This document shows, in pieces, positions 1-64,000 of a stretch of 64,000 bases of DNA. The translations under genes were made by a program, and so were the position numbers. The notes beneath the pieces are model-generated. The model saw only the letters and a list, made by a program, of their open reading frames with translations, searched no databases and had not been told where the DNA came from. Each line of letters opens with the position of its first letter. The stretch's first letter is position 1. Source of the stretch: Oikopleura dioica (lineage: Eukaryota; Animalia; Chordata); NCBI GenBank assembly GCA_907165135.1, contig OU015569.1:3286001-3350000 (forward strand), written 5' to 3'.

Positions 1-3000
1 GACTCGTTTGCTTTCTCCGGGTAAAAACGACGTGATTCCGCAAGTATCATGTCAAGTTTTTTCTCGTCAAGCAAGCCGATGCCGCCTCTACTTACTTCTT
101 CCATTGAAAAGAATACCTACGAGGAATGTTATCTAGTTCTGAAAGAAGAAAACTTTTTAAAGCTAGCTTATTCTAAAAGCTTTTATAGCCTCATAGGAGT
201 CCAGCAAGAAGCTAAGTAAAAGAATAAACTTCTACTCCTATCATGGTGCATTAATAACTGAATATGTAACCTTGCAAGCGCGGCGTATAAAGCTGGTTAC
301 AGAGAGCTGGCCTGTCTCGGCTTCTCTGCGCAAATGATCCAGGCGAGATTGGGCGGCATGGGAGAGCTCAATAGAAAAAGCAGCTGAGCTTTGCTGAGCT
401 TGAACAACAGCATTGGCGGCGTTTTGAGCGGCGGCAGTAGCTGCACAGTACCCTGGCGTTGACACTTGGTATCCTCCACCATGCTCCCCTGTGTAAATCA
501 CCTCTACCTGAAAAGAGAGAATGACCACCTGCAAAAGGATAAACAGTTGCAAATCAAACAAAAAAATACATGCTTCTACATTTTAATCCTGCGAAACCTG
601 CTTTATTGGCCTTTTATAATTGTATTTATGGTGCATTCTTGCAGTGAACTTTATTGGGCAATATATTCCAGTAGCTCTAAACTCTACAAAAGTAGCTAAA
701 ATATGAAGTGACTCAGAAAGACATGACCTAAAGTTAGGTAATACTGACACTGTCTGGGCGCATAAGTGGTAAAAGATAGGCTGGACGATGTACATTATAT
801 TAAGATATTATTTAGGGTCAGACTTGTATCGCCTCGTGCACGGTTTTGAGCAGCAACAAAGAAATATGAATGGGCATCTGATCGGTTACTTTTTGTAGAA
901 TAAGAATATGAACTGTCCTGGAGGTCTTTACAACTCAGGTATACAGCTATTAGTCTATCTTGTTTATCTGTGCCACGTGAATTATCATTTTGTCGGTGGA
1001 AATGGATGCATATATAAACGAATATATATGAGTAGATAAATAAATATAGATATTATAAAAGTTGAAGTTGTGAGACGATGTTGGTAGTCTGGGCACAAGG
1101 CTGTATTAATTTCAGTAATTTTGAGTGAATATTCTAAATTCTAGACAAAATTTCTAGAAAAACTAGCGGCTAGATTAAGAGTCCATCTCTCTTATCTGCG
1201 ACGCAAACTCAGGCGCCTCAAGTGCTAAGGTCCCTCTTCCGAGCGGTAGTCCCGCGAAATAACGCGAGTCGGACATGTAACGCGGCATGGATCCATTCTG
1301 CGAGAAGTTAGGCCATGCAGAGGGCGCCATCACTTGTGCGCGGCCGGTCTGCCAATGAGCTGCTCGCTTAGACTTACGAGGGGTCACTAGACGCAAAAAA
1401 GCGCTCCTTTTAAGGGGCTGGGGTCGACGAGAAAATTTTTTTCGATTTTCAAAGTTTTTAGGACTTCTCAATTAAAAAAAAGGCTTTGTTGTTAGCTTTT
1501 GGGAATACTAACTTTTGATCGCAAAATTTTCGATTTTCAGTCTGGAATTCACGATTTTTAGATGATTTTAAGTATATTTTTTTCTTACAAAAGTAATCAT
1601 GATCATATTTATATTTATAAGACGTAGGTTTTTAAATATTTAACTAATGTGTAATTACAATTATCGAGTCTCTGTGACTTGCACAAAAATGTGTAAAAAT
1701 ATGGATTGTAAACGATGTTTTTTAATCAGAAAGACATTATTTTCACATGAGGTAATCCTTATTATTCGATTGCCACTGTATTTTAAGACTTAAAACCATT
1801 GGGCTTATGCCGAGCTGCGATTTTATGTTCACGACAAATTTTCAAAATGAAAAATCTATGAAAAAAATTAGCCAATCTACCGGCCAATCAGTGGCCAGTT
1901 ACTTTTTTCGGGAAAAGTTTGTCGCGAACAAAGTATCGCAGTTTGGCACTTTCCCAAACTTTAATATTTGAAAAGGAAAAAAGTAAGGTTCTATGGTTTT
2001 TAAGGGATCCCCCCCCCCCATTCGGCCAACTTTGAGGTCGAACTACTTTTTTTCGGGCTTAGCTATCTTAGACCTGAGGGGCATTTTTTGAAGCCCATTT
2101 CTTAATGAGCAATCTCTAGAATGGAACTTAAATTTGAAAAGGCGAATCACCTCTAAAAAAAGCCGGCAAGACATTGATAGTCGCCAAAACCCTTGTTTTG
2201 GGCCATTTTCAAAATCGATCTTTTTCAAATCGGGAGGGGATCCCTTAAGTTGAAAAATGGTCCCAGTTTGAGCCAATTTTCAGAAAAAATTTTCAAGATT
2301 TTTTTTTGGTTTTCGCCGCTGTAGTTTTCAGAGAAATTCACCTGACCAATTAGAAATTTTCTATCATAGCGGGTTTTTTCCGGAAATTGTTTTTGAAAAA
2401 AAAAATAAATCTCGTCGACCTCCCCCTTAACTTATTCGAGCCGTGCGTTTGGGCGTTTAAGAAGAGTCTAGTCACCCCGTTCCTTTCTGATCTCAGAAAG
2501 CCTGATGGAGAGAGTCTGTCTGACCTCTGCCATGTTCGCCCGGTACCACCGCTGAGTCTCAACCAGAAGAATTGATATTTTATTCTTATCAATATCCTTA
2601 TATTGGTTTTTGAAAAATTTCGCGTTGATACCAAGGAAGTGGTTTTTTCAAGTACCATGCCTTTACGGAGTCGACCATCAATTCACCGGGCTCGAAAATG
2701 ATTTTTGACAAAGTTCGCACAAAGCGGGACATTGACAAGTACTATTGACTGGCTATAGAATCCGTTTGAAATTGAAGCGTGTCAAATTATTATAACGAGA
2801 AGCAGAGTTATTATTATAATTATCTCATTAATGTCTCCCTTATGTTAGAACGCTGGGCTAAAGCTCGATAGAGCGTGAAATTTTCGGGTATACAAGCCAC
2901 GTGGATTAAAAGAGACAACCTTTTTTCGCGAAGACAAGAGAAAACACAGACCACGTGTCAGTCTTGAATTTGAGATTCAATATTGACACTGCTGATTAAC

Positions 3001-6000
3001 TTAAGTTATGAATATATTTTTTCAAAGCAAAATTGAGTTAGGCGGCGAGAATTTAAAAAAAACGAACGCGCGCGCTTCAGATTCTATAGCCGTGTCTCAT
3101 CACCCCTGTTCGCTTCCTGTCTCAGTGCTTGTAGTTCAGCTTTGTGTCCGTTCTGTTCTGCCAGTTTGTCCACACTCGCTACTGAGCACTTGTTAAAGCT
3201 CAAAGGACCGCTCCGCGTGCCGACCAACTTCTGAAGTAAAAATTATGCGGCTGCATTACCGCGAGCGCGAAATAAGCGGAGCAAGCTAGAATCATCGTCT
3301 GTCAATAAATTTTGATCAACCGAAATTAATAATAGTACTGATAACATTAACAGGCGATGATTAAATATGAGAGTATTGAATCAAATTTAAGCTTTTTGTC
3401 GAGAAATACCGTCGCTCGTTTCTAGCGATGGAAAGCTGAAAGCGCAAAAATTTTGAGCGTATTTCTCATTGAAAGGCTATTTGAAGAAGACAAAAAGAGT
3501 GACTCATTTACTTCTCTTACTAGCTAATTTATTGCTTTTACGTTTGATTTAGCGAGCAATTTTGAAAGCGTTGGCGGGTGGCAAGCGTGGCAAATCAGAA
3601 CAGCACAAAGGTGAGCGAAAAGCACTAGAATTCGGTTAATTTTTGCGCAGAATACAACGATAATAAAATTTGAAATCAGTTCCTGCGATAAATAAGAATA
3701 TGTGACTAACCATTGTTATTAATCTAATGGCAGGTCAGTATAACAACCCTGCTATTATTATTAATGTAACTGACATCACCATAAGCACAATGTTCAAAAG
3801 CTGCATTCTGCTTGCTGTTCATTTGCTGTCTGATTTTGCCAAATAGCGGCGGCGGATGGGCACGATCAAGGAAGAAAAACACTTATCTCGATCATTAGCA
3901 ATAACGAGCGCAGAGGGCTTTGGCAATGGTGTTTTTAAGCATTGTTTATGATTATAAATAAGAGACTCGCCAGATCAAATAATAGTGCAGCCTTGACGGA
4001 TTTTATAGAAAAAGTCGCATTGCGTCTCTTATGTTTGATTCTTCATTGAATTTTTCAAGTGCTCTGATTTTAAAAAGCCTGGTCTAAGAAAAGCGCAAAT
4101 TGTATATATCTTGTTATGATTATAGATCAAACGAGTCTCTGGGAGCAAAGATTGTGGCTAGCTGCACTAAAACAAGTTCAGTGCATATAAAACTTCATTG
4201 TGCGAATTTGCGTTGGCTCTGTTACCTGTGAAGAAGGTTGATTTCGCGAAGCATTGTCAGATGACAGTGCAAAGCTCGGAATCGACAATTGGTTCATCGG
4301 GCGCTGAAAACGTTTTTATTTATTCGTTAACTCGCTTAGCTTTAAATGATTCTATTTTCAGATACTAATTTAAATTTCAAATTATAAGATGAGTTATTTT
4401 CGATTTCATCAAAAAAATTTTTTGAGTTTAAAATCAATCTTTGAAAAAAAACCATCTATTGAAAAAATAAATAAAATGATACTTGTCTGATATTAAAAAT
4501 AAAAATCAAAGATAGAAAAGCTTACCTGAAGAGGTGTTTCGAAACTTAAAGGAGGTCGCACAACCGAGCGCATCGGAAGACTTTTGGACGTTCCATTCTA
4601 AAATTGGCAGGTTAACAAAAATTTCATGTTTTTGAAGCTACCGTATCGTCTCCAATAACTTCACAGTCAGAGTCAATATCTTCTTGTTTAGGCATTATTG
4701 GCTCTCGTTGGTGAATTATATCGTTTCGGCCTTCAGAACTAGATAGACCTCCATCTATCACCGAGACTTGAGAAGAAATCACCCCATTTCCTGATGGTAC
4801 TAAAATTGTGATTAATAACTAAAATTTGTGATAAATATCTCCCCCGATTTCGTCAACTTTGAGGTCGAACTACTTTTTTCGGCTAAGCTATCTTTGAGGT
4901 TAGGGGCTCATTTTGAAGCTTATTTCTAAATGAGCAATCTCTAGTATGGAAATTAGAGTTGGCAATGGAAATCATCACCGAAAATAGCTCTGAAGACATT
5001 GATAAGCGTCAAAAACCCAGTTTTAGGGCATTTTCAAAGTCGATCTACTTTTTATTACTCCTATAAATTTCTCATGTTTTATTCTTAACACCTTCCTTGA
5101 TCCCTGATCTACAATCTCGAGTACATTCATCTAATATTTTAAAGGGGTCTGAAATTTTTCTTAACAAAAACTGTCTTGACTGATTTTTGCCATTTTTCGG
5201 ACTTTCTTTGCTCTATAGCGTTTTTACGTGGTAAAATATTTCATCAGATTCAACTTTTTCTGATTCAATTTTTTCTCAGCTATCCATAGAGCCCCTATTC
5301 ATCTGATTCTGTCGACTTGAAAAAACGAAAATTTAGCGAATTTTTTCTAAGTAAAATTTTTTATCAAAATAAGCCATTTTCAAAGCTCTGTTACGGCCAA
5401 TCACGTTACGTACACCCCTTGACATAATATATTAAAATGATCGTTAGTCTATGGAGATTTTAAAAATATGTCAAACAAAAGCTCTCGATGAAATCTTTCA
5501 AATCGGGAGGGGATCCCTTAAGGGTATTAGCCAAGGATTGATATTTTGGGTCTTTAAAGCTTAACATAAGTCGACGCGGAGATCAGTAATCCATTGAATC
5601 AATATTTTCTAACGTAGAATAATATATGGCAATTTAATACCGCAAAATAAAACCAAGTCGCGTAGACGGACCTTAAAACCCGTTTAATCCCTATTTAGAT
5701 TAGGGTGAATATAGACGATTTAAAAAGATATCAACCTCAGATAATGCTTAAGAATAAATCGATTTTATTTTTCATCGTTAGTTACTTACCAGAACTAGGT
5801 ATTGATTGCTCCATCTTTTCTTGTTGTTTAACTATGTCTTCTAAGTTCATGTCATCAACATCTCCATCGGATATGTTGTCAATCTCATTCGAAATCTGCC
5901 GAATAGCATGATGAGGATGAAAAGGGCCGCTCTCCGAAGATGAAGGAAGAACGATAGCACTCGATGAAGAAATTGACGGCGTATTAAGATTACCATTATT

Positions 6001-6622
6001 TTCGATTTCAGTCTTATTTGATGGTTGACAATGCTGATTATTGCTTGGCGCAGCAGTGGCCTGCGTATTTTCTGCGACAACGGAGTCGCGCCGTGAACAA
6101 TTTTCCTAAAAATAAAACAGTTATTTAAACTGCCGCGTATTTGACATATAGCAATGATTTTTTTCATTAAAATGTTCTTACTTGAGGTGATGGAGAAATG
6201 CTTTTGTTGATAGTGACTGTATTTTCACTTTGATTTTGAGTGTTTTCCTTGTTGCTTAGATCTGAACTTAATTGGATGACGGATTTGGGCGTCGGTGGAG
6301 TTGGTTCTGTCCCTGGGGTTGACGGTTTTGAAGACGGGTTAAGTCGGATAATGTTGCCTCTATTTTGAAGCTGTGTTTGGATTGCCTCTTGCAAGTTATT
6401 GAGCGCGTTACGGTTGGCGAGAATGGGGTCTATGGAAATATCGCCAACATCGAATTTCTTCATGCCCTCCATTGACAATGTGTTCGGATTGATAGGAATC
6501 GCCAGAGGAGCGCGCGAAGTAAGTGCCGAAGGAAGATTAAAGGCCGAAGAAAAGGAAGGAGGACGGTGCGCAGACGGATTAGGCCGAGCACGCTTAGGAG
6601 TCATCGGAATCTGAATAATCAT
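1..6622 (-). CDS. Multi-exon gene, low-complexity N-terminus with a C-terminal BEN-domain-like region; 3' end runs off the window
   Basis: Exons 6182-6622, 5790-6105, 4642-4799, 4526-4597, 271-507 and 1-116 join in frame through GT-AG introns. The C-terminal part SVTSFIRRACKVFFSMEEVSRGGIGLLDEKKLDMILAESRRFYPE resembles the BEN pattern (LF..EE....G...LD..KL..I). The domain call is by eye only. Confidence 0.55.
1808..1948. repeat. Imperfect inverted repeat, ~35-bp arms (MITE-like)
   Basis: tgccgagctgcgattttatgttcacgacaaatttt (1808-1842) matches the reverse complement of 1914-1948 (tgccaaactgcgatactttgttcgcgacaaacttt). Confidence 0.6.
2004..2244. mobile_element. Non-autonomous DNA transposon (MITE) with TTAA flanks and GG..CC termini, Kolobok-like
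   Basis: TTAA|GGGATCCCC...GGGGATCCC|TTAA. A diverged second copy lies at ~4835-5518. Confidence 0.75.
4835..5518. mobile_element. Second copy of the 2004-2244 MITE, interrupted by a ~450-bp insertion
   Basis: Shares caactttgaggtcgaactactttttt, gagcaatctctag and gacattgata with the first copy. Homology breaks near 5050 and resumes at ttcaaatcgggaggggatcccttaag (~5497-5522). Confidence 0.7.
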
Positions 6623-7410
6623 TTAAATCCACTACCATCAAATATGATTTAGAAATTGAAAATTTTAAACTTGACTCTTGACAATGGCGTATTAAGTTGG
6701 AATTAACGCCGCAAAATACGAAACCGCACACATCAGATCAAAAATTTGAATTAAATGGGCAGCCGCGATGGTTTTTTAAAGTGCAGCGCACTTAATCGTC
6801 TTTCTTGCCGCATTTCTTTATTCTGTTTGTGCATTAAAAGCCGCGAATAAGCTATGTGCTTCAAATAGTAATAATCGGGGCCCGTCTGCTAGTTCTAGCT
6901 CTCGGGGGTTAGAAATCAATAATATGATAATGCTAGATATTCCGCAGGGCAAGTTCAGACCCAATCCTGAAGCTATTTTCGAAGGCTAATTTCAGTCCTA
7001 CGAATAAGAAAGGTACACGGTCGCGTAGCTACCGGGTCTAGTAGAATTCGAAGCAAAAAGCTAGAGTTAAGTACGATACTGGTGATGTTGGCGCGCACGA
7101 CACCTATCCGAAGCAATGTCACCCGTTCTAGCCACCTGCTCAACCCACGGAAAAGTAAAAATGGAGAAAAAAAGAAAAAGACTGAGGCTTCTTTTAAAAA
7201 TCAGTTAAGATGAATGCGGAAAAAGTAAATCAATATTTAATCAAACTGAAAAATGGAAATAAAATAATTTAAATAGCACAATTGATATTTCGATTTGTCT
7301 CAAAAGAAAAAAGTAGGAAATCATGAACTGCGCAATTCGTAAATATTTTTCATGCGTTGTTTTATTGAGGCTAGTTTTGCACGAAAACGAAGACCAATGT
7401 AAGCTGTAAT

Positions 7411-7814
7411 TACTTAGTATCGCTTCCGGCAAAGTACAACAATTTTCAGCGATACTCATAACAAGAGATATTATGAAGATAAGCAATTTGCTATCTTTTT
7501 GCGCGTGGCAACGAATTTAATTAAGGACAAAGAGTAACATTTACCTGTAATTCGGGGGATTGGTATTTGAAGAGAAGCTCATTTTGAAAGTCGTTTATCT
7601 AAAGGAATTGCATAAATTTGATGGCGAAAGCAATGCTTTGAACAACGATTTAGAAGAAATCGTAAACAATCTTTTGTATAGTAAAGGTCCGCCTGAGAAG
7701 GTCATAAAGACAAATTCTGAAAATGCAACGTATCGAGAGGGATTCGCCTTCTTCTGGCATCGTATCGTTAATACGTTAACCTATCACGCGCGTAGATTAT
7801 TACAATTGACCTGA
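7411..7814 (+). CDS. Small hypothetical spliced gene, last exons only
   Basis: Open frame YRFRQSTTIFSDTHNK...IKDK, a GT donor, then terminal exon EKLILKVVYLKELHKF...RLLQLT*. No recognisable family. Confidence 0.35.
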
Positions 7815-8170
7815 CTTAACCTTTTCAATATATTTTTTATAGAACTGAATTTAAAAGGATATTTATTAAACGAAGCGAATGATACCCCTTGTAGCTCCCT
7901 ACATAAGAAAATAAATATCAGAATGATTTATAGAAAAAAAAATTAACAGCTTTATTTTTCTACTTTTGTCAAGTCGGTAATTTGTGTGCTTGCAAGTATG
8001 AACAACAGAGCCAAATTTTAGCCTGAAAGTATGAAATAAGTCTTTGTCAAAAAATAAGCAAATAACGTGTGAGTTGGATTTTTAAATTTCTGTTGTAGTT
8101 TTAAAAGGAATATGAAAATAAATAATTATTGAAAATAGACTGACATTTTTTTTTCTGAAAGATTGTCAAT

Positions 8171-8976
8171 CTAAGATTGACAAGTGGGTTCGTCCTTAAC
8201 GTTATCGCTCAATAAAATTGGGTGTGGTAAGATCCTAAATCTTTTTACCGCCTTGACCTGACCGTAAACCACGTCGCTATTCTTAAAATTAAATTCTAAA
8301 ATAAAAATTAAGATAGTGCGATTATTTATTTTATTCTGTTTAAATACATCATCGACGTCAAACACTCATTAAGAAACGAAGTTAATTTTTGCTAAAATAC
8401 GTGCCCATAATTCACTATTTTTTCCTTAAATCGACAAACCTAGTCGTAGAATAATTTTCAAATTTTGAATCAATAGAGTCTGTTTTAAGGCCATTCTTTT
8501 AGGAAGAAGAGTTTCTCTCGCTGACGGTGTGGTGAGTTTAGGGAGTGTGGTGCGAAGCCGCTAGTGAAAGCACAATGTCAAGAGCAAGTTTTAGAAAAAA
8601 AGAAAGGGAGCTCTTCGCCGCGATATCGAGAGTATTGACGGCAATTTAAATTGAAATTTTAATTTTTTAAAATGTCATAAAATTAATCATACCTGTTGAG
8701 TGGCATGGCGCTTATTTCTGATATTGACTGGAAGAGCACCTTGGTTCGGAGTTGTTGCGTCCGGACTGGGCGGAGGAGAAGGGGGCGCCGCTTCCGAGGA
8801 TTCCCAATACAGTGTGCACTGTATCAAAAATTAAAAGCGGCGGAAGAAAAAGATGTTACCTGAACGCCAGAGTCGTTGACGAGGATAGACCATCTGGGCG
8901 GCAGCATTTCAGAAAGATTCTGATTGTTAAGCGCCGCCCAAAACGCGCTCGGTATGCTTTCGAACACGGTCGCCAT
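8171..8976 (-). CDS. Hypothetical protein
   Basis: Exons 8860-8976 (MATVFESIPSAFW...) and 8693-8818 join in frame across a 41-nt GT-AG intron. Downstream exons down to ~8171 are uncertain. Confidence 0.5.
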
Positions 8977-9925
8977 TAGTGTAACTGCTGCCACTGTAGC
9001 TGGCCAAGGGTCTGTCTCTATAACGTATTTGGGCGGGCGGCTATTCTCTGTGGCGCATTCGCGCGCAGTGCGGCGTGTATTTCGGGCCTCTCTCCCTATT
9101 GATCCTATTTTGGCTTATAATCTCTCTAGCGCCACGAGGATGCGGGTTTAGGGGACAGCAGTAGCGGGAGCGCAGTTTATCGTAGGTAGATAGAGCTAGT
9201 ACGTGCGCCGGTCTAGTGAAAGTCAAGAGCAGCTCACTATGTTTCTTGAAGCTCATCAGCGTTGACATCAGCGCCGCGGTGCCCAGGAGATCAGAGCTGC
9301 TACGCTCCCGACTTCAGTTCTCTGTCGACGGCGCTCTTCTTGTCCGCATCCATTGCAAGCCCCACAAGCAGCCCTTCAACTTAGCCTTTCTTCTTCCGGC
9401 CAGTCAGAAGACCGTATTGGGCATGCGCGTAATGCAGCGCCGCGTGCGGCCTCTATTTCGCGCTATTCGCTAAACAAAAATAATGGAGACCTGCTGCAGC
9501 TATAATACACTACGACTAGATTTACCGCACTTGGTCTCCTTCAAGTCCAAAACGACATCGAAGGCGCGATTCGAATTCGCACCACACCGTCCTCGAGCTT
9601 TAGCTCTAATGCTAAGGCTTTATACTAGACACAAGCTGAAGCACACAGCCACGAAAGAGCTTTTTAATTTCAGCAGAGAGCGCACGTTCGCTGTGCCCAA
9701 GGCACGACAACCCCAATAGCCTTTATCAATCGTTAATAAGTTTTCTTCTCCTCTTTATCAATTTTTCTCAACCGAAAATGACTGAAAAATTGGATGAAGC
9801 AGAGATGAAAGATTTCAAATTCTGTTGGATACGAATTTATGATATTCATTTCTAGTCTAAACATGGTATTCTAGCGCAGAACAATAATAAGTTTTGCGTC
9901 AAATAGGAAAAAAAGACTTCTTTAA

Positions 9926-10257
9926 GGACTCCCCCCCCTGTCAGCATTTTTCGAAAAATCAATTTTCGAAATTTCAAAATTTTGACCCCCGGAATTGGAT
10001 TCTACGGGTCTAAAAACGATTTTAGGCTTCATTTTTTCGACTCTAACACCCTCAAAATCGCGTTTGAAAATTGGAGTTTTCGTCGAAAAATGACGAGAAT
10101 GTGCAATTTTTGGTAGAATTGTTGAGATTTTTGGTCAAAACTTGCTCAGGACAAGATTTTATACTTAATCTTACTTTCAGACGCATTCAGAACAAAAAAT
10201 ATAGCATTTTTAAAAATTTTCATTTTCGTAGAAAGGTGAAAATTCGGTAGAGGGTCC
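9926..10257. mobile_element. MITE with TTAA/TTAG flanks and GG..CC termini (Kolobok-like)
   Basis: TTAA|GGACTCCCCCCCCTG...GTAGAGGGTCC|TTAG, with an A/T-tract-rich interior like the 2004-2244 element. Confidence 0.5.
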
Positions 10258-13230
10258 TTAGTCAATTAAATGAATGCGCGTATATAGAAAGGGACATCGA
10301 GAATTCAGAAAGTTTAACATGTTCAGTGAAGTGCACAAATCGAACCGGCTTCTGAACATCAGATGAAGATCCTCTTAAACTTATTATATTTCTTTTGTTG
10401 AATTTACTAAAGCGTGAAATTAAGGTCTTTCAAGTAGATTTTGGTTACTTCTGATGATGACAAGTTACTTAATAAAGTTCACTCATAGAATATAAGCGTG
10501 GATTTTACTAAAAGATCGAAAAGCAATAATTTCATATCGTTGAGAGTAACAGTCATAAAAATAGCGATAAAAGTGCTATTTGAGAGTTTTGACTGTGAGA
10601 CGGAACCATGAAAGTCTAAAAATCGTCAGAGGCTGGCCTATGTTTATGCCAGACTTTTAAGAGCATCTTGGGTTAATCAATTAACTAGATAAAGGCTCGT
10701 TCTCTGTCACGTCTTAAAACAAGCCCTGTGATTGAATCAAATCGGTACCTTTAATGATGATAAAGACATATTTACAACTCCCTGAAGGGAATTTTAATTC
10801 AGCGAGCGAGTAATAATCCAGGATTAATACTCCTTATTTTGGAATTATTTATGTACTTTTATCCATATTCGATTATATTTCCTACGTACTTTTAGTTCTA
10901 CGACTCAGTCTCGACAAAAATATATATAATCAAAAATTTTATGTTTATAAAGCTTACGTCAAGAAAAAAATGCTTTCCTTAGTGATACAGGCAACTAGAC
11001 TAAAAGAGTTAAAATTGGCTGTGGTGCGACCAACGATCCCAACCACCAATGTCAACGTGGCTGTCACGCTCGTTAAGGTGATTTTCGACTCTTGAAGGCA
11101 AGTTCAAAAGAGAAAGGCGCTGCAGCTAGAATCGCTCAGATTTTCATATCCACGCACTTCTCAAGTCGCCATTCATTCATCAAGGGTAAGACAGAGCAGC
11201 CTTTCTAAAGGAGGCGCCAATAATTGATGCTCTAATACAATTTCCCGCAGAAAATTCGAGTTTATTTTTATTTTAAATATATAACATGCTACGAAAGTGA
11301 AAGTCTTTGCTATTTTTTTTTGCGACTAATAACTCACAAACAACGAAAAATACGAATAAATTTAAGAATTAAGTCAGTAAGTGCTTTTGCCGATGTTCAA
11401 ACCTATAGAAGAATTTCAGACGCCGTCAAGTTTGATAAACTCGACTGTTTCTAAAATTTGCTCCCTTTGATGTATAGTTAAATAAATGGTGCAGTAACTA
11501 GACCGTTTTTGTTTAATTTTTAGCTAGCCAGGAACTTCTGAAAGGGATTTTAGGGAAGCCGTACGTGATGCGCGACCAGACGTTTACACTACCTTCAGAT
11601 GCTAAACTACTGCACCAACTCTCTGAATATAGCTTAAGACAACACTAATTTTTCTTTTCGTGCATTAGATCACCAGCTCCTTTCCAAAAATAATTTCATC
11701 CAGCCGGAGGGGTGTTCCCTTAGCCTCGCGCTCTGGATGCACTCTTCGTCAAAATTGAGCCTAAATATAGAGACTAGTATTAAGTGTACCCCGCCGAGGA
11801 TTATTTCATGTTTTGAATAATTTAAAAGAGCGTTGCGTGACGATATATGCGCTCATTAAGCAACACCATTTTTTGAATAAGGGCGAAGCCGGAATAATTA
11901 CCTCGTATATCCTATTTTGAACTAGATTACTTCTCGTCTTAATGAACTTTTTCTTTTTTATTCGTATTGAAATGCTTTGAAATCATGGTTTTCTAAAGGA
12001 ATATTTTCTTAAATTTTGTGAGACAGTATTATGTTCACTGTACGATTACTGTAGCGATGTGATGAAGTTACAGTGGTGGATGAGTTTAAATCTATGGAGA
12101 GCGCTTGGCATTGGAACTTGAGTGTAACAAAATAGCATGGAGAAAAGTCAAGATTATCTTGTTCCCCAAGAAGATTTTCTTGTTCGCCATAATGTGGAAA
12201 AAATCCTACTTTCAGGCTCGCTGCAGAGCTAGTCTTTCGCGATGCGATACCTGCAATAAGCTTTCAATAATCCCCGCGCTATATCAGCAAAGTACAAGTC
12301 AGAAATTGAGAAACCGCGCGACAAGTTCAACCGGCTTACTAACAGTCAATTGAAAAATGGCTCTTATATTAGAAAGAATTAAAGATCATTTGAAGTTGTA
12401 CGAAGGATTACTGTCACTCAAAGAATTATTGCCACAAAAAAAGGAAAAAATCTAATTCCCAAATGGTCCCTTCGAAATCGAGTTGACATTCATTTTCGCT
12501 ATTAAAGAATCTGAAGATAACGATTCTGACATTTAAAGATATTCATGGTAACCTTCAGAAATCTGCGTATTTTTAGTAAGCGCAATACGAATGTTCTTCG
12601 TTGGGATTGAAAGTTACTTTTTTTCCAAAGATAAAATGTTTGAATCGAGTTGTACTTGTTGCGATTATTATTAGCATGAAACCTTTTAGAAAGTAGAATC
12701 GTGTTTTTTCGAATCAAGGAGGTAAGCCCTTCGCCGAGAAATGCTTGTAATACATTTTTCTGCGGGTAGAAAAAACTTTCAACTTGGCTCGATGGACACT
12801 GTACTGGTTCTTAGAAAGGAGCTAGTGAGACACCAAGGAGTATTTAGGCTTAGAGCACGTTTGCAGTGAAAACTATTTTTACGAAGATAAAAATTACTGC
12901 TTCGCCGTATTGCAAAACATCGAGACGCAATATACTAGACGCAGACCATCCTTTTCAAATGGTAAACTATAAATAACAAGTCCTTGTTACCACGCACTCA
13001 TCTAATTGAGATTCGATTAGTAGCGCACTGACTGTCCCCCTATCGAATTCGAGCTGCGTACCAAAATCTACCGCGGAATAAGGAATAACTTCTTAGCTAT
13101 AAAGGCACTTTTTAAAATAAATTTAAAATACTACTCCGGAATCAAAAATTCAAATTTTAAAACACACACAAATATTATAAGTTCGGTAAAATTGTGATTT
13201 TGAGTTTATTCGCGGGGGTCGGATTTGCAT

Positions 13231-13829
13231 TGACGCGTTTTTTTTTAGGTTGCAATTTAATAACTTTTGCCTGGAATATGATAAGGAAGTGGTTGACGGC
13301 TCAAAATGGAGCTTACGAGGAAAAAAAAATTCGTACCGCATTCGATTTTTTAATTTTGGTACCAAACTTCCGGTATTGAATTTCGGTACTATTTTTTGTT
13401 ATCGGATCGGTACTAAACCAGTACCAAAAGAATCTCCAGAAAATTTCATGAAGAATGGTACCAAAAGATCAGTACCACGACACTTCCGGCCGGAACCAAC
13501 CACCATTGATTTTCCTCAAATTTGCCAAAAATAGACCAAAAACCGTGATTTCCGTAAGCTGTCTCGCTAAAATAAGTACTTATGCGTGATTTATTTTGGT
13601 ACCAGTCTTCATGAAATTTTCTGGAGATTCTTTTGGTACTGGTTTAGTACCGATCCGATAACAAAAAATAGTACCGAAATTCAATACCGGAAGTTTGGTA
13701 CCAAAATTAAAAAATCGAATGCGGTACGAATTTTTTTTTCCTCGTAAGCTCCATTTTGAGCCGTCAACCACTTCCGTATCATATTCCAGGCAAAAGTTAT
13801 TAAATTGCAACCTAAAAAAAAACGCGTCA
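13231..13829. repeat. Large near-perfect inverted repeat (foldback): ~236-bp arms, ~128-bp spacer
   Basis: 13231-13466 is almost exactly the reverse complement of 13595-13829. The ORF track gives near-identical peptides on opposite strands. The arms contain many GTAC(C/T) motifs. Confidence 0.92.
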
Positions 13830-15171
13830 TTGTGGCACCCCGTAATCTCAACGAATCTGAATTTTCAGCTACCATAGGAAACAGATATTTATCAACAGAC
13901 AGCTGTGGATAATTATCTAGATTCTATTTAGAATTTAGGTAGAATAAGTAAGGGGTCAACTATTTTAAGAAATGCCAATTCTGCCAATTCTGAATTGGAT
14001 AAAAAACTGTTTAGAAATCCAATTGTTGAAATCTACCCCTTTAAATAGTAAAAGCTAATGATAAAGAGATTATTTTTAAGATCATTGGTTGTGTTTTGTC
14101 TTCAGCGTACTCTTCGTTGTCTCCAAGAAGATATTTGTCTCGTGCTTTTATTTGATAATTAATTATCAAGCCTTCACAAATGAGCTTTGGTAAAGGTATA
14201 CACATGGTAGACATCAATGTCGCCACATTGCGAAGAATAAGGCGTTATGAAGTTTATATTATAGAAGATTATGATAAGCAGTATCTGGCTGATGAAGGAA
14301 CGAAGAATCGCCACCACATCATTTTCCGAAATGATCCTGTAGGCTCTCCAACCATTCCTCGGATTGAAAGTGCCGCGCAAAGGTTGGCGACCTAGTCGGC
14401 TTCGAAACTGGTTAATGGTTAAGGATAAGGTTAGGGTCATTGTATTTCAACAGAACGTTGTTCAACGTTCTTGAACAAAAAAGAAAGTTTTCAAAAAATA
14501 GGGGATCATTGTGATATTCGTAAATGGCACCATTTGTGATGGCACGCGTCAACATCACTGAAATGACGAAAAAATCATCAAACTAAAGATTGTAATCTCC
14601 AATTTGTATTCTGCTGAAAATTGAAATTTCAGAAAAAAATATCTTGTCTCATTTTTTGTCCGACCTTTGAGCTTCTAAGCCAGATAGAATTAGCAATAAA
14701 TACAAGACGTGAAATCGTAGACACATAGAGAAAGCTCAAACTGGGTAATCGCCGCGTTCCAAAATGTAAGATTTGTTCAGAGTAAGAAATTTAAGTCTTA
14801 ATGTTTTACTGCTGCGTAGGTTCCAGAAGATTATCCAATCAATGCGAAAAGTTTTCTTTTATTTTCTTGAGCTTGGATTTCTACTTATTCCAACCCTCCG
14901 AATAAAGTGCGAATAAAACACTCCTCGAGGCCATTTGAGAGAAAAATAAAAAGCAACTCTTCCAAATTATTTCGTTAGTTTTTCTGAGATTATGTTTTGT
15001 TAACTTTTGGACTCGAACGAGGGAAATTATCAGACGTTCATTTGTGCAAATTTGCACAAAGAGACTTTGTCTGAAGCCGCTCGGATTAATAGCTCATCGA
15101 TAACTGACAATTCGCAGTTCAGAGAAGCGACTTCTGCAACCTACGAATCCCAGATATCCATTTTAGAAGAA

Positions 15172-16243
15172 ATGGAAGTTAATATTGACACTCTGACCAG
15201 TTACACTCTCTGGGCGGCCTTCTGGACAGTACGCGAATTCGTAAGATTCCCTGCGAAATTTGAAATATTTAGTTTGGGACGTTCTCCTTCTTCCCTTTCG
15301 TCAACAAGTTCATCCCACTAATCGCCCAGTGGCGCAAAGGAAAAGATGCCGACACTATTTTGGACATGGATTGTCGCTTTTCGTCTGTCTCGAATTGTAT
15401 CATAGTCTTGGTGCTTTGTTTCTACAGCCTCTTTGACGCTGACAACTTTCAATGGTGGGACATTCATTCCGACCACTGGGCCGCCGAGATGGCTTGCCAG
15501 TGCTGCTTGGGCTACTTCATGTCTGATGTTATCCTGATTTTCCGACTGAGGTTATTTTCGATCGTAGCTAAAAGCAATAACTTTTCTTTCAGAAACTATT
15601 ATCCTCAAGTGTCAGACTTCTACGTCCACCACGCCGTTTCTCTGACCGCGTTTCTCCTCGTTGATGCCAATCAAGGTATGTGTGCCTGATTTTGACAATG
15701 AACTCGCTAACCTCGAGCCTTTCACAACAGTAACTTTCAGCGTGTCGCTATATTTGCATCATCCGTTTGCTCAGTGAGTCGTCGACCCCTTTCGTCAATG
15801 GCCGATGGATGCTGCTGCAGCTGGATCTGAGAGATTCTCTGATCTATCGTTTCAACAGGCATCTGACTTACTACACTTTCTTGCTCTTCCGCATTTGTAC
15901 TATTCCTTTTTACTGGGGAGTCTCCGCTTACTACTTCTACACTGCTCAGTTTGGCAAATGCTCCTGGGCCTTGATAGTGATCCTCTTTGTCTCCGGCATC
16001 GCTCTCGATCTTCTTAACGTCCAATGGTTCTCTCGACTGAAACAAGGTTCATTTCTCCTTTTCTCACCAACAGTTCTCGACTAAATATTTAGGAGTCGAC
16101 CAAAGGAAAGAGCAAAAAAAGCAGGAGAAGCAGAGGAAAAGCGGTTTCAAGCGTTCAGAAGATCCAACAGAAGAAGGAGTCTTCTGTTGCCCGCGCCTGG
16201 CGAATCTGCTCTCGTTTACCAGCGAAAAAAATCGAACAGAATA
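15172..16243 (+). CDS. TLC (TRAM/LAG1/CLN8) domain membrane protein, TLCD4/TMEM56-like
   Basis: Spliced product contains LGYFMSD, FYVHH and LLSESSTPFVNGRWML...FLLFRI, plus several hydrophobic helices. Introns are short GT-AG. The last-exon frame is less certain. Confidence 0.85.
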
Positions 16244-16334
16244 AACGAAACGAGAAAGACAAAGTAGACTACTGAAATTATAGCTCTGTTAAATTGAAAA
16301 ATGAGAAAATAAAAGGATTCAATTATTACGTCGC

Positions 16335-16600
16335 TCACGAGTCGAGCGATTCGCGACATCGGCGACTGTCACAGACCCGATGCTCGATCGCAGACTTAAC
16401 GATGTCGGGAAGTGTTTCCAAATACAGATCAAATACGTGATAGTTTCCGGGACGGCCAATGTGACTGGCGCACTTCTCGTCGCTATAAAAGAAGCCGTCC
16501 TGCTCGGCATGTTTTAACTTACTTGAAAGTGGCCTTTACGGAAACAGAAGAGTGTCTTTGATAAATAGCCCCAATATTTTGGAAATCAACCCATCCTTCA
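16335..16600 (-). CDS. 3' exons of a small hypothetical gene
   Basis: Exon GWVDFQNIGAIYQRHSSVSVKATF joins DEKCASHIGRPGNYHVFDLYLETLPDIVKS...LDS* through a 40-nt gtaagt...ttttatag intron. The 5' end is not resolved. Confidence 0.4.
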
Positions 16601-17106
16601 AAAGTAAATTTAACTACTTATTGTTCCAACTGAAGGTGAAACACAGTGTTCTTACAACAATTTTTTTCTATTCGATTTGTGAGTCAATTCTTAAATTTTC
16701 ATTTATAAAATTCTCTTGTTAAATCACATGCATATATATTTTCTTTTGTGAAAAGGAAACAGGCGGACAAAGGTAGATCTTCTATTTTAGCAATTTTAAA
16801 ATAGAGGATGATCTGGAGGATAAAAGGAAAGCGCGCTGCGTAGGCAGAGAGCCCATGACTCAGCAAAAGGAAAAATCTAAAACAAAAAGCGGCGCCGAAC
16901 CTTTCTCCTTGAAGTATCCTTTTTTTCTAAATACAGAGATCATCAGAAGCCAGAAATAAAGCGTGAATGAGAGTTTTTCCCGTTTTTCCTAAACTCGAAC
17001 TTGAATTCCAGAAATTCTGTTTTTAAATAAAAAATGCAGCTCGTCTAATCTAAGAAGAAGATTAAGACTGAAACTCGAGTCGACTCTGCTTGTAACTTGG
17101 AATTCT

Positions 17107-18802
17107 ATGTCCAGCTACATTGAAGCTATAAAACTAGCTCAGCAAAAGAAATCAAAGCAGAAATCTGCGCCAGTTAACTCTGGCACTTATGCATCAAGCT
17201 CCAGTTCCCTTCTCTCGGGAAACAAAAAGCTAGAACGCAAAAAGCCCGACCCAAATGTAAGTTTGCGGCTGTTTAAAAAGTCGATGACAATTTATTGCAG
17301 GCGATCGCGAAGCTGAAGCAAAGAATCGCGGCGGAAAAGCCAAAACCTGCGCCGCCGAAAAAGCCAAAAGAAAGCAATGTCCATGGACCCAGCTCTAGCA
17401 AGGCAGTGAAAGATAAACCCAAAAAGTCTTCCTCTGAAAGCTCAGTTAGCAAGAAGGTAAGCCGCGTAATTTACCAAGAGAGCCGTGAATTCCGTTTTTG
17501 TAGCCTAAATCGCTCGTCTCTTCAAAACATGCTCCGAGCAGCTCTTCCAAGTACGAAGAGCCGCTCAAAAAGCGGAAATCGGAGAACGGGCCTTCTTCAA
17601 GTTCCTCAAGTTCAAAGAAGGCGAAGTTAAGTTCAGAGTCGAATAACAACAAGAAGAAGCAGGCGGTATCGTACCACGAAATGATGGCGAGAGCGACAAG
17701 TGGCAAGTCGAACAAAGACAAGTCTCCGGCAGAAACATCCTCACACAAATCTTCAAAAAACAAAAACAAAGAATCGCAAGGCGAGTCAAGCAACTCCAAA
17801 AAGGATGAAGAATATCTTTACTGGGGACTAAACGACGAAGAATACAAATTCTACCACAGTCTCAATAAAAAAGCGCGAAAGGCGGCTGAGAAGGGAATTG
17901 AATGCAAACTGGACTCGTACGAGAAGAGAATGCAGGAGAGAATCAAGAAAAAGAAAAATGAGTATAAAGCGAGGGCCAAGAAGGAGGCTGAAAAACAATC
18001 GCTGCTGGAAAAAGCGAACAAATACAAACCAAGCAAGAACAAATCCACTAACAAGTAAGCGAAAAGCATAGTTTTAATGAATCTAATTTTATCTAAAGTC
18101 TTCCGCCGCCCAAGCCTCAGCCGCCTAAGGTACTCAATCCCTACGCCAAGCTGGAGATCAGCAAAGGGAAGAAATCGAAAATACAAGAACAATCTAGCGA
18201 ATCGTCAAAACTGCCAAAGAAAGAATCTAAGTTGCCCAAATCTAGCTCCGTTCAAAATTCACAGGTACTTGCCAAGTCCGATTTGAATGAGTCCAAATTG
18301 AATCCTAGCCTAAAAATGGCTATTCGAGGCCACAAACAACATACGGAAATCGCGGTTTCGACCCGTATGCGCACAGAAGAGACAGCAACCCGTACCAACA
18401 AAGGAGTAGAAATCCGTATGACGATCTTCCTGATTCGGAGGACGAGTACGACTCTGAACTCGATGATTTTATCGACGACGACGAAGATACAGTTGGAGTC
18501 GACGTAGCCCGTCAGCTTGTTCGGTAAGTCCTCGATTGACTTTGTTATTTCGATTGTAAAATTTTTTCAGTGCTAGTTGCAAGAAAATCTTCACAATGAA
18601 GAGTGGCGAAACATATTCAAGTGACAAATGGGCAGAGCGAGAACGCGGCCTCTCCGACCACGCCCTCCGTAAGCAAATGACGAGTTCGAATCGTCAGCTT
18701 ATGGAGGAGGAACGCATCGCTGCTAGACGGGCCAAAGACGAGGAGAAATTGTACAATCAGAAATACGGCGTTGACCGCGCCGTCGACTACGGCTCCGACT
18801 GA
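17107..18802 (+). CDS. SPT2: SPT2 chromatin protein homolog (SPTY2D1-like)
   Basis: Lys/Ser-rich body and C-terminal EYDSELDDFIDDDED...KIF...LSDHALRKQMTSSNRQLMEEERIAARRAKDEE, matching the SPT2 domain pattern. Four GT-AG introns. Confidence 0.8.
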
Positions 18803-19343
18803 GCCCCTTCGCTCATTTTCTAAATTATTTCCATTTTCACGTGCTGTAACATACACCACACTTTTACGTTGAAGCTCAGTTTCCGTGATCGCCAGGAATG
18901 CACTAAAATTGTCTCACTGTGCAGTGCATTTAGATCTCTCTCGTTAAGTGTTTTTAATTTTTCTTGCGGCCTATTTTCTACCAGTTCAAATCACTCTTCT
19001 TTCTTCTACTTTCCGTTTTGATCAAATTGTCTCTTTACATATTCAATAAAATACGCTGAAAATGTCTCAGAATAAAATAAATACGGATTGGGCACCATCT
19101 TTTATCCCGGAGCCATCCGAAAAGTAAAAACGGTTAATAAAAATAAGTTGCCTGTTAAAAATGGCTAGCATGTAAATAAATATCTCAGCGACACTATTTG
19201 CCGCCTGTTCACTACCGGTAGATGAAAACACTAAGATCAACTGTTGGTCGCAAAATTACAGAAAATCAATAAACGTCTTCTTTTAAAAGTTGCGCTCAGT
19301 TGTTCACCAGGCTCTTTCTAGAATCGAAAGGGAGTAAATAAAC

Positions 19344-20632
19344 ATGTCTGGTCTTGGTTATAACACGCTGGATCAAACTGCCAAGAAGTTTAGGAAGAAG
19401 CAAGACAATAATGCGTTGGGATTTCTATTGAACCTATTTCAAAATTTGATGTTCGACGATGCCATTCTATCTTGTATTTTCGGGTTCGAAATCCCTTGAT
19501 AAGATACATATGAGTTTTACGGATCTGTGGATGATCGCGGTAGACGAACGTGGGACACGGCAGCGTACGAGCGTAAAGCTAAGTACGGCCATGCTGGGAC
19601 TGTTGCGACGGACTTGAAGTCGGACAAGCGCAACCTACCGCCGAGTCAGCGAGACATGCTGAAAGCGAGAGACTACAAGGTCGATCTGGATTCTAAAGTT
19701 AACAGAACAAGTGTCGTATCAATGACAGACGGTGGAAAGGTAAACTCTATGCACGATTTCACCAAAAATACATAATTGAAGGATGGTTCCGCTGGATATT
19801 ACTGTGAAGTTTGTGACTGCGTGATCAAAGATTCAATGAATTACTTGGACCATATCAATGGACGAAAGCATATTCAAAACCTTGGAATGAGTATGAATTT
19901 GAAAAGATCTACTGTAGAAGACGTCAAAAATCGGTACTGATTAGATATCACAGTATTAGTTTACTTGGAAACTGTATGTAGCTTTAAAATGCACAAAGAG
20001 AAGAAAGTAGTCGAAAAAAAGGAATACTCGCTGGCAGAGAGGCTGGCTGATGCAGCTGAGGAAGAAGAGAGAATGGCAGCTTATTCGCAACAGGCAAGGG
20101 TCAGTCAGTGATTCATGTTATAATTTCCGCTAGGTTAAAAAAGATCGAAAACAGCGCAAACGAAACAGAGATGAAGAAAAACGACAAAACGACTTAGAAC
20201 TCAAACGAGCAAAGGTAACCTAGTTTTTAAGATAAAATGAAACGATGAGAATATTTTAGCGTGCTATGGAGGAAAAGCTAAGAAAAGAGCATGATGCTCT
20301 TATCGAAGAAAATCGAAAGAAAGAAGCCCAGAAAAAAGCTGAATCAAGACGACCAGGCTCATCTGACGAGGACAGCCCATCTGAAAAAGACAATCCACCA
20401 CCTCCTCCTCCTCCAAAGGTTCTTTATTTTCGCCCTTCTGATGTCATTTGTCCATTTTTTTTGAATAAATCAGTCCCTAGACTCCCGAATGAGGAGTTTA
20501 ATTTTGAAACTGATTTATTAATTAATATTGTAGCCGGTGAGCGAGGATTTATTAGCCGCAGCGGACAATGACGATGATATGATGGCCGCGATGGGTTTTG
20601 GAGGCTTTGGGGGATCTGCAAAGGATGCGTAA
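19344..20632 (+). CDS. ZMAT2: Zinc finger matrin-type 2 / Snu23 spliceosomal protein
   Basis: [56 protein letters not shown] and C-terminal [11 protein letters not shown]. The first exon is uncertain. Confidence 0.92.
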
Positions 20633-20719
20633 TTATTTTACAAAAATTTCAATTATCATTGCCACACTACAAACATGATCACTTTCCTAAATTTTAACTA
20701 AGTTTTTAACCTTTTTAGA

Positions 20720-23700
20720 ATGACAGAGGACAAGAGATTCGAGCGATTCAAAACAGATCCCAAATTCAAGAGTCTACGAAAGAACAGAAACAAAGTCAAA
20801 CTTGATGACCGGTTTACCGAAGTGCTGAGGTAATTTTTTCCATTTTTATTTATAATTGCATTTGAGAAAAGAAAGGTTAACGAAAGAATGACATAAATAG
20901 AAGGTTGAATAAGACAGTGGAGGATTGGATAAATAGCGATTAGAATAGTAGGGTTAATACTCGGAAAACAGGAGCCGATCGGCATCGTCAACTCGCACAA
21001 CATTTCGAGTTCCGTCTTGATTGACTCGGAAGGTAGTCAGCTCGTTTGTTTCCTCATCGAGTTCACTTGTGACGTAGACTGGAACGTCGACATAGACTGG
21101 ATAATCCTCATAGACAACGTTCTGCACCTCGTTTGCTGACTGCTCAATTTTGGACTCGTCGGAAGTCGCATACTCGAAGAGCACGTCCTTGGCGTTGTCA
21201 GATCTAAGGAAGGTTCGGGAACCATCTTCGTTGATTTGGAAAGTAAGAACTGTTCCACTTTCGGGGTCGTAATCAGTTTCAATGTAAACTGGCAAGTCGA
21301 TGTAAACGGGGTAGTCTTCGTAGATGATTTCAGGCTCAACACTTTCTGTTGTAGTAGTCGTGGTGGTTGTGGTTGGAGCAGCATCAGTTGCGCTCTCGGA
21401 AATAAATTCAACGTTCTCGGCAGGATCGACGCGCAAGAGAGTTCGTGAGCCGTCTTCATTGTATTTGTATGTGTAGATTTCGTTGGTGGTTTCATTGAGT
21501 TCGGTATCGACCCAGACGGTGACGTCGACATAGACGGGGTAGTCCTCGTAGATTACCTCTTGAGTTGTAGATGTGGTAGAAGTTGTCGTTGAAGTGGTCG
21601 TTGAAGTGGTCGTAGTAGTCGAAGTTGTGGTAGTTTCTGGTTTGGAAGTAGTTGTTCCCTTGAAAACAATATTGTCTCGAGGATCAACTCGGATCAAAGT
21701 TCTTGATTCGTCGTCATTGATCTGGTAAGTGTAAACTTTCTGGTTTTCATGGTCGATCACGGTTTCGACATAAACAGGAACATCAATGTAGACTGGATAG
21801 TCGACGTACTGTACGTCTTCTGTTGTGGTTGTAGTGGTTGAAGTTGTGGTCGTAGTGGTAGTAGTTGTGGTGGTAGTGGTTGTTGTCGTAGTCGGCTTAG
21901 TAGTCAATTCCTGCATGATGATCATTCTTTGAGGTCTTGGCATCATGATTGGCATTTTCTGCATATTTTGTTGTCGAATGAGCCGTTGTTGTTGCTGGAT
22001 AAGCTTCTGTTGTCGCTGCAGAAGATTGTTGAGGCTCAACATGTGCTGTTGGGTGTTCAATTGTTGCCGTTGACGTTGAAGCATGAGGTTCAATTGGCGA
22101 GAAGCATGAATTCGATTTCGTGGACGCATTGCTTGAGCAACTTGTTGTGGTCTCATGACGACGGTTCCAGGAGCCTGTTGGTAGAACTGCTGAGAGTTGA
22201 CGGTCGAAGAAAAAATCAGAAAGAGGGTTTGCAAGATCATTTTGGAAGTTGTTGATCGAACTGTTCTGAGTTTGTCAAGTTCCCTTTCCTTCTTATACTC
22301 CGATCAGCTGCGGCGGTAAAGAGTGGCACCTGTCATAAAATTAGGTCGCTAGAATCGGAACGATGCACATGATAGATAAGGAGGTCGATTAGAGCATGAT
22401 AAAAATTTCACAGAGCGTAACTCCCATATTGCGAGCGAATTCGCATTCTGGGTATGGGAATCTAATTATTGCATTTAGTAAAAGCGGCGAATTCAATCTC
22501 GAATGGAAACGTGATCGCTATGGCAAGAAACTGTCCAAGTCGTCGACCGAGAACTTCAACCGTTTCTATGAAGGAAATGCACACAAATCTAGAAAAGAAT
22601 TTAAATCGAGGATTCTTGATGAAGATGACGATATGAGCCAACAAGATCTAGGAAAAGACTTCGATAAGATTCGAGGAATGGGAGCTGAAGTAGATACCTC
22701 TGAATCGGAACCTGACTCGGAATCTGAAGCTGAAAGTGATGGTGACGACCTCTACGATCAGGCCAAGGATGAAGTAAAAACCGCAGCCGAAATTTTCCCC
22801 CGACTGGCGATGCAAAATATGGATTGGGATAGAATCAAAGGAAACGTGCTTATATTCGCAAATTCTTTTATTTTCGCGTTGTTAGATAAGTTCACTTTAA
22901 AGCACTCGTAAGCCGTTGATATTTACGTATTAGTTGCGTCTGTGCTCCCTGAGGGCGGGATCTTAAAAAAGGTGACCGTTTACATGTCCGAGTTCGGAAA
23001 GAAGATGACCGCAATAGAGGCTAAAGAAGGACCCAGGCTTGCTGATGTAGGTTCAAAATTCTCGTTGATCAAGATAGCGATATTTCATTTATTCAGAGCT
23101 CGAAGGAAGACATGAGCGAGGAGGATCGTCTCAGAGCCTACCAGCTAGAGCGATTAAAGTATTGCTATGCGGTGATTGAGACAGACTCTGCAGCTACTGC
23201 AGATGCCATCTACAGTGAGCTTGATGGCCAGAGTGTCGGAGAATCTGGTAGTTTTATCGACCTTCGATTTATACCCGACCATGTCAGTTTCGACGATGAC
23301 GCACCAAGACTCCAAAGAACAAACAACTTGCCCGATGAATGTACTCAAAAGCCGAGGAATTACGATTTGCCAGAATTCGTTACATCCGCCTTGAGTCGAA
23401 CAAAAGTGAATCTGACGTGGGATGAGCAAGATCGTGGAAGAAAATCGATTGTCTCAAAGTTACGAAAAGGTAAAAAAACCAATCCTATTGATTAAATTTT
23501 TGTGGCCGGCCGATTCATTGCTTATAAAATGATTAAGGAGATCTTGTTGACGACCAAATTAGTCACCTAATCGCTTCTGGCTCTGAATCAGAAGACGAAA
23601 GCACCCTTACAAAGTACCGTTCTCTCGCTGGAGGTGCGGGAGCTTCAAGTAATGGCGCAGTCGAATTCAAGATGGAACGAAAAGAGAACAATTCTGACGA

Positions 23701-24204
23701 TGACTCCGATGATAACTTGGTTTCGGACGAGGAGAAGGAAGAGAGCGATGATGAAGCGAGCTCATCGGAAGATGAGCAGCTAAAGGAAGAACTCGATCTT
23801 CTTATGTTTGACCCCGAGGATCAAGGAAAAGAGGATTTTGCACACGAAAAAGAATCTAAAGAGAAAGGAAAACGAAAGAAGAAAAGGCGTCCAAAGGTGA
23901 TAAAAAATTTTTTTTTTGATAAATCCTAATCTTATAGAAACAAATGGCGGAGGGCGCTGATTTGGGCGATAGTCGGTTCGGTGATGCTCTTTTGAATGAT
24001 CCCGAGTTTGCGGTAGATCGAACGCATTCTGCTTATAAACCGTCCAAAACCGGAGAAGAGCTTCACAGAAAACGCACAGCTAAGCACTTAGCTGATATCT
24101 TGGAAGGAAAAGCGAAAGAGAGCGCCCCTGTGGAACCAAAGAAAGCTGCCAAGGAAGACAATAGAGATATTATTGCGAGAATCAAAATGCGAAACAAAAA
24201 ATGA
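20720..24204 (+). CDS. ESF1: ESF1 nucleolar pre-rRNA processing protein
   Basis: DKRFERFKTDPKFK...KVKLDDRF, RLAMQNMDWDRIKAVD, RLRAYQLERLKYCYAVIE, FIDLRFIPD, KVNLTWDE and NUC153-like DSRFGDALLNDPEFAVD. Intron 1 spans 20830-22478. Confidence 0.95.
20954..22240 (-). CDS. Intronless secreted Gln-rich/Thr-rich (mucin-like) protein with four ~53-aa repeats, nested antisense in ESF1 intron 1
   Basis: 428-aa ORF with a hydrophobic N-terminal signal-like segment, poly-Thr linkers and four repeats of xYxDYPVYxDxPVYVxT...TxQxNxDGSRTxxRxD. It has no Cys. Confidence 0.9.
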   Translation of the reverse strand: MILQTLFLIFSSTVNSQQFYQQAPGTVVMRPQQVAQAMRPRNRIHASRQLNLMLQRQRQQLNTQQHMLSLNNLLQRQQKLIQQQQRLIRQQNMQKMPIMMPRPQRMIIMQELTTKPTTTTTTTTTTTTTTTTTSTTTTTTEDVQYVDYPVYIDVPVYVETVIDHENQKVYTYQINDDESRTLIRVDPRDNIVFKGTTTSKPETTTTSTTTTTSTTTSTTTSTTSTTQEVIYEDYPVYVDVTVWVDTELNETTNEIYTYKYNEDGSRTLLRVDPAENVEFISESATDAAPTTTTTTTTTESVEPEIIYEDYPVYIDLPVYIETDYDPESGTVLTFQINEDGSRTFLRSDNAKDVLFEYATSDESKIEQSANEVQNVVYEDYPVYVDVPVYVTSELDEETNELTTFRVNQDGTRNVVRVDDADRLLFSEY

Positions 24205-24257
24205 TCCTTTCTTTAGTCTTGCAAAATTATCTTTTGTTTACAATGTTCTTCTTCAGA

Positions 24258-27200
24258 ATGAATACAGACTCGTAGTCGTGTCCTTGTGGACAATGGATAA
24301 TATAAAAATATTTTAAAGACAAGTCTGATGGTATTGGTAAGTACTGCTCTTCATATTCTTGTGTTTATTTCCTATTAGTAAACTACGTGGGAAAACTGCG
24401 TAAGGCAGTGCCCTCCCTTTCTCGTGCTGGCGATGATAGTCGTCATATTCTCATCAACGAACATCAATCGGAAAAGTTCTCTAAGAATGCCATCGGTAGT
24501 ACCTTACAACAATTTTTTGTTCGTAATACATTGCTTTTAGCTACGGGGAAATACAACATCTTCACATTTGTTCCCTACTTCTTATTTTCTCAATTCAAAC
24601 GCGCGGCGAATGTCTTCTTCCTTGTGATTTCTATTCTGCAGCAGGTGCCCAATGTTTCTCCGACTGGCCAGTGGACGACGCTGGGGCCGCTTATGTTCAT
24701 CCTTTCTATTTCGGCCCTTCGCGAAATCGCTGAAGACTACCGCCGGCAACGCGACGACGATCAAACAAACAACAAACTCACCAAAATTGTCAAAAACGGA
24801 AAATTGGTTAAATGCAAGTGGAAAGACGTCCAAGTCGGCTCCATTCTCAAGATTGATTCGGGCAAGCAGTTCCCTGCCGACTTGATCTTGCTCGCTTCTA
24901 GTGAGCCCAAAGGAATGGCCTACATTGAAACATCGAATCTCGACGGGGAAACCAATCTCAAGCTAAAACAAGCTCTTTCTGTCACGGCTGATCTGACTAG
25001 CGACGTAGAAATAAGCACGTTGAGAGGGAACTGCGAAGCTGAAGCTCCGACGAAGCATCTCTACGAGTTCTACGGGAATATCAAGCTTAGCGACGAATCT
25101 CAGACGCACCCGCTCGACCAAGTGCAGCTTCTTCTTCGCGGCTCTCAGCTTCGAAACACCAAATTTGTCTACGGACTTGTTATTTACACTGGTGCAGAGA
25201 CCAAGCTGATGAAGAACTCTCGTCAGGCGCCATTAAAACAGTCTAATGTGGAGTTTTCCGTCAACTACCAGATTCTATACATGTTCTTCGCACTCTTGAC
25301 CCTCTCAATCATTTCCACCATTGGAAAAATCTATGTTGCGAAATTTCTATGTGTCCATTGGTATCTTGACGGGATTTATGATGTTCAGCCAATCAACGGA
25401 ACATCGTACGACCCGAACAGCAGCGATCCTATTTGCGAGTCACTGGATGCAGCCGGAGTGGTGAAAACGCTCATGACATTTTTGATTTTGTACAACAACG
25501 TTGTCCCCATTTCTCTTTTGATCAGTATCGAAATCGTGAAGTACGTACAAGCGATATTTATCAATCAAGACGAGCTTATGGAATGGAACGACACGAAGGC
25601 AAAAGCTCGAACGTCCAATCTTAACGAGGAACTTGGGCAGATCTCCTACATCTTCACGGATAAAACAGGCACCCTGACGGAAAATGTGATGGAATTCAAA
25701 AAATTCTCCGTTTGCGGGGAGCTTTTTTCTGCAGACGAGAGCGATCTGACAATGGAAGACAACATCAGCGAAATTCAGCGAAAAATTGACTACGTTGAAT
25801 CGTCTGGTTCTTCAGACACAAAGGGAGACATTGAGCGATTCCTTCAAATGCTAGCCGTCTGCCAGACAGTCGTTCCAGAATACTCTGATAGTGGTGAGCT
25901 CGAGTACCAAGCAAGTTCGCCGGATGAAGCAGCGCTAGTGAAAGCCGCTGCTAAACTACAGTATGTTTTTAAAAGCCGAACGCCAATATCAATGGATGTG
26001 CGGGAACGAGGAGAGCTGAAGACTTATCAGCTCCTCCATGTTCTTGAATTTTCTTCGGCTAGAAAACGGATGAGCGTTATCGTCGAAACTCCTGAGGGGC
26101 AACTCTTCCTTTTCTGCAAGGGCGCAGACACAGTAATCTACGAGCGATTACAAGCAGCAGCGGAGGGCTCTAGGGATTACCAAATTCAAAAGAATACTGA
26201 AGAGCACCTTGAAAAATTTGCCACAGCTGGTTTGCGGACTTTGTGTTTTGCCTTCTGTGAGCTGGACCGAGAATTCTATGAAAGGTAAGTTCAAGTTAAA
26301 AAAGAGCGCGTCGAATCAATAAATAATACATTCATACCATTCCAATTTGGTAGTTCCAAAGAAGTGTTAATTCCTTTCATTAGATGGCGAACTAAGGAGC
26401 TCGAGCCGGCGAGCACATCAATCGTCGATCGCGAAGGCTCCCTGGAGAGTGCCTATTCGAAAATCGAAAAAGACCTTATCCTTGTTGGTGCCTCAGCTGT
26501 TGAAGATAAACTCCAGCAGCAAGTTCCCGAAACTATTGCAAAGCTTCGCCAGGCGGGTATCGCTATTTGGATGTTGACCGGTGACAAACAAGAAACCGCT
26601 GTCAACATCGGTTTCTCCTGCAAGCTCATCGATCAGACACAGCAACTATACGATCTCGACTGCGATTCCTTAGAATCGACGAAATCTCGTCTTCAATCCA
26701 TCAAAGAAGAAGTAGAGCCTCTTCTAAAGGAGGGAAAACCAATCGCTATGATTATAACTGGAAGAACAATGAAATTTGTATTCAAGCAAACGACCAGGTA
26801 GTAAAAGCTCTTATCTAGTATTTTATTATAAATTAAGGGACTACTTTATGCATCTCGCCGTCAATTGCAAATCCGTCATTTGCTGCCGCGTCAGTCCGAG
26901 TCAAAAAGCCGACATTGTCAAAGCAGTGAAGAAAGAAGTAAAAAAATCTATCACTCTTGCTATCGGTAAGTGTACATTTCTGCTATCTTTTTTAAAGTTT
27001 TAAGGTGACGGAGCTAATGATGTTCCAATGATTCAATCGGCTCACATTGGTATCGGAATATCAGGCAATGAAGGGCTGCAGGCTGCAAACTCTTCTGATT
27101 ACAGCATTTCCCAGTTTTATTTCCTACAGCGGCTGTTACTCGTTCATGGTGCCTGGAATTACTGGCGGCTTGTCAAGTGCATTCTTTTCTCTTTCTACAA

Positions 27201-28648
27201 GGTATCTAAAGCTTTCTCAATCCGTTATATAAATGCTAACATAGAACATCACGTTGTACATGATCGAACTGTGGTTTGCCATTTACAACGGCTGGTCAGG
27301 GCAGATTCTTTTTGATCGTTGGTCGATTTCGTGTTACAACGTCCTCTTCACTTTTTGGCCGCCAATAACCGTCGGCTGGTTTGAGAGGCCTTGTGAAGGT
27401 AACCGCTCAATTCTGTTGAGCATTTATTAATTATTGCTTAGACAAGCACATGCTCGAAAAGCCACAGCTGTATGCAACATCTCAAAGTTCGATGAAATTC
27501 AACGGAGAGGTCTTCTGGAAAATGTTTTTCAACGCAATCCTTCACAGTTGTTTACTGTTCTTCGTTACTGTCGCCTGCTTCTCGGACGATCTATTAAACC
27601 ATGGGGCTGAGCCAAATGGCCTTGCCATGGAAACAGTCAACTCGTTTTCTGGTCAAGTCGGTGGCTATCTCTTCATAGGTATTTCTTTTATGAAAGAAGC
27701 ATTCGATAACAATTTAGGAAACTTTGTTTATACAAACGTCGTCGTTACTGTTTTATTGAAAATATCACTGGAAACATCCACTTGGACCTTCTGGAACTGG
27801 CTCTCCAACGTCGGCAGTGGCTTCCTTTGGCTCATGTATGTTCTGATGCTGAGCAAATTCTGGCCCTCTGTGCGCGTCTTGTCGCCCGAGATGATGGCTG
27901 GGCAAGGCGATCATCTTTTTTCAAGTGCTGTCTTCTGGTTAGCGCTGGTGCTCGTGCCCTTCATTGTCATTTTCAGAGACTTCTTGTACAAAGTGTACGT
28001 ATCGCTATTTCTTGCTTGTCCGGATATATTTCGATAATTTAGATACCGCTATGAAACTGCAGCAGACAATACCTTCAAGCGCGAACGATATCAAGCTATG
28101 GGATCAATTTTCATTTTTCATTAAAGCCTAAAAGAGGCTTGAATTCTCTAAACAAAAATTTATCCCCGAATTCAGACGGTGAGCGCATTACCTTCAAAAA
28201 ATTCTTCAATCAAACAAAAGAAAAGTACGTTGGTCTTTCTGAGCTAGGGAGCACTGCCATTGAACCCGAGCCTTCTTCTCGCTTTTCCTCCTCTTCTGAT
28301 TTACCAAACTCTCAACTATTGACCTGAGTTGTCTTCTTCTATTCTATTCTTCTACCAGGCACTGACTAAAGCGTTTTTAGTATTGAACATATGGCGCTTA
28401 TCTGCCGCAAGGCTCCAACGCTACCGTCGACAATGGCTACTGAGCAAGCTGCTGCTCCAATAATGATCAACGAAGATGGCCAGCGACGCAGTTTCAAGGG
28501 CTATGCTTTCACACAGATGGAAGATAACATGGGCATTCAAGAAGATATAATCAGACACAACCTCCCAAAGTCGAAAGAGTCCAGCTCCACTAGTGTCCAC
28601 GAACCTGTTCCGACCGTTCTGTATTCCTACGTCCACAAAGAGACGTAA
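24258..28648 (+). CDS. ATP8A1: P4-type ATPase phospholipid flippase (ATP8A1/ATP8A2-like)
   Basis: [80 protein letters not shown] and GYAFTQ. The start exon is uncertain. Confidence 0.96.
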
Positions 28649-28902
28649 TTCTTCTTTTCAAACAGCTTCTTTTTCCATTTCAATTTTCTTCAAAAAAAAG
28701 GTTCCATCCCAAGTTTTTACTACTGAGCTTACAGACTTCAGTGTGATTATTTAAACCAGTAAATACCAATCAAAGAAATTTCTTACAGCCCAAAAACTCC
28801 AATCACGTTCAACTTTCTCTTTCTTTCATGTTCTTTGCACATTTCGAGTACCGAAATCGAATCAATCGGGATTTTAAATTAAAATCGAGATTATCGCAGT
28901 TA

Positions 28903-29061
28903 CAATGGTTGATCCTCGATTGGGAAGGGCACTTTATCTCGTCGCTTCCCAATCGAGGACTCGGTCCGCACCACACTTCTCTAGAGATCGGCTGGCTATA
29001 TGCGCTGCCGCTTCCCAATCGAGGACTCGGCGCGCGCTTCCCAATCGAGGATCAACCATTG
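28903..29061. mobile_element. 159-bp MITE with perfect 25-bp TIRs and TA flanks (Tc1/mariner-like)
   Basis: TA|CAATGGTTGATCCTCGATTGGGAAG...CTTCCCAATCGAGGATCAACCATTG|TA. Two more internal copies of gcttcccaatcgagga. Confidence 0.88.
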
Positions 29062-29420
29062 TATTTATTAGTTCTATTTACCTTTCGATAAATTTCGAGA
29101 ATAAGCCGTCCATTTAGTTTCAACTGTGTACAAATGACAAAACCTTAAGCACCGAAATAGCTCCTATTGATTTCTCAACCTTCTTGTTTACCTTTTCCAA
29201 AAAATACTTCATTCCTTTACATAAAAATTCAAAATGTAATTAAAAAATATAGCTCATTTCTTTTGGAAAATGACCATACCTCCACATTCCAGTATAAAAA
29301 ACCTGATCTTTGTATATTCCTATTCAGAAAAAAATTCAATCAAACTGTTACCTACTAATATGACTTATTTTTTCACGAAAAAAATAATGAAAGACCGTGA
29401 GTTATATAATTATTCGTATA

Positions 29421-29565
29421 TACCGCGGTTGGCATTTTTGACTGACTAATTTTATTTTTCTAGATAGGTTACAAGGGCCTAGTTAGCACAAACGCCCTAT
29501 GTTTTAGCGTTGCGAAATGTGCTAATGAAATGTGCTTTAGTCAGTCAGAAATGCCAACCGCGGTA
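29421..29565. mobile_element. 145-bp MITE with ~29-bp TIRs and TA flanks
   Basis: TA|TACCGCGGTTGGCATTTTTGACTGACTAA...TTAGTCAGTCAGAAATGCCAACCGCGGTA|TA, one mismatch. Confidence 0.85.
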
Positions 29566-29790
29566 TATCTGTACGGTTTCAGACTTCTTTTGAAATAAAG
29601 TTTGATAGTAAATATGTGCAAGCAGGTGTTATTTTTTCAAACAAAGCATTGTTAGGCATATTGGAAAAAAGATCGATACCCAAGGTGACCTATATTATGC
29701 TAAGTCGAGGGCTCCGAAAATTATCGGATTCATCCAGTGCTCGGGGTTTACTTTTCATTAATTAAGAACCAGAGAAGTCGGGAGTTTGCG

Positions 29791-30603
29791 ATGGGCAACT
29801 TCGGAGTCATGTTTGGCATTCTCTCCGGGGTCACGCTCTTGGGATTCCTAAATACACGCACCCAGGCGGATGCACAGGTTAGTGGTTTAACTAATATACT
29901 CGTTGCGAATTGATGATTCAGCCTCACTTTACTGACAAAAAACTGGGTGGACAAAATGTACTCGCCTTTGCGATCTGTACTTCCTGAGGGTAAACTACTT
30001 GCTCCTCGAGCTATTCATTCCTTCTTTGTTCAGTTACCGAAACGCTGTTAACCAGTACGCCCAACTGGTGCGACAGCGTTTCCCCGAAGACGAATTGAAA
30101 ATTGAAGTGAGCAATTATCCCGTGGAGAGTACGCGCGCTCTTCTTGCACAAATCCTCTCCCTCGCGAAGTTCGCTTTTCTCGGCATCGTCGTCGCAAACA
30201 TTCAAATCCACACAATGCTCGGCATGGAACATCCGCCCCAGTTTCTCGTCTGGGCGTGGGAAAACAAAGGATATGCCTGTATGATGGCTTTTTTCATCGG
30301 TATTTGGAAAATCAAAATCGATGCGTTCGTACATTCAATTTTTAATAGGAAATGCGATTGAAAATGGGCTCACCTCGACAGGAGCGTTTGAAATTTATCT
30401 CTCAGGGGATAAGATGTGGTCCAAATTAGAGTCAGGAAGGATACCTTCGCAGGAACGGGGCTTGATATTGAATAGTAGATTTCTGAGAGAATAATTATCA
30501 AGTTAGCAATTGTGTCAAGCCTTAATTTCAGCACGAGTTTATGAAAATGATTAACGACAATATGATGCTCGAGGCAGGAACCTTTGATCAGAACCAATTC
30601 TAA
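29791..30603 (+). CDS. SELENOT: Selenoprotein T
   Basis: Spliced product LAFAICTS(U)GYRNAVNQYAQLVRQRFP...NYP...ENKGYACMMAFFIGNAIE...STGAFEI...WSKLESGRIP. In-frame TGA at 29985-29987 in a CxxU motif, with a downstream SECIS. Confidence 0.95.
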
Positions 30604-30845
30604 ATCAACGCGACTGGAATCGCTGTCAGTGTTTTATTGATTCATGATTTGCATAATGATAGACTTGCTAATAGATTATTTGTAAACTACTACTCCAATT
30701 GAAAATTTTTTCATCTGAAATGTCGTTGGCGACCAAGAGAAACGCACATCAATTTCATCTGAACATGGGCGTGTTCTGAAATATATGGGTGAATCTCATT
30801 TGACAGAAGCGTTGATGGAATCTGAATCAAAATTCACAGCGTAGT

Positions 30846-30905
30846 AATTTATGACGGAGCTCATCAAAGCCAGTTTGGAAAGTGAGCGTCCTGAGAAGCA
30901 TTTAA
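30846..30905 (+). promoter_or_regulatory. SECIS element (type II-like) in the SELENOT 3' UTR
   Basis: ATGAC-GGAGCTCAT...AAA-ministem CCA/TGG...GTGAGC(G)TCC-TGAG gives the UGAN/NGAN quartet, a ~9-10-bp helix and unpaired adenosines. Confidence 0.88.
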
Positions 30906-31325
30906 GCCTTGCCGCTGCTTGACATTACGTTCAGTTTCCGTGAACGCTACTGTCGGTTACTAACGAAGTTTACTGTACTGAATTGATCAGCTGCAGTATA
31001 CATAATTACTTGATAAATCTGCCAATCATTTATAAAAAGTGTTTTCAGACTTTCTTGTGTTTTTTTTTGTTAATGTTTAGATGCCTATTCAATCTCGCTT
31101 AAGTCCACATGAATGTTTATGTGTTTAATTTAGATGTGGTGGTAGTTGGTTAATACTCCCTTTCCAGAAAATTAATTGAATGAATTGAATTTTAGCCAGG
31201 ATTTATAATATACTAAAATTCTCAGACTGGACATATTTTCAATCATTATTTCAAATATGTCCCTCCTGAAGCGATTTTTATAGCATTTGACAAATCCTAT
31301 TTACAGTTAAATTTCATCATAAATA

Positions 31326-34300
31326 ATGGTTGGTGTTGGGGAAAAGTCCGTGGCGGACAAATTCGATGTGCTGAAGGCGGCCGTTGGTAAAATTCCTGAT
31401 GAAGAGATCGTCGACACTGCACTCAACCTTCTCGTGAATGGGCGCTTCGACTTGGAAACTGCGTTTATAGTAGATGGCGCCGAAGCCCTGTGCGGTCTCT
31501 TCGATTTTATCAAGTCCATCGGACCGAACCTTCAAGGACTTGTTTTGTCTATGTTCGCGGCTATTTTACGAAAGTCAACATACAACCTCGACCAATGTTC
31601 GCGTGCGGAGATCATTCCAAGAAGCCTCGAGCTGCTGAGCACCTCTGAAGGCCTCGTGGCTGATCTTTTAGGAGATATTCTATCAGTTTTGGCTGGATAT
31701 AATATGTCCGTGACTGACTTGAAGAGGCTAGTTGCCAAGCTACGCGTGGATGACGAGGGAGAGAACGAAAAGGATCCCCGCTGGCTGCCAAACTCTTTAA
31801 AACTAATCGATGTTCTGATTTCTGCCGCAAATATATCCGGACCCGATGCATTTTTCCTATTTCCAGGGAAGTCTTGCGCCGCAATCGCGCTGCCGCCTGT
31901 TAAAGCATGGCCGATTCAAGACGGATTCTCAATTTCTGTATGGTTCCGACTTGATCCACTAAATAACCTGAACATCGAGACGGACAAGCCTTATCTTTAC
32001 TGTTTACGTACATCTAAAGGCATCGGTTACTCTGGTCATTTTGTTGGGGGCTGTCTGGTTATCACTGCCTTGAAGTCAAAAGGAAAAGGCTTCCAGCAAT
32101 GTGTCGCCGTTGAATTTTCCCCTAGAAAGTGGCATCACGTGGTTATCGTCCATGAATACTCCCGCTGGAAATCATCTTCTGTCCGTTGCTATGCTGATGG
32201 CGTGCTTGCTAATAAGGTTGACATGGCCTGGCCGATTTCAGCACACACAAATCAGTCGGAATTGTTTGATAAATGTCTTCTCGGCTGTGCCGAAACTGGA
32301 GATATTTCAAGGGCGTTCACTGGCCAGTTCGGAGCGTTCTACATGTTTCAAGAGACTATGTCGTGCATTCAAGTCGAGGGACTCTATAAACTGGGACCAC
32401 AATATCGTAATCAACTTCGCTTTCCCCACGAAGCTGGACACAAAATCACCATTGAAGAACGCGAGGCGCTATATTTTTCCAACCTTTCAGAAAAAATCCT
32501 GATATCGTACAACCCCGCCGCAGTTGATGGTAATCTCACTTTAGAATCATCTCCCTCCGACTCTGTATCCTCATTCGTTCACACTCCCCATGCGCAACTG
32601 TTGAACGGCGTCGAAGCTGTCGAGGTTAAGTCACTCAAGCAAGCGCTGCATAGTATTGGCGGGCTTGATGCCATATGGCCACTCTTCGGGCAAATTGATG
32701 TCCCCCAGTCTAACGGAGAAGTCAACTATGAGCTCGCTCCTATGCTAGTTGATCTTGTTGGGCGACTTCTCTCTAGCTCGGGCCGATTCCGTCAGCAAGC
32801 ACTACATGAACGAGGATTTCTCCTCGTCGCGCGGGCTCTCGAGAAGTCCTCGCCTCAGCATCTCAGCGATCGTCTCCTCAAAGAACTTATTAGAATAATT
32901 GAAAAAATCCAAAAACTGCCTCAAAATCATGGTCCCGCGCTGCTCCGCCAACTAGCCGACTACGTTTTATTCAACCCGTCACTTTGGTCAAATGCCCCTC
33001 CTAAAGTGCAAATCGACCTGCAGAAGTATCTATCCACGCAGTTTATCGCCAGTCCAACTGTGCAAAAACACATTCGTCGCGTTTCAACGACTTTGATATT
33101 TCTTCATGCTCTTAAAAATTTCTACTGGATCGTTGCTTCCAATGACAAGTCATTTCATCGGAACCAAGACGATTCGAAGCATCGAATGGTCAGACCTAAC
33201 GAAAATGAACTGCGCAGCATAAGAGCCTATCTGCTTCTTTTTCTTAAACAACTTATGTCGCCAAAGCTTTCTGATGGATCAAAAGTATATCGTCCTGAAG
33301 AAGAGCTGAATGCTATTGTTAATTTCCTTTTGACAGTTCAAGAGGACGAAAATCTTACAGACCTTCTCGAACTTCTGGTCCAACTTGCTGTAGAAAGTCC
33401 TGCTGGAGTAGCTATTCATCTAGCCGACCCTAAAGGGACTGCATGTTGCTTTAAGCTTCTCACTTCTACGTCAGAAAACATTCGGCTAAGTTCGATAAAG
33501 CTTCTTTCGGTGATTCTGGAAAATACAAAGCCAGACGCAAAGAAAGAATTGATGGACGAGTCTGGTCTTTGGGCTTTACTCGCAGATAGATTATGCGCGC
33601 ACAGCCCGAGTCTCACTACAAATATCTATACATGCTTGTTCGAGCTTATGGTGCAATCTCCGATCGGCGACGGAATGAAACCAATGAATATAACTTCTAC
33701 GACTAGAATCCATCATCCTGAGCTACTCAAAGTCATCGCTACTGTTATACGCGCTTCTTCAGAACGACTTATGCACATTAGAGTTCTCTTCCTCGACGAC
33801 CTCATTCGACTTTTCTCTCTTTCACATGAAAATCGTAAGATAATGCTTCAACAGTCAGTTTGGCAAGACTGGCTTATTGCTCTTGGTTCGCTAAAGCCCG
33901 TCACACAAGAAGACCGTGCCTGCCAAGAGAAGGTTTACAGCTTGCTCAATATTCTTCTTCATCACTCAATCAAATGGGAGTGGGGCGGCTGGCGAGTTTG
34001 GGTAGATACCATGGCGTTAGTCCACTCTGGAGTCTCAAAAGTCCAACATCAAACGGAGATGGATAAACTGTACTCAGCAAATGAAGCCGACAATAACATC
34101 CCTACGTCTGTCGATTCTACTAGTGATGTGCCTGACGATTCTGAACCAAGAGAAATCACAACAGAGGAATTCGCAGCTGATATTGTGAATGAAGCAATCG
34201 AGCGCGCTATAAAGGAAATACTGGGCAAATCGAGCGATATTTTAGAAAATAAGAAGATTGAAGAAAACGATATTCCCGTGCAGCAAGAGCCCTGGTCTCC

Positions 34301-37300
34301 AGCTCCACGGACACCTGGTGCATTCCGAATCCCTGAGTTCAACTGGTGCCATTATCACTATCGCATACTTACTGAGCTTTTGGAAGAGATTGAAGAAGAC
34401 TTGGAGAACCTTTATCAAGATCCGACACTGGCGGGCTCTCTTGACAATCAAATTCTCATGCATAACTCGCTTCATTTGACATCACAGCTCATCGACAATT
34501 TGATTCTAGCAACTGGCGGTGTTCTTCCTATTCTGGCTTCAGCGACAAGTCCTAACTTTGAGCTTGATGTTGTAGAAGCTTCTCAAGGTTTGAGCTTGAA
34601 GAATGCCTGGAAACTATTTGATAAACTAATTGTCGTTATTGATATTACACTAAAAGTGTCCTCGAGAATGCAATACGCTGGAATATCTATATCAGAAGTT
34701 GAAAGTGAAAAGTCCATGCAAAATGGGGGAATTTTACGTCAGTTCTTACGGGCAATCGCCGTAACTTCAGTTAGAAACTCACTGGAAACACGATACTGCA
34801 TGCTCGTTGATGGCGAATATGTATGTCCGATCGCCTCATTACTCGAGCTTATGATAAATCACAGCAGTCCCGTCTCGAACATGGATCATCTTCTACAAGA
34901 AATGGACGTGGAAAGACTCCGACACATCGTGTACCGAGACGTAGACGATGTTAAGAACTCTCAATTTTTAGCCTTGGCCACTGTTTACCTCGTATCTGTA
35001 CTGATGGTCTCTAAGTATAGAGATCTTCTTGACCCTAGCATTCTTGCTAAGCTTCAAAAAATCAATATTGACGAAATAACGAAGAAAACCGAAGAACAAG
35101 ATAACTTATCGAATGACATCAGCATGGATACATCGACAAAAGATACTCCGACCGGCTATAATGGTATAGAATCACCGGACACTAAAGTTTCCGAAGCAGA
35201 CAATATTCGAAAAGCATTGGCCGAGTTAACTATTGGTGCTCAGCCTAGTGGTGCAATGGACGGAGGTAACCATGTTTCGTCCGTTGGTGCTGCCTATGGA
35301 TCATTTGTTCGCGAGCTTTCGCAGGAGACTGGACATCCGAACAGCGAGAAGAGCATCACAGAAGAAGAAGAAGATGATCCCCACCCCGAGGCCCAAGTTT
35401 CCAAGACCGAAACTGCCGAGGCAGACCATCTTCCACAAGTAGTAGTCGAAGAGCCAGCAACCTCTGATGACATTTCTGATAAACTGATTTTGTCACTGGG
35501 CAATTTGAATGGCCTTCTCCGTGATATATTGAATGATTTTTCTGGATACTTAACAAAGACATTGACTGGTTCCCACGGGCAAAGTCTCGTTCCGGAAGGT
35601 CTTCAGTCGATTTCCACGGATCAGGGCTCGACGGTTTCTCTAGTTATGTTACTTTGTTCACAAGAGTGGCAGAACTCAATTCAAAAGAATGCAGGAATAG
35701 CATTTATTGAGCTGATCAACGAAGGGAGGCTACTTTCCCATAATATGAAAGAGCATGCTGTACGCGTTGGAAATGAAGCCGAGTTCATTCTGAATCGAGC
35801 TCGTGCTGATGATGTCAAACGCCAGGCTGAGGCGGAATCAAGACATGCCCAGCTGATAACAGCTACACGGAGAGAAGAAAACGCGTGCTCAACTTTAATA
35901 AGAGCAGCAAGACGACGAGACGCACTTCAAGGAGGATTTACAGCAAGAAAAGCCTATCAGTCACTCGTTAACCCATCTGGATGTTGGTTCCGTAAAGAGA
36001 CTGACAAAGTGTTCTGGAAGGTGGATGCCTGGGAAGATGATACACGAAGGAGAAAACGGATGGTGAAGAACCCGTGGGGATCAAATCATATTGAAGCCAC
36101 CCATAAACCGTCAGCAAATGGAACATCAGAGCAAACTCCAAACGATTCTTCGAAACATCCAGACCTGCCGAAGAAAATCTCTGATCTGCCAGTCAATTCT
36201 GATAATAGCACGGATCAAGGAGTCGACGATGACTTCCAGGATGATGAAAGCGATTCTGAGAACTCCATGGGCGTTGTGGCTATTACGTACTCATTCGCAG
36301 CAGCGATGGTCGCACCTGGTGTTTACATCCCAGGTACTTTATCGATTCATGCAGAGGAGCTCTATTGGGAAGCGACAGAAAATCATCCTGATTTTGCAAA
36401 AGTTTCCAAAAAACTCATGTGCTATGTTGACGGCTGTCCTGGAAAATGGAGTTTCCATGAGATACGAGCAATTTACTCTAGAAGATATCTTCTGCAGCAT
36501 ACAGGCATTGAGATATTCCTTGCAAACAGAACTTCAATCATGTTCAACTTTGATTCAAACGAAGTTGTGCACAGAGTCGTAGAAGTTCTTCCGCGAGTTG
36601 GCATTGGCACCGGATACGGTCTTCCTCAAACTAGAAAAATATCTTTAGCGTCTGGCAGACAACTCTTTAAATGGTCTAATATGACACAGCGGTGGGCAGC
36701 GAATGAGGTGTCCAACTTTGAGTACTTGATGTTTATCAATACGATTGCTGGACGATCCTACCAGGATCTTAACCAGTATCCTGTATTTCCTTGGATCTTG
36801 AAGAATTATGAAACGGAGACGATTGATCTTAACGATCCAGCAAACTATCGAGATCTATCAAAACCGATAGGCGCCTTGAATCCTCAACGAGAGGCTCAAT
36901 TCAAGGTAAAAATAGATTAACGATCATTCGGGCAAATCGAAATTATAGGAACGTTACGAGGAATGGGACGAGAAAAGCGAATGTATCCCAAAGTTTCACT
37001 ACGGAACACATTACTCCACCGCTTTGTTCACACTCGGATGGCTTGTTCGAGTTGAGCCCTTCACTTCAATTTTCATCGATATACAGGGAGGCAAGTTCGA
37101 CCAGCCAGACCGCATGTTTTCAAGCATATTGACCTCTTGGAAGCTCACCCAGCGTGGTTCTCATGACGTCAAAGAGCTCATTCCAGAGCTATTTTATGGA
37201 CGGTGCTAAATTTTTGACTTGTGTCTATGTATCTTTAGAAATCTTCAGTTTTAACACCGTGAAAAAGCTCTCCGAGCTGTTTACAAATAGAAATGAGTAC

Positions 37301-39395
37301 GACCTTGGTAGCCTTTCGGAAACTGGTCAGAAAATTGACGACGTTGTTCTGCCTCCTTGGGCGAAAACTCCCGAAGACTTCGTCAGAATTAATCGCCTCG
37401 CACTCGAGTCTGAAATCGTCTCCTCGCAATTACACAAATGGATAGACCTGATCTTTGGATACAAACAGCGTGGCCCTGAAGCCGCTAAAGGTATTTTATT
37501 GCAAAGGACTTGAATTTGTCTACAATTAATTCAGCCACGAATGTTTTCTATTATCTGACGTATGAAGGCAAAGTTGACCTAAGCTCCATCCCTGATCCTG
37601 TCCAAAAACAAGCATGTATAGGAGCGGGCCGTTTATTCACATTCGCGTAATGTTCCTTCTTTTCTGAAATTAACAGTGACGAGAATGATGATTAATCACC
37701 CGTTTATAAGACCAAATAAAATCATTTGGGCAAACTCCGTCCCAGCTGCTTATTGAGCCCCATCCCCCAAGGTATTACTATCTTCTTGATGAGTTAATAA
37801 TATCGAGTTAGACAACCCGAAAATTTACCTGTTGAAGAAGATTCTCAAGAAGTCCGTATGGTTCTAAAGTTCGTATCAAATTCTCCTGTCGTATACCTAT
37901 CCTCCAACACTCATCCCTCTCTTGAAAACCCATCTATCGTCACTGTCACACAGTCTCTTCTCTTCAATGTTAACAAATGGATAAAGGTAATTTGTCTATT
38001 ACAATTGTAAGTAAAACTATTTCCCTAAAGCCAAGCTCCACAAAAGTACCGATTGAGCCTGACCCGATGATGAACAAAACTGGTGGAATTCAAAAACGCC
38101 AGATTTCCGATCGACTCGACCAGTCTATCACCATTTCACACAAAGTTCTTCTGGTCTCTGCCGACAATCGCCACATCATCGTTGCGGGCTTCTGGGATCG
38201 GTCTTTCCGCGTTTACTCTACTGAAAACGCAAAGCTAGAACAAGCAATATTTGGACATACTGCGCCGACTACGCTGCTGGCAAGGAGCGAAACGTACATA
38301 GGTAATCTTTGAAGAACTCGTCGATCAAATGGGATTATATCAGCTACGTTCAAAAATAGGATAATTAGAATTTAATAAAATGGAAGTAATATAAATAGAT
38401 AAGACAAGCTTTGTAGCAAGAAATGATTCAAAGAAATGCGATTAATTGACGGTCGTTAGCGTAACTAGATTTTATGCGTGATTGATTTCAGTCTTTCGTG
38501 TGCACTGCACCTCTCGTCAATCAAAATGAAAAAGTATGCAACCTAATCTTAGGAGGCGATTGCTATATTGTGTCTGGCTCCAAAGACACGACGCTTCTAC
38601 TGTGGTACTGGAACGGTCGACGACAACGCATCGTAGGAGACTCGCCCAATATTTACGACAATCCGTCGCCCCGCGCTACCCTTGTTGGACACAACTCTGA
38701 GATCACACTGGCTTCGGTTTGCGCCGAGCTCGGTATGATCGCTTCGGCCGCCACCAGTGGTCCTATTCTTATTCATACAATCACTGGCGAGCTCCTCAGA
38801 CGCTTGTCGCCTGAGGAAACGCGTCCATCACAAGTTATATTTAGGTATTTAATCTTGTGATTCTTTAAATTTATACCGGATTTAGTAATGATGGCTTTAT
38901 TCTTTGCTGCTTTGGAAAGCAAAAACTTGTCAATTTCACTATCAATGGTGCAAAAGTTCATGAACAAGAGCTAGAAGAAGAAGTTTCAACGCTCATTCTC
39001 AATAGCGAAGGGAACATTGTGATTTCGGCCGGGGATAATGGCAAGATATATCTTCATGATGCCTGGACGCTCAAGACCTTGCATTCTTTTCCCAAGATCG
39101 GGCTCCCAAATCATCGTCAGATATTACTATAGATTGTTTCTATTTAAAGAATATTCACTGGAGCCTCATCAGTGCGACACTGCAATACAACACCTTGCAC
39201 TCACTCACGATCAACAAACGATTATTTCAGGCACGAGTTACTGATTATATTCAAAGAGAATTCTCTCAGAAGTAGAATAAACTAGTCATAAAATAGCTTC
39301 ATTCGAAACTCGCAAAAGGCATGAAATCCGGTTCCGTTGTTGCTTTCAAAGTAGACTTCAAGAAATGGCATCTTTCCAAGAATGGAAAATTCTGA
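31326..39395 (+). CDS. NBEA: Neurobeachin/LRBA BEACH-domain protein
   Basis: ConA-like [52 protein letters not shown] ([49 protein letters not shown]), WD40 repeats and end [15 protein letters not shown]. The first coding exon is ~5.6 kb. Confidence 0.97.
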
Positions 39396-39695
39396 TGTCT
39401 TTTTTCTCTTTTCTAATTCCTCTTATGTGCAATATCTTCGAGATTCTTTGTTTTTCCTTTCCTTTTAAGTTAAAACTGATTCTTCCAGTCTCAAACCTTC
39501 TGAAAAGTCAATTAGCCAGTATCCTATTCTAAATAAAAACATACATTCATTTCTTCGTATTTTTTTTTGCTCAGCGCGAGCCCTGTATCAAAAAAGCATA
39601 CATAAAACTGCAATAAATATTTAATAAATTCGCTAAAATGATATTCTACGCAAAAACTTGAACTCAGTTAAAATCAGATTGTCCTAGAAATCATC

Positions 39696-41475
39696 ATGCC
39701 AAACCATGTTGAATATGACCCTGGCGTTCCTACATTCAAACATTCGGATAAGTTCGAAGCGAAGTCTCTTGTGCGAGAGATGCAGCGCGAAGCTGCGCAG
39801 GCCGAGCGAGCTTGGGAAGAACGATGCTCCCAGCGCGACAACAATAAGTGAGTTTCCCGAATTAAATCAATCAAGTGATCTGACTTTTTATTTAGGCAGT
39901 TTTTTCAGAATTTGAACCGAGAAGAGGCTGCCCTTGATTTGAAGCTGCGCATCAGTCATTTCAAGAACAGGGAGCCTGCACAGTTCACGATAACTGAACA
40001 CGGCGAGAAGATGGGCACTGCGCTTTTGAATACGTACAACGCAGATTTGGGTTCACGCAATTATGGAATGAAGGAGCTTCGGCGTCTGGAACGCGTGAAG
40101 GCTAGAACTGAGAAGAAAATTGAAAAGGCAATGGCAAAGAAAAATAAACGTGAAACTGTGGCCTCGTGGCCACCACCGAATCCAGATGGTCAAGAGGCCA
40201 GCGAAGTATGTATTTGCTCAATTGTATTTACAATTTTAAAAAATAACTTATTTTTCTTAGAAAACGAAAGAGGAAAAGAGTGCCAAAGAGTCTATCGCGT
40301 CGTTTGAAGACGACAAGGAGGACCAGTCGCTTAAAAATCTTCCAACTGCCCTGGCCAAACGACTAGCTGCTCGTAAAAATTTCCGGAAGCGTCGTATCTC
40401 CGACTCAGAGAAGAAGCCTTCTATTCCGGATGGATTTGATCCCAGCAAAGCAGAAGCTGCTGCTCAGGCGGCCATGGTAGCATTTGACTTCAGCACGGTC
40501 GGCCTTGACGCATCCAAATTAACGAAGCTGATGAACGAGCCCGAGGAAAAGGAGGAAAAGAGGCCTGCAAAGAAGCTGGCGACATCGCTCGAGAAGAACG
40601 AAAAACTTGGAAGGTATTTGTGGTTTTGGTTCTTTCTGAAAGATGATTTTCTTTTAGCTTCGTGAATATGCCATCAGAAGAGCCACTGAACATTCCTGGA
40701 CTGCCGATTGGATGGAAATTCGGAGATCCAATGCCAGAAGGAACTCCGGTGGAAGAGGAGAAGCCACCGGAAAATCAGAATCCCCTCGAAGTCGTTTCAA
40801 AAGCAACAAATGCAAAAAAGAAGAGACGGCCGAAGCAACCACTCATTTTTGAGGTTAGTATTTTAGACGCGAAATGTGCTGTTTAACCACTTTGTATCAT
40901 GGAATAATCATAAATAATGAGAATTATTCCGAAACACGATGTGAAATTTTGAGAAATCGTAGTCTCTCAAATCGGTGTATTTATATTGTCTGATAGACAC
41001 GTCGGCTGCATTTGAAATATTTTGTAGGCGGATGCGATGGGAGCTTTGGTGGACCCGTCGCGCTTCACTAGCAAGAATCACATCGAACAGAAAAATCTAA
41101 CGCCTCGTGTGAGATTGAGTGATGCCAAACAGGAAGAGAAAAATTCAGCCCAACCTCCGCCACAATCCACCACACCAAAAGTGATCGTTGCCCCTGCCAT
41201 AAAACGATCGACGAATACTTATTCCGAGGTAACAGACAGAGGCATAGATATTTTTTGGAATCGCATTGACATTTTCTTTCGGATCAATTTAGAGATTATT
41301 CATCTTTTAGGCTGATTTTGTAACGAGCTACACGGCAAAACCAAGCCATACAAACTATGGAGGACAGGCGCGTACCTACGGAACATACAACGCTTCTGAT
41401 TTAACAATCTCGCAAGGGAGGAACAAATACAATAGATACAAAGGAGGCGGAGTCGGCGGAGGAGGATATCGATAA
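39696..41475 (+). CDS. Hypothetical charged/coiled-coil protein
   Basis: In-frame exons MPNHVEYDPGVPTF... / QFFQNLNREEAALDLK... / ...GGGGYR* joined by short GT-AG introns. No recognised family. Confidence 0.65.
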
Positions 41476-41580
41476 ACCTTTTTATGTTCCAACAATTTCT
41501 GTCTCAATTTCTTCTGTCGAATATGAAATTTTCCAGATTCGTTTTTTTTAAATGGATAATTTTAAGATTTGTGGTCGAAA

Positions 41581-44500
41581 ATGCCACGACGGGCTCGACA
41601 GGAATCCTCCCCAGAGTACGCAGAAGAACCTTCGTCTGACGAGTACGAAGCCCCAGCACGAGACTCCGACTCTGATTTCGAAGTGAGCCCTAAAAAGAAA
41701 GCTCGAACGTCGACTGGTGGACGGGGCCGAGGACGTGGAAGAGGTCGAGGGCGGTAAGTAAAAAAACTACATTTCCTAATGTTGTCAAAAATAGATGTTA
41801 ACTAAAGATTAGCGGAAAGTCAACGGCGAAGTCTCCTGGTCGAGGACGCGGCCGTGGACGCGGCAGAGGGCGTGGTCGTCCAGCAAAGGCAAAGAGGGAT
41901 AGCGAAGATGATGATTTGTCCGAGAATTCGGACTCTAACGATGTTCCAGAGCCCACTAGAAAGTCCAGTCGTAGGAGTGCTTCACGAAAAGAGGTAATTT
42001 TGTGATATTGGAAGAGAGCAACTTGCTTTAGCATACTTGCAGTTTCTTTTTGTTCTCCATGAGCGGGCGCTTATGCGCGCTGGACGCACTGCTCTACACC
42101 GCCTCCCAGTAGAGGAGCTCGCGGACCGCGTAGGTGTTAGCCCCACGTGTATCTGCTCTGATATTCTTTATCATCGTTAATCTGGTTTAATACAGATTAT
42201 CAGTAGATAACTGATAATCTACTCACCGTATCGCATTTTTATATATTTATCGTAGGCCTCGGATGCGGAAGAGAAAGGAAGTGGATTGGCGGCCGGCAGA
42301 TCCCGTCGACGAGCTTCTGCTGCTCGATTTAGCTACGCCGACGACGACGACTCCAACGAAAGTGGTAATTAATTTGTTTTGATAATGTCTTATCCGACAG
42401 GAGATAGGAATGAGTTAATATAAATCCTAACGACTTATTCAGATGCTGAAAAAAGTGCGGAATCCGCCGAAGCTTCGGAGGAGGAAGCCATGGAGACCGA
42501 TGGCTCTCCTGAAACTGATGCCCTTTCTGACGCCATAGAAGAGAAAGCGGAGGGAGCCAAGAAGTCTGATCAGAAGGTCGACGAACCAGAGAACGAAGAA
42601 ACAGCCGATAAGACGGTTGAAATTGAAAAGAAAGCAGAGATCACTGACAAGGCTGAAGCTGCTCCTGCCGCCCCCTCTGACGAACCTGTTTCCTTTGCAG
42701 AAAAAGTTGACGAGTCGGCGAAAGAAGCCGTCCCAGAGCCAGTCAAAGAAGAAGCGCCCGCAGAAACGAAAGAAGCTCCATCCGAGCCAGCGAAAGAAGC
42801 TTCATCCGAGCCAGAGGAAGAGGCTCCATCCGAGCCAGCAAAACAAGCTCCATCCGAGCCAGCAAAAGATGTCCCATCCGAACCTGCGAAAGAAGTCCCA
42901 TCCGAGCCTGTCAAAGAAACTGCTTCTGAGCCAGTCAATGAAGCTCACGTCGACTCAGTGAATCAAGCTGAGACACCGAAACCATCGGAGAAGGAAGAGA
43001 CCATTCCTGCTCCTCAGGCCGCCGAAGACGCCGAAGAAGCTAGTAAAGCAATCGAAAAAGAAATAAAGCCGGTCGAGGCTGCTATCACGCCAGCTGTTCC
43101 CTCTAAAACGAGTGAGCCTCCCGCTGAAGCCAAAACGGAATCTGTCAATGGCGAAACAGAAAAGAAGGATGTTGAACCAACACCCGAAGATAAGATACTG
43201 CCCCAGGTTGAAACGCCGTCAGGTAAGCAGTCTACCATGAAGACTCGAACTCATGTTTTTTCAGAGCCAGTCGCCGCTGACAAGTCTTCCAAGTCAACGC
43301 CTTTAGAGAAAGCTAAAGTCGATGACATCAAAGAATCTGTAAATAACTGTGAGGATCCCAGTTAATTAAAATTCTCCTTAGGTCCCCACTGAAGTTCCTT
43401 CTAAACAACAAGTTGACATTCCTAAAATCAGCAGTGGCGAGAAGAGTGGTTCTGTGATCGTCGCGCCAGCTGCGAATGGCGAGGCAGAGAAGAAACGTAA
43501 GTTTTCGACTGTGCAAACATGCACTGACATTGTTAAGCGGAATCAACGACGATTGCAACCCCATCCGTCATCGTATCAACTATCCAGGCGCAGAAATAGA
43601 GAGATTTTCTCTCAGGTCACCAGTTTATCTTCCTTTCGCGCCCTTCGCTGACCTGTCTCGATTTTTACTCAATGTCCATAAACATCTTTTAATAATAGTA
43701 ACAGAAGAGCTAATTTAGTCGAGCCGAGGTGAAAATCCAATTTCAGCGGTTCCAATTCGACTAGCTCTGCTGTAAGGTTCACTCTCAGATCTCAGGGTCT
43801 TAAATAGTCATATGTTGTGTCTAGGAGACTTTCGTGAGGAATTAGTTTTGAAAAAACTAACACCTGACAGCTTTCTGAACCCTGCCACCAAACAAAAAAT
43901 CCTGTAGTTCTAATTCTAGATATCTCTAGAAATTTCGATTCCTTTTTGAAAAAAAAAACCTTCTGCCGTGCAGCTATTAACTTGTATTTTTTATGAAGTG
44001 CGCGGCACCGCTCTGCTAATTCAACTTGCAAGCTTCTTGCAAAATCAATTATCTGCAACAAAAAGTTAACTTTTAACTTGACCCTTGTTTTAATACTGTT
44101 TCCTTTAGACATTTTCTGACCATTAGAGGGAAAAAGCACGGAGATGCCCCTATGAGAGCAACCTGGGATGAAAGTCGAAATGGCGGTCGCCATCCCAGAA
44201 AGCAAGAAGTTGAGATCACCAGAAGAAGAAGTCGCTATCTGAGACCAGATAGGCGACTTTTGGAGCGCTAACGTAAGTCAACCTCTAGCAAATTTTATAA
44301 TGATGGCTCAAATGATGAAAAACGATATTTTATCGTTTTAACGATATTATTATAACTGAGCCGTGACTCGGCCTCAAGAAAATGATAAGTTAACGTTCCA
44401 ATTTCTGATGGGCTTGATTATGAAAGCTTTCAATAAAAAAATAAAGATAAGTCTTTTTAGGTTCCATCAGACCTCACTTCACGAAGCTTCGGTGACTTCC

Positions 44501-45428
44501 GAGTAGAATTATCATCTAACCAATTTTACTCCTTTCTCCGAAAACTGATCATTCTATTCTTATTTTCCATCCGTTTTATAAACTTTCCGGAGCGTCGTGA
44601 TAGTACTTAATGATGACAAGGCGACTTCCGCCCTGCATTCTCAATGCAAAAAAGCATGTCTTCCTAGCCTGAAAGTACTCCGACATCCTATTCTCTGTGT
44701 GCGACCCAAATTGGTATTCTCACTTAACGCGCACAGAGATGGAGCAGGCTCGTCCAACAACGAATACCTCAAATTTGCGCACCGAATAATTACTCGATAT
44801 GTGCATCATGTAATCTTATTCCTGATTTAGTTATTACTTTTTACTCTTTCAGAAATGAAGCGCGATCAGCAAAGAAGCATTTCATCGCAATTCACCTTGT
44901 TTCAGTTGGAAACGCGAGAAGACAAGACGTGGTAGAATATAAGGTGAATTTTTAATTTCGATTAGCTCAAAAGCGTTTTAATGATGAGAATAGGGTAGAC
45001 GGCCTGCATACTCTCTGCAATATTCTCGCGTTGTGATCTGATGAAGCTAGGGACAAAGTTTATACTTTTTATCTATACTTACTATCTCCTTTAGCGAATC
45101 ACCGCAGAAGTTTGGTCACCCTTCGCATCCAAGGAAATATTTTCCAAGCATGTTCCAGTGGAACAGTTCCAGAGTGAGGATTCGAAACGAGAAAGACAGC
45201 CGAAAAACGCGAAAAAATCGCGAAATATACTTTGTCACCACTGAATGCTTTTATTAATTCTTCAACGTATACAACCAATAAATTTATTTCAAATGATACC
45301 GGCTTATTTGAACATTCATTTTTAGGGGCCTCTACTTGCCCTATACGGATAATCTGGATGCCGTGCGCTCCAATTGGCTGAGCGTCAAAAAATGCAGCGT
45401 CATGTATGCCACGTTTCCCGGTCAATGA
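41581..45428 (+). CDS. Hypothetical nuclear protein: RG/AT-hook-like N-terminus, acidic Pro-rich repeats, globular C-terminal domain
   Basis: KKKAR NLS-like motif, (RG)n tracts with GRGRP, a long acidic region and C-terminal exons ending ...SVKKCSVMYATFPGQ*. Some junctions are uncertain. Confidence 0.65.
42772..42939 (+). repeat. Coding minisatellite, 7 x 24 nt (EAPSEPAK-like)
   Basis: Seven tandem variants of gaagctccatccgagccagcgaaa. Confidence 0.9.
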
Positions 45429-45625
45429 ATGAACCCTCTTTTTTATATTTTCGAACGCCCGATAAATGAGAGGATGATTACTTGTCTAGGAGAATTCTCA
45501 ATACATCAGAACTTTTGGGACTAAACGTGATTTTTAAAACCTTTTTTGGATGATTGAAAGTTTCATGCCCGTGCCAATCAAACTAAATTTCACATTTTTA
45601 GAGTTGAGTCGTGCAGTTGGAAATC

Positions 45626-47220
45626 ATGAGACTTTTTAGCCTCTTATTCGCCTTTGTCTCTGCGAACTTGGTGAATGAGAAGGTGATCCGTGTTTTCGAT
45701 GCGACGACCCAGTTGCTCAAGTCATCAGCGTCTGTCCAAATTCGTAATGACGGCAACGTTGCTGTTTCCACCATCCAGTTGTCGGCTGATGCTTTCAACG
45801 CGGACAAGCTGATCTTCTTGGATGCCAAAGTTGATGACAAAAAGCTCAAAGTTGACGGCGATTACAAAGCGACGCTTTCAAGCCCGCTAGAACCAGGACA
45901 GACAATCACTCTTGAAATCGAGGAAATCTACCATGGATCCGTGAAGCCCTTCCCGACTGAGATCAAGCAAGCCGACAAGCAACTTGTCCTGGTCGAGGTG
46001 AATCTTTACTACACGTCGCCATACAAGACGCTCATCTCAAACGCGCGAATTAACATCGGGACGAAGAAAACTGAAAGTGTCTCGAAAACTGGCAAGCTCG
46101 AAGGATCGGCTGTGAAGCTCGAAGAGAAGAAGGATTTCGAAGGTGGATCTTCGCAGAAAAGCCGCGTTCACTTCGAAAACAACTCCCCTTCCTCGTCGCC
46201 GAGCGACTTGAGCGTGAGATTGAAGTGTCTCACTGGGGAAATGTTGCTGTCACTGACAAGGTCTGGGTCAAACACACCGGTGCTACTCTGAAGGGATCGT
46301 TCTCTCGTTTCGACTTCCAGCGTCAAGACACGGTAAGTAAATGGAACAATGAGTAAATGTTAATTTTAATCACTTTGATGGAAGGCGATTGAAAACGTCT
46401 CCGAGCGTATGTGCATTGTTCTCTTTGTGCGTAATGCTCCTCTCATTAGAGCTGTTTCCTTCTTTCAAACGGCTGTTTCCATTTCGCGTTCACACGTATG
46501 CTGTAGATTCTCACGCGATTTTAAGGGTGCTTTTATTACGGAATGGAAGATGATCCTTCCCCTTGAAGCTCAAGACGTTTACTACCGCGATTTGATCGGA
46601 AACATTTCCACTTCCGCTTTGCGACAAGACTACCGAGCTGGCGAGACTGTTCTCGAACTGACGCCTCGATTCCCAATGTTCGGTGGCTGGCGAAACCACT
46701 ACACGATCGGATACAACGTCCCTTCTGCCACTTATCTCTCGTCAGATGCCTCAAAATATCAACTCAAGGTTTCGACTTTATATTTTCATCTTATTAAATT
46801 TTATCAATCAGGTCCCTGCTACGCCCGAGCTTTACAACGAATTCATCATCGAAAACTATTTCCTGAAGGTGATTCTACCAGAAGGAGTCGCCGATGTTTC
46901 TTTCAAAACTAACATTGCTCTGGAGCGCAAACCCGACGAGTCCCGCTACACCTTCCTGGACACAACTGGGCGAACCGTTGTTGTTTTCGAAGGAAAAGAC
47001 GTCACCTACCAGCACGCGGCGAAGATCGCAGTCACTTACAACTGGAACTCGATCCTGATTTTCAAGGTATTGTGGATTAAAATGAAGCGCGATTTAACGA
47101 ATTAAGGAACCTCTTCTCGCTATTTCCGGATGGGCTGTGTTCTTCTTTGTCCTTCTTTTCTTCGCTCGACTTGATTATTCCATCTCAGCGCCTGTCTCAG
47201 CGGATAAGAAGAAGAACTAG
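45626..47220 (+). CDS. RPN1: Ribophorin I (OST subunit 1), with an apparent 1-nt frameshift at ~46185-46190
   Basis: Signal peptide, HFENNSP-[shift][13 protein letters not shown], [40 protein letters not shown] and a TM segment EPLL...RLDYSIS. Confidence 0.93.
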
Positions 47221-47623
47221 ACAGCTTAGAAAGATCATTGTTGACAAAGCCAAACTCTGGTTTTTCCCACGAACAGTGCAATTTACTCATATTTAGCTAA
47301 TTCATTTAGAAAGATTCCTTCCTTTAATAACATACCTGGATCTCATTACTTATATCCTATGCGTCATTTACTGTGCGTTTTAGAAAGAAAATCTTAGTGC
47401 AATAAAATCTATTCGGCCCCTAAAATCATGGCAAATATTCTTGGAGTACTTTTGGCGATATGACTGTATTTGCTCCGGAAGGCATTTTGACTATCTATTT
47501 GCCGGAGCAAGCTTCAGTGAAGTATTGAAAAAGGTTACAAAAATATTTGCAGAGTTGCCTTATCTGATTCTTTCGCATAGCAGTTCGCGGTTTCGATCAA
47601 ATCGGCAGAATTGAACATTTAGA

Positions 47624-49181
47624 ATGGCAGGAGGAAAGACGGTTCTGGTTGTTGGGGTTACCGGGAGCGGGAAGACTTGTTTGATAAGGGTGAGTCACAT
47701 CTCATTCACTAAAAAGAAAACACTTGTATTAAACACAAGGCAGCGTCATTTTTATTTTTCTAAGCAACAAATAATTTCCTAGAGACTCAAAAGAAAAATA
47801 TTCAAAGCCAAGAAAAAGCATGACTTTCATACGACAGAGACCAGTGGTTTTGTCCCAACGAAGATAGGCGAAGACTCATTTGGGGAAGTCGGGGGAAAGC
47901 TTCAGGCAAACGGTCACCAAGTTCATTCTTTGAGAAGTATTCTCGAAACAACGAAGAGAATTTGAAATCCTAAGCCGCTTCCTCCTAGAGTTAAAAAGGA
48001 GATAGATCTGTCAGTCAGAGATTACTCCTTTCCTAGACATCTACCATTTTGAAGAGATGTCTATCTTCATAGGTTTGAAGGTTAGATACTCTGTTGTTCA
48101 TAATGTCATTTTATATTCTTATATTCGCTATTTTATGATAATAGGAAGAATACTAGGTAGTTCAAAGGATTAAGTCTTCCCGATATCGCTTCTATTCTCA
48201 TATTAATCGATAAAGTTATTGAGTCTCAGTATATTTTTTGCCGGGTGACGTGAAGCCTGAAATTGGTTGGTTTTTTTACTATTTCGCTAGAATTTCGGAA
48301 TTCTTTGGCAATATGATCCTAAATTAACGGCAAATAAACGTAGCTACAAATTCACATAATAAACATCAATTAAAATCGAGAGATCGATCCACGCTCGTGA
48401 ATTGCGTATAATATAGCTAATGAGTGCACAAAGAGGAAAGCCCAGAAACAGTATTTTCATTGTTACTCGGGTACATGTGTGGCGAGCATTTGACATTGGC
48501 GACCATGAGCTAGCCTTTGTGGCTGGACTACGCGCAGGATGTCTCGGGCATAATGTGAGTTGTCTTTGAAGAATAGAAAGAAACGTTACGTCCATTCTTC
48601 TTCTAGCTACGTTATTGATGCCAGAGCGCATGGACGTCTCACTCAAACTGCTGTTTACGCTCACCAATTACGAGAACAGACACAAGTGGTACGGACTAAT
48701 CCACAGAGACTAGTTTAGAATTAAATGAGAGACCTGGAAAAGTGAATCATTTTTGGCGAAGGCTTGAACTTTTATTTTGACTTGAGAAGTACCCCTTCGC
48801 ATTACTACCGAAGAGCATTACTCCCATGGCATTTTTTGTTTCCTACGTATAAAAAGTCAAAATGACATGTTTCAACTGCGTTTGAGCCAGCATGATTCAT
48901 TTCTTCTTCATCACCCAATTTTAGCCATTGATACTGTACGTTCGACGAGCAAAAAATATGCATGATTGCAAACGAATTTTAAATCAATGGCTCCTCGATG
49001 ATTTCAGGAATTCGAGCTCACGAAGCTTTAACTGCGAATAACGAAGATTAAAAAAGTTTTTCGTAATCGACTCCAAATTAATAGTAATCTACCTGGGCTC
49101 CATCTTGATACGTTAACAAATGTTTACCCATCAAACTCTAGTGGGCTATTTCAACTGCTCGATAGTAAGACAAGTTGAGAG
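47624..49181 (+). CDS. ARF-like small GTPase, ARL16-like
   Basis: P-loop GVTGSGKTCLIRRL, EVGGKLQ|PLWLDY and IIYVIDA parallel ARL16 (ELGGCMGPIWSSY...FVMDA). The 3' exons are uncertain. Confidence 0.55.
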
Positions 49182-49515
49182 TAGAACTTTTGATGGATAA
49201 ATGGGACTCGGAAACTTTCATTGATTGTTTTGAGCTTTTGTGATGAAAGCACGGTTTTCAAGTGGACTCTTTTATTTTCGTTTAAAAAAGCTTGAGCGAA
49301 GATTTATTTGCGCTTTGGACGGTTATGACTGCGACCTCGAGGAGATACACAGCTTCGTCAAGTCGCTGCCTTGATTTTTACTTCCGCCAGTTGATCACCT
49401 GCCTCTTTCTTTTTTAATCTTTAACTAGACGTTCTATTTTTATACTGTCACCAAAATATTTTCATACGTTCATTTTTCTTAACATTCCTTTTCAATCAGA
49501 TGCGTAAATTTGAAA

Positions 49516-52500
49516 ATGGATGAATTCGAGCGAATCAAAGACCTTGGGAAAGGAAGCTTTGGCTGCGCCATACTTGTACGCCGGAAATCAGGTAAATCCT
49601 TTGGGAAACTTTTCAAATGCACCAAAGGTATTCGTCTTTTGTTGAAGGACGAGCGTCTAAATGTATACTGTATACAGCTCAAAGTTCGAAACTGTCCTGC
49701 CTTCTTATATTAAATTCTAGACAACAAGCAGCTTGTCGCCAAAGAAATCAATTTGGCTCATCTGTCAAACAAGGCTATCGACGAAGCACGGAAAGAAGCG
49801 ACATTTTTAAAAGAGCTTACCCACCCGAATATAGTGCGATATGAGGGTTGCTTCGAGCGCAACAACCGGCTCAACATATTGATGGAGTTCTGCGAAGGCG
49901 GTGATCTGGCGCAGAAAATTAAGAAGCAGAATGGGGTGCTTTTTGACGAGCCGCAAGTGCTCGACTGGTTCGTGCAAGTCTCACTCGCTGTCAGATACTG
50001 CCACGAAAAGAAAATTCTACACCGAGACATCAAAACCTCAAACATATTTCTTCATCGCTATGGAAGACAGGTTAGATAAATTGTATCCAAAAAGGAACCT
50101 GGGAATCTTTTTTCGGGCGTCATAACTGCTAGCCGTCTGATGATCTTTAGTCTAATCCACAAGAAAATGCCAACTGGCATTAGCATTGCTAATCGTGCTC
50201 ATGTGATTTGCCTGAGAAAATATTCGTATCTTTCCACTCATGCAAATCTTGGTATCAGATCGTATACATGGCCTATGCGATAGCGATTAAGTTAACTCGT
50301 CCAAACAGAGACCTAAGTTCTTTATTACGGAATGCACGCTTGAGCGCGAGATCTTTATATCTTGCGATTAAAATAGCAAGAAATGGACATAATTCTATGC
50401 AAACTACTTTCACTAAAATTCAGAAAGCAACGTTTATTCTCGTATATAACTCGTGCATCTTGGGCTGAGGGTTTTTGGGGCTGATTTTGCGTGAAAAGGC
50501 TTCATGTTTCACGTTAGCTGTGAAATCGGGACCATGTTCCTGATGGGCATAATCACATTTACTGAATCATTCGAATGGCGCTCGCCCGATTTTTACCTGC
50601 ATCTAGAGTTTTGCATCGATAAGAGAGTGAGAAGATGAGAGTTTTAGATCTTCTAGTCGCCTGGAAGACTGGAGAATCCATTGATGTCCCAGGATGGTAG
50701 AATGTAGACTTTACATTGTAGAGAATATTCAATTGAAAAATAATCCTGGTACACGGTCAGTGCACTCAATTCAACTTCGTATATCGATAAGATGGATAAT
50801 TACATCTCCCATCCTTCAACAAAGATCCTTATGATTATATAAGCGTCCCGGACGCTCTTGCCGATGAATCTTATCAAGATTTGATTTTCACCGACGAAAA
50901 TATCGAATTAGAATCAAATGCACCAAGTTACACGAGATTCTCGTCTGGTCTCTCGATATCGGGATCACTGGAATCTGAGCTTTTTCGAAAAAAGTGGCTC
51001 GTTTACGGGGAGTATGCCGGTGGATTTGCTAATTTCAACAGAAGGGAGGAGATCGACCACGAAGATGACGAAGTTGACGAAGAAATAAAGAGAAAAAAGT
51101 CAAGAGGCAAGTTTGATAAGAACCGAGGTGATGGCTGGGGACACATCGGAAAAGGCTCATCAGCACAATCAGACAAGGATCAGAAATTTAACTACTATTC
51201 TGGGATTATGAAAGATTTCTGGACCTCTTGAGTGAGCAGGAGTCGTCGAATTCAATAAGTACAAAATGATAAAATCGATGGTGATGTACTTGCAAAACCA
51301 AAACAGACAGTTTGGCAAATTTGTTGGGTATGGTTGCTGGTGTCTTGCAGGTGCCGATATGTATCTTGGTGAGCCGTCAGGCGAACCCGTCGATGCTATC
51401 GATAAAGCGTGTAGAGACTATCATCACTGCAATAGATGCTTGAAAATTGACCATCCAAGTGAAGAAAATGAACTTTCATGCAACATGTTTCGCGGTTATA
51501 GATTTCTCGGAAAACAGTTCTGGGCTGCTCTTTTTTATTGACGGCGCTATTTTCAATCAACTAGTGTCTGTAGGTTGTTATCGTCTCAGAGTTAGCCTTA
51601 AAAGTCCCGTTTCGGTGATCGTTCAATCGTTTGCGGAAATGTGCACGGTTCATGTCAGAAAACTGCGTGTGATTGCGACGTTCAACTTGCAGAGCAACTT
51701 GCTCTATTAGAGGACACATGGGACATAAATCACCACACGGCATGGGGCAGTTTTGATCGCCGGCAATGTGCTCAGCGAGTCAAGACAAGTTTCCTCATTT
51801 ATGTTTTCGAGTTCTCATGAATATATTTGTATATTCAAAATCAAATCATTTTTCTCAATCTCTTTCCCTATCGTCTACTCATCCATGAAAATAATTATTG
51901 ATAGATAAGCCTCCATCGATATTTTCAATTAATAATTAAGTTCTTATTTGCGTAAATTTAGAAAACCTCCTATTTTCCATAATGAAACTTATTCTAAGAC
52001 CTTGATGCCGAAAGGTGACCAGTGTTGTGGCAAGGCGCCTCATCGATTCCCTTTCTACTCCGCAGATGGAGGCAAAGCGTGTTGCTCAGGAAAAGTGTTC
52101 AAAACCGCCGATGCCTGCTGCAAGAACGACACCATCATCAGAGGTGGCACTTGTGAAGAGGATGAAGAACTTCCTGAAGTTGTCATCAATCGACCTGTTA
52201 AACGGCCAGGATTGAATTGATTTTACTTGTTGAATTTTTGAATAAAGTACTTACTCGAGCGTAGTTCCTTGTTTGTTTCACTTTTTCAAGGAAAATGTAT
52301 ATGACTAACGTTTGAGCAGGCGCTGGCAGGTGGATAATCACATCAATAGTTATCATTATTCTTATGTTGTCTCTTCAGGTTAAACTCGGAGATTTTGGAA
52401 TTGCACGAGCTCTGGACAGTACGACTGATATGGCGAGAACTCTCATCGGGACTCCTTTTTATATTAGTCCTGAGATATGCGAGGGGAAGCCCTACAATTC

Positions 52501-55500
52501 TCGCTCTGATGTATGGAGTCTCGGATGCGTTTTATACGAGATGTGCACACTCAGACATCCTTTCGAAGCTGCCAATATGCGAGGACTAGGTAGGACATGT
52601 GCACGAAACTTTACATAGACTAAGTCTATCAGATAGACTCTATCTCTAATAGCAGCAATCTTATACAATATCCACTCTACCGTAGAGACAGATCATTATT
52701 TTGTATGTTTTTAATTATTGGATATATTTTGGATCAAATTCAGAAGCTTATTGAGACTGTCTACAAAGGGGTAAAGGGATGTGCCTGAGAATATTTCTGA
52801 ACCAGGATGGGTTCTCAGAAAGCAAAAAAGGTCTTAATTTGGAATTATACGAAGTTATTATTATTATTTATAAATCTATGGGCTTTCCAAAGAGCGCTTT
52901 CTTGTGTCTCATTGTCTGTCGTTTTCTAACCTCTCGTTGCGCAAGCAATTTTTGCTTTATTGCAAAATTAGATTCCTGGTTTGATAAATTCTTCGTAGTA
53001 GTTTATTATTAAAAGTAGTTTTCTTCGTAAGAACTTTCATTTTATTTCAATCTTATTAGAAAGTTAAAGAAATAAATGGAATTTATAATTTTATCGTTAG
53101 ATTTGAAAGAACAGACGTCTTGTTTGCTAAGACGGCTATTTGCTTCGATAGAAAAACAATATATATTGAGGGTGCTCGTTCTTACCGTATAACATTCTAG
53201 CCGCAAAGATAATGCGAGCAGAATATGCGAAGCTCAGTCCGAGGTATTCACAATATGTGAGAAGCTTGGTCGCCGAGTGTTTCAAGAGAGATCCGACCAA
53301 GCGACCTAGCGTCAATGCCATTCTAAGAAGACCCAAAATGAATAACATTGCCCTTCAGTATGAACCTACTCTCAATCTAAAGCCAGCTCCAAGGTAAGTT
53401 AGTGTCGAAAACTTTCGCTTATTCGTGTTACAGTGCCAGATCCGTGATGGCAGATAAGCAGAAACGATCGAGAAGCCCCGATCGTGCTCCAGAAAGGCGA
53501 ATAGCATCGTCTGCGGTGAGCAAAGAAAAAGACAAAAACAAATCCAAAAGTAATGCTCATTTTCTTTCAAAACTCTAACAAGCTGGTAGTGTATACGGAA
53601 ATCAGAAAGTAATAATTCCGAAGAAAACGAACATTCAGTTGAGTAGAGAAAAGCGCGCCCAGAAAGCACGAGAGGCTGAAAGACAGAAGATTATCAGCGG
53701 GATTCACGCATCAGTTGCTTCCAGTCGCGCATCCAGGAAAGGGTCCGTCACACTTTGCTGAATATCTAGGAACATGTAGTCTACGAGTCAAAGATCTTGC
53801 GGAACCTTGCTAGTGCTGTGTCGAGGTCTTCTGCGGCAGCGATGCAAGCTCCGCCACCAGGCCCAAGTGTCGAGGAAATCTGGTCGCAGCGCCACAATGA
53901 AATTCTGAAAGACTATTACGCGAACAAAGAAGCTGCAAGAAGGAATAAAGTTCTTCAACGAGGCGGCGTGCTGCCCGAACCTAGAATTCCAAAAGCATTT
54001 GACCCAGATCATCAGGAGGCGTCAAAAGAAAATGAAGAAAACTCCTCCAGAAATAACAGTCTCAGTGAGCGTTCGATCAATTCTGGTGAGCTAGAAGTTC
54101 TTTTGCTGTCTTTTTTATTCAGAAATTAAGAGTCTCCCTCCGCTCAAGAGAGAACCCGTGCGCTTGAGAAAAAGAAATCTGCACTGCAGCGGCTAAATGA
54201 GCGCAAATCTGAAGCTCTTGAAACATCGATGAAGAAGCCAGATGAAGGCGGAGATCGAGCTGTCGCGCCACTTCATTTATCTTTGGATCGCACATCCTCC
54301 GATGCCTCTTCTGGAAAGGATCTAAATACGTCACTTTATATATAATATAAAATTATAAATATAATATAATATAATGTATATCAGAAATACCATATCTTTT
54401 ATCTTTTTTTTTTATGAAACAAACGAGTTGATAAACTCAGTACTAGATTAATTTATGTAAAAGCGCATTAAATCCTTAAAAACAGAATCAGAGCAGCCTT
54501 CAGCGCGTAAACAGTGGGATGCACCTTCAAAAACAATCGTCAACAACTTTCAAGAAATGAAAATCGACATTGGTTCCATCAAAAGCTCAAACTTTGGAGA
54601 GACAATAACAATTTCATCGTCTGTTGGCAATGCAACCGAAAACGTAAAAACAGGATTATCTAGCTGACAAGTTAATGTTTCTAGGACAAAGACTTGGTCC
54701 CAGCAGAAACGAGGGAAAAGTCAACGAAGACAGGGGATAATAAAACGTCCAGTTTAACAGAGAATGACAAAGAAGATGTAAGCGTCCCAAAAGAGCCGGT
54801 TCATCAGCCAATTATCAAGGAACGAGTTGCAAAATTTCATGAAAAACTTCACAAAAAATCAAATTTAAAAAAAAATCATCTCTGTAAAGGCAAAGCCTGC
54901 GCTTATTAAAAAGTATAGTTTCACGAGTCTAGAGAAGACTCATGAGTCGGTCGTGATCCCAAAAGAAAATATAACCCGACCACCTTCAAAAGTAGAGAAA
55001 AGCTCCGTTCTCCGCAATTTGGCAGCGAAGTTCGACCCGCATCGAAAAGATGCCCCTGCAGAATCCAGTGAATCAGAAAAATCTTTCGAAAAAGCAGTCG
55101 ATAACCAAGAGATTCATTTCAAAACTCCACCCGTTCCAGAATCTTCAGTTCAAATCGATCACAAAGGAGGTAAGTTAATGGATTCTCTTAGTGCCGCAGC
55201 ATCGAAGGTACTTCGAGTGCATCTTTGATTTCTCCAACGGCCGTTTTTAGATTGAGTCAATCACATCCCACAGATATAATCAAGATAACACTTTTATGTG
55301 CCGTATGTTTGAGCCCACCGTAGAGTTTATGAATATTTATCATTTTTACTTTGATACAGAATCCGTACTTATCTCTCTCGTCTTGTACCTGATCTACAAG
55401 TATACGTCTTAACTAAACACACTTCTGAATATGAGAATCAGTCATAAAAGTTAGGTGGGTTCATATTTTATGAAATAATAGCGGCAATTGTTTTTAATCA

Positions 55501-57158
55501 GCGCATCTGCGCACTACGCACTTCTCATCGATAATAATTAAAACCTTTTCTTTTTTAAATTTTCGTAGATATTGGAAGCCTTCATGATGAAAGCCTGGAC
55601 GATATTCAAATTCGATCGACAGCAATCGACGATGCTACAATCAAGAGCTTATCAACGACGACTTTAAAGACTATAAACAGTGCTCGGTCAAGTCCCATTC
55701 CAATAAAGATGAGTCTTAGTCCATCTGGCGTGGGTCCCTTCAAAGTCATTCCAAAGAAATCTATTGGATCCGCTCCTAGTCCATCTCCAGTTGTCGTGAA
55801 GCCTTCTCTTCCTCACTCGAGGTACGAACAAGTTCTTGGTTGTAGCGAAACAAACGTCCCTTTCTAGCTTAAAGAGTTCAAAATCCAGCGCATCTCCAGG
55901 CCGCTTGCCAAGCCCTGAGCCTTCCACTTTCACACCACGTAATGCCGAAAAGGAAAAACAATCAAGTTCAACAGTGCCTCCACCTATCTCGAATAACTTA
56001 CGAATATCGCAGTCTCTCCCTGACCTTTCAAAAGCCGACGCCGAATCAGTTCCTTTGCCACAAAATGAAAGGAACGCCTTTTCAAAAATCAGACTGACAA
56101 AAATAATTACAAAAAGAAAAAATATTTTAAAGGCTTTTTAAAGTATAACACTAGTACGCCCTGTTAAAGTTCGGTCCCGTAGCCCTTCATTAGTACGAGT
56201 AGAAAAATCTAAAAACCAGGCTCCAACTTCGAGCTCGCCCCCGAAGATCATGCAACCAGTTTTGACTAAAACGGCTCAAACGTCGAATAACCAAACAGAC
56301 GAATCATCCTTGGAGTTATCCGCTATTTCTCGTTCGTCGAAGGTATTGATTGAAACTCAATTTGAATATTTTTTAACAATTTCCAAAAAAGGACTCGTCG
56401 GTAAAGGAATCTTCAAAAGAAGATATCGGATCCGTCTTCACGCCGATCGGAAATCGTCTCCAGGATCTGGAAAATACCAATTCCGATGAGCAAGTCATGG
56501 CGAATATGCAGAGCCTGATTGACGTCCAAGAGTCGATAAATGTCGACGATATTGAGAACGAGTCGGAAAAAGTTGGCTCATTTTACTTTCCGGACCTAAC
56601 CGTTTATTAGGAAAACTCACCAAACTCAACTCAGACAACAGATGAAACAGGCGATGACGATCTTTGGGAGTCTTCGACACACAACTCTTCGAAAACAAAG
56701 AAGACTCTCAATCCATTTGACGATCTGGAAGTAAAGCGTATGAACCTAGAACAGGAACTTGGAATCAAGTAAGAAAACTTCAGAAAAACATATTTAAGTA
56801 CTTTTAGGCTCATGGTTGACGCATATAAGATTCTCAGTCAAAGTTTGGACGACACTTCTATTTCTACAATGGTTCAAAATCAGATGAAGACCTTACTTGG
56901 TAAGATCCTTTTCCGTCGTATTCTCTTGGTCAGACTCTTGGTTCAGCTCTTTATTTGAGTCAGTATATTTTTTAATCTCGATGAAAACGAGGTAACCATC
57001 CTTGATTTCGATGATTTGTCTCGGAATTTGAATAATTTGTAGCCTTTGAAAATATTTATTAATATTCCTTTTCAGCGGAAAAGTATGAGTCTTTCTTTCC
57101 CCGAATAATGCAGCTGGTCGTCCAAGATTCTATAACTTACGATCGAAACTGTATTTAA
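49516..57158 (+). CDS. NEK1: NIMA-related kinase, NEK1-like
   Basis: [63 protein letters not shown]-terminal [13 protein letters not shown]...IMQLV resembles the NEK1 tail. Confidence 0.88.
50635..52220 (+). CDS. Secreted phospholipase A2-like Cys-rich protein nested on the same strand in NEK intron 50071-52378
   Basis: YGCWC...[20 protein letters not shown] and CDCDVQLA are sPLA2-fold motifs, followed by a Cys-rich tail [11 protein letters not shown]...CC. The 5' exons are less certain. Confidence 0.75.
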
Positions 57159-57619
57159 ATTTATCAGCAAAAAACAAGGAGACACATTCCCGGAAGAATC
57201 CGTCTATTACGAGCCCAAGCAAAAACTTTTTAAATTCCATTTGTTTCTTTCAATTTCATTCGAATATGCTAAAAACTCTGCCGAACTTTTTCAATAAAGG
57301 AAACTGTTATTTTATACTTCAAAAGTCCCTATTTTTGTATCAAACTAAAAATAAATTACTTGCACTTATTAATAACATGCGCGTTGAGAAGTTATACTAT
57401 TGAAGCTAGCTTCTCATACGCTGTGTTGAGAAAATGTTGGCAGTTAATTCTTTCGGCAAAGATGCAGAAAATAAAGAGCATTCTTAAAAAGACTAAAAGG
57501 TGAACCTTCAATCATGGGGCGCCAGTGGGTACGCCCTCCTCATCTGACGGCGCTATAGTTAACGACATAAAAGACAGAAGGTCTTAGGCAGTCCAAAGTA
57601 AATTGTCGAGGAAAAAGGC

Positions 57620-58605
57620 ATGTTTCTGTCTCGATTTAGCATTTCCTTCCTACTCCTGCTACTAAGGAGCACAGATGCAAGTTATAAGCTGCACTTCGAC
57701 CCGCAAAGTGACAGTTCCGCGAATTTGGACCGCGCTCTCGGCGCCGCCATACAGAGTCGTTTTGATATCGAGTTTAAGAAGGCATCGGAAGAAGCTCTGC
57801 TGAAGTCGTCAATTGAAAAATCGTCAGGACTTTCTCGAGGCGGGCGCCAATTTTACTCAAGTCACGAGCCCCTCTGTAAGTTTGAGCAGGCTTACATGGA
57901 CTGGAACAGGTTCATAGAAGAGAAACTCTGCCCCATGTTGAATATGGAAGAGAGTAGAAAGTTCTGCGATAAAAGGAGTAACTGCTTTGTCAAATTCGAC
58001 TGCTACGGAAACGGATCATCAAGTAAGAGTTCTCTAGTCGTTCCAACAGCTAGCATTATTAAGTCGGAGCAGTTCCGGTGAAAAATTGTGTGCGAAACGA
58101 GTTTGTTCATCCGTCGAACACTTGCGACAAAAGTCGCCTAGATTCAGGTACTGGTTATTATCTCGACGAAAAAAAATAACGAAGTTTCAGCGCAATTTTG
58201 TCATAATACGGATCCGATGTTGCACTCCTTTGCTTTTACCAACCATTGCCCTGTGTCACATGTACCCAAGGGATACGAACAAGCACGCAAGCAAGAATGC
58301 TGCGAACGAAAACGTCACCAAACTCCCGAAAAAACTGTGAGATGTTACGTTGCCGATTTCAGTTCAATCGAGGAGTACGAATTGTAAGTAAAATAATTTA
58401 ATCGTAATATATAGGAATTTACATATATGTAAAATATGATTAATTATCGACTGAGCCTTAATTCTTTTAACCTCTTATGGAAAGTAACTTTACGATTAGA
58501 TATATACGAATCCATACGAAGGGCGTGCTCACACCGGACCGAAATCGAAAATACCGACACATGATCAAATACAGATTGCCAGAAAAGTGTTGCGCTTATC
58601 TGTGA
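57620..58605 (+). CDS. Secreted Cys-rich hypothetical protein
   Basis: Signal peptide MFLSRFSISFLLLLLRSTDA; spliced exons with many Cys, ending YRLPEKCCAYL*. Confidence 0.65.
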
Positions 58606-59213
58606 ATCGAGAACTCTCTTATGAATATTTTGCAAGTGATATCTGTGTGCTCTGCTCCCTAACAAGGTTATCTATTGTAACTACTCGTTATTAACGAGCT
58701 TCAAATATTTCGATAAGAGGGGCGAAATTCTCCCGCTATCAAGAGCGCTTTTAATTAAATCATTTCAGTTCTTAAACCCAAGTAATGTCGCAAAAACTTC
58801 GATAGCTCTCGAATTCCCCCTTCAATGTGATATTCTATATATCTGACCCTTGGCGATATCGAGACGCTTTTCATCAACAACATATGTAAAATTATATCGA
58901 TCAATTTAATACCAAGTATAATTTCCATCGTTTCATCTCCTTTCGTGATTTAGGAGGGTCTGTAAGTCTGTTAAGCCTACAAGCCCTCTCTCCTGAGCAT
59001 TTTTACTGCCTTTTATTATTGTATATTCATTTAAATAAAACCAAAAATGCGTACTTCTTTCATTTCGATTATCTACAACAGTAAGCAAAATTTGAACTGT
59101 ATTTAACTTTTTACAGATAGTAGAAAAATGTAGTGTAGCATCAATAGCTAGCCAGGGCCGGAGACTTTGATTAGGAAAAATAATCTTCTCATGCAATACC
59201 ATCTTTTAAAAAC

Positions 59214-62200
59214 TCAAACGAAAGCAGGAGGAGAATTGGGGCGCATGTCCAACTCGGGATCGGTTCCAGATAAAAGCGAGTCGCCAGCTACGAAAAGAGG
59301 TTACGTTTTATAGATTCTGCGAAACGAACTGCTGAGAATATTTTAGTTAAAAAGCTATTGACCAGTTGAAAGTTTCATTTCTTATTCATTTCAATTTGTC
59401 GCGCAGCGATAACTTACTGAATGAATATTCTCAGTAGTCGCTGTCAATAGTAATAACAGTTGTCAATAGGTCGTGCATTAGAATACTACTTCTTAACTAG
59501 TCATACCAGGGTTTGAAAAGTCTGAGCATGAGCATGCTCAGAGCACTGAGCATGAGCACTGAGCATGCTCAGCGTGCTCAAGCTCAACAAAAATTCCAGC
59601 GTGTCGTGCTCAGCCGTGCTCAAGCTCAATAAAATCTGAGCATTCGCGTGCTCAGCCGTGCTCAAGCTCAATCAAATCTGAGCATTCGCGTGCTCAGCCG
59701 TGCTCATGCTCAGTCAAAATTTGTGACTTTTCAAACCCTGAGTCATACCGTTGAAACTGTTGTCAAGGTTATCTCTTCGCGAATTCCTAACCATACTTGC
59801 TTGTCTTTCATTAATTTCCTTTGCAATGTTTTAAGTCATTTTTAAATAATTGATCTCTCATTAATCTAAAAAAATCTGGAAAATAATAAACAAAAAAATC
59901 ATAAACATGTTCCTGGGTGGTCGCAAAGGACATAGAATTTACAACATCATATCTTTTCAAAAAGCTCACTCGTCTTTCATTGACGGTGATATCTGTTATG
60001 TTACTGATGGGCGATTGAGATCGCTCGTTCAGATCGTTTTTCGCATCTTCTTGGATCTTCGGAACATTTTTCATGATAGCAGACCAATCCACTACAAATC
60101 GTTTTTTAGAATGCTTTACGATTTGCTATATTCTGTATTTGAAATGTATACTGTAACTAAACTCGTATTGAGTTTAGTTAAAATTGGCTGATATTTCATA
60201 AGGCTTTCGAAAATAGTAAATTTAAAGGGTCAATTAATACCTTTGCTCTCAGCGTTGGCGACACTACTATTGATTCCAGTGATTTCTGACATAGTCGATA
60301 TCGAGGCACGGCCCTTCTGATAAGATGAGTTGTAAATGCGCACCTCGTCGTATGTTGCGTTGATTTCGTCCACCTCTTTTTTGGACTAGAAATAAGCAGT
60401 AGAAAACGATACCGCTGAAATTTACAACCTTATCAAGGACGCCTCCAATAGTATCCGGATGGTCAACTTGTGCGTGGTCGACAACAACTTTATCGTCTTT
60501 ATCTTTTTTCATCAGGTTGAACATGTAATAGTACCAGTCGGGTTTATCGTACTGAATATCGTATGAAAACGCTTCCCATCATAAAATTTGGAAAATGAAA
60601 TCTTTCAAAATTTTCAAACCTTATAAACGTATTCAGTATCTTTAGTAGCTCCCGCTGCTCCCATACAAAGCCAGTAATAGCAACAACAGAGCAGTAAAAG
60701 AAGAAGTAATAACACTTAAAAGATATGTTAATACTTGAAATTAGTCTATAATGGTCCGAAGCATCACGCACATAAAAGAAGAATCCACCAAACACCACCT
60801 ATAGCAGCTGCGGCGCAGTCATTTTTAGGATAATATTCCCAGTCTTCGTTGTCATCACAATCACATGCCATAATTGAGTATTCATTCATTCCCCTGGGCT
60901 CAGGAGCACGACAGGCATCAGAAAATGAGTTTCCGCCATTGTCACTAACAGTGAATTTGATGCGTTCTCCGTAGCCAAGATTCTTTGAAAGAAATGGTCA
61001 GAGCGATGTAAGACTTAATAAGAACTTACATAATCGCCTCTATATGCAAGTAAGTAGACCCTAGAGTGGGAAGTTTCCTTGAATACAAAGTCGTCCTTGT
61101 TATCTTTGGTAGTTCCCTCGTCGATAATGGTGAAGGTAAAAGGCGCGCCATGACCGAGCGCGTCCTCATCCTTGTCTTCGACAATAGCGATAGCAACAAC
61201 GTTGAGTCCTTCGACCCCATCATTTATCTCGACGTTTTCGATTCCATGCTGGAGAAGAAAATCCTTTTCTCGGTTGGAAAGCACTTAATATAATTGACGT
61301 AGATTCAGCACGGCAAAATCAAAACCCAATTATTTAAATACTCGCTTCAAAATAATAGAGATTCTTATGTTTTCGCACCGTGCCTGATCGTCGAAAAATC
61401 TGCTCAAATCTCGGCAAACACCACTTTGTCCCGAAGAAAGGATAACTCTTGGCTGTTGATCGTTTATGTCCCTGAAAAATTGAGAGCAAGAATACTGTTT
61501 CTACTTACTTGCACAAAATTAAAACCTCCTCGTCAATGACTTCGTTCCTCTCAGTCGCAGTTATCAAGAGTCTGTAGTATCTAGCATCGCTATCGGGATT
61601 CTGTGGACGGCAATGTAATTCCCTGTCGATTGTCTTTTTGAGCACAACTTTTGCAACCTTGTTTGCGAAATCTGTCGACACTTCGAAGAACTCATCATCA
61701 GAAGAGTAAGCTTAACATATTCATTTCAAATCCAGAACATATACAAAATTTTATAAATCGAATGCGTCATACACTACGTATTAACATAACGTACCCCCTA
61801 GCTCGCTCACATTTTGTGAACATTTTTCCCTTGCTCGCTTAGTTAAATTTTATCAAAGTCCCCTTGCTCGCTCCCATTCTTGTTTCAGCGCGCTCCATTA
61901 GTCGCCATCCTTCTTTTTACCTCGCGCGCCCTTGTTCGCTCCTCCTCACCCATTTATCCCTTGTTCGCCGCGAGACCGCCAAAGCCTAGCTCGGCTTGGG
62001 TCGCTCTTACAGCTCTTACTGTACTTTCGACTCAAGCTTTTCATAGGGACTATATTTTCATTTTCATGAATATTTTGACAGTAACTAAACTTCATTTCCT
62101 CTTTTTAAAGCGTCCAGTTAAATTTTTATATCTTGTAGCAACGCTGTATTATGCCGTAAACTTGATAGTGTGACTTTATATGTACATTTTTACTCAAAAT

Positions 62201-64000
62201 AGTCGGATCTTCATGTTGAAAATGGTTCCAGAGTTGTAAATTTGCTGAGCTGAGTGAGCTGAGCTGGCTGAGTGAGCTGAGCAGTCGCTCAGCTCAGCTC
62301 AGCTCAGTGATTTTGGAAAATGATCTGATCTGCTCAGCTCAGCTCAGCTCAGACAATTTTCACTCAGCTCAGCTCAGACGATTATCACTTAGCTAAGCTC
62401 AGCTCAGCTCAATGATTTGAATACAATTTTACTGTAAACCCTTTAAACAGTAAAAAACAGCTCAGCTCAGCTCAATCAGCTCAGCTCAGCTCTAATTAGG
62501 GTCCGCTCAGCTCAGCTCAGCTCAACTCTCTTTAACAAAAGGTCTGCTCAGCTCAGCTCAGCTCAGAAACCTCCGAAGTAGCCCAGCTCAGCTCAGAGAA
62601 ATTTTTCTCGGGTCAGCTCAGCTCAGCTCAGAAAAATTAATCAAAATTTGCAACTCTGACTGGTTCTTTTAACAAACGCCGCGAAAATCCCCCCAAACGT
62701 ATCTATTATTTCACTCTAGCGTTCTATGTACTGTGGATTGAGCGGGTAGTGTAACCCTGCAATTTTCAAAACAGTAATTTGAACACTATTTTTCCCATAT
62801 ACAAAATGACTACGTGATAATTTCATTTCTTCTGTCAAAAACAAATAATCTCACCTGACCCGAAAGATATGAATATGATTTTGAGGTGAAAAATAGGGAT
62901 ACACTATTAACCTAGATTTATCCGTCAATTCTTTCGAGAAATCTCAATAAATGAATTTTGAGGAAAAAGGCATTTGATTTTTCATAAAAAAAGTCTCAAA
63001 GTTTCAATCTTAGTATTTCGAGTACTTATGTTTACTTAAAATGGAGTGTCCAAATTTCTTCTTATTAAGAAGATATGAAAATTTGACAAAGTGGGCGTGA
63101 AAGAGCATAAAAAGATAAGTTTGCTTGGAAAAAATCATGAAAATCAAAGTTAAAAAGCCTTTTAAAAGTGAAAAAGAAAATGAGCTACGCGTCATAAAGC
63201 TTCAAGGGGCTTCAAGAGCGAACAAGGGATAAATGACGGAGAAATGCGGGCGAGCAAAGGTGCGCCGTCGAAACCAAGGAGAGCGAACAAGGGGTCGTAG
63301 AATGCAAAAGAAGGAAAGCGACCAACGGATCTTGGTAACAAAAAGCGAGCGACCAAGGGGGGTCTTGTTGGAGTTTAACTAAGCGAGTAAGGGAAAAATG
63401 TTCACAAAATGTGAGCGAGCTAGGGGGGGGGTACGTTATACTGATTGACGTAGGAAAGTATTTTAGTCATCTTTCGATTTCGCTTACTTATTTCTTTTCC
63501 CTGACTATCTTCATCGACTGCCAAGATCATCTGATTATCAACTCGTTGCCCTACTTGTGTTTGACAATTTTCAATGACAGCTGGAAATCCTTCGCCACTT
63601 CTAGTCATGAATGATCGGAATCGTAATGGGTCATTGACATCTCTTACGCGCATCGTACAAACTGTCTCAACTGGCTTTGCATCTTTTGCCTTTGAGTTGT
63701 GAAGACGGACATTGAGATTGACGATTCTAGCAGCGACGGAGCCGCGGGTTTCAATCTGTGCTCCAGGAAGTTCGTAGTTGTATGGTTTGAGAATGTTGAC
63801 TTTTCCTGAAGTCACCCAAACTCCATCAACTCGCTCGATAGTAGGAACAATTTCAAGCGAACCGTCAAGAGGATCTTCACTGTCCAGTACTTCAATCTCA
63901 ACAAACCCGTTTCTTTCGTCGGCGTCACGATCAACAATTCGAATGTTAGCAGCTTCAGGAGCGTCCATGCTATTTTCATCAATTATTCCAAGGTCACAAC
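59214..64000 (-). CDS. Classical-type cadherin, 3' part; the gene continues beyond the window
   Basis: Cadherin motifs IDENS, YNYE, VRDVND, AVDED and DKDEDALGHGAPFTF; membrane-proximal CDCD; a Leu-rich TM; cytoplasmic YDEVRIY...ASISTM resembling the beta-catenin-binding region. The last exon is uncertain. Confidence 0.82.
59507..59740. mobile_element. 234-bp hAT-type MITE
   Basis: Perfect 16-bp TIRs CAGGGTTTGAAAAGTC/GACTTTTCAAACCCTG, a perfect 8-bp TSD AGTCATAC and internal TGAGC/GCTCA motifs. Confidence 0.92.
61786..63439. mobile_element. ~1.65-kb non-autonomous TIR element in a cadherin intron
   Basis: ~65-bp TIRs (ataacgtaccccc..tagctcgctcacattttgtgaacatttttccctt) and subterminal CCCTTGTTCGC-type repeats at both ends in inverted orientation. 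No transposase ORF. Confidence 0.82.
62229..62658. mobile_element. 430-bp hAT-type MITE made of (GCTCA)n arrays, nested in the 61786-63439 element
   Basis: TIRs CAGAGTTGTAAATTT/AAATTTGCAACTCTG (1 mismatch) and 8-bp TSD AATGGTTC/ACTGGTTC (1 mismatch). Confidence 0.88.

What the first reader, a model, noticed from the sequence alone, without database searches (positions are those of the whole stretch)
20954..22240. Intronless antisense gene in ESF1 intron 1 encoding a secreted mucin-like protein with four copies of an unrecognised ~53-aa domain
The layout is signal peptide, Gln/Met/Arg-rich region, then four repeats separated by poly-Thr or acidic linkers: EDVQYVDYPVYIDVPVYVETVIDHENQKVYTYQINDDESRTLIRVDPRDNIVF; QEVIYEDYPVYVDVTVWVDTELNETTNEIYTYKYNEDGSRTLLRVDPAENVEF; PEIIYEDYPVYIDLPVYIETDYDPESGTVLTFQINEDGSRTFLRSDNAKDVLF; QNVVYEDYPVYVDVPVYVTSELDEETNELTTFRVNQDGTRNVVRVDDADRLLF. 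The repeat is beta-strand-like, Tyr/Val-rich, acidic and Cys-free. Aromatic-rich modules on O-glycosylated stalks are what a cellulose- or glycan-binding structural protein of the larvacean house (oikosin-like) could look like; that role is inference. The lack of introns suggests retroposition or de novo insertion into a housekeeping operon.
Basis: partly seen in the sequence, partly recalled or inferred. Interest (0 to 1): 0.8.

Follow-up and report, generated by a model that had tools for sequence, protein, structure and literature searches.

The report
Orphan secreted mucin-like repeat gene in Oikopleura
A real, selection-maintained Oikopleura dioica gene sits backwards inside the first intron of ESF1 and encodes a secreted, threonine-rich protein carrying four copies of a small beta module known only from larvaceans; its suggested role in the animal's "house" is plausible but untested.

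Summary
Window 20954-22240 (-) is an uninterrupted 428-codon ORF. It encodes a signal-peptide-like N-terminus, a basic Gln/Met/Arg/Leu-rich region, poly-Thr or acidic linkers, and four Cys-free, acidic, Tyr/Val-rich 53-aa repeats. It lies antisense inside the 1649-nt intron 1 of ESF1 (exon 1 20720-20829, exon 2 from 22479).

It is a real gene. The Norwegian O. dioica ortholog keeps the same position next to ESF1 and an open frame. In the repeats, pN is 0.08-0.14 against pS of about 0.75-0.85. A TATA box and upstream blocks are conserved between the two lineages.

The Norwegian copy has three repeats (it lacks R2), and its database model wrongly splices out coding sequence.

The module matches no Pfam family and no solved structure. 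A profile search of 1.84 billion proteins finds the whole module only in O. dioica. A single C-terminal copy occurs in a Met/Leu-rich secreted Oikopleura family. Bacterial and propeller hits cover only an "NxDG(S/T)" hairpin motif. AlphaFold2 predicts a three-stranded beta meander (pLDDT 84) with no significant structural neighbour.

No named oikosin matches, and no expression data were available. The house or cellulose-binding role therefore stays a hypothesis. Retroposition has no support. This is an ordinary kind of larvacean orphan secreted protein with an undescribed module.

The parts
20954..22240 (-). Complete uninterrupted CDS, 428 codons plus stop
   Evidence: ortholog with open frame in Norwegian O. 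dioica; pN/pS well below 1
22193..22240 (-). Signal-peptide-like N-terminus (MILQTLFLIFSSTVNS, aa 1-16)
   Evidence: read from the sequence; most hydrophobic 19-residue window of the protein; Norway has MIYRAIILLLSATC. No signal-peptide predictor was available
21905..22192 (-). Basic Gln/Met/Arg/Leu-rich region (aa 17-112), net charge +13
   Evidence: conserved but less constrained (pN 0.28, pS 0.55)
21821..21904 (-). Poly-Thr linker 1 (aa 113-140, 93% Ser/Thr), mixed ACN codons
21662..21820 (-). Repeat 1 of the 53-aa module
   Evidence: 81% identical to Norway R1
21563..21661 (-). Thr/Ser linker 2 (aa 194-226, 85% Ser/Thr)
21404..21562 (-). Repeat 2, absent from the Norwegian ortholog; carries the only N-glycosylation sequon (NET at aa 249)
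21335..21403 (-). Acidic plus poly-Thr linker 3 (aa 280-302)
21176..21334 (-). Repeat 3
   Evidence: 85% identical to Norway R3; pN 0.08 against pS 0.74
21125..21175 (-). Short acidic linker 4 (aa 356-372), conserved between lineages; modelled as disordered
20966..21124 (-). Repeat 4, followed by SEY and the stop codon
22293..22297 (-). TATA-like element 53-57 nt upstream of the ATG, conserved in Norway
   Evidence: promoter role is inference
22313..22341 (-). Conserved upstream block containing the E-box CAGGTG (22327-22332)
   Evidence: conserved although synonymous sites are saturated; regulatory role is inference
22375..22390 (-). Second conserved upstream block (AATCGACCTCCTTATC)
20845..20850 (-). 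AATAAA about 104 nt after the stop; the transcript's 3' end would abut or overlap the ESF1 exon 1 donor
   Evidence: read; inference
20720..20829 (+). Host gene ESF1, exon 1 (MTEDKRFERFKTDPKF...)
20830..22478 (+). ESF1 intron 1 (GT...AG, 1649 nt), which contains the whole nested gene
   Evidence: acceptor conserved in Norway; RRM_ESF1 and NUC153 downstream

Best explanation
This is a working, lineage-restricted protein-coding gene of Oikopleura dioica. The gene appears to have its own TATA-type promoter inside intron 1 of ESF1, on the opposite strand. Its product is most likely secreted and heavily O-glycosylated on its poly-Thr stalks. It presents a basic Gln/Met/Arg-rich head and three or four acidic, Tyr/Val-rich beta modules as beads on a flexible string. 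Each module is predicted as an extended YPVYxDxPVYxE segment followed by a three-stranded beta meander with tight DG-type turns. The most likely role is as a structural or adhesive component of a secreted extracellular matrix, with the modules acting as multivalent binding or cross-linking units. The cellulose-and-glycoprotein house is the leading candidate matrix. What is shown: the gene, its nesting, purifying selection, the architecture, and the restriction of the module to larvaceans. What is inferred: secretion, glycosylation, the fold, and all function.
For: ORF and architecture. Nesting in ESF1 intron 1. Norwegian ortholog on FN657182.1 has the same head-to-head position about 238 nt from ESF1 exon 2 and an open frame of at least 336 codons. 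Purifying selection: repeats pN 0.08-0.14 against pS 0.74-0.85 (saturated); whole gene pN 0.18 against pS 0.70. Conserved TATA box and upstream blocks despite saturated silent sites. No Pfam or PDB sequence match. The exhaustive profile search finds the full module only in O. dioica. The module recurs as a single C-terminal copy in a second secreted Met/Leu-rich Oikopleura family (BLASTP E 1e-8; independent 7-repeat HMM E 9e-5 at Z=18000). AF2 on one repeat: pLDDT 84, strands at 17-23, 28-34 and 40-47. In the two-repeat model the linker is disordered. Background: house proteins are highly glycosylated and 35 of 80 (44%) have no detectable homologs (PMC3390340).
Against: No transcript, proteome or in situ evidence could be consulted. 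No named oikosin matches, although named oikosins do exist in that database. This absence is weak evidence, because the only Norwegian model is partial and sits on an unplaced 2.7-kb scaffold. The signal peptide is judged by eye, and the Okinawan one has no basic n-region. The fold comes from an 11-row alignment. Structural neighbours are non-significant (Foldseek E at least 0.24; VIA Z at most 3.4). A truncated, frameshifted partial copy exists in environmental Oikopleura-like DNA, and copy number differs between lineages. This suggests the repeat array is evolutionarily labile.
Confidence: 0.5

Rival explanations
1. A secreted mucin-like protein of another matrix, not the house. Candidates are endostyle or pharyngeal mucus, a gut or faecal-pellet coat, or a gamete coat. 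The modules would serve as lectin-like or self-associating units there.
For: The same sequence features fit any O-glycosylated secretion. It is not among the 80 named oikosins as far as the searches can tell.
Against: Nothing specific. The house is simply the dominant secretory product of the animal and is rich in orphan glycoproteins (PMC3390340).
Confidence: 0.3
2. The module is a diverged member of a known beta-hairpin or propeller repeat class (PD40- or lactonase-type blade, YD/RHS-like, or the unnamed bacterial 'NPDGS/T' repeats). It may even have been acquired from bacteria, so it would not be a new domain.
For: The profile search hits bacterial repeat proteins over positions ~20-52 or ~30-49 (P0016 E 2e-5, P0027 E 2.6e-4, P0010, P0014). 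Several hits carry PD40 or Lactonase domains. Many weak structural neighbours are single propeller blades.
Against: The protein itself hits no such Pfam family even at E up to 10. The bacterial hits belong to unrelated architectures and share only a 13-33-residue DG-turn motif. The YPVYxDxPVY half is found only in Oikopleura. The long disordered linkers and 3-versus-4 copy variation argue against a closed propeller. Structural scores are in the noise.
Confidence: 0.1
3. Not a functional gene: a chance ORF in low-complexity intronic DNA, or a decaying pseudogene.
For: Low-complexity Thr and Gln tracts make long ORFs on several frames here. A frameshifted partial copy exists elsewhere. The database model for Norway is partial.
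Against: The frame is open in two lineages whose silent sites are saturated, with pN/pS of about 0.1-0.2 in the repeats. The four repeats have diverged to 45-57% identity yet keep the same motif. Promoter blocks are conserved. The chance of such an ORF is about 1e-9.
Confidence: 0.03
4. Origin claim: the gene is a retrocopy, or a recent insertion, into the ESF1 intron.
For: The CDS has no introns, although introns are common in the host genome. The location is inside an intron.
Against: No parental paralog carries the four-repeat architecture anywhere in the 64-Mb genome. No poly(A) tract or target-site duplication is seen at the 3' end. The same position relative to ESF1 exon 2 is found in the Norwegian lineage, so any insertion is old.
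Confidence: 0.07

Closest known systems
Oikosins (Oikopleura house glycoproteins; Hosp et al. 2012, PMC3390340)
   Same: Same organism. Signal peptide, predicted heavy glycosylation and modular repeats. Lineage-restricted sequence, as for the 44% of oikosins with no homologs.
   Different: No sequence match to any named oikosin. Presence in the house and expression in the oikoplastic epithelium are untested. It lacks the CUB, EGF, CCP, ZP and other domains seen in many oikosins.
Mucins / PTS-domain secreted glycoproteins
   Same: Long Thr/Ser tracts (93% and 85% Ser/Thr) separate folded modules in a secreted protein.
   Different: No cysteine at all, so no VWD, CysD or cystine-knot oligomerisation. 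The tracts are short (23-33 aa). Pfam mucin-type models hit only at noise level.
Met/Leu-rich secreted Oikopleura family (for example UniProt E4X3U1_OIKDI / CBY23729.1; own-genome loci L003, L010, L011, L012)
   Same: Secreted and larvacean-restricted. It ends in one copy of the same module (PVYIQRPVYIE...TIYRTFQLNPDGTKTLI). BLASTP E 1e-8.
   Different: One C-terminal copy rather than four. The body is made of Met/Leu/Asp-rich repeats instead of poly-Thr. In three of the four own-genome paralogs the YPVY half is degenerate.
PD40 / lactonase-type beta-propeller blades and unnamed bacterial 'NPDG(S/T)' hairpin repeats
   Same: DG-turn hairpin motif (xVNxDGSRTxI) and a predicted three-strand meander that superposes on single blades (rmsd 1.0-1.4 A over 29 residues).
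   Different: All scores are below significance. The modules are separated by long disordered linkers and vary in number, so no closed propeller is expected.
Plant extensins (analogy from general knowledge, not tested)
   Same: O-glycosylated stalks alternating with Tyr-rich motifs in a cellulose-based extracellular matrix.
   Different: No sequence relation, no Ser-Hyp motifs, and a YxY motif in only two of the four repeats. Peroxidase cross-linking here is pure speculation.

Membership tests
Oikosin (house protein) | Detected in the house proteome, or expressed in the oikoplastic epithelium | not testable with these tools
   No RNA-seq, in situ or proteome data are reachable. The papers read give no mapping to this locus.
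Oikosin (house protein) | Sequence identity or homology to one of the 80 named oikosins | tested here: not met
   Word searches with the whole protein and with residues 303-428 return only an 'unnamed protein product, partial'. The related Met-rich family also has no named member. The exhaustive profile search adds none.
Mucin-like (PTS) secreted protein | Extended tracts dominated by Thr/Ser(/Pro) | tested here: met
   aa 113-140 is 93% Ser/Thr, aa 194-226 is 85% and aa 280-302 is 57%.
Mucin-like (PTS) secreted protein | N-terminal signal peptide | tested here: inconclusive
   A hydrophobic N-terminus is present in both lineages with small residues at -3 and -1. No dedicated predictor was available.
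Gel-forming mucin | Cys-rich oligomerisation domains (VWD, CysD, CK) | tested here: not met
   Zero Cys in 428 residues; no such Pfam hits.
PD40 / Lactonase beta-propeller repeat | Pfam model match above the gathering score, with repeats contiguous enough to close a propeller | tested here: not met
   These families are not listed even at E up to 10. Linkers of 17-33 disordered residues separate the repeats. Copy number is 3 or 4.
RHS/YD repeat | Match to PF05593 and the YD dipeptide periodicity | tested here: not met
   No hit for the query. One bacterial look-alike, P0010, scores only E 0.16.
Retrogene | Intron-bearing parent gene, poly(A) remnant, target-site duplications | tested here: not met
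   No paralog with this architecture in the genome. The 3' flank shows only AATAAA and a run of six A.
Carbohydrate-binding module (cellulose-binding) | Homology to a CBM family, or a planar strip of exposed aromatic residues in a reliable structure | tested here: inconclusive
   No CBM family in Pfam, the PDB sequence search or the fold searches. Model coordinates could not be inspected for aromatic geometry. A binding assay is needed.

The most novel reading that the evidence does not exclude
The 53-aa YPVY/NxDGSRT module is a larvacean-born extracellular domain that binds cellulose or house glycans, or zips molecules together through its Tyr/Val-rich strand. With the Met/Leu-rich family that carries one copy, it would define a previously unseen class of house-building proteins missed by the 2012 proteome because the reference gene model was broken. 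That would make it an animal-specific carbohydrate-binding or matrix-assembly module.
Probability: 0.12. Interest if true: 0.7.

Novelty: new variant of a known kind. Interest (0 to 1): 0.35.

Why it matters
If the product is a house component, the catalogue of 80 oikosins is incomplete for a trivial reason: a broken model on an unplaced scaffold. It would also supply a compact, Cys-free, easily expressed module for asking how a cellulose-glycoprotein filter is assembled outside cells. The locus is also a clean example of an antisense gene nested in an intron that has stayed in place between cryptic O. dioica species whose genomes are otherwise heavily rearranged (PMC11067885). Such cases are useful for benchmarking annotation of compact genomes. 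Otherwise it is one more orphan secreted protein in a genome that is full of them.

Tried and rejected
- **Pfam at E up to 10** and the **PDB sequence search** gave only low-complexity noise.
- **ESM Atlas look-alikes**: no feature hit. The Atlas's own model is poor (pLDDT 0.40), and its structural rows have TM below 0.3.
- **Foldseek against the PDB** and **VIA-align against 48,161 chains** gave nothing significant.
- The **'atlas' fold library** was unavailable.
- **Complex prediction** on two copies of one repeat returned 'no answer' (score 0.00, controls not run, alignment not used). This is neither support nor evidence against self-association.
- The **bacterial promoter/terminator scan** is irrelevant for a eukaryote and uninformative.
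- **Matching the published oikosin in situ primers** to the locus was considered and not done.
- **Earlier notes of this scan** near the locus and by keyword held nothing on this gene.
- **A closed four-bladed propeller** made of the four repeats was considered and rejected. The linkers are long and disordered, and Norway has only three repeats.
- ESF1 exons were read one at a time.
Full report
**What is there**

- aa 141-193 (window 21662-21820)
- aa 227-279 (window 21404-21562)
- aa 303-355 (window 21176-21334)
- aa 373-425 (window 20966-21124)

The repeats are 45-57% identical in protein and 55-63% in DNA. They are therefore old duplicates, not a recent slippage product.

Composition:
- The protein has 80 Thr and no Cys.
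- Residues 17-112 are 61% Q/M/R/L with net charge +13.
- Linkers 113-140 and 194-226 are 93% and 85% Ser/Thr.
- Each repeat carries a charge of -8 to -10 and 6-8 aromatic residues.
- There is one N-glycosylation sequon.

The Thr tracts use a mix of ACN codons, which points to selection for threonine rather than a pure microsatellite. A 428-codon open frame has a chance probability of about 1e-9.

**Organism and context**

The window is C2:3286001-3350000 of a 64.28-Mb, 19-contig genome. The only database relative is from Oikopleura dioica. Size and scaffold number fit the Okinawan OKI2018_I69 assembly (PMC8008620).

ESF1 lies on the plus strand:
- Exon 1 is 20720-20829 (MTEDKRFERFKTDPKFKSLRKNRNKVKLDDRFTEVL) and ends at a GT donor.
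- An AG at 22477-22478 is followed in frame by SKSGEFNLEWKRDRYGKK.
- RRM_ESF1 (E 1.4e-21) and NUC153 lie further downstream.

The whole ORF therefore lies antisense inside a 1649-nt first intron. Its stop is 124 nt from exon 1 and its ATG is 238 nt from exon 2. ESF1's ATG directly follows a ttttag and lies within about 90-150 nt of the end of the preceding plus-strand coding ORF. This fits an operon-type arrangement, but I did not verify it. I read the ESF1 exons separately and built no joined model.

**Is it a gene?**

The Norwegian O. dioica scaffold FN657182.1 (L004, 2716 bp) carries ESF1 (RRM_ESF1) head-to-head with the ortholog. Read straight through, the ortholog is open for 336 codons until the contig ends. 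It has the same order of parts: signal peptide, Q/M/R region, poly-Thr, R1, Thr/Ser linker, R3, acidic linker, R4.

A codon alignment gives the following:
- R1: pN 0.108, pS 0.847
- R3: pN 0.081, pS 0.743
- R4: pN 0.142, pS 0.750
- All repeats together: pN 0.13, pS 0.79
- N-terminal 112 residues: pN 0.28, pS 0.55

Silent sites are saturated while the protein is kept, so purifying selection is strong on the modules and weaker on the head.

The 240 nt between the ATG and ESF1 exon 2 align at 71% column identity. Three elements are conserved there:
- a TATA-like element (22293-22297)
- a 29-nt block with the E-box CAGGTG (22313-22341)
- a 16-nt block (22375-22390)

An AATAAA sits 104 nt after the stop (20845-20850), just inside the ESF1 exon 1 donor. 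Together these indicate an independently transcribed gene. Transcription itself was not observed.

**Differences between lineages, and database state**

Norway lacks R2 and the surrounding Thr/Ser tract. R2 is only 49-57% identical to the other repeats, so it is old. The simplest reading is loss in the Norwegian lineage, perhaps by recombination between Thr-coding tracts. Gain cannot be excluded without an outgroup.

The public model (P0001, 240 aa, 'unnamed protein product, partial') omits two in-frame stretches that are conserved in Okinawa: most of the Q/M/R region plus poly-Thr, and part of linker 2. That model is therefore mis-spliced.

Two metagenome contigs (L013, L014) carry a different, 89-93% identical copy. 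It has R1 and R3 only, a shared frameshifting deletion after RVDPR, and unrelated flanks. It looks like a decayed partial duplicate in some Oikopleura population.

**The module**

Pfam gives nothing (best hit TssR_M, E 0.004, below cut-off). The PDB sequence search gives nothing.

A profile of 11 sequences (A2) was scored against 1.84 billion representative proteins and returned 38 hits at E up to 0.001. They fall into three groups:
- The whole 53-residue profile matches only P0001 and the two partial copies, P0002 and P0003.
- A Met/Leu-rich secreted family (P0006, which is E4X3U1_OIKDI, plus P0008, P0020, P0022, P0026, P0033, P0037 and P0038). Four paralogs lie in this genome (L003, L010, L011, L012). 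Each ends in one copy of the module.
- Bacterial repeat proteins that match only 13-33 positions around xVNxDG(S/T)xT. Their architectures are unrelated: PD40, Lactonase, Big_12, CshA-type fibril repeat, or none.

The link to the Met/Leu-rich family holds without circularity:
- tblastn-type E 2e-4 genome-wide
- BLASTP E 1e-8, 4e-6 and 6e-4 for three different repeats against the same 40 residues of the L003 protein
- E 9e-5 (Z = 18000) with an HMM built from the seven true repeats only

With that same HMM, the bacterial proteins P0016 and P0027 reach similar per-repeat scores over positions 20-52. I therefore treat the meander half as one instance of a widespread DG-turn hairpin pattern. The full module (YPVYxDxPVY plus meander) appears specific to larvaceans.

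**Predicted structure**

AlphaFold2 on A2 gives pLDDT 84 and pTM 0.52, with strands at 17-23, 28-34 and 40-47 and an extended N-terminal segment.
- Foldseek against the PDB finds no match better than E 0.24. The nearest are 29-residue overlaps with lactonase blades.
- VIA-align against 48,161 chains peaks at Z 3.4. Many rows are single propeller blades, well within background.
- A model of R3-linker-R4 has pLDDT 64 with a disordered linker. It draws the YPVY segments as long strands at low confidence.
- A homodimer test gave no verdict.

The fold is thus a small, generic beta meander. 'No known fold' cannot be claimed for so small a unit, nor can membership of any family.

**Function**

Nothing here measures function. 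The layout is a signal peptide, O-glycosylatable stalks and multivalent acidic aromatic modules, plus a basic head of opposite charge. This is what one expects of a matrix or mucus component that binds a polymer or its own kind at several points.

In O. dioica the main secreted matrix is the house. House proteins are heavily glycosylated and nearly half have no homologs (PMC3390340). I put about 0.5 on an extracellular structural or adhesive role with the house as leading candidate. I put 0.3 on another secretion (endostyle, gut, gamete coat), 0.1 on the module being a diverged known repeat class, and little on a non-gene.

No named oikosin matches. Earlier follow-ups in this scan did retrieve named oikosins from the same database. 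This argues against the protein being one of the published 80. It says little about house membership, because the Norwegian reference lacked a usable model. Cellulose binding and tyrosine cross-linking are speculation.

**Origin**

There is no intron-bearing parent, no poly(A) remnant and no target-site duplication. The nesting is shared by Okinawa and Norway. Retroposition or recent insertion is unsupported. The shared module suggests descent from, or domain exchange with, the Met/Leu-rich family.

**Verdict**

The locus is a real orphan secreted mucin-like gene with an undescribed larvacean module, nested antisense in ESF1. This is of moderate interest to larvacean and annotation specialists and is not surprising in kind.

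Noticed in passing
L003:661-1701 (+) (G000 C1 ~9.494 Mb); also L010, L011, L012 (C4 ~9.38 Mb, C4 ~11.14 Mb, C5 ~9.72 Mb): A family of ~310-350-aa secreted proteins built of Met/Leu/Asp-rich repeats (MMMMQ..., LLPLLLLDDD...). Each ends, after a single Cys, in one copy of the module (…PVYIQRPVYIE…TIYRTFQLNPDGTKTLI). There is no Pfam match and no named relative. Relatives occur in marine metagenome and metatranscriptome data.
   Followed up: partly
L004:1707-2714 (Norwegian scaffold FN657182.1) against protein P0001: The public gene model for the Norwegian ortholog removes two in-frame, conserved coding stretches as introns (most of the Q/M/R region plus poly-Thr, and part of the next linker). 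It is also cut off by the contig end. The ORF is in fact continuous.
   Followed up: yes
window 21404-21661 compared with L004: Repeat 2 and its Thr/Ser stalk are present in Okinawa and absent from Norway. Copy number therefore differs between cryptic species, 4 against 3.
   Followed up: partly
L013 (ENA ERZ27250700) and L014 (ENA ERZ791567): Two independent metagenome contigs carry the same truncated copy (R1 + R3 only), 89-93% identical to Norway. Both share a frameshifting deletion after RVDPR and have unrelated flanks. It is probably a decayed partial duplicate.
   Followed up: partly
window 22313-22341 and 22375-22390 (-): Non-coding blocks upstream of the nested gene are conserved between Okinawa and Norway although silent sites are saturated. 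One contains the E-box CAGGTG. They are candidate cis-regulatory elements lying inside the ESF1 intron.
   Followed up: no
window 20570-20720 (+): ESF1's start codon follows a ttttag acceptor within about 90-150 nt of the end of the preceding plus-strand ORF, as in Oikopleura operons with trans-splicing. If so, the nested antisense gene sits inside a polycistronic unit.
   Followed up: no
window 20830-20850: The nested gene's AATAAA lies only about 15 nt from the ESF1 exon 1 donor on the other strand. The two transcripts would then probably overlap tail to exon by a few bases.
   Followed up: no
window 24387-26801 (+): A P4-type phospholipid-flippase ATPase gene (PhoLip_ATPase_N, Cation_ATPase) lies directly downstream of ESF1.
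   Followed up: no
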